The position numbers and the translations under genes are program-made. A stretch of DNA of 32,000 nucleotides, taken from the NCBI GenBank assembly GCA_963718915.1, contig CAVRAI010000009.1, forward strand, positions 30,001 to 62,000, in the 5' to 3' direction. Positions 1 to 32,000 of the stretch are shown here, in pieces. Source of the DNA: an uncultured Chloroflexia bacterium (GTDB lineage Bacteria; Chloroflexota; Ktedonobacteria; Ktedonobacterales; JADMIN01). Within the stretch, counting starts at the first letter, position 1, and each line of letters starts with the position of its first letter. Under the pieces are notes generated by a model that searched no databases, was not told where the DNA came from, and saw only the letters and a list, made by a program, of their open reading frames with translations.

Positions 1-238
1 CCAAACGCATGCCCCGATGATGTTTGACGTTTGGTTATACGAAGACTGCCGGTAGAATTGGATGACCCCGATGAAGACCTGCGCGGGGATCTGAGGACTC
101 GCGTCGATCCTGCCGTGAGTATCTGGATACGTCAGATACTCCAGCGGCAGAAACGTCGCGGCGAAGGCCATGGCGCCGCCCGCAAGCAGGAGGCCCGCCG
201 CGATCCGGCGCGGTCCGCTGGTTGTCGGGTGACCCATG
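1..238 (-). CDS. partial CDS (about 79 N-terminal codons, continues past left edge): predicted membrane/secreted protein
   Basis: Not in the ORF track because no stop lies in the window. ATG at 238-236 has AAGGAG 7 nt upstream. Reads MGHPTTSGPRRIAAGLLLAGGAMAFAATFLPLEYLTYPDTHGRIDAS..., a basic n-region followed by a hydrophobic helix. Third codon positions are G/C-rich like neighbouring genes. Confidence 0.45.
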
Positions 239-254
239 CGCAGACTCCTTCGGA

Positions 255-306
255 ATCGCCAGTATCGCCAGTATCGCCAGTATCGCCAGTATCGCCAGTA
301 TCGCCA
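255..306. repeat. 9-bp tandem repeat ATCGCCAGT, 5 full copies plus a 7-nt partial
   Basis: Direct reading gives units at 255, 264, 273, 282, 291 and a partial at 300-306. On the minus strand it reads (GATACTGGC)n ending 17 nt before the AAGGAG RBS of the 1..238 gene. It generates the spurious SPV/AIL/GDT repeat ORFs in three frames. Confidence 0.95.
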
Positions 307-412
307 CGACAGCGGCTTCCTGCCAACAAGTCTACGCAATCACGGCCCGATTGAACACGTATAACTCGCAGAATGACTCGCAGAGATAGCTGGCTGCGGT
401 ATGAGCTGGTAC

Positions 413-450
413 AAAAAAGCTCCTCCCGCCCAGATGTGGGAAGGAGGAGC
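413..450 (-). terminator. intrinsic terminator downstream of trxB
   Basis: Minus-strand hairpin with an 8-bp outer stem (419-426 GCTCCTCC / 443-450 GGAGGAGC) and an inner CCCA/TGGG stem. It is followed by T6 on the minus strand (A-run 413-418) and begins 20 nt after the trxB stop. Confidence 0.75.
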
Positions 451-469
451 CTGTTGTGTAGAGGGAGCT

Positions 470-1477
470 TTATGCCGGATTCGTGGCCGTCTCGGTGGGG
501 CGGGTCTGCCCGTATTCGCGTGGGTCGCTAACCGTTGTCGTATCGACCGCATGCTGCGCTTCGAGCCAGCGCTCGGCGTCGATGGCCGCGCGGCATCCCT
601 CGCCCGCCGCGGTGACTGCCTGGCGGTAGCGGTGGTCGTCCACATCGCCCGCGACAAAGACGCCCGGCACGTTGGTCATCGTGTGCTCGACATGTTTGAG
701 ATAGCCAACCTCGTTCATATCCAGAATGCCACGGAAGATCCCAGTATTCGGCTGGTGGCCAATCGCCACGAAGAACCCCTGCACCGGCAGAGTCTCCGCC
801 GCGCCGGTCTTCAGGTTGCGCACAACCACGCCCTCGACCGCCTGCTCGCCGAGCACATCTTCCACCTCTGAGTCGAAGTGGATCGTGATCTTCGGGTGCT
901 CGCGCACGCGCTGCTGCATGATCTTGCTGGCGCGGAAGCTATCGCGTCGGTGGATCAGATGCACCTCGGAGGCGTATTTGGTCAGGAAGAGCGCCTCTTC
1001 CATCGCCGTATCGCCGCCGCCAACCACCGCCAGCGCCCGATTACGGAAGAACGGGCCGTCACAGGTGGCGCAGCCGCTGACGCCGCGTCCCTGAAGCCGC
1101 TGCTCGTTGGGCAGGCCAATCCACTTCGCGCTGGCGCCCGTCGCCACGATCACGCTTTGGGTCAGGTAGTGTCCGTCGCTGGTCCAGAGCTGGAAGGGCC
1201 GCTGCGAGAAATCGACGCGCGTGACATCTTGAGGGACCATCTCCGCGCCAAAGCGTCGCGCCTGGGCCTCGAACTTATCCATCAGCTCCGGCCCCTGAAT
1301 GCCTTCCTCGAAACCGGGGTAGTTCTCGACCTCGCTGGTAATCATCAACTGGCCGCCAAAGGCCTCGCCCTGGAGGACGAGCGTACGCATATTCGCGCGC
1401 GCGGCATAGATTGCGGCGGTATAGCCAGCCGGGCCGGAGCCAATGATGGCAACATCATACACCGGAGAATCGCTCAT
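470..1477 (-). CDS. trxB: thioredoxin-disulfide reductase
   Basis: 335 aa. N-terminal FAD fold VAIIGSGPAGYTAAIYAAR, redox-active CATCDG motif, NADPH fold AVVGGGDTAMEEALFL, and C-terminal GVFVAGDV. Confidence 0.95.
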   Translation of the reverse strand: MSDSPVYDVAIIGSGPAGYTAAIYAARANMRTLVLQGEAFGGQLMITSEVENYPGFEEGIQGPELMDKFEAQARRFGAEMVPQDVTRVDFSQRPFQLWTSDGHYLTQSVIVATGASAKWIGLPNEQRLQGRGVSGCATCDGPFFRNRALAVVGGGDTAMEEALFLTKYASEVHLIHRRDSFRASKIMQQRVREHPKITIHFDSEVEDVLGEQAVEGVVVRNLKTGAAETLPVQGFFVAIGHQPNTGIFRGILDMNEVGYLKHVEHTMTNVPGVFVAGDVDDHRYRQAVTAAGEGCRAAIDAERWLEAQHAVDTTTVSDPREYGQTRPTETATNPA

Positions 1478-1545
1478 AACTTCAGACCTTCCTCACGCGA
1501 TGCGAAACGGAGCATACACTACTTCAGACTATACCACGCCCTGAT

Positions 1546-1575
1546 ATTATACCATACCCCCGTTAGGTATGGCAA
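1546..1575 (-). promoter_or_regulatory. candidate sigma70-type promoter for trxB
   Basis: Minus strand reads TTGCCA (1575-1570), 18 nt, then TATAAT (1551-1546) with an extended TG (1554-1553). It lies about 65 nt upstream of the trxB ATG in a lower-G+C divergent intergenic region. Confidence 0.4.
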
Positions 1576-1775
1576 CTCGCTGGCCAGCGCCAACCAGAGC
1601 CAACACGAACGTCCTCGGTGTCACATCCAGTATCCGCATCGGAAATGTGTCGCCGTACGTAGTACTATTTAGAGAGAGCGTGGACGATAAGAAAAATATT
1701 GTACGATGACCTGACCGTTGAAAGACCTGGATTCGGCTTCTCAGAGCGTCTGGCATCTGGCGGACGGAGGTGGGC

Positions 1776-2288
1776 ATGAGCATCCATATCAACCCGATCT
1801 ACCTCACTGTCGTGATTCTTGCCTGGTTCGCCGTCTATCACCTCGCCTATGCATTTATCGCCATCGCACGCGACCACTCGCTGGTCGGCTGGAGCATCGG
1901 CCCATTGGGCATCAGCGCGATCACAATGCGGGAGCCACCGGTCCGCCAGGTCATCACCCAACTCCTCTGCGCCGCGCTGGCCCTCGCCGGCGCCTCATAT
2001 GTCAGCCTTTATCTGCTCACGCCTCCGCCCATTGCCGGGCTGCGCCAGTCGGTCTCGGCGCAGCTGATCGTGGTGGCGATCCCTGTCGCGGCATTGACAT
2101 TCTGGCGGATACTGGCGCTGCTGCGCGAGCGGCGCTTCCCACTCTGGGGCGAGGCGCGCGTGCTGGCAAGCATCCAGCGAACCCGCGCCACCGGGGCGCT
2201 GATCTTCTTCACGGCGCTGGGGAAGACCTTTCTGCGCGAGCGTTTCGGCGCGACACCGGGCGAATTCTTGCGCACAGCGCGCTTCTAA
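1776..2288 (+). CDS. hypothetical integral membrane protein
   Basis: ORF 1770..2288. ATG at 1776 has GGAGGTG just upstream. Several hydrophobic helices are visible (LTVVILAWFAVYHLAYAFIAI, LLCAALALAGASYVSLYLL, LIVVAIPVAALTFWRILALL). No family recognised. Confidence 0.55.
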   Translation: MSIHINPIYLTVVILAWFAVYHLAYAFIAIARDHSLVGWSIGPLGISAITMREPPVRQVITQLLCAALALAGASYVSLYLLTPPPIAGLRQSVSAQLIVVAIPVAALTFWRILALLRERRFPLWGEARVLASIQRTRATGALIFFTALGKTFLRERFGATPGEFLRTARF

Positions 2289-2323
2289 GCCATTCCCCTG
2301 AAGAGAATTGAGGAATCGTGACG

Positions 2324-2710
2324 ATGCCAGATGAGCCTGATATCTCTGACCCGCCATTGACGACCGATCCGAACTGCCTCTTCTGCCGCATCATCGCCGG
2401 TAGCATTCCCAGCACGCAAGTCTATCGCGACGACGACGTGATTGCCTTTCGTGACCGCAATCCCCAGGCGCCGACGCATGTGCTGGTCATCCCGCGTCGG
2501 CATGTCACAGGCATCAACGCGCCCGAGGCCGCCGATGGGCCGATGCTGGCGGCGATGGTGCGCGCGGCGAACGCGGTGGCGCGGGCCGAGGGAATCGTCG
2601 AGAGCGGCTTCCGGCTCGTCTGGAACGTCGGACACGACGCGGGCCAGAGCGTCTTTCACCTGCACCTGCATCTGCTCGGTGGCCGTCCGCTCGGCTGGCC
2701 GCCGGGATAA
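2324..2710 (+). CDS. HIT (histidine triad) family nucleotide hydrolase
   Basis: CLFCRI...VIAFRD...PTHVLVIPRRH followed by the histidine triad HLHLHLLGG. ATG 2324 has GAGGAA 8 nt upstream; the GTG at 2318 is too close to the RBS. Confidence 0.9.
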   Translation: MPDEPDISDPPLTTDPNCLFCRIIAGSIPSTQVYRDDDVIAFRDRNPQAPTHVLVIPRRHVTGINAPEAADGPMLAAMVRAANAVARAEGIVESGFRLVWNVGHDAGQSVFHLHLHLLGGRPLGWPPG

Positions 2711-2760
2711 TGGCCGGGATAATGGCCGGGATAATGGCCGGGATAATGGCCGGGATAATG
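2702..2760. repeat. 12-bp tandem repeat CCGGGATAATGG, about 4.9 copies
   Basis: Units begin at 2702, 2714, 2726, 2738 and 2750. The first copy contains the last codons and TAA stop of the HIT gene. Each unit carries TAATG (stop plus ATG), creating the artificial MAGIMAGIM... N-terminus of ORF 2710..3915. Confidence 0.95.
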
Positions 2761-2793
2761 AGCGCGGCCAGCGCATCGAGGAGAAGTGAGGAT

Positions 2794-3915
2794 ATGGGAG
2801 AGCGCGCATCCAGGTCATCTGAGCCAGTGCTTATCGTCGGGGCGGGGCCTGCCGGACTGGCAACCGCCGCCTGCCTGAAGCAGCGCAAGATTCCCGCGCG
2901 CATCTTCGAGGCGGGCGACGCGCCTGCCAATACCTGGCGCCGTCTCTACGACCGCCTACACCTGCACACCGTGCGCGCGCTTTCCGGCCTGCCAGGCTAT
3001 CCGATGCCGCGCCGCTTCCCGCGCTATCCCTCGCGCGAGCAGGTCGTCGAGTATCTCGATAGTTACGCGCGCCATTTTGGTCTGGTCATCGAGACGGAGA
3101 TGCCGGTGCAGCAGGCCGCGCCGGAGGGCGATGGCTGGCGGGTCGAGACGCCATCGGGCGCGCAGATTGGTCGGGCGCTGGTCTCGGCGACGGGTATCTT
3201 CAGCAATCCAATGCGGGCGCGCTATCCCGACGAGGAGTTGTTTCAGGGGCAGATCGCCCATACCGCCGGGTACCGCAACGCAACGCCGTTCGCCGGGCAG
3301 CGTGTGCTGCTGATTGGCGTGGGCAACTCGGGCGCCGAGATTGCCGTTGACCTCGCCGAACATAGCGCGCATCCGACAGTCTCGATCCGCGCCGGGGCGA
3401 ATGTGGTGCCGCGCGAGCTGGTGGGCCTGCCCATTCAGCGGTGGGCGCACATCATCACCCACCTGCCGCCTAGCGTGACACAGCGCGTGCTGGCGCCAGT
3501 GATGTTGCGCCAGGCGGTACGGCGGCAGACGCAGGCGGGGGTGCCGCGCCCGACGGTGGGCATACTGGAGAAGCCTGGCGTTCCCGTCATCGGGCTGGAG
3601 CTGCTGCGGCAGGCGCGCGCGGGCGCAATCGCCATTCGCCCGGCGGTCGAGCGTTTCACCGAGCATGGCGTGCGCTTTGTGGATGGACGTGAGGAATCAT
3701 TCGACACTGTGCTGATCGCGACGGGCTATCGGCCCGCGCTGGACTATCTGAGCGACGTGCTGCCGCTGGATGGCGCCGGATTCCCCCGGATGGACGGCGT
3801 GCGCTCGCTGGACCTGCCGAACCTGTACTTCGTTGGCATGTACAACAATATCCGCGGCACGCTTTTCAACATCGCGCACGAGGCGCCGCGGGTCGCTGAC
3901 ATGCTGGCGGTGTGA
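2794..3915 (+). CDS. class-B flavin-containing monooxygenase / NAD(P)/FAD-dependent oxidoreductase
   Basis: GAGPAG FAD fold, FMO motif FQGQIAHTAGY (FxGxxxHxxxY), second Rossmann fold GVGNSGAEIA, and an ATGY motif. Start placed at ATG 2794 (GAGGAGAAGTGAGGAT upstream) rather than 2710, which lies inside the tandem repeat. Confidence 0.85.
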   Translation: MGERASRSSEPVLIVGAGPAGLATAACLKQRKIPARIFEAGDAPANTWRRLYDRLHLHTVRALSGLPGYPMPRRFPRYPSREQVVEYLDSYARHFGLVIETEMPVQQAAPEGDGWRVETPSGAQIGRALVSATGIFSNPMRARYPDEELFQGQIAHTAGYRNATPFAGQRVLLIGVGNSGAEIAVDLAEHSAHPTVSIRAGANVVPRELVGLPIQRWAHIITHLPPSVTQRVLAPVMLRQAVRRQTQAGVPRPTVGILEKPGVPVIGLELLRQARAGAIAIRPAVERFTEHGVRFVDGREESFDTVLIATGYRPALDYLSDVLPLDGAGFPRMDGVRSLDLPNLYFVGMYNNIRGTLFNIAHEAPRVADMLAV

Positions 3916-3932
3916 GCGGGCGTCATAGTGAC

Positions 3933-3962
3933 TTGACAGGCTATCAGCGGGTGCGGTATAGT
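3933..3962 (+). promoter_or_regulatory. candidate promoter of the tRNA-Gly/tRNA-Cys operon
   Basis: TTGACA (3933-3938), 18 nt, then TATAGT (3957-3962), about 37 nt upstream of the tRNA-Gly 5' end. Confidence 0.55.
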
Positions 3963-3998
3963 TGGGGAGCCGACGCGAGAGCGCAGGTACGCAGCAAT

Positions 3999-4073
3999 GC
4001 GGGAGTGGCTCAGGGGTAGAGCATCTCCTTGCCAAGGAGAAGGTCGCGGGTTCGAATCCCGTCTCCCGCTCCA
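3999..4073 (+). tRNA. tRNA-Gly (anticodon GCC), CCA encoded
   Basis: Cloverleaf folded by hand. Acceptor GCGGGAG/CTCCCGC, anticodon stem TCTCC/GGAGA with loop TTGCCAA, T arm GCGGG-TTCGAAT-CCCGT, discriminator T then CCA. Confidence 0.9.
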
Positions 4074-4077
4074 TCGC

Positions 4078-4148
4078 GGCGACGTCGCCAAGTGGTAAGG
4101 CAAGGGTCTGCAAAACCCTCATCACCGGTTCGAATCCGGTCGTCGCCT
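4078..4148 (+). tRNA. tRNA-Cys (anticodon GCA), no encoded CCA
   Basis: Acceptor GGCGACG/CGTCGCC, anticodon loop CTGCAAA, T arm CCGGTTCGAATCCGG. It starts 4 nt after tRNA-Gly, and the 3' flank reads CCG. Confidence 0.9.
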
Positions 4149-4186
4149 CCGAGCTATCGAGAAGAGTCGAGCAATCCACAGGAATT

Positions 4187-4218
4187 CCGCCCTGGCCTGT
4201 CAGGCGCGGAGTTTTTTT
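4187..4218 (+). terminator. intrinsic terminator after the tRNA pair
   Basis: Hairpin CCGCCCTG (4187-4194) / CAGG-C-GCGG (4201-4209): 8 bp with one bulged C and loop GCCTGT. It is followed by AG and T7 (4212-4218). Confidence 0.6.
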
Positions 4219-5734
4219 CTTCCCTTTAGGGCACGATCTACACCCTTACCCCGAAACATTTTAGACCCTTATCAGAGCCTGAAAACAGCATCAGTATATC
4301 AAATTTGCCTCGGCCACGCAATGCGGTTGCTCAGAGAGCCTTTGTAGAGCCAATGGCTAACTGTCAGCAATGCACGTTGTATGTGCCATTTTTATAGTGA
4401 TACCCATTGGTTATCGAAGAAGATGGGTTTCACAGTAGCCCATACCTCTCTCCCCATCCGCCAAACTCATTTGCCGACAGGTCATGCCGCAACTGATGCC
4501 CCGATATGCGGGAAAAACGCCGTCTGCTTCTGGCCGAGAAAGCGCCATATAGCTGAGTTGGCGCTTTTGTGGCAACGATTCGAGGAGGCTGGCGCTCAGA
4601 TGGCCACGCGCAAAAGTGCGCTTTTGGCCAAGAGCACGCCGCCATAGCCAGCATCCATGTGCGCATGAGAGCCGATAGGATGCCGATCGGCCCTGGCAAA
4701 GTCTTGACGACTAGTACGACAGTTGCAGATAGCGGCGTGATGTGTCACCAATACCCTGAAGCCGAAAGGAGTCAGGGCATGGAGACGATGAAGACCGGCG
4801 AACTGACCAGGGAGGAGGTCTCCTCCTGGAGCGCGGGGCTGACGGAGGTGCAGGAGCGCATTGGGCCGCGCTTCGCCCGATCCTAGCAACGGCAACGGAT
4901 GGGGCGCTATCTCGACGGATTACTGAGTCCGGTCGAACGCAAGAACGGCTGGCAACTCGCCGAGCACGCGGGGCACGCGGGCGAGGCGCGTCCGTATGGC
5001 ATGCAGCGCTTGTTGGCAGGCGCGAAGTGGGATGCCAACGCCGTGCGCGACGACCTACGCGCGTATGTGGTGGAGCATCTGGGCGACCCACGCGCGGTGC
5101 TAGTCATTGATGAGACCGGGTTTCTCAAACACGGCGCGAAATCAGTGGGTGTCAGGCGCCAGTACAGCGGAACGGCAGGACGCATCGAGAACTGTCAGAT
5201 CGGCGTGTTTCTGACCTATGCCGCGCCGCAAGGGCATGTCCTCTTGGACCGGGAACTCTACCTGCCGCGTGAGTGGGCCGACGCTGCCGCGCGCCGTCAG
5301 GAGGCGGGCGTGCCGGAGGCGGTGACGTTTGCCACCAAGCCCGAACTCGCGCGCCAGATGCTGGCGCGGGCGCTGGACGCGGAGGTACCTGCCGCCTGGG
5401 TGACAGGCGACAGCATCTACGGCGGGGATCGACGGTTGCGCGTCTGGCTGGAGCAGCAGGAGCAGCCGTTTGTGTTGGCGGTCGCCAAAGACAAACCGTT
5501 GTGGGCCGTGCTCGACGAGCAGTGGGGCCAGCCGCGCGCCGACGTCATCGCCGCGCACATCCCGGCTGAGGCGTGGCAACGCCTCTCTGCGGGCGCCGGG
5601 GCGAAGGGACCGCGCTGGTACGACTGGGCGCGTATGCCGCTGGCGCGGCTGCAACTGACTGCCGAGGAGCGGCGCTGGGAGCACGGGGTGCTGGTGCGCC
5701 GCAGCCGCAGTGATCCGACTGAACTCGCCTACTA

Positions 5735-5754
5735 CGTGGTGTTTCGTGGTGTTT
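5735..5754. repeat. 10-bp tandem duplication CGTGGTGTTT x2 (frameshifting)
   Basis: Read directly. It shifts the transposase from YYVVF... into the frame containing [25 protein letters not shown]. Confidence 0.9.
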
Positions 5755-5822
5755 GCGCCAACGGGAACCGCCCTGCAGACGCTGGTACGGGTGGCAGGGC
5801 AGCGCTGGCGCATCGAGCAGAG

Positions 5823-5849
5823 CTTCGAACTCTTCGAACTCTTCGAACT
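5823..5849. repeat. 9-bp tandem repeat CTTCGAACT x3 (in-frame)
   Basis: Read directly. It inserts extra LFE units in ...[21 protein letters not shown].... Confidence 0.9.
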
Positions 5850-5883
5850 CGCCAAGGGTGAAGTTGGGCTGGATCAGTATGAG

Positions 5884-5893
5884 GTGCGGTGCG
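5884..5893. repeat. 5-bp tandem duplication GTGCG x2 (frameshifting)
   Basis: Removing one copy restores [30 protein letters not shown], the conserved IS701 C-terminal block. Confidence 0.8.
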
Positions 5894-6124
5894 GCGCTGG
5901 GATGGCTGGTATCGCCACATGACGCTGGCGATGTTCGCGCTGGCCTACCTCGCGGTCTTACGTGCCCGATGGCAGGCCCAGCCGACGCAACAGGGGCCGG
6001 TGTCACCTGGCGCGACCTCGACCGCAGTCGCAAAAGGGGGCCGAATCAGCAGTCGGTCGACCTGAGCGTCGACCTCGTACCGTTGACTATCCCAGAGATT
6101 CGGCATGTGCTCTGGGCCTTGGGG

Positions 6125-6159
6125 CAGGCGGTCTCCGCGCAGGCGGTCTCCGCGCAGGC
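6125..6159. repeat. 15-bp tandem duplication CAGGCGGTCTCCGCG x2 plus a 5-nt partial
   Basis: Read directly. It duplicates QAVSA in the transposase C-terminus. Confidence 0.9.
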
Positions 6160-6277
6160 AACGCCCCACGTGGTCAACTGGTCTGCATGGCGGCGACGCC
6201 ACCAAGCACAGGCCAAGCGCTGCCACTACCAGCGTCACTTGGCACGTACTTGACCACTAACTGCAACTGTAATACTA

Positions 6278-6520
6278 GTGTCGGGTCAGATACGAGATGG
6301 CTTCCTGACAGGTGCGGTCACAGGTCTCTTTGGATGGATATTGGCGATTATTATTGAAGATGTGTATCTTGACCTTTTTGTTTTTCAACAACCAGATGTA
6401 GCAGATTCGATTCGCCGCCAAATTTTGGAAGCGATAATTGTCGGTGTAATTGGATCCTGCATCGGCGCACTAGGTGGCGTGGTCAGTCGCAGACGCGCGA
6501 AGGCAAAGTCAAGGAAATAG
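6278..6520 (+). CDS. hypothetical small membrane protein (two predicted TM helices, basic tail)
   Basis: 80-aa ORF with FLTGAVTGLFGWILAIIIEDV and ILEAIIVGVIGSCIGALGGVV, then SRRRAKAKSRK. Codon usage is A/T-rich, unlike the host. The only start is a GTG overlapping the IS right tip, with an in-frame TGA just upstream in the reconstructed empty site. Confidence 0.3.
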   Translation: MSGQIRDGFLTGAVTGLFGWILAIIIEDVYLDLFVFQQPDVADSIRRQILEAIIVGVIGSCIGALGGVVSRRRAKAKSRK

Positions 6521-6554
6521 GGGGTTGTGCCGCGTAGCTTCACCCCTGGCACGA

Positions 6555-6573
6555 GAGACATAGTATAGTGACG
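6555..6573 (+). promoter_or_regulatory. candidate promoter (GAGACA-N3-TATAGT motif) for the RHH gene
   Basis: GAGACATAGTATAGTGACG matches the motif GAGACAT-N2-TATA(C/G)TG(G/A)CG also seen at 7042 and 10217. It lies about 25 nt upstream of ATG 6599. Confidence 0.35.
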
Positions 6574-6598
6574 CATACGCGATCCATCCATAGGTGTC

Positions 6599-7003
6599 AT
6601 GCACGCCAACCGTCTCGGTATTGAAAGCACGATGAAGAAACCCAAGAGTACTGAAGAGATCGCGAAGCTGCTGGAGCGGGAGAGCGAGGACGACGCCCTC
6701 TGGGAACAGGAGCCAGTTCCTGTCGAAAGGCGGCCAAATCGAACATCTGTTCTCTCGCTCCGCCTGCCAACCACAGAGTTTCATGCGTTGTTGAAAGCAG
6801 CGCGCAGTTCGGGCGAATCAGCCTCCGAGTATGTTCGGAAGGCGATTGCCATGCGCCTGAGCTATCAGCCAGAATCGCCAGTCGTCAACGTCTCCTGTAC
6901 CTACGTTGGAATGCCTGATGAGGTAGAGCAGCCGAACTGGAGAACATACACGTCTGGCAATCCGCAGGCTGAGCCTGACCAAACCGGTACGAAACAGGAA
7001 TAG
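6599..7003 (+). CDS. ribbon-helix-helix (CopG/antitoxin-like) domain protein
   Basis: RHH-like segment SVLSLRLPTTEFHALLKAARSSGESASEYVRKAIAMRL (beta strand plus two helices). Alternative start at ATG 6632 (MKKPKS). No toxin partner is recognisable next to it. Confidence 0.6.
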   Translation: MHANRLGIESTMKKPKSTEEIAKLLERESEDDALWEQEPVPVERRPNRTSVLSLRLPTTEFHALLKAARSSGESASEYVRKAIAMRLSYQPESPVVNVSCTYVGMPDEVEQPNWRTYTSGNPQAEPDQTGTKQE

Positions 7004-7031
7004 CAGCTTCTTTTCTGCGGATACACACGCG

Positions 7032-7070
7032 GCGACAGCGCGAGACATGTTATACTGGCGAACAGTCAAC
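7032..7070 (+). promoter_or_regulatory. 39-nt promoter-like repeat, copy A (orphan, points antisense into the DUF4166 gene)
   Basis: GCGACAGCGCGAGACATGTTATACTGGCGAACAGTCAAC is 34/39 identical to 10207-10245, with a TATACT core at 7051-7056. No credible + strand ORF lies downstream. Confidence 0.3.
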
Positions 7071-7139
7071 TATCCCCGGCTGAAGCCGAGAGCTTGCGAG
7101 TCGCCCGGAACGACAAAGCGCCCACATGGCCTCGCGCTG

Positions 7140-7826
7140 CTACTCGCGTTTCTCCGTACGCTCTGGCCGCAAAGATGCGGGGATGACCTCAGGCTCTACC
7201 TTGCGCCACTCGACCTCAAATGCGCCGTTGAAACCGAAAAGCGGACCCCAGACGCGATTGTGTACGTTGACGTCGATGTGGAAGCGCTGATCCTTATCGT
7301 CGTACCACTCGCAGACATCGGCGATGCCGGAGAACAGTAGCGGGAAGCTAAAGCCCACGACGCCCTCGTACAAGCGCTGGTCGCCGGATCGCAGCCTGAG
7401 GCCGCCGCGCTCATCCACCTTGAGGTCAAGATCGACGGCGAGATGCTCGTCGCTTCCCAGATAATCCACGACGCAGCCGCATCGCTCGCTGTAGACCATG
7501 TAGGCGTCGAAGCGCCGTATGCGTCGGGTGTGGAATGTGCGAATCCAACTCACACTCTCGCGGCCTATCTCATCGACGAAGGCATAGTTCTCAATGGTGA
7601 AGGGTACATTGCGCCCGTGTTCGGGGAACATGATGCGTCGCCATGAGCCGATGTACAGGAAGGGCAAGGTATACGGAGCGCCATGCCAGATCTTGTCCAT
7701 GACGCCCGTGCCAATCGAGGCGATGCCGTCGCAGCTTTTCAGGCCGAAGCGGCGCTGTATCCGCGGATGCAGCCGCGCAAACTCTGATCCCAATGCCTGC
7801 TGGTAGATGGATGTCGTAGGTGTCAT
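7140..7826 (-). CDS. DUF4166 domain-containing protein
   Basis: Start at ATG 7826 (AGGAGC upstream). MTPTTSIYQQALGSEFARLHPRIQRRF... matches my recollection of the DUF4166 family, which co-occurs with DoxX-like/SRPBCC genes. The longer ORF up to 8069 runs into the IS end and is rejected. Confidence 0.8.
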   Translation of the reverse strand: MTPTTSIYQQALGSEFARLHPRIQRRFGLKSCDGIASIGTGVMDKIWHGAPYTLPFLYIGSWRRIMFPEHGRNVPFTIENYAFVDEIGRESVSWIRTFHTRRIRRFDAYMVYSERCGCVVDYLGSDEHLAVDLDLKVDERGGLRLRSGDQRLYEGVVGFSFPLLFSGIADVCEWYDDKDQRFHIDVNVHNRVWGPLFGFNGAFEVEWRKVEPEVIPASLRPERTEKRE

Positions 7827-7927
7827 GCAGGCCGCTCCTGGCGCTTGCGTCGGCAACGCCCTGCGAACGGACTTGCCGCGCCTGCGATCAAGCCGATGAC
7901 CGATAGCACAATGACGGAGAGGTTGAG
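7823..7927 (-). pseudogene. displaced 3' fragment (last 34 codons plus stop) of the IS-interrupted SRPBCC-DoxX gene
   Basis: Reads LNLSVIVLSVIGLIAGAASPFAGRCRRKRQERPA*, a hydrophobic helix plus basic tail. It joins in frame to ...AAFNPIT at 9183. Its TGA overlaps the DUF4166 ATG (ATGA coupling). Confidence 0.7.
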
Positions 7928-8090
7928 AGTCAACAACCCCCGCTTGAAAGCGGGGGCTTGCAGCTAGCCCGCGAGGGCCGCCGCGTCTGGCCGATTGACT
8001 GCGGCCCGGCTGCGAATATTCACCGCCGCGTTCACGTCGGCATGGGCGGAGAACCCACACGATCTGCAAAGGAACTTCGATTGACTCTTC
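7928..8090 (-). ncRNA. predicted omega-RNA (reRNA) scaffold overlapping the tnpB 3' end and right end; extent approximate
   Basis: By analogy with characterised TnpB systems, the guide RNA is made from the tnpB 3' end and RE. The terminal hairpin at 7937-7956 sits just inside the inferred RE. The guide would be the flanking TCTCAACCTCTCCGTC... (7928 downward). Confidence 0.35.
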
Positions 8091-9073
8091 CGATTTGCCT
8101 TTTCACAATGCCCACAGGCGCTACAGGTCTGGCTGGTATACGCTGGATTGACGTACACCACGCGCACGCCTGCCAGCGCCGCCTTGTAGGCAATGAAGGC
8201 GCGGAGTTGGAAGAAACCCCAACTATGCGGCACTCTCCGGTGGCGTTTGCGAACCGTTTTCCCAGCGCGCTCGCGGATGCCCTGCAAATCTTCGAGGGCA
8301 ATCCCGCGCTGGGTGCCTTTCGCCGTGCTGACAATCGCCTTCGACAGACAGTGGTTCACGTCCCTGACAAATCGCTTTTCGCGTCCACTGCGCTTTTTGA
8401 GCAACCGTTTCGCGCTCTTGGTACCCTTCTTCTGGAGCTTCTGTCGGAAGCGGCTATACCGAGCGCGCACCTGATTCACATGGCTGTGCTTTGGGCCAGC
8501 CGAGTAGTTCAGAAATTCGCCATCACTCGTGGTTGCCAGTTGGATGATGCCCAAGTCCACGCCGAGAAAATCATCCGTCTCGGTTGGCGGGGGTTCCGGC
8601 GCATCCACGGTAATCGCCAGAAAGAAGGTGTTAGTGGATGCGCGGTAGAGCAAGTCCGCTTGTCCGCGCGTGCGTTGGAGCATCCCTTCGGCATATACGC
8701 CAAAGCGGAACGGTACTTCTACCCGCCCGTCCAGCGTCAAGAGGGAGGCGCGATCAATGCGTGGGAACGAGAGAATGCGCTCATCGTAGACCATCGCGCC
8801 ATGCGGGCGAAAATGTGGCTGCTTCGACTTGTCGCGTTTGTAGGCTTCGCTCACCTTGCTAATCGCCCGTATCGTCATCTGCGACGACAGGCCAAACTGC
8901 TCACGGATGTCGTAGTAGACCAGCCGTTGCAAGGCAATCTTGTTGGCGCACCGCTCGCGAAAGGCCACCACCGCAATCACGTTGCAGGCGGCGTTGAATC
9001 GTTCCAGTGTCCGCAACAAGGCGGCATGCTGGTCAGGGGTCGGAGCCAGTTTGACGAGCAATGTTTGTTTCAT
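7964..9073 (-). CDS. tnpB: TnpB, RNA-guided RuvC-like nuclease (IS200/IS605 OrfB)
   Basis: 369 aa. RuvC triad contexts FLGVDLGI, GIALEDL and AHADVNAAVNI. Zn finger CSACGH...CRSCG. N-terminal MKQTLLVKL.P...Q is typical of OrfB_IS605. The ORF is intact. Confidence 0.95.
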   Translation of the reverse strand: MKQTLLVKLAPTPDQHAALLRTLERFNAACNVIAVVAFRERCANKIALQRLVYYDIREQFGLSSQMTIRAISKVSEAYKRDKSKQPHFRPHGAMVYDERILSFPRIDRASLLTLDGRVEVPFRFGVYAEGMLQRTRGQADLLYRASTNTFFLAITVDAPEPPPTETDDFLGVDLGIIQLATTSDGEFLNYSAGPKHSHVNQVRARYSRFRQKLQKKGTKSAKRLLKKRSGREKRFVRDVNHCLSKAIVSTAKGTQRGIALEDLQGIRERAGKTVRKRHRRVPHSWGFFQLRAFIAYKAALAGVRVVYVNPAYTSQTCSACGHCEKANRKSQSKFLCRSCGFSAHADVNAAVNIRSRAAVNRPDAAALAG

Positions 9074-9079
9074 AGAACA

Positions 9080-9108
9080 AGTGTATCATGATTGAGTGTG
9101 TGCTTCAA
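9080..9108 (-). promoter_or_regulatory. candidate promoter for tnpB (would give a leaderless mRNA)
   Basis: Minus strand reads TTGAAG (9108-9103), 17 nt, TACACT (9085-9080), then only 6 nt (TGTTCT) before ATG 9073. No Shine-Dalgarno sequence is present. Confidence 0.3.
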
Positions 9109-9983
9109 TCAGTCAGTACCGCCTGCGGGCGGCGGCGCATTCCTCCCCGCCATAAATGGACGGGGCTTCCTGCGCCGTTTCCTGTGATTGGATTGAACGC
9201 CGCGCCCAGGTATTGCGGCGAACGCAAGGCCACACCGATGGTTGCCGCCAGCATCAACGGGATGTTCAAGGCCAGCGGCCAGCGCTTGCGCCAGGTTGCC
9301 AGCAGGAGCACGCCAAATGCTACTTCGCACACACCGAGGAGCCGCACGAGTGTAGGCGCAGCACCGGCTGAGATGCCCGCGTTGAGCAGCATTGTCACCT
9401 CGTCGCGCTGCGTCAGCAACAGCTTCGGTACCAGGCCGTGGTAGAACCAGATAGCCGCAAGGGTGAGTCGCGCGAACGCATGAATGACGCTGTTGCGTAG
9501 CGACGAGGCGGGATCAATGCCGCGCTCGATCCAGAGACGCAGCCGGTCGAAGCTCCAGGCCGTCGCCCATCCTATGAGCGGGCGGAAGAGGATGGCGTCG
9601 AAGAGTTGGCCGAGCCGCCCGAACCGGGTACGGTAATCATACCAGGTGAGAAACTGGATGCCGCCGTCCTGCTGCACATAGCTCCAGTATCCCGACCCTT
9701 CGACGATGAGCGATTTGAGATCGTCGGACCAGAACTTCAGGGCGGAGGTGCGGCGATCCTCCGTCTCGCGTGTGCCAACACTCTCGCCCGCGCCGCTGAT
9801 ATCCAGGCCGAAACCGATGCGCGTGGCATAGCGGAAGCGTTGCGGCTCGGCGAGTGAGGGTCGCGGCAAGTAGTCGATGCTGGAGAAGCGGAGGTCCCAG
9901 CGCTGGTGGAGGTCCGGCGTCTGTGCCTTCTGCCAGAGATCCTCCATGTCGCCGTGGATCAGCGTCTCCACATAGATGCCCAT
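9105..9983 (-). CDS. SRPBCC (polyketide cyclase/START-like) plus DoxX-like membrane domain fusion, 3' end replaced by IS sequence
   Basis: The N-terminal half is soluble and SRPBCC-like. The C-terminal half is DoxX-like helices (LTLAAIWFYHGLVPKLL, VRLLGVCEVAFGVLLLA, LMLAATIGVAL). After ...FNPIT (9183) the last 26 aa (GNGAGSPVHLWRGGMRRRPQAVLTD) are encoded by the IS left end. Confidence 0.8.
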   Translation of the reverse strand: MGIYVETLIHGDMEDLWQKAQTPDLHQRWDLRFSSIDYLPRPSLAEPQRFRYATRIGFGLDISGAGESVGTRETEDRRTSALKFWSDDLKSLIVEGSGYWSYVQQDGGIQFLTWYDYRTRFGRLGQLFDAILFRPLIGWATAWSFDRLRLWIERGIDPASSLRNSVIHAFARLTLAAIWFYHGLVPKLLLTQRDEVTMLLNAGISAGAAPTLVRLLGVCEVAFGVLLLATWRKRWPLALNIPLMLAATIGVALRSPQYLGAAFNPITGNGAGSPVHLWRGGMRRRPQAVLTD

Positions 9984-10206
9984 GACTGCTGCTCCATGCT
10001 AGTCGAGATCGCCTATAAGGAAATGGTCACCTCATCTGTTGGCAGACTATAGTCGTTCGCATCCTTCGCGTCCAGACAGTTGCTTGGTCTCTCACATATC
10101 GGTCCCCTCAAGGGGTGACTCCAGCGCTTCGAGCAACGATAAGGTCCTCAGCGAAACCAGTATGAGCGCGCTTCTAACGCCAGACCTGTGGTACCACTGC
10201 TTCTCA

Positions 10207-10245
10207 GTGACATCGCGAGACATGCTATACTGGCGAGCAGTGAAC
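10207..10245 (+). promoter_or_regulatory. 39-nt promoter-like repeat, copy B, upstream of ORF 10283
   Basis: GTGACATCGCGAGACATGCTATACTGGCGAGCAGTGAAC with TATACT at 10226-10231. It lies about 50 nt upstream of ATG 10283, which has a GAGGGTGA RBS. Confidence 0.4.
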
Positions 10246-10282
10246 GAATGTTCCTCTCTTGCGAGAGAGTGAGGGTGACGAG

Positions 10283-10546
10283 ATGCAAGATTTCGCTGGT
10301 ATGAAGCTGCGCTGCAAGGATGGCCACTGGGAGATGGCGGACTTCGAGCTACGCAATATTCCTGGCGCGGCGGGATTCGAGATGTGGGTGGACTGTGAGG
10401 CGGGTGGCCATAACGGCGGCCACTGGCTCGCGCGCGATTCCGCCGACTCGGAGCGCGTGGTCGTCGTCAGCGTCCCCTATCAGTGGCCGTCAGCGGTAGA
10501 CGCCTTCGCCGCCCGCGACCGCTTCGCCGAACAACAGGGCAAATAG
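10283..10546 (+). CDS. hypothetical small protein (87 aa)
   Basis: MQDFAGMKLRCKDGHWEMADFELRNIPGAAGFEMWVDCEAGGHNGGHWLARD.... Host-like G/C-rich third positions, with an RBS and promoter motif upstream. No family recognised. Confidence 0.5.
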   Translation: MQDFAGMKLRCKDGHWEMADFELRNIPGAAGFEMWVDCEAGGHNGGHWLARDSADSERVVVVSVPYQWPSAVDAFAARDRFAEQQGK

Positions 10547-10562
10547 GAGCAGGCGCCGACTG

Positions 10563-11945
10563 CTATGCGCCTGCTCGTGCCGCCGCTTCGTCTCCTTGCA
10601 CAAAGCGAGCGCCCCAGATACCCACGACGCCAGCCACGAGTAACACCGGCACACCAATGATCAGGAAGGCATAGCCAGGGGAATTGCTATGCGTGATGCC
10701 TAACCCGTTAAAGAAGGCGTTGCTACTGAGGAAATCGCTCAGAGCGCCAGCGATGGTTGGGGCGAAGAGATCGCCGAAGAAGTGCGAGAGCAGCAGCGTG
10801 AGACCTACTGCTGCTGCTCGCTTCAGCGGAGTCACCACATCTTGCGATACCGCCGTCAATGGGCCGGAATTCACCTGCAACAGCGCGACGGTGATAATGA
10901 ACAGTGGGGTGAAGATGCCAAACACGCGCACGTTGACCGAAAGGCCAAAATCCGACACAATGGCGAGGATCGACGCGACGAAGAACGGTACCGCGAGAAT
11001 GAAGCTCCAGCCGCTGACCAGCACGCGCGCGCCCGGATAACGCTTGATGAGAGCATCCGCAATAGCGCCACCGGCGAGCAAACCAATAATCCCACCCACC
11101 ACGGTGCCGACGCCCACCAACGTTGTTGGCGAAACAGCCAGGCCCTGAAACTGCCGATCAAAGAGTGGGACGATGAAAACGAGCGTGGCGCCGAACACGA
11201 AGAAGCTCAATGCCTGCAGCACAACGACAATGCGCAGCGAGGGAATCCTCCACAATTCCACGATGCTGCGCCAGATACCGCGCACACCGCCACGCGCCAA
11301 CGCCGTTTCAGCGCTGACATCATCATCGGCGTGACGTGGCGGCTCCTTTGAGAGAAAAATCAGCAGCGCCAGGGCCAGGCCAGGGATGCCAAACACGTAA
11401 AATACTGGGCGCCACTGATCATTGAACACGCCGTAGAGCACACCGGCGCCGACAAAGCCCACAGCCAACCCAACAAGTAATCCCGTATTCCAGCGGCTCA
11501 TGACTTTTGCACGGTCTTTGCCAGGATAGCTCGAAGCTAACATGGACGTGCTCGCGGGGAAGTACGTCCCCTCGCCCAAACCAAGCGCTGCTCGCGTCGC
11601 AAAGATGAAGCCGTAACTTGGAGCGAGCGCCGTGAAGGTCGTCACAATGCTCCAAAAGGTGATACCCGCAGCCACAACATTCTTACGCTTGACTCGATCC
11701 GCTAACAGGCCCATTGGCAAAATGCTCAGGGTATATACAAACAGAAACGAGGTCGCCAACAAACCATATTGCGTATCCGAGAGGTTGAATTCGGTCTGTA
11801 CATGATCCCCAATGGCTAAGAACGCATAGCGGTCAGCATAATTGATAAAATTTGCCAGCCAGAGTAACCAGAAAATGTATCGTGCATAGCGGCGGGTAAA
11901 GGACACAGTGGCGCCTGCGGTTCGGGCGAGAGACGACTGGCTCAT
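10563..11945 (-). CDS. MFS transporter
   Basis: About 12 hydrophobic helices and the MFS signature region LPMGLLADRVKRKNVV. Start placed at ATG 11945 (MSQSSLARTAG...); the track start at 11981 is a TTG. Confidence 0.9.
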   Translation of the reverse strand: MSQSSLARTAGATVSFTRRYARYIFWLLWLANFINYADRYAFLAIGDHVQTEFNLSDTQYGLLATSFLFVYTLSILPMGLLADRVKRKNVVAAGITFWSIVTTFTALAPSYGFIFATRAALGLGEGTYFPASTSMLASSYPGKDRAKVMSRWNTGLLVGLAVGFVGAGVLYGVFNDQWRPVFYVFGIPGLALALLIFLSKEPPRHADDDVSAETALARGGVRGIWRSIVELWRIPSLRIVVVLQALSFFVFGATLVFIVPLFDRQFQGLAVSPTTLVGVGTVVGGIIGLLAGGAIADALIKRYPGARVLVSGWSFILAVPFFVASILAIVSDFGLSVNVRVFGIFTPLFIITVALLQVNSGPLTAVSQDVVTPLKRAAAVGLTLLLSHFFGDLFAPTIAGALSDFLSSNAFFNGLGITHSNSPGYAFLIIGVPVLLVAGVVGIWGARFVQGDEAAARAGA

Positions 11946-12083
11946 GCGGCATCCCCTATGGGCGTTTGCGGAAACGGGCAATCATAGCTGCATACGAGCA
12001 AGGGCTACAAAGCAACATAGCACACGTTCTGGACCAGGCGGCATGCGATCTGGCTATTTATGGCCGAGAGGGTATACCAGCAA

Positions 12084-13181
12084 TTACCCCGCCAGCAGCG
12101 CGCGCAGATGCGTGAGAAACTGCTCCGGCTGCTCGAACATCGGCGCGTGGCCACAGCTCCTCAGAACCACCTCGCGATACGCGCCGCCATTGCTGGCGTA
12201 GCGGTCCAGCAGCGTCCGTATCTGCGTCAGCATGGGCTGCGCCGGGAAGAGACGCCTGCCGGGCCAGCCGCGAATCATGGCATAGCGGCCAAGCATCGCC
12301 GGATCGAGCTGCGCCGCGTCGCTGACCATCACATCATCGCTGCCGCGCACCCAGAGGACCGGCGGCCCATCGCGCATCGCTCCTAATGGGGCAAGGTTAA
12401 GGTAGCCGGGTGAGAGCGCGTTGTTGGGGCCGTAGACTCCCGGCGCGACGTATGGCCAGTTGGGCGAGGCCACCTTGTCGCCGGGATAGTGCTGCTCGCC
12501 AATGCGCATCATCAGCATCTGCTCGACCAGAATATCCTCGCGCTCCGCCGCAAAGCGAAACGACGGACGCACCACCACATTGCGCAACGAGTAGCGCGCG
12601 GTAAACGGCGATCTGGCGGTAGCATCGCCTGCGTCAAAGCGCTCTGTCACCTGCGGATAGACCAGCCCGGCGCCGCTGCCCGCGCAATCCGGGTAGTTGG
12701 GTGTTCCCTCAGCGTCGCGGGTGCCTCCATATCCATAGGGCGAGCCGGTCGCGTGCAGCGTCAGCGTCCGCACCTGTTGCGGGTGATCGAGCAGGTATTG
12801 CATCGCGACGACGCCACCAAGCGACCACCCCAGCAGGTGAAACCGCCCCAGCCGGAGCGCCCTGGCCAGCGTGTGGATGTCGTCGGAGTAGTCGCGCACG
12901 CCCCGCGCCGCGTTCGTCGGCAGCGGCTCCGTTGCCCCATAGCCGCGCAGATCAGGCGCGATGATGTGATACTCCGGAAGGGCCGCCATCAGCTCCTCGA
13001 AGAAGCGCCCAGAGGTCATGTTGCCGTGAACCAGCACGAGTGTCTTGCCAGTGGCAGGGCCGCTCTCATAGATATGCTGCGTCAGGCGTGGGGTGCGCAC
13101 CATGCGCGAGCGAATACCGGGGAGCAGGGGATACCGCGAACCGGGCGGCGTATCACAGAAACCCTGAGGCGAGAGAGCCAT
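12084..13181 (-). CDS. alpha/beta-fold hydrolase
   Basis: LVLVHGNMTSGRFF oxyanion region, nucleophile elbow GWSLGG, and C-terminal CGHAPMFEQP (catalytic His context). GGAGGT RBS before ATG 13181. Confidence 0.9.
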   Translation of the reverse strand: MALSPQGFCDTPPGSRYPLLPGIRSRMVRTPRLTQHIYESGPATGKTLVLVHGNMTSGRFFEELMAALPEYHIIAPDLRGYGATEPLPTNAARGVRDYSDDIHTLARALRLGRFHLLGWSLGGVVAMQYLLDHPQQVRTLTLHATGSPYGYGGTRDAEGTPNYPDCAGSGAGLVYPQVTERFDAGDATARSPFTARYSLRNVVVRPSFRFAAEREDILVEQMLMMRIGEQHYPGDKVASPNWPYVAPGVYGPNNALSPGYLNLAPLGAMRDGPPVLWVRGSDDVMVSDAAQLDPAMLGRYAMIRGWPGRRLFPAQPMLTQIRTLLDRYASNGGAYREVVLRSCGHAPMFEQPEQFLTHLRALLAG

Positions 13182-13312
13182 GCAGCGACCTCCACAGCGA
13201 AATCAGCCGAGAGGTGACGTCAGTGTCACCCTCGCGCGGGTATTGCAACCAGTATAGCGGCTCTATGCAAGAGGGGGCAGGCGACGCGCATGAGCGAGGG
13301 GCAATTGGAGGC

Positions 13313-13425
13313 GGCTGGCGACTAAAGTCGCGCCTGAAGGGCCTGCGGCCACAAAACCCGCCTGCGCGGGTTGCAGACCATGGCTAGAGACCATGGCCAT
13401 TGAGGCGCGGTTTCAACCGCCCGCG
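13313..13425. repeat. nested-palindrome intergenic repeat, copy A (short form)
   Basis: Left arm GGCTGGCGACTAAAGTCGCGCCTGAAGGGCC plus GCCACAAAACCCGCCTGCGCGGGTT. Right arm GGCCATTGAGGCGCGGTTTCAACCGCCCGCGG. Contains an imperfect 13-bp tandem duplication (AGACCATGGC twice, 13375-13397). Confidence 0.85.
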
Positions 13426-13505
13426 GAATGCCCAGATCGAAAGCCCATTATATATTCATGCGCGCCCCAGCGCGGCGCGGCTGGCCGAAATTCGTCGCGC
13501 ATCTG

Positions 13506-13533
13506 TTGAGAAACGGGACTGTCACTCTACAAT
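13506..13533 (+). promoter_or_regulatory. candidate promoter of the DUF1992-pncB operon
   Basis: TTGAGA (13506-13511), 16 nt, then TACAAT (13528-13533). The predicted start site falls about at ATG 13539. Confidence 0.45.
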
Positions 13534-13538
13534 AATAG

Positions 13539-14135
13539 ATGGAGAAGAACAGCGGGAACGGCGAGATGACCACGAGTGGCGGAGATTTTTTCCGCCCTCA
13601 AAGGAGAGCATCTGTGAGCGATCAATCATCTACCAATGGACCACACGAGGGGAAGCCACACAAGACGCGCCGCCAGTGGACCGACCTGGTCGAAGAACTG
13701 CTGAGCGAGGCGCACGACCGGGGCGACTTCGATCATCTGGAGGGCAAAGGCAAGCCACTCGCGCTCGACCAGAACCCATACGCCGGGGATCGCGCCCTCG
13801 CCTATAGTCTGCTCAAGAACAATGATTTCGCGCCGCCAGAGATTGAACGCGGCAAAGAGATCGATAATGATATAAAGCGGGCAGAAGAAGTGCTGGCAAC
13901 CATGCGTCGTCGCCAACACGCGCTCGACGCCCGATTTGCGCACTCAGACGCGCGCCGCGCCTACAACGTCGCTCGTGACGCCGCCGAGGCCCGCTATGAG
14001 GCCCTGCTGGGTGAGATCAACAGCAAAATCCTGAGCCTGAACATCGTTGCGCCGAGCGTGATGCACCGACGCCGTCTCGATATTGAGGCGAAGATGCGGG
14101 AGTTCCGCGAGGAGTTTCCCCGACTGGAGGAGTGA
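13539..14135 (+). CDS. DUF1992 (DnaJC28-like) domain protein
   Basis: WTDLVEELLSEAHDRGDFDHLEGKGKPLALDQNPYAGDRALAYSLLKNNDFAPPEIERGKEI matches the DUF1992 core. Start is ambiguous: ATG 13539 (leaderless, at the predicted start site) or GTG 13614 (AAGGAG 7 nt upstream). Confidence 0.85.
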   Translation: MEKNSGNGEMTTSGGDFFRPQRRASVSDQSSTNGPHEGKPHKTRRQWTDLVEELLSEAHDRGDFDHLEGKGKPLALDQNPYAGDRALAYSLLKNNDFAPPEIERGKEIDNDIKRAEEVLATMRRRQHALDARFAHSDARRAYNVARDAAEARYEALLGEINSKILSLNIVAPSVMHRRRLDIEAKMREFREEFPRLEE

Positions 14136-14140
14136 CCAGC

Positions 14141-15598
14141 ATGCCGATGATGCCGCGCCGCGCGCCCGGATACCATCCGGGACTGCACACCGACATGTAC
14201 CATCCCGACTCCGCCTATGTCAGCTGGGTGACGGGCCGCAACGGACTGACCACCTTCGATCTCTATACGCGCACCGCGCCATTCAGCGGCGCGTATCTGC
14301 TGGTGGCCGGGCTGGAGGCCGCGCTCGAATTCGTGCAGTCGTTCCGCTATGCGCCCGAAGAGCTGGCGTTTCTGGCGCGCATCCGTGACTACGACCCGAC
14401 CTTTCTGGACGAGCTGGCCGACCTGCGCTTCACCGGCGATATCGCCGCCATGCCGGAGGGGTCCATCGCCTTCCCCAATGAGCCGCTGCTGCGGGTGACA
14501 GCGCCCTTTCGCGAGGCGATTCTGATGGAGGCGGGGCTGCTCCAGGCGGTCAATCTGGCGACGCTGATCGCGACGAAGGCCGCGCGTGTCGTCTGTGCCG
14601 CGCAGGGCCGCCGCGTCTCCGAGTTCGCCTTCCGCCGGGCGCAGAATCCGCTGGTGGTGGCGCGGTCATCTTATATCGGCGGCTGTACCAGCACCTCACT
14701 GCTGGCGGCTGCCTTCGAGTACCGCCTGCTGGCGACCGGCACCGTGCCCCATGCGCTTATCCAGCTCTTCGAGACCGAGGAGGACGCCTTCAGCGCCGTC
14801 GCCGAATCCTTCAACCGCTATACGTTGCTGCTCGACACCTACGATCCGCGCCGGGCCATCCATACCGCGATTGCCGTGGCGCGGCGGGCGCAGACGAGCC
14901 TGGGCCACACGCTGGCCGCCGTCCGGCTGGATAGCGGCGATCTGGTGGCTGATAGCCAGTACGTGCGCGAACAACTGGTTGCGGCGGATATGGGCAACGT
15001 CCGCATCCTCGCCAGCGGTGACCTCGACGAGTTCGAGATCGTCCGGCTGCTGGAAGAGGGCGCGCAGGTGGACGCATTTGGCGTGGGCACGGCGCTCGGA
15101 GCGGGCGTTGGCGATCCCGCGCAGGGTATCCCCGGCGGTGCGCTCGGTGGCGTCTACAAAGAGGCGTGGTATGTCGGTGAGGACGCCGTTGAGCACCCCA
15201 AGCTCAAGCTGGCGGGCAGCAAGACGACCTGGCCAGGCCGCAAGGAGGTCTATCGCCATCCCGCGTGGGAGGAAGATGTCATCCAGATCGAGGGCGAACC
15301 TGCGCCCGTGGGCTATACACGGCTGCTGCGTCCGGTGATGCGCGCCGGGCGGCTGGTTCCAGGTAGTCTGCCGCCGCTCTCGGAGGTCTGGGAGCTGGCC
15401 CAGGCCAATCTGGCGCGCCTGCCAGAGCGCTACCGCGCGCTGATCGCGAAGGAGCCGTATCCGGTACGGTTCAGCGCGGGACTGCAACGCCTGCGGGACG
15501 AGGCGACCGCGCTGGCGCAGGCTCAGGGCAAAGTGAGCGCACGGGACGACGCCGAAACCGCCGACCAGGAGCCGCCGGAGCCGAAGCGCAAACGCTAA
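14141..15598 (+). CDS. pncB: nicotinate phosphoribosyltransferase
   Basis: NAPRTase family by recollection of its overall pattern (LHTDMY...AYLLVAGLEAALEFV...RFTGDI.AMPEG...HALIQ...LLLDTYD...VRLDSGDL...ASGDLDE). ATG 14141 lies 7 nt after GGAGGAG and overlaps the upstream stop region. Confidence 0.85.
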   Translation: MPMMPRRAPGYHPGLHTDMYHPDSAYVSWVTGRNGLTTFDLYTRTAPFSGAYLLVAGLEAALEFVQSFRYAPEELAFLARIRDYDPTFLDELADLRFTGDIAAMPEGSIAFPNEPLLRVTAPFREAILMEAGLLQAVNLATLIATKAARVVCAAQGRRVSEFAFRRAQNPLVVARSSYIGGCTSTSLLAAAFEYRLLATGTVPHALIQLFETEEDAFSAVAESFNRYTLLLDTYDPRRAIHTAIAVARRAQTSLGHTLAAVRLDSGDLVADSQYVREQLVAADMGNVRILASGDLDEFEIVRLLEEGAQVDAFGVGTALGAGVGDPAQGIPGGALGGVYKEAWYVGEDAVEHPKLKLAGSKTTWPGRKEVYRHPAWEEDVIQIEGEPAPVGYTRLLRPVMRAGRLVPGSLPPLSEVWELAQANLARLPERYRALIAKEPYPVRFSAGLQRLRDEATALAQAQGKVSARDDAETADQEPPEPKRKR

Positions 15599-15641
15599 CA
15601 GCAACACAACTGGGCAAACGGCCAACCTAGACGCCTGTGTC

Positions 15642-16349
15642 CTATTGCAACTCGACCATCAGCACGTCGAAGTGCCCTTTGCTAACGGTCAGCGGGGGCG
15701 TGCCGTCGGCGAGGTAGACCGGGACCGATGGGCAGGCAATCGAGCCATCCACCTCGCTATAGCCGAGGGTTGGGTGTGAGCCGGGCGCTGACGGGGCGTT
15801 GTCCAGATGGGCAATTGGCGTCACGCTGACGATCTCCACGGTGCATGTCCCCGCTGCGGACTTATCGATCAGCCACAGGTTGTTACCAAGGTCCGACCCC
15901 GGCACGATCAGCTCGAAGTGTACGGCCTCGTCGGCAGCGGCCCCCGCCTGGACCGGTGAGACGGTATACTTACCTGGGCCGGTGTAGCCTGTGAAATCGA
16001 GAATGAACTGCTGCCGCGCCGACCCCGACTGGTCTGTCAGGTCAAGGTAGAACCGCTTCTCCGCTGCGAGGTGATAGGAGATCAAGTCGCCAGGATTCCC
16101 CGCGTTGATATCCATGCTCAGGACGCTCTGGCCGCTGAGACCTCCAGATGTGGTGAGGGTCACTGAGCTAACGCCGCTTTCTTGCGCGTGTCCCACGACT
16201 TTGGTGGGCTGGCTGCCAGCGCTTGGTGTCCCTGTATTTGTCCCTGTGCTTGTCGCGCCGCCACAGCCAACCAGCAGCACGGCCAGCGCGCACACCACAC
16301 CATAACCCCACCGCCGTGCCCACATCGCTCCAACTGTCCTTCGTCGCAT
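15642..16349 (-). CDS. predicted secreted lipoprotein, unknown function
   Basis: Start at ATG 16349 (GAGGAGGA upstream). Signal peptide MRRRTVGAMWARRWGYGVVCALAVLLVGC has lipobox LVGC, followed by a G/T/S-rich linker. No family recognised. Confidence 0.7.
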   Translation of the reverse strand: MRRRTVGAMWARRWGYGVVCALAVLLVGCGGATSTGTNTGTPSAGSQPTKVVGHAQESGVSSVTLTTSGGLSGQSVLSMDINAGNPGDLISYHLAAEKRFYLDLTDQSGSARQQFILDFTGYTGPGKYTVSPVQAGAAADEAVHFELIVPGSDLGNNLWLIDKSAAGTCTVEIVSVTPIAHLDNAPSAPGSHPTLGYSEVDGSIACPSVPVYLADGTPPLTVSKGHFDVLMVELQ

Positions 16350-16437
16350 GGCATTCCTCCTCTTCCTCGTCCAACTCCTGTGTGTCATCCATGTCCCGCG
16401 CCAGTATAAAGCAAATGAGCGCTGCTGGCAAGCAGTC

Positions 16438-17277
16438 CTATGCGTCAACGCCGAGCCATTCGCGTATCCCGCGTAGTGGCGTTTTCAAGAGCGAGCGCGC
16501 CAGGGAGGAGTCCAGCTGAACGTCAGCCACTACGGGGGCTGGGTACGCTATAACGGTGGCGCCCGCGAGTTTCGTGGCGTCGAGCTGGTATGCGCGCGCG
16601 ATGAGGCAGCCCAGTTCATAGCGGGTCAGCGCCTCGGCGCCCGCCATATTGATGACTCCCACGAAGTCGTTCGCGGCCAACTCAAGGATCGCTCCCGCCA
16701 GATCATCCGCCCCTATCGGGCAGCGGTACTGATCGGTGAAGAGATGTCCTGAGCGCGCGCCCGAAACGAGATCGAGCATGAGGCGTGTCTGCGGATCGAG
16801 CGGCTCGCGGCTGATGATGAGTGAGGTGCGGACAATGGCGGCCCGTGGGGCAATCGCGCCCACCGCCGTCTCCGCTGCGGCCTTGGCGGCGCCGTACGGG
16901 GTAATCGGGTTGGGCCTGGCGGTCTCTGTGTAGGGATTGCTCGTTCCATCGAAGACCGCATCGCTCGAAATGTGGACAAGCCGGGCGCCCACCTCACGCG
17001 CCGCCTGTGCGACATACGCCGCGCCATCGGCGTTTGTCGCCCACATTGCCGCACCCCGATACATGTACGCGGTATGTACGATGGCGGTTGGCTGGGTCAG
17101 ACGTACCAGCGCCATGACGGCATCGCGGTTGCCAACATCGAGCTTGCGCCACTGCCCAGAAAGTGGTGGGGGCGCGGTGTGGTAGGTTCCAAAGACGTCC
17201 CAGCCCTCTTGTTGCGCAATTCGAGCGAGATTGCGGCCAAGCGTCCCGCTCGCGCCGGTGATGAACAGCCTCGGCAT
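16438..17277 (-). CDS. NAD(P)-dependent sugar-nucleotide reductase, RmlD (dTDP-4-dehydrorhamnose reductase)-like SDR
   Basis: N-terminal LFITGASGTLGRNL Rossmann fold, HTAY, ISSDAVFDG, catalytic YGAAK. Length of 279 aa is typical of RmlD substrate-binding-domain proteins. Confidence 0.8.
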   Translation of the reverse strand: MPRLFITGASGTLGRNLARIAQQEGWDVFGTYHTAPPPLSGQWRKLDVGNRDAVMALVRLTQPTAIVHTAYMYRGAAMWATNADGAAYVAQAAREVGARLVHISSDAVFDGTSNPYTETARPNPITPYGAAKAAAETAVGAIAPRAAIVRTSLIISREPLDPQTRLMLDLVSGARSGHLFTDQYRCPIGADDLAGAILELAANDFVGVINMAGAEALTRYELGCLIARAYQLDATKLAGATVIAYPAPVVADVQLDSSLARSLLKTPLRGIREWLGVDA

Positions 17278-17336
17278 GACAAATCCCTCCGCCTTTATGT
17301 AAGCGCATGGCGCATCAAGCGACCGACCAGGGGCGG

Positions 17337-19361
17337 TTAACGCTTCCGCTGGCCGTCTTCGCCATCAGGGGGCGGCGGGCCGAAGCGTGGCAATTGTGGC
17401 GGCTGCCAGTTCTGTTGCTTGCGCCACTTCTGCGACTGCGCCAGATTCTCGTCGTACATCTCGCGCTCGGATGGGCCTTGCTCCTCCGGCGGCTCGCTAA
17501 AGCCCTGACGCTGATGGTCTGGCCGTTGCACGAACGGCGGACTCGCGAGGGGAGGCTCGTTATACGGCTGCTGCTGCGGCTCCTCATCAGGTGGCGGATA
17601 GGCGGATGGATAGTCAGGCGCGGGCGGATAGTTGGGGTGCTGGTTGGGCTGGCCAGCGGGTGGATAAATATCGCTGACCTCCCAGGCGTTGTCGGTGGGC
17701 GCTGCTGGCCGCGGGGGCTGATCGTGCGTCAGCCACCAGGGTGTCTCGGCGGGCGCGTTACCGCCAGCGGGCGGCATAAATGCTGGCCCGGCGGTGGGCG
17801 GCGGTACGAAGGGCGGCGTGGTCGGCACCGCCTCTGGATCGGACTGTCGTGGCCGCGCGGATGGGCCAGTGAAGATGTCCGAAGAACTCGACCCGGCCGT
17901 TACTTTGGGCATCTTGCTCGTATCCCAGAGCCACGAGTCGCCTTCTGGCCGATCATCTTCAACGGGAATGTATGCGGCCGCGGCGGCGACCGATGGCGGG
18001 ACATCCCCTGGGATGTTGGGCTGGTATGGGTTCATTGATGGGCGCGCGGCGCCAACGGACGGCTGTAGCTCCGTCGGATAGGCGTCGGGCGGAAGATTGC
18101 CCGCCAATCCGCCCGCCCAGGGGTCAAGTGGCCCGGAGTCAGAGCCGAAGCCGCCAGCCGCCACACCTCCAAAGGGCGCCCCCGTGCCCATCGTATTCGC
18201 GGCGCGCGCGCCGGGGCGACTTGAGACGGCTGGCGGTGGCATGACGCTCGGCTTAGATGGATTCTCGCCGCGCCGCCCAATGCGCTCGTAGTATTCGACC
18301 CAGGCCAGCATCTCATCAGGCCGGGTGAGGCGGTGCAGCCGAATGCGCACGTGGCGGCCCTCGCCGCGCAGCATCAGATACTCTGGAACGCGCGGCGACC
18401 AGGCGAAGCTCTTCACACGGCTATCGGTCCGGGCGGCAATTTCCATCAGCAGACGCCCGATTGCGATGCCAACGCGAATCAGCCCGCCTGCGGGATGGCG
18501 CGTGCGGTCAATGCGCGAGACGTTGGGCCAGCGCAGCCGCATCAGCGTTTGGGCCGGGCGCTTGCAGGTGATCTCTTTCGGCCCAACGGAATACGTCTGG
18601 CGACGGATAAATGAGAGCAGCGCCTCCAGACAGCAAAAGCCCGCCAGGCCCATGAGCACCAGTCCCGTAACGCCCGATTCAGGGAGCAGGATGGTGAAGT
18701 AGAGGCCAGGCAGCAGCGCCATCGCCGCGCCGAAGAGCCACCAGACGACGGTATTGGCGACGATGTCGGTCGCCGTGAATGGGCCGGAACCGCTCGCACC
18801 CCAGGTGCCGCCGTGGTCCCGCCAGAGGAGGTAGCGCTCGTAGACCTCGGCGCGGAAACGCGCGTAGTTCATCACCATATCTTCGCGCACGCGCAGCTCG
18901 CGCCCATCGCGCGCCATCACCACTACCCAGCGATAGCGCTGCCCACCGTCCGGCAGCGTGCGCTCGACGAGCCGCGCCGTATCGCGCCAGAACAGTTCCG
19001 TGCGCCAGGGTCCGCGCATCAGGCTGATGCCACGCGGGCCAACCAGCACACTCATCGAGAGCTTGAAGATATAGACCAGCGCGCCCCAATAGATAGAGAC
19101 CAGCAGCAGACCGAAGAAGACTGCGCGCCCGGTATGGTCATTGATGCCGAGGTGAAGCCAGTCATAGAGTCCAGTGCCGAGTAGGCCAAACGCCACTAAC
19201 CCCAGCAACATCCAGTCGCCGCCGCTGGGCGCGCGGAAGACGCTATCGCGCTCCTGAAATGCCAGATCCTCCAGCGCAACTGTGCGTCTCGGTTTTCGCG
19301 ATGTTTGCGATGTTTGCGATGATTGTGATGATTGTGAACTCGACACCACCGGCCCTGCCAC
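17337..19361 (-). CDS. membrane protein with two TM-hairpin/PH-like modules and a roughly 290-aa proline-rich C-terminal tail
   Basis: 674 aa. Two similar units (hydrophobic pair plus ...VGPRGISLMRGPWRTELFWRDTARL... and ...VGPKEITCKRPAQTLMRLRWPNVSRI...) resemble bacterial PH (YdbS/T-like) modules. The tail is rich in P/Y/Q/A. The N-terminus carries the QSS/QTS repeat. Confidence 0.75.
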   Translation of the reverse strand: MAGPVVSSSQSSQSSQTSQTSRKPRRTVALEDLAFQERDSVFRAPSGGDWMLLGLVAFGLLGTGLYDWLHLGINDHTGRAVFFGLLLVSIYWGALVYIFKLSMSVLVGPRGISLMRGPWRTELFWRDTARLVERTLPDGGQRYRWVVVMARDGRELRVREDMVMNYARFRAEVYERYLLWRDHGGTWGASGSGPFTATDIVANTVVWWLFGAAMALLPGLYFTILLPESGVTGLVLMGLAGFCCLEALLSFIRRQTYSVGPKEITCKRPAQTLMRLRWPNVSRIDRTRHPAGGLIRVGIAIGRLLMEIAARTDSRVKSFAWSPRVPEYLMLRGEGRHVRIRLHRLTRPDEMLAWVEYYERIGRRGENPSKPSVMPPPAVSSRPGARAANTMGTGAPFGGVAAGGFGSDSGPLDPWAGGLAGNLPPDAYPTELQPSVGAARPSMNPYQPNIPGDVPPSVAAAAAYIPVEDDRPEGDSWLWDTSKMPKVTAGSSSSDIFTGPSARPRQSDPEAVPTTPPFVPPPTAGPAFMPPAGGNAPAETPWWLTHDQPPRPAAPTDNAWEVSDIYPPAGQPNQHPNYPPAPDYPSAYPPPDEEPQQQPYNEPPLASPPFVQRPDHQRQGFSEPPEEQGPSEREMYDENLAQSQKWRKQQNWQPPQLPRFGPPPPDGEDGQRKR
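19295..19339. repeat. compound 9-bp tandem repeat (TT[T/C]GCGATG x3 then ATTGTGATG/ATTGTGAAC)
   Basis: Read directly. It encodes SSQSSQSSQTSQTS at the N-terminus of the 674-aa protein (minus strand). Confidence 0.9.
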
Positions 19362-19506
19362 TCCCCGCCATGACGCGCCACACTACTCGCTTGCTATTAC
19401 GCCGAACACGTACGTGTCCACGGCCAGTATACCAGCCGTGGTCAAATGCGCGTCTTGTGGGATACCAGGAGTCCTGCTTATGACAGGAGAGGAGCATATA
19501 CGGTCG

Positions 19507-19528
19507 CCCCTCTCCCGTGGGAGAGGGG
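19507..19528. other. perfect GC-rich palindrome CCCCTCTCCC-GT-GGGAGAGGGG between two co-oriented genes
   Basis: 10-nt arms read directly. It lies 35 nt downstream of the E1 gene stop on the minus strand. No U-tract on either strand, so the terminator role is uncertain. Confidence 0.3.
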
Positions 19529-19562
19529 TCGAAGGTGAGGTTTTCCAGCCGTCTAGCGCCAT

Positions 19563-21665
19563 CTATTCGCGGCTGAAGCGCTCCAGCGTGGCGTAGATAT
19601 TGTCGGCGGTGGGGTAGAACGCGGTCTCTTCGGGCGCGTTATAGGGCGCGGCGGGCGCGGCGATGGCTGTCACCAGCGCGGGGGCCGTATCCATATCCCA
19701 GAAGAAGTTTTCCGCGATCCACGAGTGGATGTGGCGGCCAAAGCTGGTGAGATCGGTCTCTTCGGTGACGACGATGGCGCGGTTCGTCGCCTTCACCGAC
19801 GCGCGAATCGCCTCGGTGTCGAATGGCGCCAGCGTGCGCAGATCGATCACATCCACCGCGCCGCCCCGCGCCTCCACAAACCGCGCCGCAGCAACCGCCG
19901 ACTCCAGGAACATCATGCCCCAGCTGACGACCGTGGCCATCGGCGCGCCGCTGCCAATGCGGATGGTGCGCGCCTTGCCGAATGGCTCGGTGTAGTAGCC
20001 GTCGGGCACGTTCCATAGCTCGGCCAGCTGCGGGATGGGCGCACCGCCCTTCGTCACCGTCGGGATATCGGCGCGATAGAGACGCCCGCGTTCCAGGAAG
20101 ACGACCGGCGAGCGCGTCTGCGACGCCTCGATCAGCAGCCCCTTGGCGTCGTAGGGGGTGGCTGGGCAGACGGTAATCAGGCCAGGCACGTTGGTGAACC
20201 ACTGCTCACCCGCGTTCGAGTGGCCGAACGCGCCGCCGCCAGCCGCGCCGCTATCGGAGATCGGGCCGCCGCCGCCAGAGCCAGCCTTCATGCGCAGGAT
20301 CATCGGGCAGTTCCAGTCGCCGAAGGACTGGTAGTAGATGCGCGCCGCCAGCCGAATCGTCTGCGTCGCCGACTGGTGGTAATCCACAAACTGAATCTCA
20401 CCACAGCGCGCCTTGTCGTCGGCCATGCTGCATCCGGCGGCGATGCCCGCGATGAACTGCTCGTTGAGCGCGCTGCTGATCGCCGTGCCAGGATACTCCT
20501 TCGCCAGCCGCTGCGTCGCGTTGAAGACACCGCCGGTCGAGCTACCGACATCCTGGCCGAAGACGAAGAAGCCGGAGTCGCGCTTGACGATCTCGACCAG
20601 CGCATCGTTGACCGCTTCGATCATCGGAATCTTGCGCGTCGGGCCGGATGGCGGCTGGAGCGCGGCGGTTGGCATCTCGATAATGCGCTCGGTGACGCGC
20701 GCGCCGGGCACCGCAGGCTCCGTCACCACCTGATCTTCGGCGGCGTCGATCCGCGCCTTGGCCTCGTCGCGGAAACGCTCGATATCCTCCGGCTGGATCA
20801 GCCCACGCTCAACCAGCATCTCGCCCATGCGCTTGACCGGGTCTTTGGTGCGGGTCGTCTCTTCGATCTCTTCGCGGGTGCGGTAGCGGCGAATGTCGGT
20901 ACTGCTGGAGTGTGGATCGAGCAGGCCGCCATGCAGATGCATAAACGCTGGCCCCTCGCCGTTGCGCAGGCGCTCGGCAAGCTGGCGGGTCGTCTCGTAG
21001 ACCTCCAGCGGGTTGACGGCGTCCACATCCACGGCGATGGCGTCCATCGCGCGCACCTGCGCCGTCAGATCGCCTGCCCACTGCGCCTGCTGTTCGGTCA
21101 TGATGGCCCAGTGGTTGTTCCAGATCGTTATCAGCACTGGCAGTTTGTGGACGGTCGCCTGGCGTAGCAAGACGTTGACATCATTGGTCGCGGCGCTGCC
21201 ATCGCCACCGGAGAAGAGAATGACCCGCTGGCTGCCGTCTCGCTTGAACGCCCAGCCGACGCCGCCCGCGAAGGGCGCGAGTCCGCCTACCTCGCTGAAG
21301 GTCGGCATCACATGGAACTCGCGGCTGCTGTAGTGTGAGGGCATATTGCGCCCGCTGCACATCGGATCGGTCACGCGCGAGTAGGCGGCGCGCAGCACAC
21401 CATGAACGTCGTCGGTACGCTGGAGCCAGCCCGCCAGGTCGCGGTAGTAGAACGAGAGCCAGTCTTCGTCGTCGAGCGCGGCGACAACCGCCGCCATGGA
21501 CTCGTGGCCCGCGCAGCCGATGTAGAACGGGAATTTGCCCTGGGTCTTACGCGCCTTGAGCACATCGTTCATGGTGCGCGCCATGACCATCGTTCGGTAC
21601 AGCTCAACCGGATCCAGTGTGCGGGCCTCTCTGCCCGCGGCAGGAGCCGTGACGTTCGTTGTCAT
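19563..21665 (-). CDS. 2-oxoacid dehydrogenase E1 component, fused alpha/beta subunits (TPP-dependent)
   Basis: The alpha half has YRTMVMAR...FYIGCAGHES...YYRD and a GDG-type TPP motif region. The beta half has MIEAVNDALVEIVKRDSGFFVFGQDVG...GGVFNATQRLAKEYPG and a C-terminal transketolase-like domain. Start at ATG 21665 (GGAGGA RBS). Confidence 0.9.
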   Translation of the reverse strand: MTTNVTAPAAGREARTLDPVELYRTMVMARTMNDVLKARKTQGKFPFYIGCAGHESMAAVVAALDDEDWLSFYYRDLAGWLQRTDDVHGVLRAAYSRVTDPMCSGRNMPSHYSSREFHVMPTFSEVGGLAPFAGGVGWAFKRDGSQRVILFSGGDGSAATNDVNVLLRQATVHKLPVLITIWNNHWAIMTEQQAQWAGDLTAQVRAMDAIAVDVDAVNPLEVYETTRQLAERLRNGEGPAFMHLHGGLLDPHSSSTDIRRYRTREEIEETTRTKDPVKRMGEMLVERGLIQPEDIERFRDEAKARIDAAEDQVVTEPAVPGARVTERIIEMPTAALQPPSGPTRKIPMIEAVNDALVEIVKRDSGFFVFGQDVGSSTGGVFNATQRLAKEYPGTAISSALNEQFIAGIAAGCSMADDKARCGEIQFVDYHQSATQTIRLAARIYYQSFGDWNCPMILRMKAGSGGGGPISDSGAAGGGAFGHSNAGEQWFTNVPGLITVCPATPYDAKGLLIEASQTRSPVVFLERGRLYRADIPTVTKGGAPIPQLAELWNVPDGYYTEPFGKARTIRIGSGAPMATVVSWGMMFLESAVAAARFVEARGGAVDVIDLRTLAPFDTEAIRASVKATNRAIVVTEETDLTSFGRHIHSWIAENFFWDMDTAPALVTAIAAPAAPYNAPEETAFYPTADNIYATLERFSRE

Positions 21666-21861
21666 CGAGATTCCTCCGCCTTTGCCTTTGTATTGCCTGT
21701 ATCGCTCCGCCACATCCAGCCTATTATAGTGGCCGTGGCCGCCACTGCGCAACCAGTTAACACCCGCGTACGCGCCGCCGCGCTCCAAAGAAGCAGGCCA
21801 GCGCCATCTGGCCTATGCTCAGACGTGTGGCTGTTTCCGCGCGTCACGCGGGCCAAGGGGA

Positions 21862-22350
21862 TTATGCGGGCGCTGTGGCCGTAATCAGCTTTGCGCCTGT
21901 GATGGCCAGCAGATCGCTCACCAACAGCTTGATGTTGATGCCGCGCTGGCCGCCATTGAGGTATAGCTCATCCAGGTCGGCGGCGGTGGCGTCCAGATAG
22001 ACCTCGAAACGTTTATCCAGCAGCGCCAGTGGCGAGATGCCGCCTACCTTCAGCCCGGTCAGTCGCTCCGCCTCGCGCTGGAGCGCCATCCGCGCCGACT
22101 TCGCGCCGACGCCGCGCGCCAGCAGCCGCAGATCAAGCTCGCGGTCGCCCGGCGCCATCACCAGCAGATGCCGATTACCATCCGCCAGCGCCACCAGCGT
22201 CTTATACACGTGACCGGCGGGCACACCCAGCAGCGCGGCCACCTCGTCGGCGGCGTGAATCGTCTCGGCGTAGAAAAACGTCGAGTACGGTATTTTGTGG
22301 GCGTCGAGCGCGCGCATCGCGTTGGTCTTCGGCGGTGATTTCCGGGCCAT
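21862..22350 (-). CDS. ybaK: Cys-tRNA(Pro)/Cys-tRNA(Cys) deacylase
   Basis: 162 aa. TNAMRALDAHKIPY...HVYKTLVA...LLVMAPGDRELDLRLLA...LTGLKVGGISPLAL...INGGQRG is the YbaK/EbsC pattern. Confidence 0.9.
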   Translation of the reverse strand: MARKSPPKTNAMRALDAHKIPYSTFFYAETIHAADEVAALLGVPAGHVYKTLVALADGNRHLLVMAPGDRELDLRLLARGVGAKSARMALQREAERLTGLKVGGISPLALLDKRFEVYLDATAADLDELYLNGGQRGINIKLLVSDLLAITGAKLITATAPA

Positions 22351-22424
22351 GAACCCTGTGCCTCCGCGCCTCCTGCGCTATACTGATCGTACACGAGAGT
22401 TGGCGATGGAAGCGGGCTTATGAT

Positions 22425-22596
22425 GGCGGGCGGTTAAAACCGCGCCTCGATGGCCTCGCTTACGCTCCGCCACGAAGTCCGCCTCCGCGGACTCTTGAGA
22501 TCTCTCTCGATAGCAGCCAGTCGTGATGGGCTGTTGAAACCCGCGCAGGCGGGTTTTGTGGCCGTAGGCCATTCAGGCGCGGTTTTAACCGCCCGC
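22425..22596. repeat. nested-palindrome intergenic repeat, copy B (full form, about 170 bp)
   Basis: Terminal arms GGCGGGCGGTTAAAACCGCGCCTCGATGGCC and GGCCATTCAGGCGCGGTTTTAACCGCCCGC. Inner arms GCCACGAAGTCCGCCTCCGCGGACT and AAACCCGCGCAGGCGGGTTTTGTGGC. It lies in the divergent ybaK/hydrolase intergenic region. Confidence 0.9.
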
Positions 22597-22638
22597 GTTC
22601 CCACATCACCACAACCCGCCAGCAAGGAGGCGTATCTC

Positions 22639-23577
22639 ATGTCCGCGACGCTCACGACCGAGCATGAACAGGCATCGCCCGCGCTGGTCGCCGCCGAAGA
22701 GGCGCTGCTGGCAACGGCGGGGATACCCATCGCGCGGCATGAGACGCGCCTGAATGGCGTCCGTATCCATTATCTCACCTGTGGCGAAGGCGAGCCACTG
22801 GTGCTGGTGCATGGCCGTGGTGGCGCGGCAGCCCTATTCACGCCGATTCTAGGCGCGCTCGCGGCGGGGCGGCGCGTGATCGCGCTCGATCTGCCGGGCT
22901 GGGGGCTATCGGAGAAGCCTCCGTTTACTGGCCACACCGCCAGCGACGCCGTCGCGGTCTGGCGTGATGCGCTCCTCGCCTTCCTGGATGACCAGGGGCT
23001 GACGCAGACCGATCTCGCTGGGCATTCGATGGGTGGGCTGACGGCGCTGGCGTTGGCACTGGGTGCGCCGGAGCGCGTGCGCCGCCTCGCGCTGATAGAC
23101 TCCGGCGGGCTGGGCATCGAGATGCCGTTCGACGTGCGATTGTATTTTCGCCTCAAGCCTGAGCGGCTGAATACCCGACTGGGATCGCGCTTCTTCGCCT
23201 GGGCGGTCAGCCGCGACGACGCCACCCTGGCCCAGCAGCGCGGCCCACTCTTCGACTTCATGTACGCGGTCGAGTCGCAGCGTTCGGTAATTTCGAGCGG
23301 CGGGCGCGCGTTTGATAAGTGGGTAAATCTCGGCGGCGTCCATCTTGACTTTCGTAGCCGCCTCAAGGAGCTGGAGATGCCAGTGCTGCTGCTCTGGGGC
23401 GACCGCGACCGCCTGATCCCCTACAGCACCGCGCTGCAAGCCGTGCGCCAGATTCACACCGGGCGGGTCGTCGCCTTCACTGGCTGTGGGCATTCGCCGC
23501 ATCGGGAGCGTCCCGCCGAGTTCGCGCGGACACTTTCCGCCTGGCTGGATGGCTACCGGGTTCCATCGCGGGTATAA
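22639..23577 (+). CDS. alpha/beta-fold hydrolase
   Basis: ATG 22639 with AAGGAGG 8 nt upstream. LVLVHGRGG, nucleophile elbow GHSMGG, C-terminal GCGHSPHRERP. The track ORF start at 22450 lies inside repeat copy B and is rejected. Confidence 0.9.
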   Translation: MSATLTTEHEQASPALVAAEEALLATAGIPIARHETRLNGVRIHYLTCGEGEPLVLVHGRGGAAALFTPILGALAAGRRVIALDLPGWGLSEKPPFTGHTASDAVAVWRDALLAFLDDQGLTQTDLAGHSMGGLTALALALGAPERVRRLALIDSGGLGIEMPFDVRLYFRLKPERLNTRLGSRFFAWAVSRDDATLAQQRGPLFDFMYAVESQRSVISSGGRAFDKWVNLGGVHLDFRSRLKELEMPVLLLWGDRDRLIPYSTALQAVRQIHTGRVVAFTGCGHSPHRERPAEFARTLSAWLDGYRVPSRV

Positions 23578-23660
23578 ACTGGTTGAAAGACCTCTCCCTT
23601 CCCTGTGTTGGGAGGACAGAGGATGCGATAGAGATCGAATATGAAGGGGAATGCTCCGAC

Positions 23661-25100
23661 GTGTTTACTGGTGAAGAACTGCTGACAATCGCTGGCGTCA
23701 CGCCGCAGGGTGGCTCGTTGCCGAGGGAGTTCGCTGGCGCGGCGGTGGATAGCCGTCTCGTCCAGCCGGGCGAGCTATTCATTGCGCTACGCGGCGAGCG
23801 CACCGATGGCCACCGCTTCATCGAGGCGGCGGTACGCGCGGGCGCGGCTGCGGTGCTCTGCGCCCAACCCGACGCCTACGCCACCAGCCAGAATATTCCA
23901 CAGCTTGTCGTCGCCAATCCAGTGGAGACGCTGCAACGGCTGGCGCAGGCGCGACTGGCGCGGCAGCCCTCCACGCGCGTGATCGGCATCGCGGGGAGCA
24001 ACGGCAAGACGACCGTGAAGGAGGCGACGGCGGCGCTAATGACGCATCTCGCGCCCATACTCAAGCCGGTCGGCAGTTTCAACACCGAGGTGGGTGTTCC
24101 GCTGACGCTGCTGCGGCTGGCTGATGAGCATCAATTTGCCGTGCTGGAGATGGGGGCGCAGCGCATCGGCGAGGTGGCGCTGCTCTGCCGCGTCGCGCCG
24201 CCGCAGATTGGCGTGGTGACGGTCATCGGGCCGGAGCACCTGGAATATTTCGGCAGTATGGAGAATGTCATCCTCGGCGAGCGCGAGATCGTGGAGGCGC
24301 TTACCCCTGACGGCATCGCCATCCTCAACGACGACGACCCCGACGTGCGCGCGATGGCGGAGCATACGAAGGCGAAGGTCATCCGCTATGGCCGGGGCGA
24401 GACGGCGGAGGTGCGCGCGCTCGACCCGCTTGGCGACCCGCTAACCGGGATGAGCTTCACGCTGGCATGGCAGGACGAGCAGGCAGACGTACAGCTGCGG
24501 CTGCCGGGCATCCACGCGATCAGTACAGCGCTGGCGGCGGCGGCGGTGGCGCTGCACTGCGGGATGGCGCTGCCCGCCGTGGCCGAGGCGCTGGGTGAGG
24601 TGCGCGCGTCGAAACGTCGCGGCGAAGTCCACCGGGCATTCAACGGCGCGACACTGGTGGATGATAGCTACAACGCGAACCGACAGTCGGCGATAGCCGC
24701 GATTGATTTGCTACGCATGGCGCACGCCGAGCCGGGAGCGCGCCGCTGGCTGCTCCTGGGCGATATGCTGGAACTGGGCGCCTATTCGCCATCCGAACAT
24801 GCGCTGGTGGGCGCGTCGGCTGCCATGAGCGTCGACGATCTGGTGCTGGTGGGGAATGAGGTGTGGGCCACTGCTGAGGGCGCGCATGCCGCCGGAATGC
24901 CCGCTGAGCGGATCCACCTCTATCCCGCCCCGTTGCAGGACGCCAACGCGCTGGCGGCGGCCCATGCGGCGGCGGCGGCCTACGTGCGCGAGCATCTCAA
25001 GCCGGACGACCTCGTACTGGTCAAAGGCTCGCTTGGCGCGGGGATGGATGCGCTGGTGCGGGCGCTCACGCAGGTTGCTGTATCGGAAGCGGAAGCATGA
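23661..25100 (+). CDS. murF: UDP-N-acetylmuramoyl-tripeptide--D-alanyl-D-alanine ligase
   Basis: DSRLVQPGELFIALRGERTDGHRF, P-loop GIAGSNGKTTVKE, NDSYNANRQS, and the C-terminal Mur ligase domain. Start taken at GTG 23661 (gives 479 aa); the TTG at 23583 is the alternative. Confidence 0.9.
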   Translation: MFTGEELLTIAGVTPQGGSLPREFAGAAVDSRLVQPGELFIALRGERTDGHRFIEAAVRAGAAAVLCAQPDAYATSQNIPQLVVANPVETLQRLAQARLARQPSTRVIGIAGSNGKTTVKEATAALMTHLAPILKPVGSFNTEVGVPLTLLRLADEHQFAVLEMGAQRIGEVALLCRVAPPQIGVVTVIGPEHLEYFGSMENVILGEREIVEALTPDGIAILNDDDPDVRAMAEHTKAKVIRYGRGETAEVRALDPLGDPLTGMSFTLAWQDEQADVQLRLPGIHAISTALAAAAVALHCGMALPAVAEALGEVRASKRRGEVHRAFNGATLVDDSYNANRQSAIAAIDLLRMAHAEPGARRWLLLGDMLELGAYSPSEHALVGASAAMSVDDLVLVGNEVWATAEGAHAAGMPAERIHLYPAPLQDANALAAAHAAAAAYVREHLKPDDLVLVKGSLGAGMDALVRALTQVAVSEAEA

Positions 25101-25179
25101 TGGTTTGTGATTGTATGATGGAAGTGGTTCATCCAGTGGGATGATCTCTCGAACCCAGAGCGAGGGAAGGGATTGGCAC

Positions 25180-26124
25180 ATGCAGAACTGGCTGAAGAGA
25201 CTCAAAGATTTAGAGAAGCTCAAGGATATTCAGAACATCCCTGATATATCCAGGGTGCTCGGCAACCTTCCGCTGAATAACATTCCCGTACCCAGCTTTG
25301 GCGAGCAATTACACGACTTCCGCACCCTGCGTGGCAAGTCCGTCGAGGAACTGTCGGCGGAGGTTGGGATTACGTCGATGGCGCTCCGCGATATCGAGAG
25401 CGGCAAGCGTTCCGCGCCGTCCGAAAGCACGGTCATTGCGCTGGCGAACGCCCTCCACCTCGATAAAGATGATCGTGAAACGCTGGTGGATACGGCGGAG
25501 TTGTCGTCGCCGATGCTTCGTCGAATCCTCGGCAAAGAGGCGTCAGCGCCTGGTCAGTCCACACTGACAGCCGCGATTCTCGTCTTCCTGATCGCCGATA
25601 TTCGCGGCTACACGCGCTTCACCCAGGAACACGGCGATGCCGCCGCGGCGCGCCTGACCACGCGCTTCAGCGAGCTGGCGCATAATATCGCCGACCAGTA
25701 TGATGGGCGGATCGTCGAGGTGCGCGGCGACGAGGTGCTGGCGGTCTTTGCCTCAGCGCGTCAGGCGCTGCATGCCGCCCACATGCTCCAGGCGCGTTGC
25801 GCTGAAGAGGCGGCGGCCCATGCCGAGTTGCCGCTGGCGATTGGCGTTGGCATGGATGTTGGCGAGCCGATTCCGATGGAGGACGGCGGCTATCGCGGGG
25901 CGGCGCTTAATCGGGCGGCGCGGCTCTGTAGCATCGCTGGCCCCGGCGATGTGCTGGTCTCCACGGGCGTCGCCTACATCGCGCCCCAGGTGGACGGCGT
26001 CACCTATGTCCATCGCGGGGAGGAGCAGCTCAAAGGCATCGCGGAGCCAACGCCGGTGCTGCTGGCCGCGCGCACCGAGGTGCTGGACGCTAACACCGAC
26101 CAGGACGCCACGCCGGGAAAGTAA
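25180..26124 (+). CDS. XRE-family HTH domain fused to a class III adenylate/guanylate cyclase catalytic domain
   Basis: HTH: LRGKSVEELSAEVGITSMALRDIESGKR.P...VIALANAL. Cyclase: FLIADIRGYTRF (metal Asp), VEVRGDEVLAVF (second Asp), GVGMDVGEP, GAALNRAARL. Start at ATG 25180 (GAGGGAAGGGA upstream), or possibly 25111/25141. Confidence 0.85.
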   Translation: MQNWLKRLKDLEKLKDIQNIPDISRVLGNLPLNNIPVPSFGEQLHDFRTLRGKSVEELSAEVGITSMALRDIESGKRSAPSESTVIALANALHLDKDDRETLVDTAELSSPMLRRILGKEASAPGQSTLTAAILVFLIADIRGYTRFTQEHGDAAAARLTTRFSELAHNIADQYDGRIVEVRGDEVLAVFASARQALHAAHMLQARCAEEAAAHAELPLAIGVGMDVGEPIPMEDGGYRGAALNRAARLCSIAGPGDVLVSTGVAYIAPQVDGVTYVHRGEEQLKGIAEPTPVLLAARTEVLDANTDQDATPGK

Positions 26125-26156
26125 CGGTAGCAGCGGCGAATAGCAGCGTTTGCCCG

Positions 26157-26214
26157 ACCGAACCGCGCCGTGGCCTGAAGACCACGGCTAATCCCGCCCG
26201 TTCGGTATCCTTTT
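26157..26214 (+). terminator. nested hairpin after the cyclase gene (possible terminator or minor repeat)
   Basis: Outer stem ACCGAAC/GTTCGGT (26157-26163 / 26200-26206), inner stem CCGTGG/CCACGG (26168-73 / 26182-87), then ATCC-TTTT. A related CCGTGG..CCACGGCT motif recurs at 31538-31553. Confidence 0.35.
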
Positions 26215-26282
26215 GAATGGCAAGCGAACACGCTGGCGGCGGCATGACGTCGTTTTACAAAATAGTGCGGGCACGCCAGATC

Positions 26283-26457
26283 GGCTGGCGGTTAAAACCG
26301 CGCCTGAAGGGCCTCGCTGACGCTCCGCCACAAAACCTGCCTGCGCAGGTTCACAGAACCGCATGCCAACGGGTATCCCATTGGGACGCGGTCTGGACAG
26401 TCCGCGCAGGCGGACTTCGTGGCCGCAGGCCCTTCAGGCGCGGTTTCAACCGCCCGC
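26283..26457. repeat. nested-palindrome intergenic repeat, copy C (full form, about 175 bp)
   Basis: Arms GGCTGGCGGTTAAAACCGCGCCTGAAGGGCC and GGCCCTTCAGGCGCGGTTTCAACCGCCCGCG. Inner arms GCCACAAAACCTGCCTGCGCAGGTT and AGTCCGCGCAGGCGGACTTCGTGGC. Confidence 0.9.
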
Positions 26458-26531
26458 GCTCCGCTGTGGCGGGATTACTCTGTCCGTCGCAAATGCTATA
26501 ACTACATCATGCCGCGAAGGTGGGTTACTTC

Positions 26532-26883
26532 TCACCCTCGCGCGAAGACCAGTAGCGTTTTCCCGGCGCTATCGCGTAGCTCCAGCGTGTCGTCGCTGAT
26601 GCGCCAGGTGGCCACCGATTCGAGCGTCCGCAGGTATGTAGCCTTCGATCTCCATCAGCGGCGGCGGGCAGGCCATTCGGGTCCCCATCGCCATGCCGAA
26701 CATCAGCGTACCGTCGCCGATTGTCGCGTCGCAGCGATAGCGATTGCAGGCGCTTTTCCCGCCCGCCGCGCCATCCTGAAACGTCAGCGTCACCTCGGCG
26801 CTGGATGGTAAGTCATGCAGCGCCGCGCCATCGAAATACGAGGCCAGCTTCCAGTTGGTGTTCTCAAGATCAGCGGCGGCCAT
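26532..26883 (-). pseudogene. META (HslJ-like, DUF306) domain protein with one +1 frame break
   Basis: ATG 26883 (AGGAG RBS). NTNWKLASY...AEVTLTFQDG.AGGKSACNRY...GTLMFGMAMGTRMACPPPLMEIEG runs in one frame. The conserved end YLRTLESVATWRISDDTLELRDSAGKTLLVFARG* is in the next frame. The break is at about 26636-26644 (GAAGGCTACATACCTG). Confidence 0.75.
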
Positions 26884-27061
26884 ATGTTGCTCCTATCTAT
26901 GGAAATGTCCATGCGTGCCAGACTTGCCATGCATGTGACAGCGTAAGATTCAGTCCTTGCACCTATTACTGCGCGCGGGCATCATGGGTTGTAGAAATGG
27001 CGGCAGGCAAACAGGCGTATCTCAGAAGTAATACCATCTCCAGATGAGATGCGTCTGCTAG

Positions 27062-27116
27062 CCCGCGCAGGCGGGCTTGGTGGCCGTAGGCCCATAGGCG
27101 CGGCTTCAGCCGCCAG
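27062..27116. repeat. nested-palindrome intergenic repeat, copy D (right half only)
   Basis: CCCGCGCAGGCGGGCTTGGTGGCCGTAGGCCCATAGGCGCGGCTTCAGCCGCCAGC aligns with the right halves of copies B and C. It overlaps the last codons and stop of the sigma-factor gene. Confidence 0.8.
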
Positions 27117-28035
27117 CGCCGTCGAGGATTGCCGGGTCGAGCTGACGAAGGCGCTCGGGATCGGCGATGAGGTCGATGGCGACGATCTTCCCGTGCGTCA
27201 TCGTGAAGCTGAAGATGACTCGTGGCTCGCCGTGCAACGCCCAGACGGCGCCGACGGATCCATGCATGAGCGCGACCTGAGCGACCCGCGCGCGTCCCGC
27301 GAACTGCCCGGCCACAGCCTCCGCGCCACGAACCTCGCCTGGCGCCCCAGTCTCCACTGCCGCACGGTCGGCGCGCAGCACGACATCGGGATCGAGCAGC
27401 GCCAGCAGCGCGTCGAAGTCGCCACCACGCGAGGCGGCGAGGAAGGCGTCGACCACGGCTCGCTGGCGGGTGAAATCGGCGTCGGGAAGTCGTGGCCGCG
27501 CCCTGAACCCGGCGACGCGCGCGGCTCGCAAGCTGCCTGGCCGCGGTCGGCGAGCGCCCCACGATGCCCGCGATCTCATCGAAGGGGACGGAGAACACAT
27601 CGTGCATCACAAACGCGAGCCGTTCGGCGGGGGTCAGCGTTTCGAGGACCACCAGCAGCGCCAGCCCAACCGAGTCGGCCAGGAGCGCCTCCTCTTCGGG
27701 GTTGATACCGCCCTCGCGGCTCAGGATTGGGTCGGAGAGGACTCACCATCCGCTCCGTCCGCGCTCAGTGGCTCTTCGCGTCGCGTCGCGCGCGAACGCA
27801 GCATGTCGAGGGAGACCCGCGCCACCACCGTCGTCAGCCATCCGCCGAGGTTCTCGATGCTGCTGGCGTCGGAACGGCTGAGGCGGAGCCAGGACTCCTG
27901 CACGGCGTCGTCCGCCTCGCTTGGCGAGCCGAGGAGCCGGTAGGCTACCGACCGCAGGTGGATCCGCTGCGCCTCGAATTGCTCCGCCAGCCATTCGCGT
28001 TCGTCTTTATCGTCTTTATCGTCGTGTTCGTCCAT
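27106..28035 (-). pseudogene. ECF sigma factor with C-terminal NTF2/SnoaL-like extension (ECF41/56-like), two frame breaks
   Basis: Region 2 (AVQESWLRLSR..ENLGGWLTTVVARVSLDMLR) is in the frame of 28035. Region 4 (LETLTPAERLAFVMHDVFSVPFDEIAGIVGRSPTAARQLASRARRRV) is in another frame. The NTF2-like tail (FTRQRAVVDAFLAASRGGDFDALLALLDPDVVLRAD...GKIVAIDLIADPERL) returns to the first frame. Breaks are near 27735-27750 and 27485-27500. Confidence 0.8.
28002..28023. repeat. 9-bp tandem duplication CGTCTTTAT x2 plus a partial copy
   Basis: Read directly. It encodes the DDKDDKD stretch in the sigma-factor N-terminus MDEHDDKDDKDEREW (minus strand). Confidence 0.9.
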
Positions 28036-28127
28036 CGGTCATCTTCCCTTCTTGTGGTCCGTCATTGGAGTGACGGATGGGACGCAACCGATGTGACAGG
28101 CCGACTTGAGGAACACGAGAGACAGCA

Positions 28128-28433
28128 TTATGCGCGCGGGCGGGAGCGTCTGCCACGTCCTCCAATATGCAGGATGCCACCGGCGGCTCCAATGCTGAGA
28201 ATACTGCCAGTGCTGCCAATTGACAGGATGCTTCCCGAACTGCCAATACTCAGGATACTCCCCACGCTGCCGATGCTGAGTGCGCTCCCCGCGCTGGCGA
28301 AACCCAGCATACTGATGACGCTGTAGAGACTCAGGATGCTCAGAAAGCTGCCACGGCTGTTGATACTTGCGCGGGAGGCCGACGATTGCCGCAATCCCTG
28401 CGTGAGCCTCTCCCTGACTGATACCGTTGCCAT
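28128..28433 (-). CDS. small Ser/Gly/Ile/Leu nonapeptide-repeat protein (101 aa), unknown function
   Basis: Seven 27-nt units: SILSLYSVI/SMLGFASAG/SALSIGSVG/SILSIGSSG/SILSIGSTG/SILSIGAAG/GILHIGG, then RGRRSRPRA. Units differ mostly at synonymous sites (Ser AGC/AGT/TCA/TCG, Leu CTG/CTC, Gly GGC/GGA/GGG), which supports this frame over the two overlapping ORFs. Confidence 0.65.
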   Translation of the reverse strand: MATVSVRERLTQGLRQSSASRASINSRGSFLSILSLYSVISMLGFASAGSALSIGSVGSILSIGSSGSILSIGSTGSILSIGAAGGILHIGGRGRRSRPRA

Positions 28434-28559
28434 TCCGCTGCCGTCCTTTCGTCATACCGTCGCGCTCGAAGCAACGTGATACGATGCACGCAGGCGCATA
28501 AAAAGACTATATCGCCATGTCCCAATGCCTGCCAGACTCGCACCAGCAGGAGGCGACCG

Positions 28560-29293
28560 ATGACCATGAGCGCGACCGACGATCTTGACCGGATCGACGA
28601 CCTGGATTGGTCGGTACGAACGGCAGTCTACGCATTCATCAGCGAACAGACGCGGCCTCCCACTGTTGACGAGGCGGCTGCGCTCCTCAGCATGACGCGC
28701 GAACGGGCCGCGCTGGCCTATCGGCGTCTCAACCAGCGCCACGCGCTCTTCCTGGAGCCTGGGACGCTCAGCATTCGCATGGCGCACCCATTCTCCGGCA
28801 TCCCGACGGCCTTCAAGGTACAGGCCAACGGACGCGCCTACTTCGCCAACTGCGCGTGGGATATGCTCGGGATCCCCGCCGCGCTCCACGCCGACGCCGA
28901 GATCGACGCCTACTACGCCGATGCCGCGCAATACTGCCGTGACGCTCAGCGTTCGCGGCGGCCAGGTCTACGGCCATGACGGCGGCACAGATGGCGTCAT
29001 CCACTTCCCGCTGCCCTTCCAGCACTGGTATGACGACCTGGTACGAACCTGAGCGAATATCCTGCTCTTCCGGTCGGAAGAGGATATCACTGCCTGGTGC
29101 GCAGCGCACTGGCCAGCCACGCGGCGAGACGCTGACGCTTGCCCAGACCTGGGAACTCTCGCAACGCTGGTATCACGACCGCCTGCGACCTGATTTTCGC
29201 GGACGCGCCCCAGACGAGGCGCAGCGGATATTTCAGCAGTTGGGGCTGACCTCGCCCGCGTGGTCGTTGAAACCCATGGACGAATCTTCTTGA
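28560..29293 (+). pseudogene. MerB-like (alkylmercury lyase family) gene with two +1 frame breaks and an in-frame TGA at the catalytic Cys column (pseudogene or candidate selenoprotein)
   Basis: AGGAGG RBS then ATG 28560. FANCAWDMLGIPAAL corresponds to MerB YAWCALDTLIFPAL (Cys96/Asp99). AVTLSVRGGQV corresponds to PVSLTVSPSEI. Frames run 0 -> 1 (about 28930) -> 2 (about 29103), with TGA at 29050. The C-terminus RTGQPRGETLTLAQTWELSQRWYHDRLRPDF... lies in the third frame. Confidence 0.8.
29050..29087 (+). promoter_or_regulatory. UGA plus SECIS-like stem-loop (candidate selenocysteine insertion element)
   Basis: TGA at 29050-52. Lower stem ATATC (29057-61) / GATAT (29083-87), 5' bulge CTG, upper stem CTCTTCC (29065-71) / GGAAGAG (29076-82), loop GGTC (29072-75), which is +23 to +26 from the U of UGA. 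As I recall it, the E. coli fdhF SECIS has a GGUC loop at +22 to +25. Confidence 0.35.
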
Positions 29294-29386
29294 GGCGGTA
29301 GACCAGCAGCGCGCCGAACCATAGCGGTGTACAATGCGGCTGTCGAATGCGCCCGCGATATCGCTGATGTTCAAGGAGACGGCAAC

Positions 29387-31441
29387 ATGGCAACGACGCA
29401 GTTCCCCGTATCGTCCGCGACGACGACCGACTGGCTTTCGCCCGCCGAGATGCGCACGCTCGAAGCTGTCTGCGAAGCCCTGTTCCCGTCGACGCCACCA
29501 CCCACGGGCGAGAGCGATCCCGATGGCTACTACGCGCGCTCCGCGACCGATCTTGGGGTTGCCACATTGATCGCCGAGGCGCTTAGCCAGCAGTCCACCG
29601 AGACGCGCGCGCAGTTCAAGCAGTTGCTCGGCCTGATGGGCAAACCGCTCTTCGGGATGCTGCTCCTGGGGCGACCACAGCGCTTCGACCGCATGTCGCT
29701 CGTGGCCCGCGCCGCCGCGCTGCGCAAGATGCGCGATAGCTCGCTGCCCGCGCTCCGTCAGGGGTTTCAGGGATTGAAGCGGCTGACAGGCTTCGTCTAC
29801 TTTGGCGCGCCCATCGCCGATGGCCCCAATCCCAACTGGCCAACGCTCGCCTATCCCACGCCGCCCGCGGCGCCGTCGCCATCCACTTTCCCCAAACGCA
29901 TTCGACCGCTGGAGGTACATGGCGACCAGACGCTCACCGCTGACGTTGTGATTGTCGGCTCAGGCGCGGGCGGCGGCGTGATGGCTGGCGAGCTGGCGGC
30001 GGCGGGCAAAGATGTGGTGATCCTGGAAAAAGGCGGCTACTTCAGCGAGTCAGACTTCACGGGCGTCGAGGCGCAGATGATGCCGGAACTCTATCTGCGA
30101 CGCGGCATGCTCTCCACCGCCGACCTCTCGGTGGTCGTCCAGGCTGGCTCGTGTCTGGGCGGCGGCACGCTCGTCAACTGGAGCACGTCGCTGCGCACCC
30201 CGCCGGAGGTGCTGGCGGAGTGGGAACGCGACTATGGCTTTGCGGGCGCGACCTCGTCCGAGTACGCGCATGGCTTCGACGCGGCTGAGCAGCGCCTTGG
30301 CGTCAACACCGACGATAGCGCGCCCAACCGCAATAACGCGGCGCTCCAGCGCGGCTGCGAGGCGCTTGGCTATAGCTGGTCGAGCATTCCCCGTAACGCA
30401 TCGGGCTGCGAGCAGCGCTGCGGCTATTGCGGCTTTGGCTGTCCTCACGGGCGCAAGCAGTCCACGATGCTCACCTATCTCCAGGACGCCCACGACCGTG
30501 GCGCTCGTATCCTGGTGCGCTGCGCCGTCGAGCGCGTGGTGATCGAGCGGGGCAAGGTGACGGGGGTGGAGAGCTGGGCGACGGATAGCGAGACAGGTGA
30601 GCGGCGGCGAGTGATTGTGCGCGCGCCGCTGGTCGTCGTCGCGGGCGGCTCGGTGGAGTCCCCGGCGCTGCTGCTGCGCTCGGGGCTGGAGAACCCCAAC
30701 ATCGGACGCCACCTGCGGCTGCATCCGGTAGCGGCGTCCGGAGCGCTCTATCCCGACCCCATCGAGACGTGGACCGGCAGCCTGCAGACCGTCTATACCG
30801 ACCACTTCGCGCGCATCCGGGGCGACTATGGCTTCCGCATCGAGGTGATGCCCGCGCATCCAGGGCTGCTAGGGCTGGCGACCACATGGAACAGCGGTCA
30901 GGAACTCAAGCAGCTTATGACGCGGATTCGTCAGCAGGCGGTCTATATCGTGCTGACGCGCGATACAGGCGAGGGGCATATCACGCTCGATAAGCAGGGC
31001 GATCCGGTGCTGCATTACTGGCCGAATGCGGTGGACCGTGGCCATCTGACGCGCGGGATGCAGGAGGTGACGCGCATTGGGTTCGCCGGGGGCGCCACCG
31101 CCGTCAACCACAACTTCTCGCCCCTGCTCTCGCTGCAGAGCGAAGAGGGCAAACCAGGCGCGGTCGCTGATGCCACGATGAAGCGCTACCTGGCGGAGAT
31201 CGAGCGCCAGGGGATTGCGCCGAACCGCGTGATCGTCGGCACGGCGCACCAGATGGGCACGTGTCGGCTGGGTGGCAGCGCGAAGACGGCGGTCGCCCGG
31301 CCCGATGGGCAGGTCTATGGCGTCGAGGGACTCTATATCGGCGACGCCAGCGGCTTCCCGACGGCGTCTGGCGTTAACCCGATGCTCTCAACGATGGCGC
31401 TGGCATACCATGTCGCGCGGCAGATCACGGCACGGGGGTAA
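29387..31441 (+). CDS. GMC-family FAD oxidoreductase with long N-terminal extension (long-chain alcohol oxidase-like)
   Basis: ATG 29387 (AAGGAGA RBS). FAD fold VVIVGSGAGGGVMAGELAAAGKDVVILEKG, C-terminal GMC signature AHQMGTCRLG...GLYIGDASGFPTASGVNPMLSTMALA. About 190 aa precede the FAD fold. Confidence 0.9.
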   Translation: MATTQFPVSSATTTDWLSPAEMRTLEAVCEALFPSTPPPTGESDPDGYYARSATDLGVATLIAEALSQQSTETRAQFKQLLGLMGKPLFGMLLLGRPQRFDRMSLVARAAALRKMRDSSLPALRQGFQGLKRLTGFVYFGAPIADGPNPNWPTLAYPTPPAAPSPSTFPKRIRPLEVHGDQTLTADVVIVGSGAGGGVMAGELAAAGKDVVILEKGGYFSESDFTGVEAQMMPELYLRRGMLSTADLSVVVQAGSCLGGGTLVNWSTSLRTPPEVLAEWERDYGFAGATSSEYAHGFDAAEQRLGVNTDDSAPNRNNAALQRGCEALGYSWSSIPRNASGCEQRCGYCGFGCPHGRKQSTMLTYLQDAHDRGARILVRCAVERVVIERGKVTGVESWATDSETGERRRVIVRAPLVVVAGGSVESPALLLRSGLENPNIGRHLRLHPVAASGALYPDPIETWTGSLQTVYTDHFARIRGDYGFRIEVMPAHPGLLGLATTWNSGQELKQLMTRIRQQAVYIVLTRDTGEGHITLDKQGDPVLHYWPNAVDRGHLTRGMQEVTRIGFAGGATAVNHNFSPLLSLQSEEGKPGAVADATMKRYLAEIERQGIAPNRVIVGTAHQMGTCRLGGSAKTAVARPDGQVYGVEGLYIGDASGFPTASGVNPMLSTMALAYHVARQITARG

Positions 31442-31582
31442 CGCGGGCGGTGGGGCAGGAGCGGGCCGGAGCATCAATGCTACGGCGAATGGGCGTGTGT
31501 GACGGGTCCGTAAATTCGCTGTGGCCTGCAGGCTACGGCGTGACCCCGTGGAACCACGGCTGACCAGTTTATAAACCAGGAA

Positions 31583-31608
31583 GCCGGGGAGCGGAACAGC
31601 CCCCCGGC
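31583..31608. terminator. hairpin between the convergent GMC and satP-like genes (possible bidirectional terminator)
   Basis: GCCGGGG (31583-89) / CCCCGGC (31602-08), a 7-bp GC stem. Weak T-rich flank on the minus strand (TTCCTGGTTTATAAA). Confidence 0.3.
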
Positions 31609-31643
31609 GATTGTATGCGTGCCAATAATACGAAGCCGATGTA

Positions 31644-32000
31644 CTAGGACATGGGCATGATGGGCAGCGCGATCTTGCCGCCGGAGACGGCGCGCAGGAC
31701 GCCAGCCAGGGCGACATACCACGCGGCGATTGCCGTGAGAACACCAAGCCAGCCGCCCACCGCGGTAATGCCAACACCAAAACCACTACCGTTGAAAAAG
31801 CCGACGGCGAGCAGAATGTAGGTGATGAACAGCAGTACAAAAACGACGACCAGCCCACCATTGAGACGGAAGGTGCCGAGCGTCAACATGCCGGTGATGA
31901 TGGCCCAACCAATGAGGTACCAGCCAACCGCGTTGCCTGTTGGGCCAGTAGCGGCGCCGAAGGTAATACCGAAGCCAGGGATGAGGAGCGCCGCGAACGA
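31644..32000 (-). CDS. satP: partial CDS (C-terminal part, continues past right edge): GPR1/FUN34/YaaH-family acetate/succinate channel
   Basis: The frame stays open to the window edge (SFAALLIPGFGITFGAATGPTGNAVGWYLIGWAIITGMLTLGTFRLNG...). The C-terminus VGGWLGVLTAIAAWYVALAGVL....LPI resembles E. coli SatP IAGYLGLICGASAFYLAMGEVLN...LPI. Confidence 0.8.
   Translation of the reverse strand, partial: SFAALLIPGFGITFGAATGPTGNAVGWYLIGWAIITGMLTLGTFRLNGGLVVVFVLLFITYILLAVGFFNGSGFGVGITAVGGWLGVLTAIAAWYVALAGVLRAVSGGKIALPIMPMS

Follow-up and report, generated by a model that had tools for sequence, protein, structure and literature searches.

The closest described systems for the element analysed here are the insertion sequences IS608 of Helicobacter pylori and ISDra2 of Deinococcus radiodurans, the tnpB-only elements of the IS1341 group and, at the protein level, the Cas12f effectors of type V-F CRISPR systems. 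IS608 carries subterminal imperfect hairpins at both ends, located on one strand. Its left cleavage tetranucleotide lies outside the element, approx. 19 nt 5' of the hairpin, while the right one constitutes the last 4 nt of the element, approx. 10 nt 3' of the hairpin, and transposition produces no target duplication. Each hairpin has on its 5' side a 4-nt guide that pairs with the cleavage site, the second position of the site meeting guide position 1 and its first position meeting guide position 2 (PMC3201880).

In the TnpB/omega RNA (reRNA) system of ISDra2, a protein with RuvC D/E/D residues and a zinc finger is associated with a structured RNA that stems from the tnpB 3' end and the right end of the element, whose guide originates from the right flank. 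The TAM is identical to the transposase target motif, and the donor joint is the natural target. The IS1341 group (e.g. the approx. 50 non-autonomous ISGst elements of Geobacillus stearothermophilus) is composed of tnpB-only elements with conserved ends, which are multi-copy in related genomes, are presumed to be mobilised in trans, and leave empty sites that can be rebuilt from relatives. Only about 25% of tnpB genes have an identifiable tnpA nearby, and elements lacking tnpA are still assigned to the family (bioRxiv 10.1101/2023.03.14.532601).

We analysed an element residing in a 32-kb window (the whole stretch of DNA under study) from a member of the Ktedonobacterales (Chloroflexota). It shares with IS608 the one-strand hairpins, the 4-nt guides, the absence of target duplication and the placing of the cleavage sites, here 18 nt 5' of the left hairpin and 8 nt 3' of the right one. 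It differs in having no tnpA, in a distant TnpB sequence, and in its motifs (TCAC/TGAC with guides GAAG/CAAG, against TTAC/TCAA with AAAG/GAAT in IS608). The ISDra2 features recur as well, the structured RNA, the use of the right flank as guide, the identity of TAM and target motif and the donor joint as target being predicted in our case; however, the element is non-autonomous and its TAM is TCAC (4 nt) instead of TTGAT. The described properties of the ISGst elements apply equally, but the host belongs to a different phylum, and the TAM contains G/C and is not AT-rich. All features are listed in Table 1.

Table 1. Features of the tnpB element and the interrupted locus (positions within the 32-kb window)
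Feature	Position	Strand	Remarks and evidence
IS200/IS605-family element, tnpB only, complete, non-autonomous	7929..9183	(-)	1,255 bp; BLASTN and divergence points of flanks
tnpB, 369 aa, intact	7964..9073	(-)	Pfam, NCBIfam and PDB matches
Interval between left-end structures and tnpB ATG	9074..9120	(-)	Weak promoter-like TTGAAG-17-TACACT preceded by TG; read from sequence
TCAC, left cleavage/target motif for TnpA and predicted TAM for TnpB	9184..9187	(-)	Outside the element, in the host gene; independent left flanks
TGAC, right-end cleavage motif	7929..7932	(-)	Last 4 nt of the element; comparison of copies
Left subterminal imperfect hairpin, CCCCGTCCATTTATGGCGGGG	9145..9165	(-)	DNA fold
Left 4-nt guide, GAAG	9169..9166	(-)	Directly before the left hairpin
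Right subterminal hairpin, CCCCCGCTTTCAAGCGGGGG	7937..7956	(-)	DNA fold and alignment of copies
Right 4-nt guide, CAAG	7960..7957	(-)	Directly before the right hairpin
Predicted omega-RNA scaffold, minimal conserved part	7929..8030	(-)	Three helices; overlaps tnpB 3' end and right end; RNAalifold
Predicted omega-RNA guide/target, TCTCAACCTCTCCGTC	7913..7928	(-)	First 16 nt of the right flank; from the right-end boundary
SRPBCC-DoxX_3 gene, 5' part (codons 1-267)	9184..9983	(-)	ORF continues to 9105 with IS-encoded residues
SRPBCC-DoxX_3 gene, 3' part (34 codons and stop)	7823..7928	(-)	Last transmembrane helix and basic tail; homologue tail
DUF4166 gene	7140..7826	(-)	ORF matches DUF4166, E 3e-58

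Extent and termini of the element

No match was found to the exact right end of the element in an exact-match scan of metagenome contigs, nor to the exact TnpB protein in a look-up in public collections. As the identical IS was thus not encountered elsewhere, the analysis drew on relatives of approx. 82% DNA identity, present in Ktedonobacterales genomes. BLASTN alignment to 30 related copies covers only a stretch that starts approx. 4 nt ahead of the left boundary and stops at the right one. The length of related copies is 1,243-1,293 bp. The boundaries, set where the left and right flanks of related copies diverge, read ...ATCAC / A...GAC / TCTCAACC. The original prediction placed the ends at 7928 and 9182, which is equivalent to the placing by other copies (7929..9183) owing to a 1-nt A/T ambiguity, and the alternative ends that it also offered coincide with the boundaries of those copies. 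The element contains the intact tnpB gene and a hairpin near each end, with neither tnpA nor terminal inverted repeats. The predicted lack of a target duplication was confirmed at the junction, where the two flanks meet in frame and without a scar. The window shows a single copy; close relatives are multi-copy and occupy unrelated sites, at least 14 near-identical copies being present at different sites within one related MAG.

The tetranucleotide TCAC was found directly 5' of the element in 25 of 25 independent copies from related Ktedonobacterales genomes. The TAM, expected 5' of the left end, is therefore read as 5'-TCAC (9187..9184). At the opposite terminus, TGAC closes all 35 right ends found, with the flanks diverging straight after it. 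At its second position this motif departs from the TAM, a difference which, under the published model, would spare the occupied site from TnpB.

DNA folding placed both hairpins on the same strand, i.e. the tnpB sense strand, and their sequences co-vary between subfamilies of the element. TCAC with GAAG (left) and TGAC with CAAG (right) could form canonical pairs at the positions published for IS608, a matter of sequence compatibility, and where the cleavage sites differ (C against G) the guides differ reciprocally (G against C).

These termini bear on the family to which the element belongs. TnpB proteins are found in both the IS200/IS605 and IS607 families, and the curated models give the protein similar scores (IS607_TnpB 73.6 bits, IS200_TnpB 72 bits), each far below its cutoff, so the assignment rests on the ends and not on the protein. 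An IS607-family element, mobilised by a serine recombinase, is nevertheless a very improbable reading: the subterminal hairpins at both ends share one strand, the 4-nt target motif occurs on the left side only, the guide/cleavage-site pairing of Y1 TnpA is obeyed at both ends, a Y1_Tnp gene accompanies one distant relative, and the window shows no serine recombinase. A specific tetra- or pentanucleotide 5' of the insertion and the lack of a target-site duplication are marks of IS200/IS605 elements, and the present one shows both. The element is a new, as yet unnamed, member of this family.

No tnpA was found in the element or elsewhere in the 32-kb window; the element is therefore regarded as non-autonomous, and its mobilising transposase is assumed to be encoded elsewhere. 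Among 80 loci, a crude screen for HUH/Y motifs revealed no tnpA. The single tnpA obtained by tblastn, with an IS608 TnpA sequence as query, is located at L071, a relative whose TnpB shows 44% identity and whose adjacent Y1_Tnp gene is split over two frames.

The TnpB protein

The tnpB product matches the Pfam families Cas12f1-like_TNB and OrfB_IS605 (PF07282 and PF01385, both exceeding gathering scores) and the NCBIfam model guided_TnpB (NF040570; 198.6 bits against a cutoff of 100). Its best match among solved structures is the Cas12f protein 9nzq (E 4.5e-31, over the RuvC and zinc-finger half), whereas the match to ISDra2 TnpB is weak (E 6e-10). It differs from Cas12f proper in that the Cas12f2 model of NCBIfam remains below its cutoff (139.6 bits against 450), no CRISPR array is present, and the gene lies inside transposon ends.

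The three RuvC motifs (GVD173LG, ALE261DL and HAD346VN) and two zinc finger pairs (C317xxC, i.e. C317/C320, and C336xxC, i.e. C336/C339) are present. When aligned to 9nzq, D173, E261, D346 and the cysteines of both pairs fall on the corresponding motifs, and relatives match across residues 1-369, in agreement with the predicted integrity of the protein.

This integrity argues against domestication or decay of tnpB, which would then be a TldR-like guide-RNA repressor or a dead relic and no longer mobile. The absence of tnpA in cis, the single copy in the 32-kb window and the absence of the exact protein from public collections are in line with such a fate. Nevertheless, no catalytic residue or CxxC pair is lost, each end is complete and canonical, close relatives occur as multiple copies at unrelated sites, and the interruption of a conserved gene marks a recent selfish event. 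We therefore give this explanation very little credence.

Related copies retain the promoter-like motif upstream of tnpB (Table 1) in the form TTGACG...TGATACAC. In the window the motif does not reach the threshold of the promoter scan, which, applied to the tnpB strand of the element together with a terminator scan, detected no promoter site and no intrinsic terminator; the motif is a putative promoter, judged from its sequence.

Predicted omega RNA and its guide

The last approx. 100 nt of the element form three helices with compensatory changes (RNAalifold, 23 elements). Paired cells amount to 96.5% of the consensus structure, compared with 26-51% in slid controls, and pair changes on both sides were observed in 50 cells versus 17.5 in shuffles, a value reached in 0 of 500 shuffles. 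The single-sequence fold of the 3' region gave z = -3.0. The structure was assigned to the tnpB sense strand because of its G-U pairs. Since the helices overlap both the coding end of tnpB and the TnpA-binding hairpin, part of this conservation could serve DNA or protein functions.

Searches of Rfam (gathering scores or E<=1) returned neither an omega-RNA nor a group I intron match in the element. An antisense HEARO hit, with 19.7 bits (gathering score 83) and E 0.21, was insignificant and was taken as noise.

The right flank begins exactly with the sequence put forward as the guide, TCTCAACCTCTCCGTC. The guide length of 16 nt was borrowed from ISDra2 (PMC8612924), as were the ends of the predicted omega RNA.

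The interrupted SRPBCC-DoxX_3 gene

The ORF at 9105..9983 (minus strand, 292 aa) is composed of 267 native and 25 IS-encoded residues (one fewer than the 26 originally counted), and matches DoxX_3 over profile positions 1-95 of 102 only (E 8.4e-22). Joining 9983..9184 to 7928..7823 produces an ORF of 301 aa ending ...NPITLNLSVIVLSVIGLIAGAASPFAGRCRRKRQERPA*, whose product covers profile positions 1-101 (84 bits, E 1.2e-23); the frame is restored only when ATCAC is joined to TCTCAAC. The TGA of the rebuilt ORF overlaps the ATG of the DUF4166 gene (ATGA).

The anticipated splitting of a DoxX gene by the tnpB element and the ATGA overlap of its 301-aa reconstruction were both borne out by relatives. 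The six closest homologues have 301 aa each (87-92% identity) and a conserved tail (LNLSV...GRCRRKRxERxA), which in the window is encoded beyond the element. At four related uninterrupted loci (L001-L004), the comparison suggested with the original prediction, the DoxX-like and DUF4166 genes overlap by 4 nt and the DNA aligns unbroken across the junction (87-91.5% identity), showing that the gene is not naturally short. The closest empty site, at L004, reads ...GATCAC/GCTCAAT, with TCAC at the same position and G instead of the T of the window as the first base of the flank. The precise empty site predicted for this strain, TTCAATCCAATCACTCTCAACCTCTCCG, had no match in the exact-match scan of metagenome contigs.

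The idea that the gene naturally encodes 292 aa, that the 34 codons further downstream form an ORF by chance or as a relic and that tnpB is merely intergenic is thereby refuted and retains next to no probability: the 292-aa ORF is indeed open and has a stop codon, but its last 25 residues align with nothing, close homologues all possess the 301-aa form with the tail, the DoxX_3 profile is completed only in the reconstruction, and the empty loci are colinear over the junction. Equally negligible is an IStron-like element spliced from the host mRNA, leaving the DoxX gene functional, since despite the IStron-like sense orientation within a coding sequence the tnpB ATG follows the left end after only 110 nt and, apart from the discarded HEARO hit, neither a group I intron nor any other Rfam family was found in the element (gathering scores or E<=1).

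The SRPBCC label given earlier to the host protein was not recovered by Pfam, which (E<=10) found nothing for the N-terminal domain, and no sequence-family match covered residues 1-165; structure prediction was therefore used instead. The model (pLDDT 87.7) has a helix at 265-284, in line with the last transmembrane helix encoded by the 3' part of the gene. Foldseek matched it, at target TM-scores of up to 0.78, with START, Bet v 1 and ARO/CYC folds, including TTHA0849, TcmN ARO/CYC and START domains. The predicted structure thus supports the label, and suggests that in the host protein a helix-grip (START / Bet v 1-like) fold at the N terminus precedes a DoxX_3 membrane domain.

For annotation purposes, the 292-aa "DoxX-like" ORF represents a disrupted gene and not a variant, the locus proper being an operon of two genes, SRPBCC-DoxX_3 and DUF4166. 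The element runs in the same direction as this operon, so that read-through transcription may persist.

Proposed mechanism and its consequences

We consider it highly probable that a tnpB-only, IS1341-like element of the IS200/IS605 family entered codon 267 of the SRPBCC-DoxX_3 gene by single-strand "peel-and-paste" transposition, directly 3' of TCAC, with mobilisation in trans, TnpB homing and effects on the host as set out below. The present analysis shows the insertion itself, its exact ends, the target motif TCAC, both hairpins, the intact nuclease motifs and the conservation of the 3' structure. From what has been published for ISDra2, IS608 and the Geobacillus elements, we infer the trans-mobilisation, guide usage, homing and changes in expression (model: PMC8612924; bioRxiv 10.1101/2023.03.14.532601).

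A Y1 (HUH) TnpA, presumably supplied by a gene at another place in the genome, would attach to the subterminal hairpin of each end and locate TCAC (left, outside the element) and TGAC (right, its last 4 nt) by pairing with GAAG and CAAG, respectively. The 3' approx. 100 or more nt of the element would fold into the conserved RNA scaffold, to which transcription through the right end would add a guide starting with TCTCAACCTCTCCGTC. If TnpB and the omega RNA are expressed, they would recognise TCAC followed by this sequence, i.e. the scarless donor joint left on excision, and cleave the empty site, which would allow the element to be copied back by recombination. As for the host, the DoxX-like protein is deprived of its last transmembrane helix and acquires 25 foreign residues, while DUF4166 loses its translational coupling to the upstream gene and may be expressed less efficiently.

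Since this mechanism is already known, the interest of the element itself is low: it is a clean yet ordinary case of a well-understood transposon family, and the locus confirms the published peel-and-paste/homing model and does not extend it. Its value is that of a worked natural example from the Ktedonobacterales (Chloroflexota), in which the transposon ends, the TAM TCAC, the TGAC motif, the DNA guides GAAG and CAAG, and the predicted RNA guide can all be read from the sequence. A further, more speculative significance lies in a TnpB whose sequence resembles solved Cas12f structures more than ISDra2 TnpB, combined with a short, G/C-containing TAM (5'-TCAC). If the protein is an active nuclease, it might possibly be a candidate compact editor with an unusual targeting range, and might inform on TnpB lineages close to where Cas12f arose. 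Independently of this, the co-oriented insertion may let the host operon promoter drive tnpB and omega RNA.

Host gene and rejoined reading frame

Between 9983 and 7140, the minus strand of the window carries three genes in head-to-tail order. Joining 9983..9184 to 7928..7823 yields a continuous 301-aa ORF, whose TGA stop overlaps the ATG of DUF4166 and whose DoxX_3 match spans profile positions 1-101 of 102. The original prediction had described the ORFs, domains, rejoined frame and TGA/ATG overlap accurately; its IS-encoded tail of 26 residues is actually of 25.

A search with the reconstructed protein retrieved 301-aa homologues that cover 96-100% of the query at 87-92% identity, one of which (P0006) is assigned by NCBI to a Ktedonobacterales bacterium. 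When aligned with this family, the window ORF tracks it up to ...AAFNPIT267 and diverges completely thereafter, while the reconstructed tail LNLSVIVLSVIGLIAGAASPFAGRCRRKRQERPA agrees with the family. Four contigs of relatives (L001-L004) carry the uninterrupted gene with its 4-nt overlap with DUF4166, and the window minus the element aligns with them unbroken over the junction (87-91.5% DNA identity). Taken together, the full-length homologues, the matching tail and the colinear relatives refute a natural short end of the DoxX-like gene and indicate, as originally proposed, that it is really split by the element. The predicted structure of the host protein (pLDDT 87.7) consists of an N-terminal helix-grip domain, best matched by START, Bet v 1 and ARO/CYC folds, followed by four long helices, the last of which (residues 265-284) is exactly the portion severed.

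The severed 34-codon tail is in frame with tnpB, separated from it only by the tnpB TAG stop and 12 right-end codons; this shared frame is probably due to chance (1 in 3). Beyond the two-gene operon, the synteny of the window differs from that of the relatives: downstream, the window has an IS and a small ribbon-helix-helix/NikA-like ORF where they have a nucleotidyltransferase-like gene and a two-component system, and upstream it has an MFS transporter where they have a gene for a 212-aa hypothetical protein.

Features of the window and of one related locus
Feature	Position	Strand	Remarks
DoxX-like ORF	9105..9983	-	292 aa; Pfam DoxX_3 E 8.4e-22, profile positions 1-95 of 102 only
Element	7929..9183	-	1,255 bp
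tnpB ORF	7964..9073	-	369 aa; Pfam Cas12f1-like_TNB + OrfB_IS605
Severed tail, right end and tnpB stop, in one frame	7823-7966	-	
DUF4166 ORF	7140..7826	-	E 3e-58
Ribbon-helix-helix/NikA-like ORF	6599-7003	+	
HEARO match (Rfam)	7929-8022	+	19.7 bits vs 83, E 0.21
DDE_5 (IS701-like) transposase ORF	4899-6357	+	E 1e-49
tRNA genes	3999-4070, 4078-4148		
Perfect tandem repeats	246-315, 2701-2760		within or beside ORFs; 9-nt unit ATCGCCAGT, 12-nt unit GCCGGGATAATG
REP/BIME-like repeats	13312-13429, 22424-22601, 26282-26462, 27060-27093		palindromic; unit roughly CCGCGCAGGCGGGTTTTGTGGCCGYAGGCCCTTCAGGCGCGGTTTYAACCGCC; often inverted pairs ~110 nt apart, intergenic
Y1_Tnp (IS200-like) tnpA	L071 2026-2450	-	Abditibacterium MAG; divergent from tnpB

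A second mobile element, encoding the DDE_5 transposase, lies just downstream of the two tRNA genes. Its ORFs overlap past 5753, which suggests that the transposase ORF is frameshifted or truncated.

Relatives and ends of the element

Relatives of the TnpB, sought in one genome per species, were found at 80 loci. The best are 90% identical and occupy at least 14 separate sites in a single uncultured Chloroflexia MAG, and several Ktedonobacterales MAGs hold further relatives. In BLASTN, similarity to the window starts approximately 4 nt ahead of the left junction and ends at the right one. These copies define both the ends and the predicted TAM: TCAC closes 25/25 independent left flanks (preceded by a pyrimidine in 21/25), the elements start with A(G/T)AAA..., and all 35 right ends found terminate in ...TGAC, with unrelated flanks from the following base on. 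The end alignments therefore set the limits of the window element (table) and the empty site, ...AATCCAATCAC|TCTCAACCTC..., which is the only join that stays in frame. Among the relatives, L004 has the closest empty site, ...CCGATCAC|GCTCAATC..., with TCAC at the matching place. The junctions bear no target duplication, as originally described.

On the tnpB sense strand, an imperfect hairpin (CCCCGTCCATTTATGGCGGGG) begins 18 nt past TCAC, and another (CCCCCGCTTTCAAGCGGGGG) finishes 8 nt ahead of the right terminus, compared with cleavage-site-to-hairpin distances of 19 nt (left) and 10 nt (right) in IS608 (PMC3201880). In IS608, each hairpin is preceded on its 5' side by a 4-nt guide that reads the cleavage tetranucleotide: guide position 1 pairs with position 2 of the site, and guide position 2 with position 1 (PMC3201880). 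Under this rule, TCAC would pair with GAAG at the left and TGAC with CAAG at the right, canonically at both ends, and the lone C/G difference of the cleavage motifs is mirrored by a G/C difference of the guides. Position 4 of the IS608 site reportedly pairs with guide position 4, a pairing attributed to Barabas et al. 2008; the equivalent pair in the window element is likewise canonical at either end. There is thus strong sequence-level evidence that the element was moved by a Y1 TnpA. Membership of the IS607 family is unlikely given these Y1-type ends, and an IStron is excluded by a left end of just 110 nt and the lack of an intron match in Rfam.

No tnpA was found in the element or elsewhere in the 32-kb window. 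A tnpA does accompany the TnpB of L071, a locus of an Abditibacterium MAG (44% identity to the window TnpB); this tnpA is split across two reading frames, either because it is a pseudogene or through an assembly error.

TnpB and its predicted guide

The TnpB scores 198.6 bits against the NCBIfam model 'RNA-guided endonuclease TnpB' (cutoff 100) and is full length against its relatives. Its RuvC motifs (GVD173LG, ALE261DL, HAD346VN) and cysteine motifs (C317xxC, C336xxC) align with their equivalents in Cas12f 9nzq, and the catalytic residues appear to fit D191/E278/D361 of ISDra2, as judged from offsets between the matched ranges (165-359 vs 183-374). To judge from its sequence, the nuclease is intact, in line with the original prediction. 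With catalytic residues and element ends intact and relatives present in multiple copies, the TnpB is unlikely to be dead or domesticated.

The last ~100 nt of the element form three helices common to 23 diverse elements, in which 96.5% of cells are paired (26-51% in slid controls). Pair changes on both sides occur in 50 cells, compared with 17.5 in shuffles, a value reached by 0/500 shuffles. G-U pairs are frequent, and the structure was therefore assigned to the tnpB sense strand. The Rfam search gave a match to HEARO (IscB-associated RNA) that begins precisely at the element end; sub-threshold and antisense, it was taken as noise.

In ISDra2, an RNA of ~150 nt comprises the tnpB 3' end and the right end, with ~16 nt of flank as guide (PMC8612924). 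By this model, the guide of the window element would start at 7928 (TCTCAACCTCTCCGTC) and its TAM would be TCAC, so that the natural target of TnpB may be the donor joint left on excision (bioRxiv 10.1101/2023.03.14.532601). The occupied site has TGAC ahead of the guide sequence, unlike the TAM at position 2.

Consequences for the locus

Because the element and the operon are co-oriented and a promoter/terminator scan detected no terminator in the element, read-through transcription into DUF4166 is plausible. The element is an unnamed, tnpB-only member of the IS200/IS605 family with the predicted TAM TCAC, residing in a Ktedonobacterales genome, and is a textbook-quality example of an already known kind. 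The annotation of the locus should be corrected accordingly: the DoxX-like gene is disrupted and its operon with DUF4166 is interrupted.

Follow-up and report, generated by a model that had tools for sequence, protein, structure and literature searches.

An in-frame TGA at positions 29050–29052 (+ strand) of the window, i.e. the whole 32-kb stretch of DNA analysed, is very probably a genuine selenocysteine codon, shared throughout a family of MerB-like proteins and accompanied by an RNA hairpin for selenocysteine insertion. The codon corresponds to residue 164 of the product and lies within a candidate MerB-like selenoprotein gene at 28560–29293 (+ strand), which was assigned from a Pfam MerB match and from full-length alignment with 80 genome loci. 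A GGAGG ribosome-binding site is located 7 nt 5′ of the gene start, and the terminal stop is a second TGA (29291–29293). In the window the gene is split over three frames, with the internal TGA in the frame used from about 28929 to 29101; taking out two 1-nt insertions (see below) yields an ORF of 243 codons. The reconstructed product scores 77.2 bits against Pfam MerB (PF03243, cut-off 27) and matches model positions 1–125 of 126, so that the gathering threshold is passed over the whole domain. These data confirm the MerB-like gene and the internal TGA reported in a preliminary description of this DNA. Comparison with the related sequences places the gene, with high confidence, in a large and vertically inherited Chloroflexota family of MerB-like enzymes (organomercurial-lyase fold).

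The comparison set comprised 80 species-representative Chloroflexota genome loci. The preliminary description had proposed a search among orthologues for a Cys/TGA pair at this position, and such a pair was found: the residue-164 column holds TGA in 78 of the 80 loci and TGC (Cys) in the other two, with no instance of TAA or TAG. Two further Cys forms were obtained from metagenomes, bringing the Cys-form homologues to a total of four, which are independent of each other. In 80/80 loci, a single tblastn HSP crosses the TGA column and extends to the C-terminus. The frame stays open for 72–93 codons after the TGA in 78/78 Sec loci, and 3′ of the TGA the first, second and third codon positions have entropies of 0.87, 0.66 and 1.43 bits, respectively, a pattern as expected of coding sequence. 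The residue preceding the predicted selenocysteine (U) is Thr in 79/79 Sec forms, while the one following it is mostly Ala.

Protein databases hold 2172 relatives of this family. Nearly all of the 120 matches listed end exactly at ...WYDDLxxT, and both NCBI and JGI annotate the family as truncated fragments of ~160 aa, named “organomercurial lyase” or “hypothetical”. Taken at face value, gene calls that end at the TGA would fit a true stop, i.e. a MerB-like product of ~160 aa followed by a separate small gene or an untranslated stretch. Moreover, TGA does serve as an ordinary terminal stop in this family, as the 80 genes end in TAA (34), TGA (27) or TAG (19). Still, we consider a true stop very unlikely. 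The product would miss the Cys159-equivalent nucleophile along with ~50 residues of the MerB core, and TGA would be needed in 78/78 genes when only 34% of the real stops are TGA. The downstream frame is always open and in phase, does not begin with a separate start codon at the junction, and shows homology with the C-termini of the Cys forms and of MerB. The terminal codons also bear on the notion that the UGA is translated as a standard amino acid, by read-through or by reassignment (to Trp or Gly, as in codes 4 and 25). In its favour, the JGI gene caller put W at the column in one member, for which the underlying DNA reads TGA. However, the use of TGA as the terminal stop of the same genes in 27/80 loci shows that these genomes have not reassigned the codon. 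Homologues have Cys at this column, where it acts as a catalytic metal ligand, and reassignment would leave unexplained why a conserved hairpin with a G/U loop is found at SECIS distance. Its likelihood is regarded as next to negligible.

The SECIS-like hairpin spans 29057–29087 (+ strand) in the fold of the window sequence. It consists of a lower stem (29057–61 with 29083–87), a 3-nt bulge (29062–64) and a 7-bp upper stem (29065–71 with 29076–82), capped by a GGUC loop at 29072–75, equivalent to +23 to +26; this geometry is as given in the preliminary description. The apical minihelix CUCUUCC-GGUC-GGAAGAG (29065–29082, + strand) is assigned as the putative SelB-binding element based on pairing, frozen synonymous sites and its absence from the Cys forms. 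As a single sequence, the fold of the window hairpin is unremarkable (z = −1.59; 13 of 200 shuffles fold as well). The evidence that places the hairpin far beyond chance is comparative, resting on the aligned family members rather than on the single-sequence fold.

Across the family, the apical hairpin starts 13–14 nt past the UGA, has 6–7 bp and carries a (G/A)GUC loop. Its sequence, CUCUUCC-(G/A)GUC-GGA(A/G)GA(G), is nearly invariant, synonymous sites included. A hairpin conserved in relatives had been named as a check on the original proposal, and it was found: the helix formed by positions 17–22 with 27–32 is paired in 98.2% of alignment cells, and the changes seen in the apical helix are one compensatory C-G to U-A exchange (in locus L004, at pair 21–28) and 19 cases of U-A to U-G. 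No family member departs from G24 and U25 in the loop, and the first loop base is A (AGUC) in 23/79 members. In E. coli fdhF, the loop G and U are the SelB contacts. The lower stem is lineage-dependent; two registers were tried, giving 43% and 66% of cells paired, and because each of them holds in only part of the family, only the apical helix is claimed here. No SECIS match was obtained with Rfam at gathering or permissive thresholds, and a scan of the window for other combinations of TGA, hairpin and (N)GU(N) loop revealed nothing else convincing.

According to a caveat in the preliminary description, the TGA might have arisen from TGC or TGT by decay of a degenerating pseudogene, with the hairpin being a mere by-product of the conserved LFRSEE codons. 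The window gene indeed contains two frameshifts and the hairpin sits within conserved codons, but neither part of this explanation withstands the comparison. The TGA is found at the same column in 78/80 other species, where the genes are intact, and is ancestral to the family. Conserved amino acids elsewhere keep variable third positions, whereas the third codon positions at +18, +21, +24 and +27 show an entropy of 0–0.1 bit, compared to 0.7–1.8 bits elsewhere. Likewise, the hairpin codons CTC, CGG and TCG reach 100% use, compared to 31%, 19% and 19% in the remainder of these genes. Finally, the four independent Cys-form homologues arrive at the same peptide through different codons and lack the hairpin. 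Decay is refuted as an explanation of the TGA on these grounds and retains hardly any probability; instead, the comparison shows that selection holds the apical hairpin constant at the RNA level. At the level of sequence, a conserved TGA with a frozen hairpin is the standard bacterial Sec/SECIS signature. The original proposal, that UGA replaces the nucleophilic Cys159 equivalent and is decoded as Sec via an fdhF-like SECIS, is supported by the conserved column, the continuing ORF, the frozen synonymous sites of the hairpin and the hairpin-less Cys forms.

The catalytic columns were assigned by comparing the family profile with solved structures. The best agreement was obtained for MerB2 (5c17, E 1.4e-19), followed by MerB (3f2g and 1s6l, ~1e-10). 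When the profile is aligned to 3f2g and 5c17, the TGA column coincides with MerB Cys159, which bears out an assignment that had been made by eye. The NCAWD motif (28848–28862) pairs with MerB Cys96/Asp99, again as anticipated; within it, the codons for Cys98 (28851–53) and Asp101 (28860–62), which together span 28851–28862 (+ strand) and belong to the invariant ANCAWD motif, represent columns that are invariant in the family alignments. All three catalytic columns of MerB are kept in this way, with C98 and D101 invariant and U164 (or C) at the position of Cys159. An AF2 model of a Cys-form homologue matched only MerB and MerB2 among PDB entries (TM 0.55–0.74, ~200 columns), and both the model and the profile alignment reach MerB residue ~204.

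The machinery for selenocysteine insertion was searched for in the available DNA. ARAGORN found no tRNA-Sec in the 32-kb window and 60 related loci, and no selA, selB, selC or selD was present in the window or in ~800 kb of flanks of related loci. The sole tblastn match obtained with E. coli SelA, SelB and SelD over the window and the 80 loci was IF-2 and not SelB. According to Peng et al. 2016 (Table S1), SelD, SelA and SelB occur in cultured representatives of the same classes, namely Ktedonobacter racemifer, Anaerolinea thermophila, Caldilinea aerophila, Thermomicrobium and Sphaerobacter.

The frame breaks of the window copy were defined by alignment to the two closest relatives, L001 and L002. 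The first is a 1-nt insertion at 28929 (+ strand; GCCGCG[C]AATACT) that causes a +1 shift, and the second, at 29101 (+ strand; TGGTGC[G]CAGCGC), adds a further +1 shift. The two +1 breaks noted in the preliminary description are real in the window sequence and private to it, as neither insertion occurs in L001, L002 or L003. Programmed frameshifting was considered and rejected because these three loci lack the extra bases. The breaks may be genuine, in which case the window copy has recently been inactivated and is a pseudogene, perhaps along with the ECF sigma gene that is transcribed divergently from it, or they may reflect a local assembly or consensus error in a functional gene; we see the two as equally probable. 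Inactivation is suggested by the clustering of four frameshifting indels within 27489–29101, two in the ECF sigma gene (27489 and ~27740) and two in the MerB-like gene (28929 and 29101), none of them in a homopolymer, while the neighbouring GMC oxidoreductase gene (2.1 kb) is intact, as are other window ORFs of 1.4–2.2 kb. On the other hand, clustered indels can also result from poor polishing of part of a long-contig MAG, and the window copy has kept the TGA, the SECIS and every catalytic codon intact. Furthermore, the substitution counts revealed no relaxed constraint in the window lineage relative to L001 and L002, with 13 synonymous to 8 conservative non-synonymous changes compared to ratios of 22:12 and 22:15, respectively. 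The window copy may be non-functional or mis-assembled, and in the former case the full protein may be absent in the source genome.

According to Pfam, the neighbours of the gene in the window are the divergent ECF sigma gene, the GMC oxidoreductase, a Mur ligase and a hydrolase, and in Anaerolineales the conserved neighbours are HMG-CoA reductase, thiolase-type genes and dnaA. Neither in the window nor among the neighbour clusters conserved over the 80 loci was there linkage to merA, merR, merT or merP or, as judged by Pfam only, an ABC-transporter or Sao-type neighbour.

In the reading best supported by these observations, the second metal-binding nucleophile (Cys159 in MerB) is very probably selenocysteine in the Chloroflexota family. 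By analogy with E. coli fdhF and SelB, a SelB·GTP·Sec-tRNA(Sec) complex is expected to bind the apical loop with its invariant G24 and U25 and to deliver Sec to the ribosome paused at the UGA. The predicted full-length protein would comprise ~225–245 aa, as opposed to the 150–165 aa annotated in databases. If the chemistry of MerB applies, Cys98 and Sec164 would serve as ligands for the metal in an organometal(loid) substrate, and the leaving carbon would receive its proton from Asp101. The gene has no mer operon or SAO locus alongside it that would point to its substrate.

Beyond the single gene, the data may delineate a subfamily of MerB-like selenoenzymes that extends across the Chloroflexota and for which neither a dedicated description nor a curated model is known. 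Its characteristics would be a T-U-A site, an almost invariant SECIS, an occurrence in both aerobic and anaerobic classes, and housekeeping contexts (mevalonate-pathway genes and dnaA in Anaerolineales) rather than mer or SAO contexts. We put this forward tentatively, giving it slightly less than an even chance. If true, the subfamily would point to a core function in the handling of organometal(loid)s or chalcogens, and not to classical mercury resistance. In practical terms, the assignment corrects a systematic annotation error affecting at least 78 species representatives and about two thousand protein clusters (the 2172 relatives), the annotated fragments of which miss the catalytic selenocysteine and the C-terminal third. 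It also takes MerB-type selenoproteins beyond the SAO system, which is confined to anaerobes, and into an entire phylum with high abundance in soil, sludge and groundwater. The clean natural Sec/Cys pair provides a handle on the role of selenium in carbon–metal bond cleavage, and the very simple, highly conserved SECIS provides one on what the SelB of Chloroflexota recognises. No new mechanism or new class of element is revealed.

Among known systems, the E. coli fdhF SECIS (NC_000913.3; UGA at codon 140, GGUC at +22 to +25) is the reference for the RNA element. In both cases the UGA is directly followed by a hairpin that forms part of the coding region and carries a GGUC tetraloop, located at +23 to +26 in the window and thus within 1 nt of its position in fdhF. 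The near-fdhF geometry and loop claimed initially hold for the GGUC loop and its position but not for the upper stem; in Chloroflexota this conserved helix of 6–7 bp is of unrelated sequence and lacks the bulged U. The AGUC variant of the loop and a lower stem that differs between lineages are further points of divergence.

At the protein level, the family shares the catalytic triad columns with MerB (R831b; PDB 1s6l, 3f0o, 3f0p) and MerB2 (5c17), with profile E-values from 1e-10 to 1.4e-19. Unlike MerB, it has a predicted Sec in place of Cys159 and no vicinal Cys160. The equivalog cut-offs for canonical MerB (NF033555 and PRK13239) are missed by a wide margin (23.1 bits vs 200 and 26.9 bits vs 193), and no canonical context of merA, merR, merT or merP was seen. 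Moreover, the Chloroflexota gene looks chromosomal and lineage-wide instead of being plasmid- or transposon-borne.

The view that MerB-family selenoproteins are undescribed, expressed in the preliminary description, proved wrong. An “organic mercuric lyase MerB2” is counted as a selenoprotein family in 17 sequenced bacteria (Peng et al. 2016, ISME J, Table S3). The table entry agrees with the present family in denoting MerB-type selenoproteins and differs in that, as given there, it names no organisms or motif; it is repeated in later reviews from the Zhang lab, where the representative accession is a SaoL with a CU motif. SaoL itself is a MerB-like organometallic lyase selenoprotein (NCBIfam NF040728; Haft & Gwadz, bioRxiv 10.1101/2022.07.06.499078; J Bacteriol 2023) with Sec at the MerB Cys159 column, found in anaerobic Firmicutes, Deltaproteobacteria and spirochaetes as part of a nine-gene SAO locus. 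Regarding the Chloroflexota clade, SaoL and the generic MerB2 list entry were the only descriptions found in the literature. The Chloroflexota gene is not a new kind of protein, as MerB-type selenoproteins are already known. It resembles SaoL in the MerB fold (PF03243), the putative Sec at the Cys159 column and the retained Cys96/Asp99 equivalents; in both cases databases usually end the protein at the UGA, and both are located outside a mer operon. The differences concern the motif, T-U-A in the Chloroflexota family as opposed to the C-U dipeptide of SaoL, and the tail after Sec, which comprises ~72–80 residues compared to ~50 in SaoL. The window product reaches 38.9 bits against the NF040728 cut-off of 140, and the Chloroflexota genes are found without the nine-gene SAO neighbourhood, in hosts that include aerobic classes (e.g. 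Ktedonobacteria and Thermomicrobia).

The MerB-like gene (28560–29293, forward strand) is spread over three reading frames, the first running from 28560 to ~28928, the second containing an in-frame TGA at 29050–29052, and the third ending at the stop codon 29291–29293. When the window is aligned at DNA level with its two closest relatives, L001 and L002 (Ktedonobacterales/Chloroflexia MAGs with ~87–92% DNA identity), the C at 28929 and the G at 29101 stand out as private single-base insertions. Both are missing also from the related locus L003, and they correspond to the two +1 frame breaks noted in the preliminary description. Deletion of both insertions resulted in an unbroken MerB-like frame of 243 codons with the TGA as sole internal stop, confirming its in-frame position. 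The translation of this frame matches Pfam MerB (PF03243) over the whole model (77.2 bits, cut-off 27) but scores far below the NCBI thresholds both for true MerB and for SaoL, the MerB-like selenoprotein of the SAO locus (NF040728).

A protein search with the window product retrieved 2172 relatives. Among the matches listed, almost all are 150–165 aa long and end in ...WYDDL(V/I)xT, i.e. at the residue preceding the window TGA; NCBI and JGI annotate family members as truncated. Three full-length entries among these listed matches carry Cys (two) or “W” (one) at the TGA column. The DNA behind the latter (P0020, JGI 3300072176; L083 43–732) reads TGA followed by the conserved SECIS, and the Trp thus stems from an alternative-code (TGA = Trp) gene call, a second kind of mis-annotation beside truncation. 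Scanning GTDB at one genome per species yielded at least 582 loci encoding a relative, and the best 80 were fetched for codon and alignment analysis. Nearly all of these are labelled Chloroflexota (Ktedonobacterales, Anaerolineales, Thermomicrobiales, Caldilineaceae, Ardenticatenaceae, and others). Two Sec-form loci, i.e. with TGA at the column, come from MAG bins outside this phylum, labelled Rubrobacter sp. (L011) and NC10 (L074), which could reflect mis-binning or horizontal transfer.

In 80 of 80 loci a single tblastn alignment spans the column through to the C-terminus. The orthologue alignment suggested earlier as a check for a Cys/TGA pair returned TGA in 78 loci and TGC in two, with neither TAA nor TAG, while the true terminal stops of the same 80 genes are TAA (34), TGA (27) and TAG (19). 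An open frame of 72–93 codons follows the TGA in all 78 Sec loci. The variation in this stretch is of the coding type, judged from the entropy at codon positions 1 (0.87 bits), 2 (0.66 bits) and 3 (1.43 bits); mean pairwise amino-acid identity is 58%, and stops number 132 and 181 in the remaining two frames. The caveat that the TGA may be a decay mutation is refuted by the codon distribution and the open frame beyond it; the TGA is a character of the family and no lesion.

The identity of the column was addressed with a profile built from 21 full-length members of the family, Sec written as C, searched against the Protein Data Bank. The profile matched MerB2 (5c17, E 1.4e-19) and MerB (3f2g, 3fn8 and 1s6l, E about 1e-10). 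In these alignments the Sec column falls on the first Cys of the MerB C159–C160 pair; in 3f2g, a C160S mutant, the C of “FCS” takes this place. The assignment of the TGA to catalytic Cys159, made earlier by eye, is thereby borne out at the level of profile alignment. Likewise, the previously noted NCAWD is part of an ANCAWD motif that is invariant in the family and aligns with MerB AWCALD, i.e. Cys96 and Asp99. An AlphaFold model of the natural Cys-form homologue P0047 (pLDDT 89.6) has MerB and MerB2 as its sole structural matches in the PDB at E < 1e-3, and the match spans about 200 columns, including the part encoded 3′ of the Sec codon. Together, column alignment and fold match imply that a product stopping at the TGA would be missing a metal ligand as well as a portion of the core.

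Downstream of the TGA, the window hairpin is present as previously described, with a lower stem (29057–29061 with 29083–29087), a 3-nt bulge, a 7-bp upper stem (29065–29071 with 29076–29082), and a GGUC loop (29072–29075) at +23 to +26 from the U of UGA. Folding of this single sequence recovered the structure but was not significant alone (z −1.59). Comparison of 79 Sec forms, ungapped for 48 nt from the UGA, was more telling. From +16 to +32 the sequence hardly varies, reading CUCUUCC-(G/A)GUC-GGA(A/G)GA, and the third codon positions +18, +21, +24 and +27 show entropies of 0–0.1 bit, compared to 0.7–1.8 bits at equally conserved residues elsewhere. Codon choice is similarly frozen: Leu is CTC in 68/68, Arg CGG in 56/56, Ser TCG in 78/78 and Phe TTC in 78/79 cases, whereas elsewhere in these genes the four codons account for 31%, 19%, 19% and 62% of all codons for the respective amino acid. 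The covariation check found 98.2% of cells paired in helix 17–22 with 27–32. The changes comprise 19 U–A to U–G exchanges and one fully compensatory C–G to U–A exchange (C21–G28 to U21–A28 in L004, 6439–6486), the only one in the apical helix among family members. L004 also has the most divergent peptide 3′ of the Sec codon (ANIQLFRSKEDADAH). In the loop, G24 and C26 are invariant and U25 is conserved to 99%, with G (56) or A (23) as first base. The register of the lower stem differs between lineages, and this stem is therefore not claimed as conserved.

The hairpin could have been a by-product of conserved LFRSEE codons, a caveat raised at the outset. Synonymous sites are frozen, as described, and in four independent Cys forms (L064, L071, L084/L085 and L086) the same LLF(R/Q)(S/T)(D/E) peptide is specified by other codons, from which the hairpin cannot form. 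The hairpin is thus maintained by selection at the RNA level. Combined with TGA conservation and the catalytic column, it completes the comparative signature that is standard for bacterial selenoprotein genes, and we consider the Sec reading of the preliminary description very probably correct at family level.

The state of the window copy is a separate matter. The ECF-type sigma factor gene (27106–28035, reverse strand; Sigma70_r2, Sigma70_r4_2 and SnoaL_2 parts) differs from both L001 and L002 by a +1 indel at 27489 and by a −1 indel near 27740, placing its region-2, region-4 and SnoaL-like parts in different frames (0, 1, 0). All four frameshifting indels thus lie inside 1.6 kb. The neighbouring GMC oxidoreductase gene (2.1 kb) is intact, as are other long ORFs of the window; the indels are therefore local and no general property of the assembly. 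Synonymous to non-synonymous substitutions number 13:8 in the window lineage (8 conservative), 22:12 in L001 and 22:15 in L002, so that no relaxed constraint was detected on the window lineage by this comparison. Very recent inactivation of both genes and a poorly resolved stretch of assembly are about equally likely explanations.

The window MerB-like gene adjoins the divergently transcribed sigma gene and the GMC oxidoreductase gene. In 45 Anaerolineales loci (L005 4633–10459; others e.g. L010, L014 and L019) an HMG-CoA reductase gene lies directly upstream. Downstream, about 22–31 of the 80 loci carry a thiolase gene and one for a KAS-III-type condensing enzyme, which is probably HMG-CoA synthase; in 25 loci dnaA is located a few kb upstream. 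The gene in these loci thus has a mevalonate-pathway, origin-proximal housekeeping setting and not one of metal resistance. Neither mer nor SAO genes appeared among the neighbours in the window and related loci. Between the sigma and MerB-like genes lies a small ORF (28128–28433, reverse strand) with Gly/Ser/Ile/Leu repeats (GSILSIGS ~5×) and an imperfect 27-nt tandem repeat at 28212–28271. It has no Pfam match, and the stretch is conserved in ungapped alignment with L003 (67% DNA identity); its product might partner the sigma factor as a membrane or anti-sigma-like protein. Elsewhere, an intact 674-aa ORF (17337–19361, reverse strand) matches no Pfam family at E ≤ 0.001.

The comparative data establish, at sequence level, a conserved UGA, an ORF that runs on past it, a SECIS-like element and the catalytic columns of MerB. 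By analogy with E. coli, SelB loaded with Sec-tRNA(Sec) would bind the apical loop and decode UGA-164. Following MerB enzymology, an organometal substrate would have its metal bound by Cys98 and Sec164 and its carbon protonated by Asp101. Searches of the window and of ~800 kb of flanks from related loci recovered neither tRNA-Sec nor selA, selB or selD; the single SelB-like match in the searched loci is IF-2. The only tRNA genes of the window are tRNA-Gly(GCC) and the adjacent tRNA-Cys(GCA) (3999–4150, forward strand). SelD, SelA and SelB have been reported in six cultured members of the same classes, each credited with 3–9 selenoproteins: Ktedonobacter racemifer, Anaerolinea thermophila, Caldilinea aerophila, Thermomicrobium roseum, Sphaerobacter thermophilus and Nitrolancetus hollandicus (PMC5029168, Tables S1 and S2).

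MerB-type selenoproteins are already documented, and the earlier impression that none had been described is not upheld. SaoL, with Sec162 aligned to MerB Cys159, a C–U motif and a nine-gene SAO locus restricted to anaerobes (10.1101/2022.07.06.499078), is included in the 2022 and 2026 selenoproteome reviews. “Organic mercuric lyase MerB2” was counted in 17 bacteria (Peng et al. 2016, PMC5029168) and is listed as a selenoprotein in PMC7435645. We found no text describing the Chloroflexota clade in the literature, though older lists omit organisms, so that it may have been detected before. No NCBIfam model reaches its own cut-off on the window product. The loop position is close to that of E. 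coli fdhF, as proposed, where a reading of the genome places GGUC at +22 to +25 from the UGA at codon 140, 1 nt nearer than in the window. The features used by Haft & Gwadz for SaoL (100% TGA, homology through U, Cys in homologues) recur here. Still, while the Chloroflexota family would work like SaoL, it differs in motif (T–U–A instead of C–U), taxa and neighbourhood, and scores 38.9 bits against the SaoL HMM (cut-off 140). We therefore regard it as a distinct subfamily of a known selenoprotein type.
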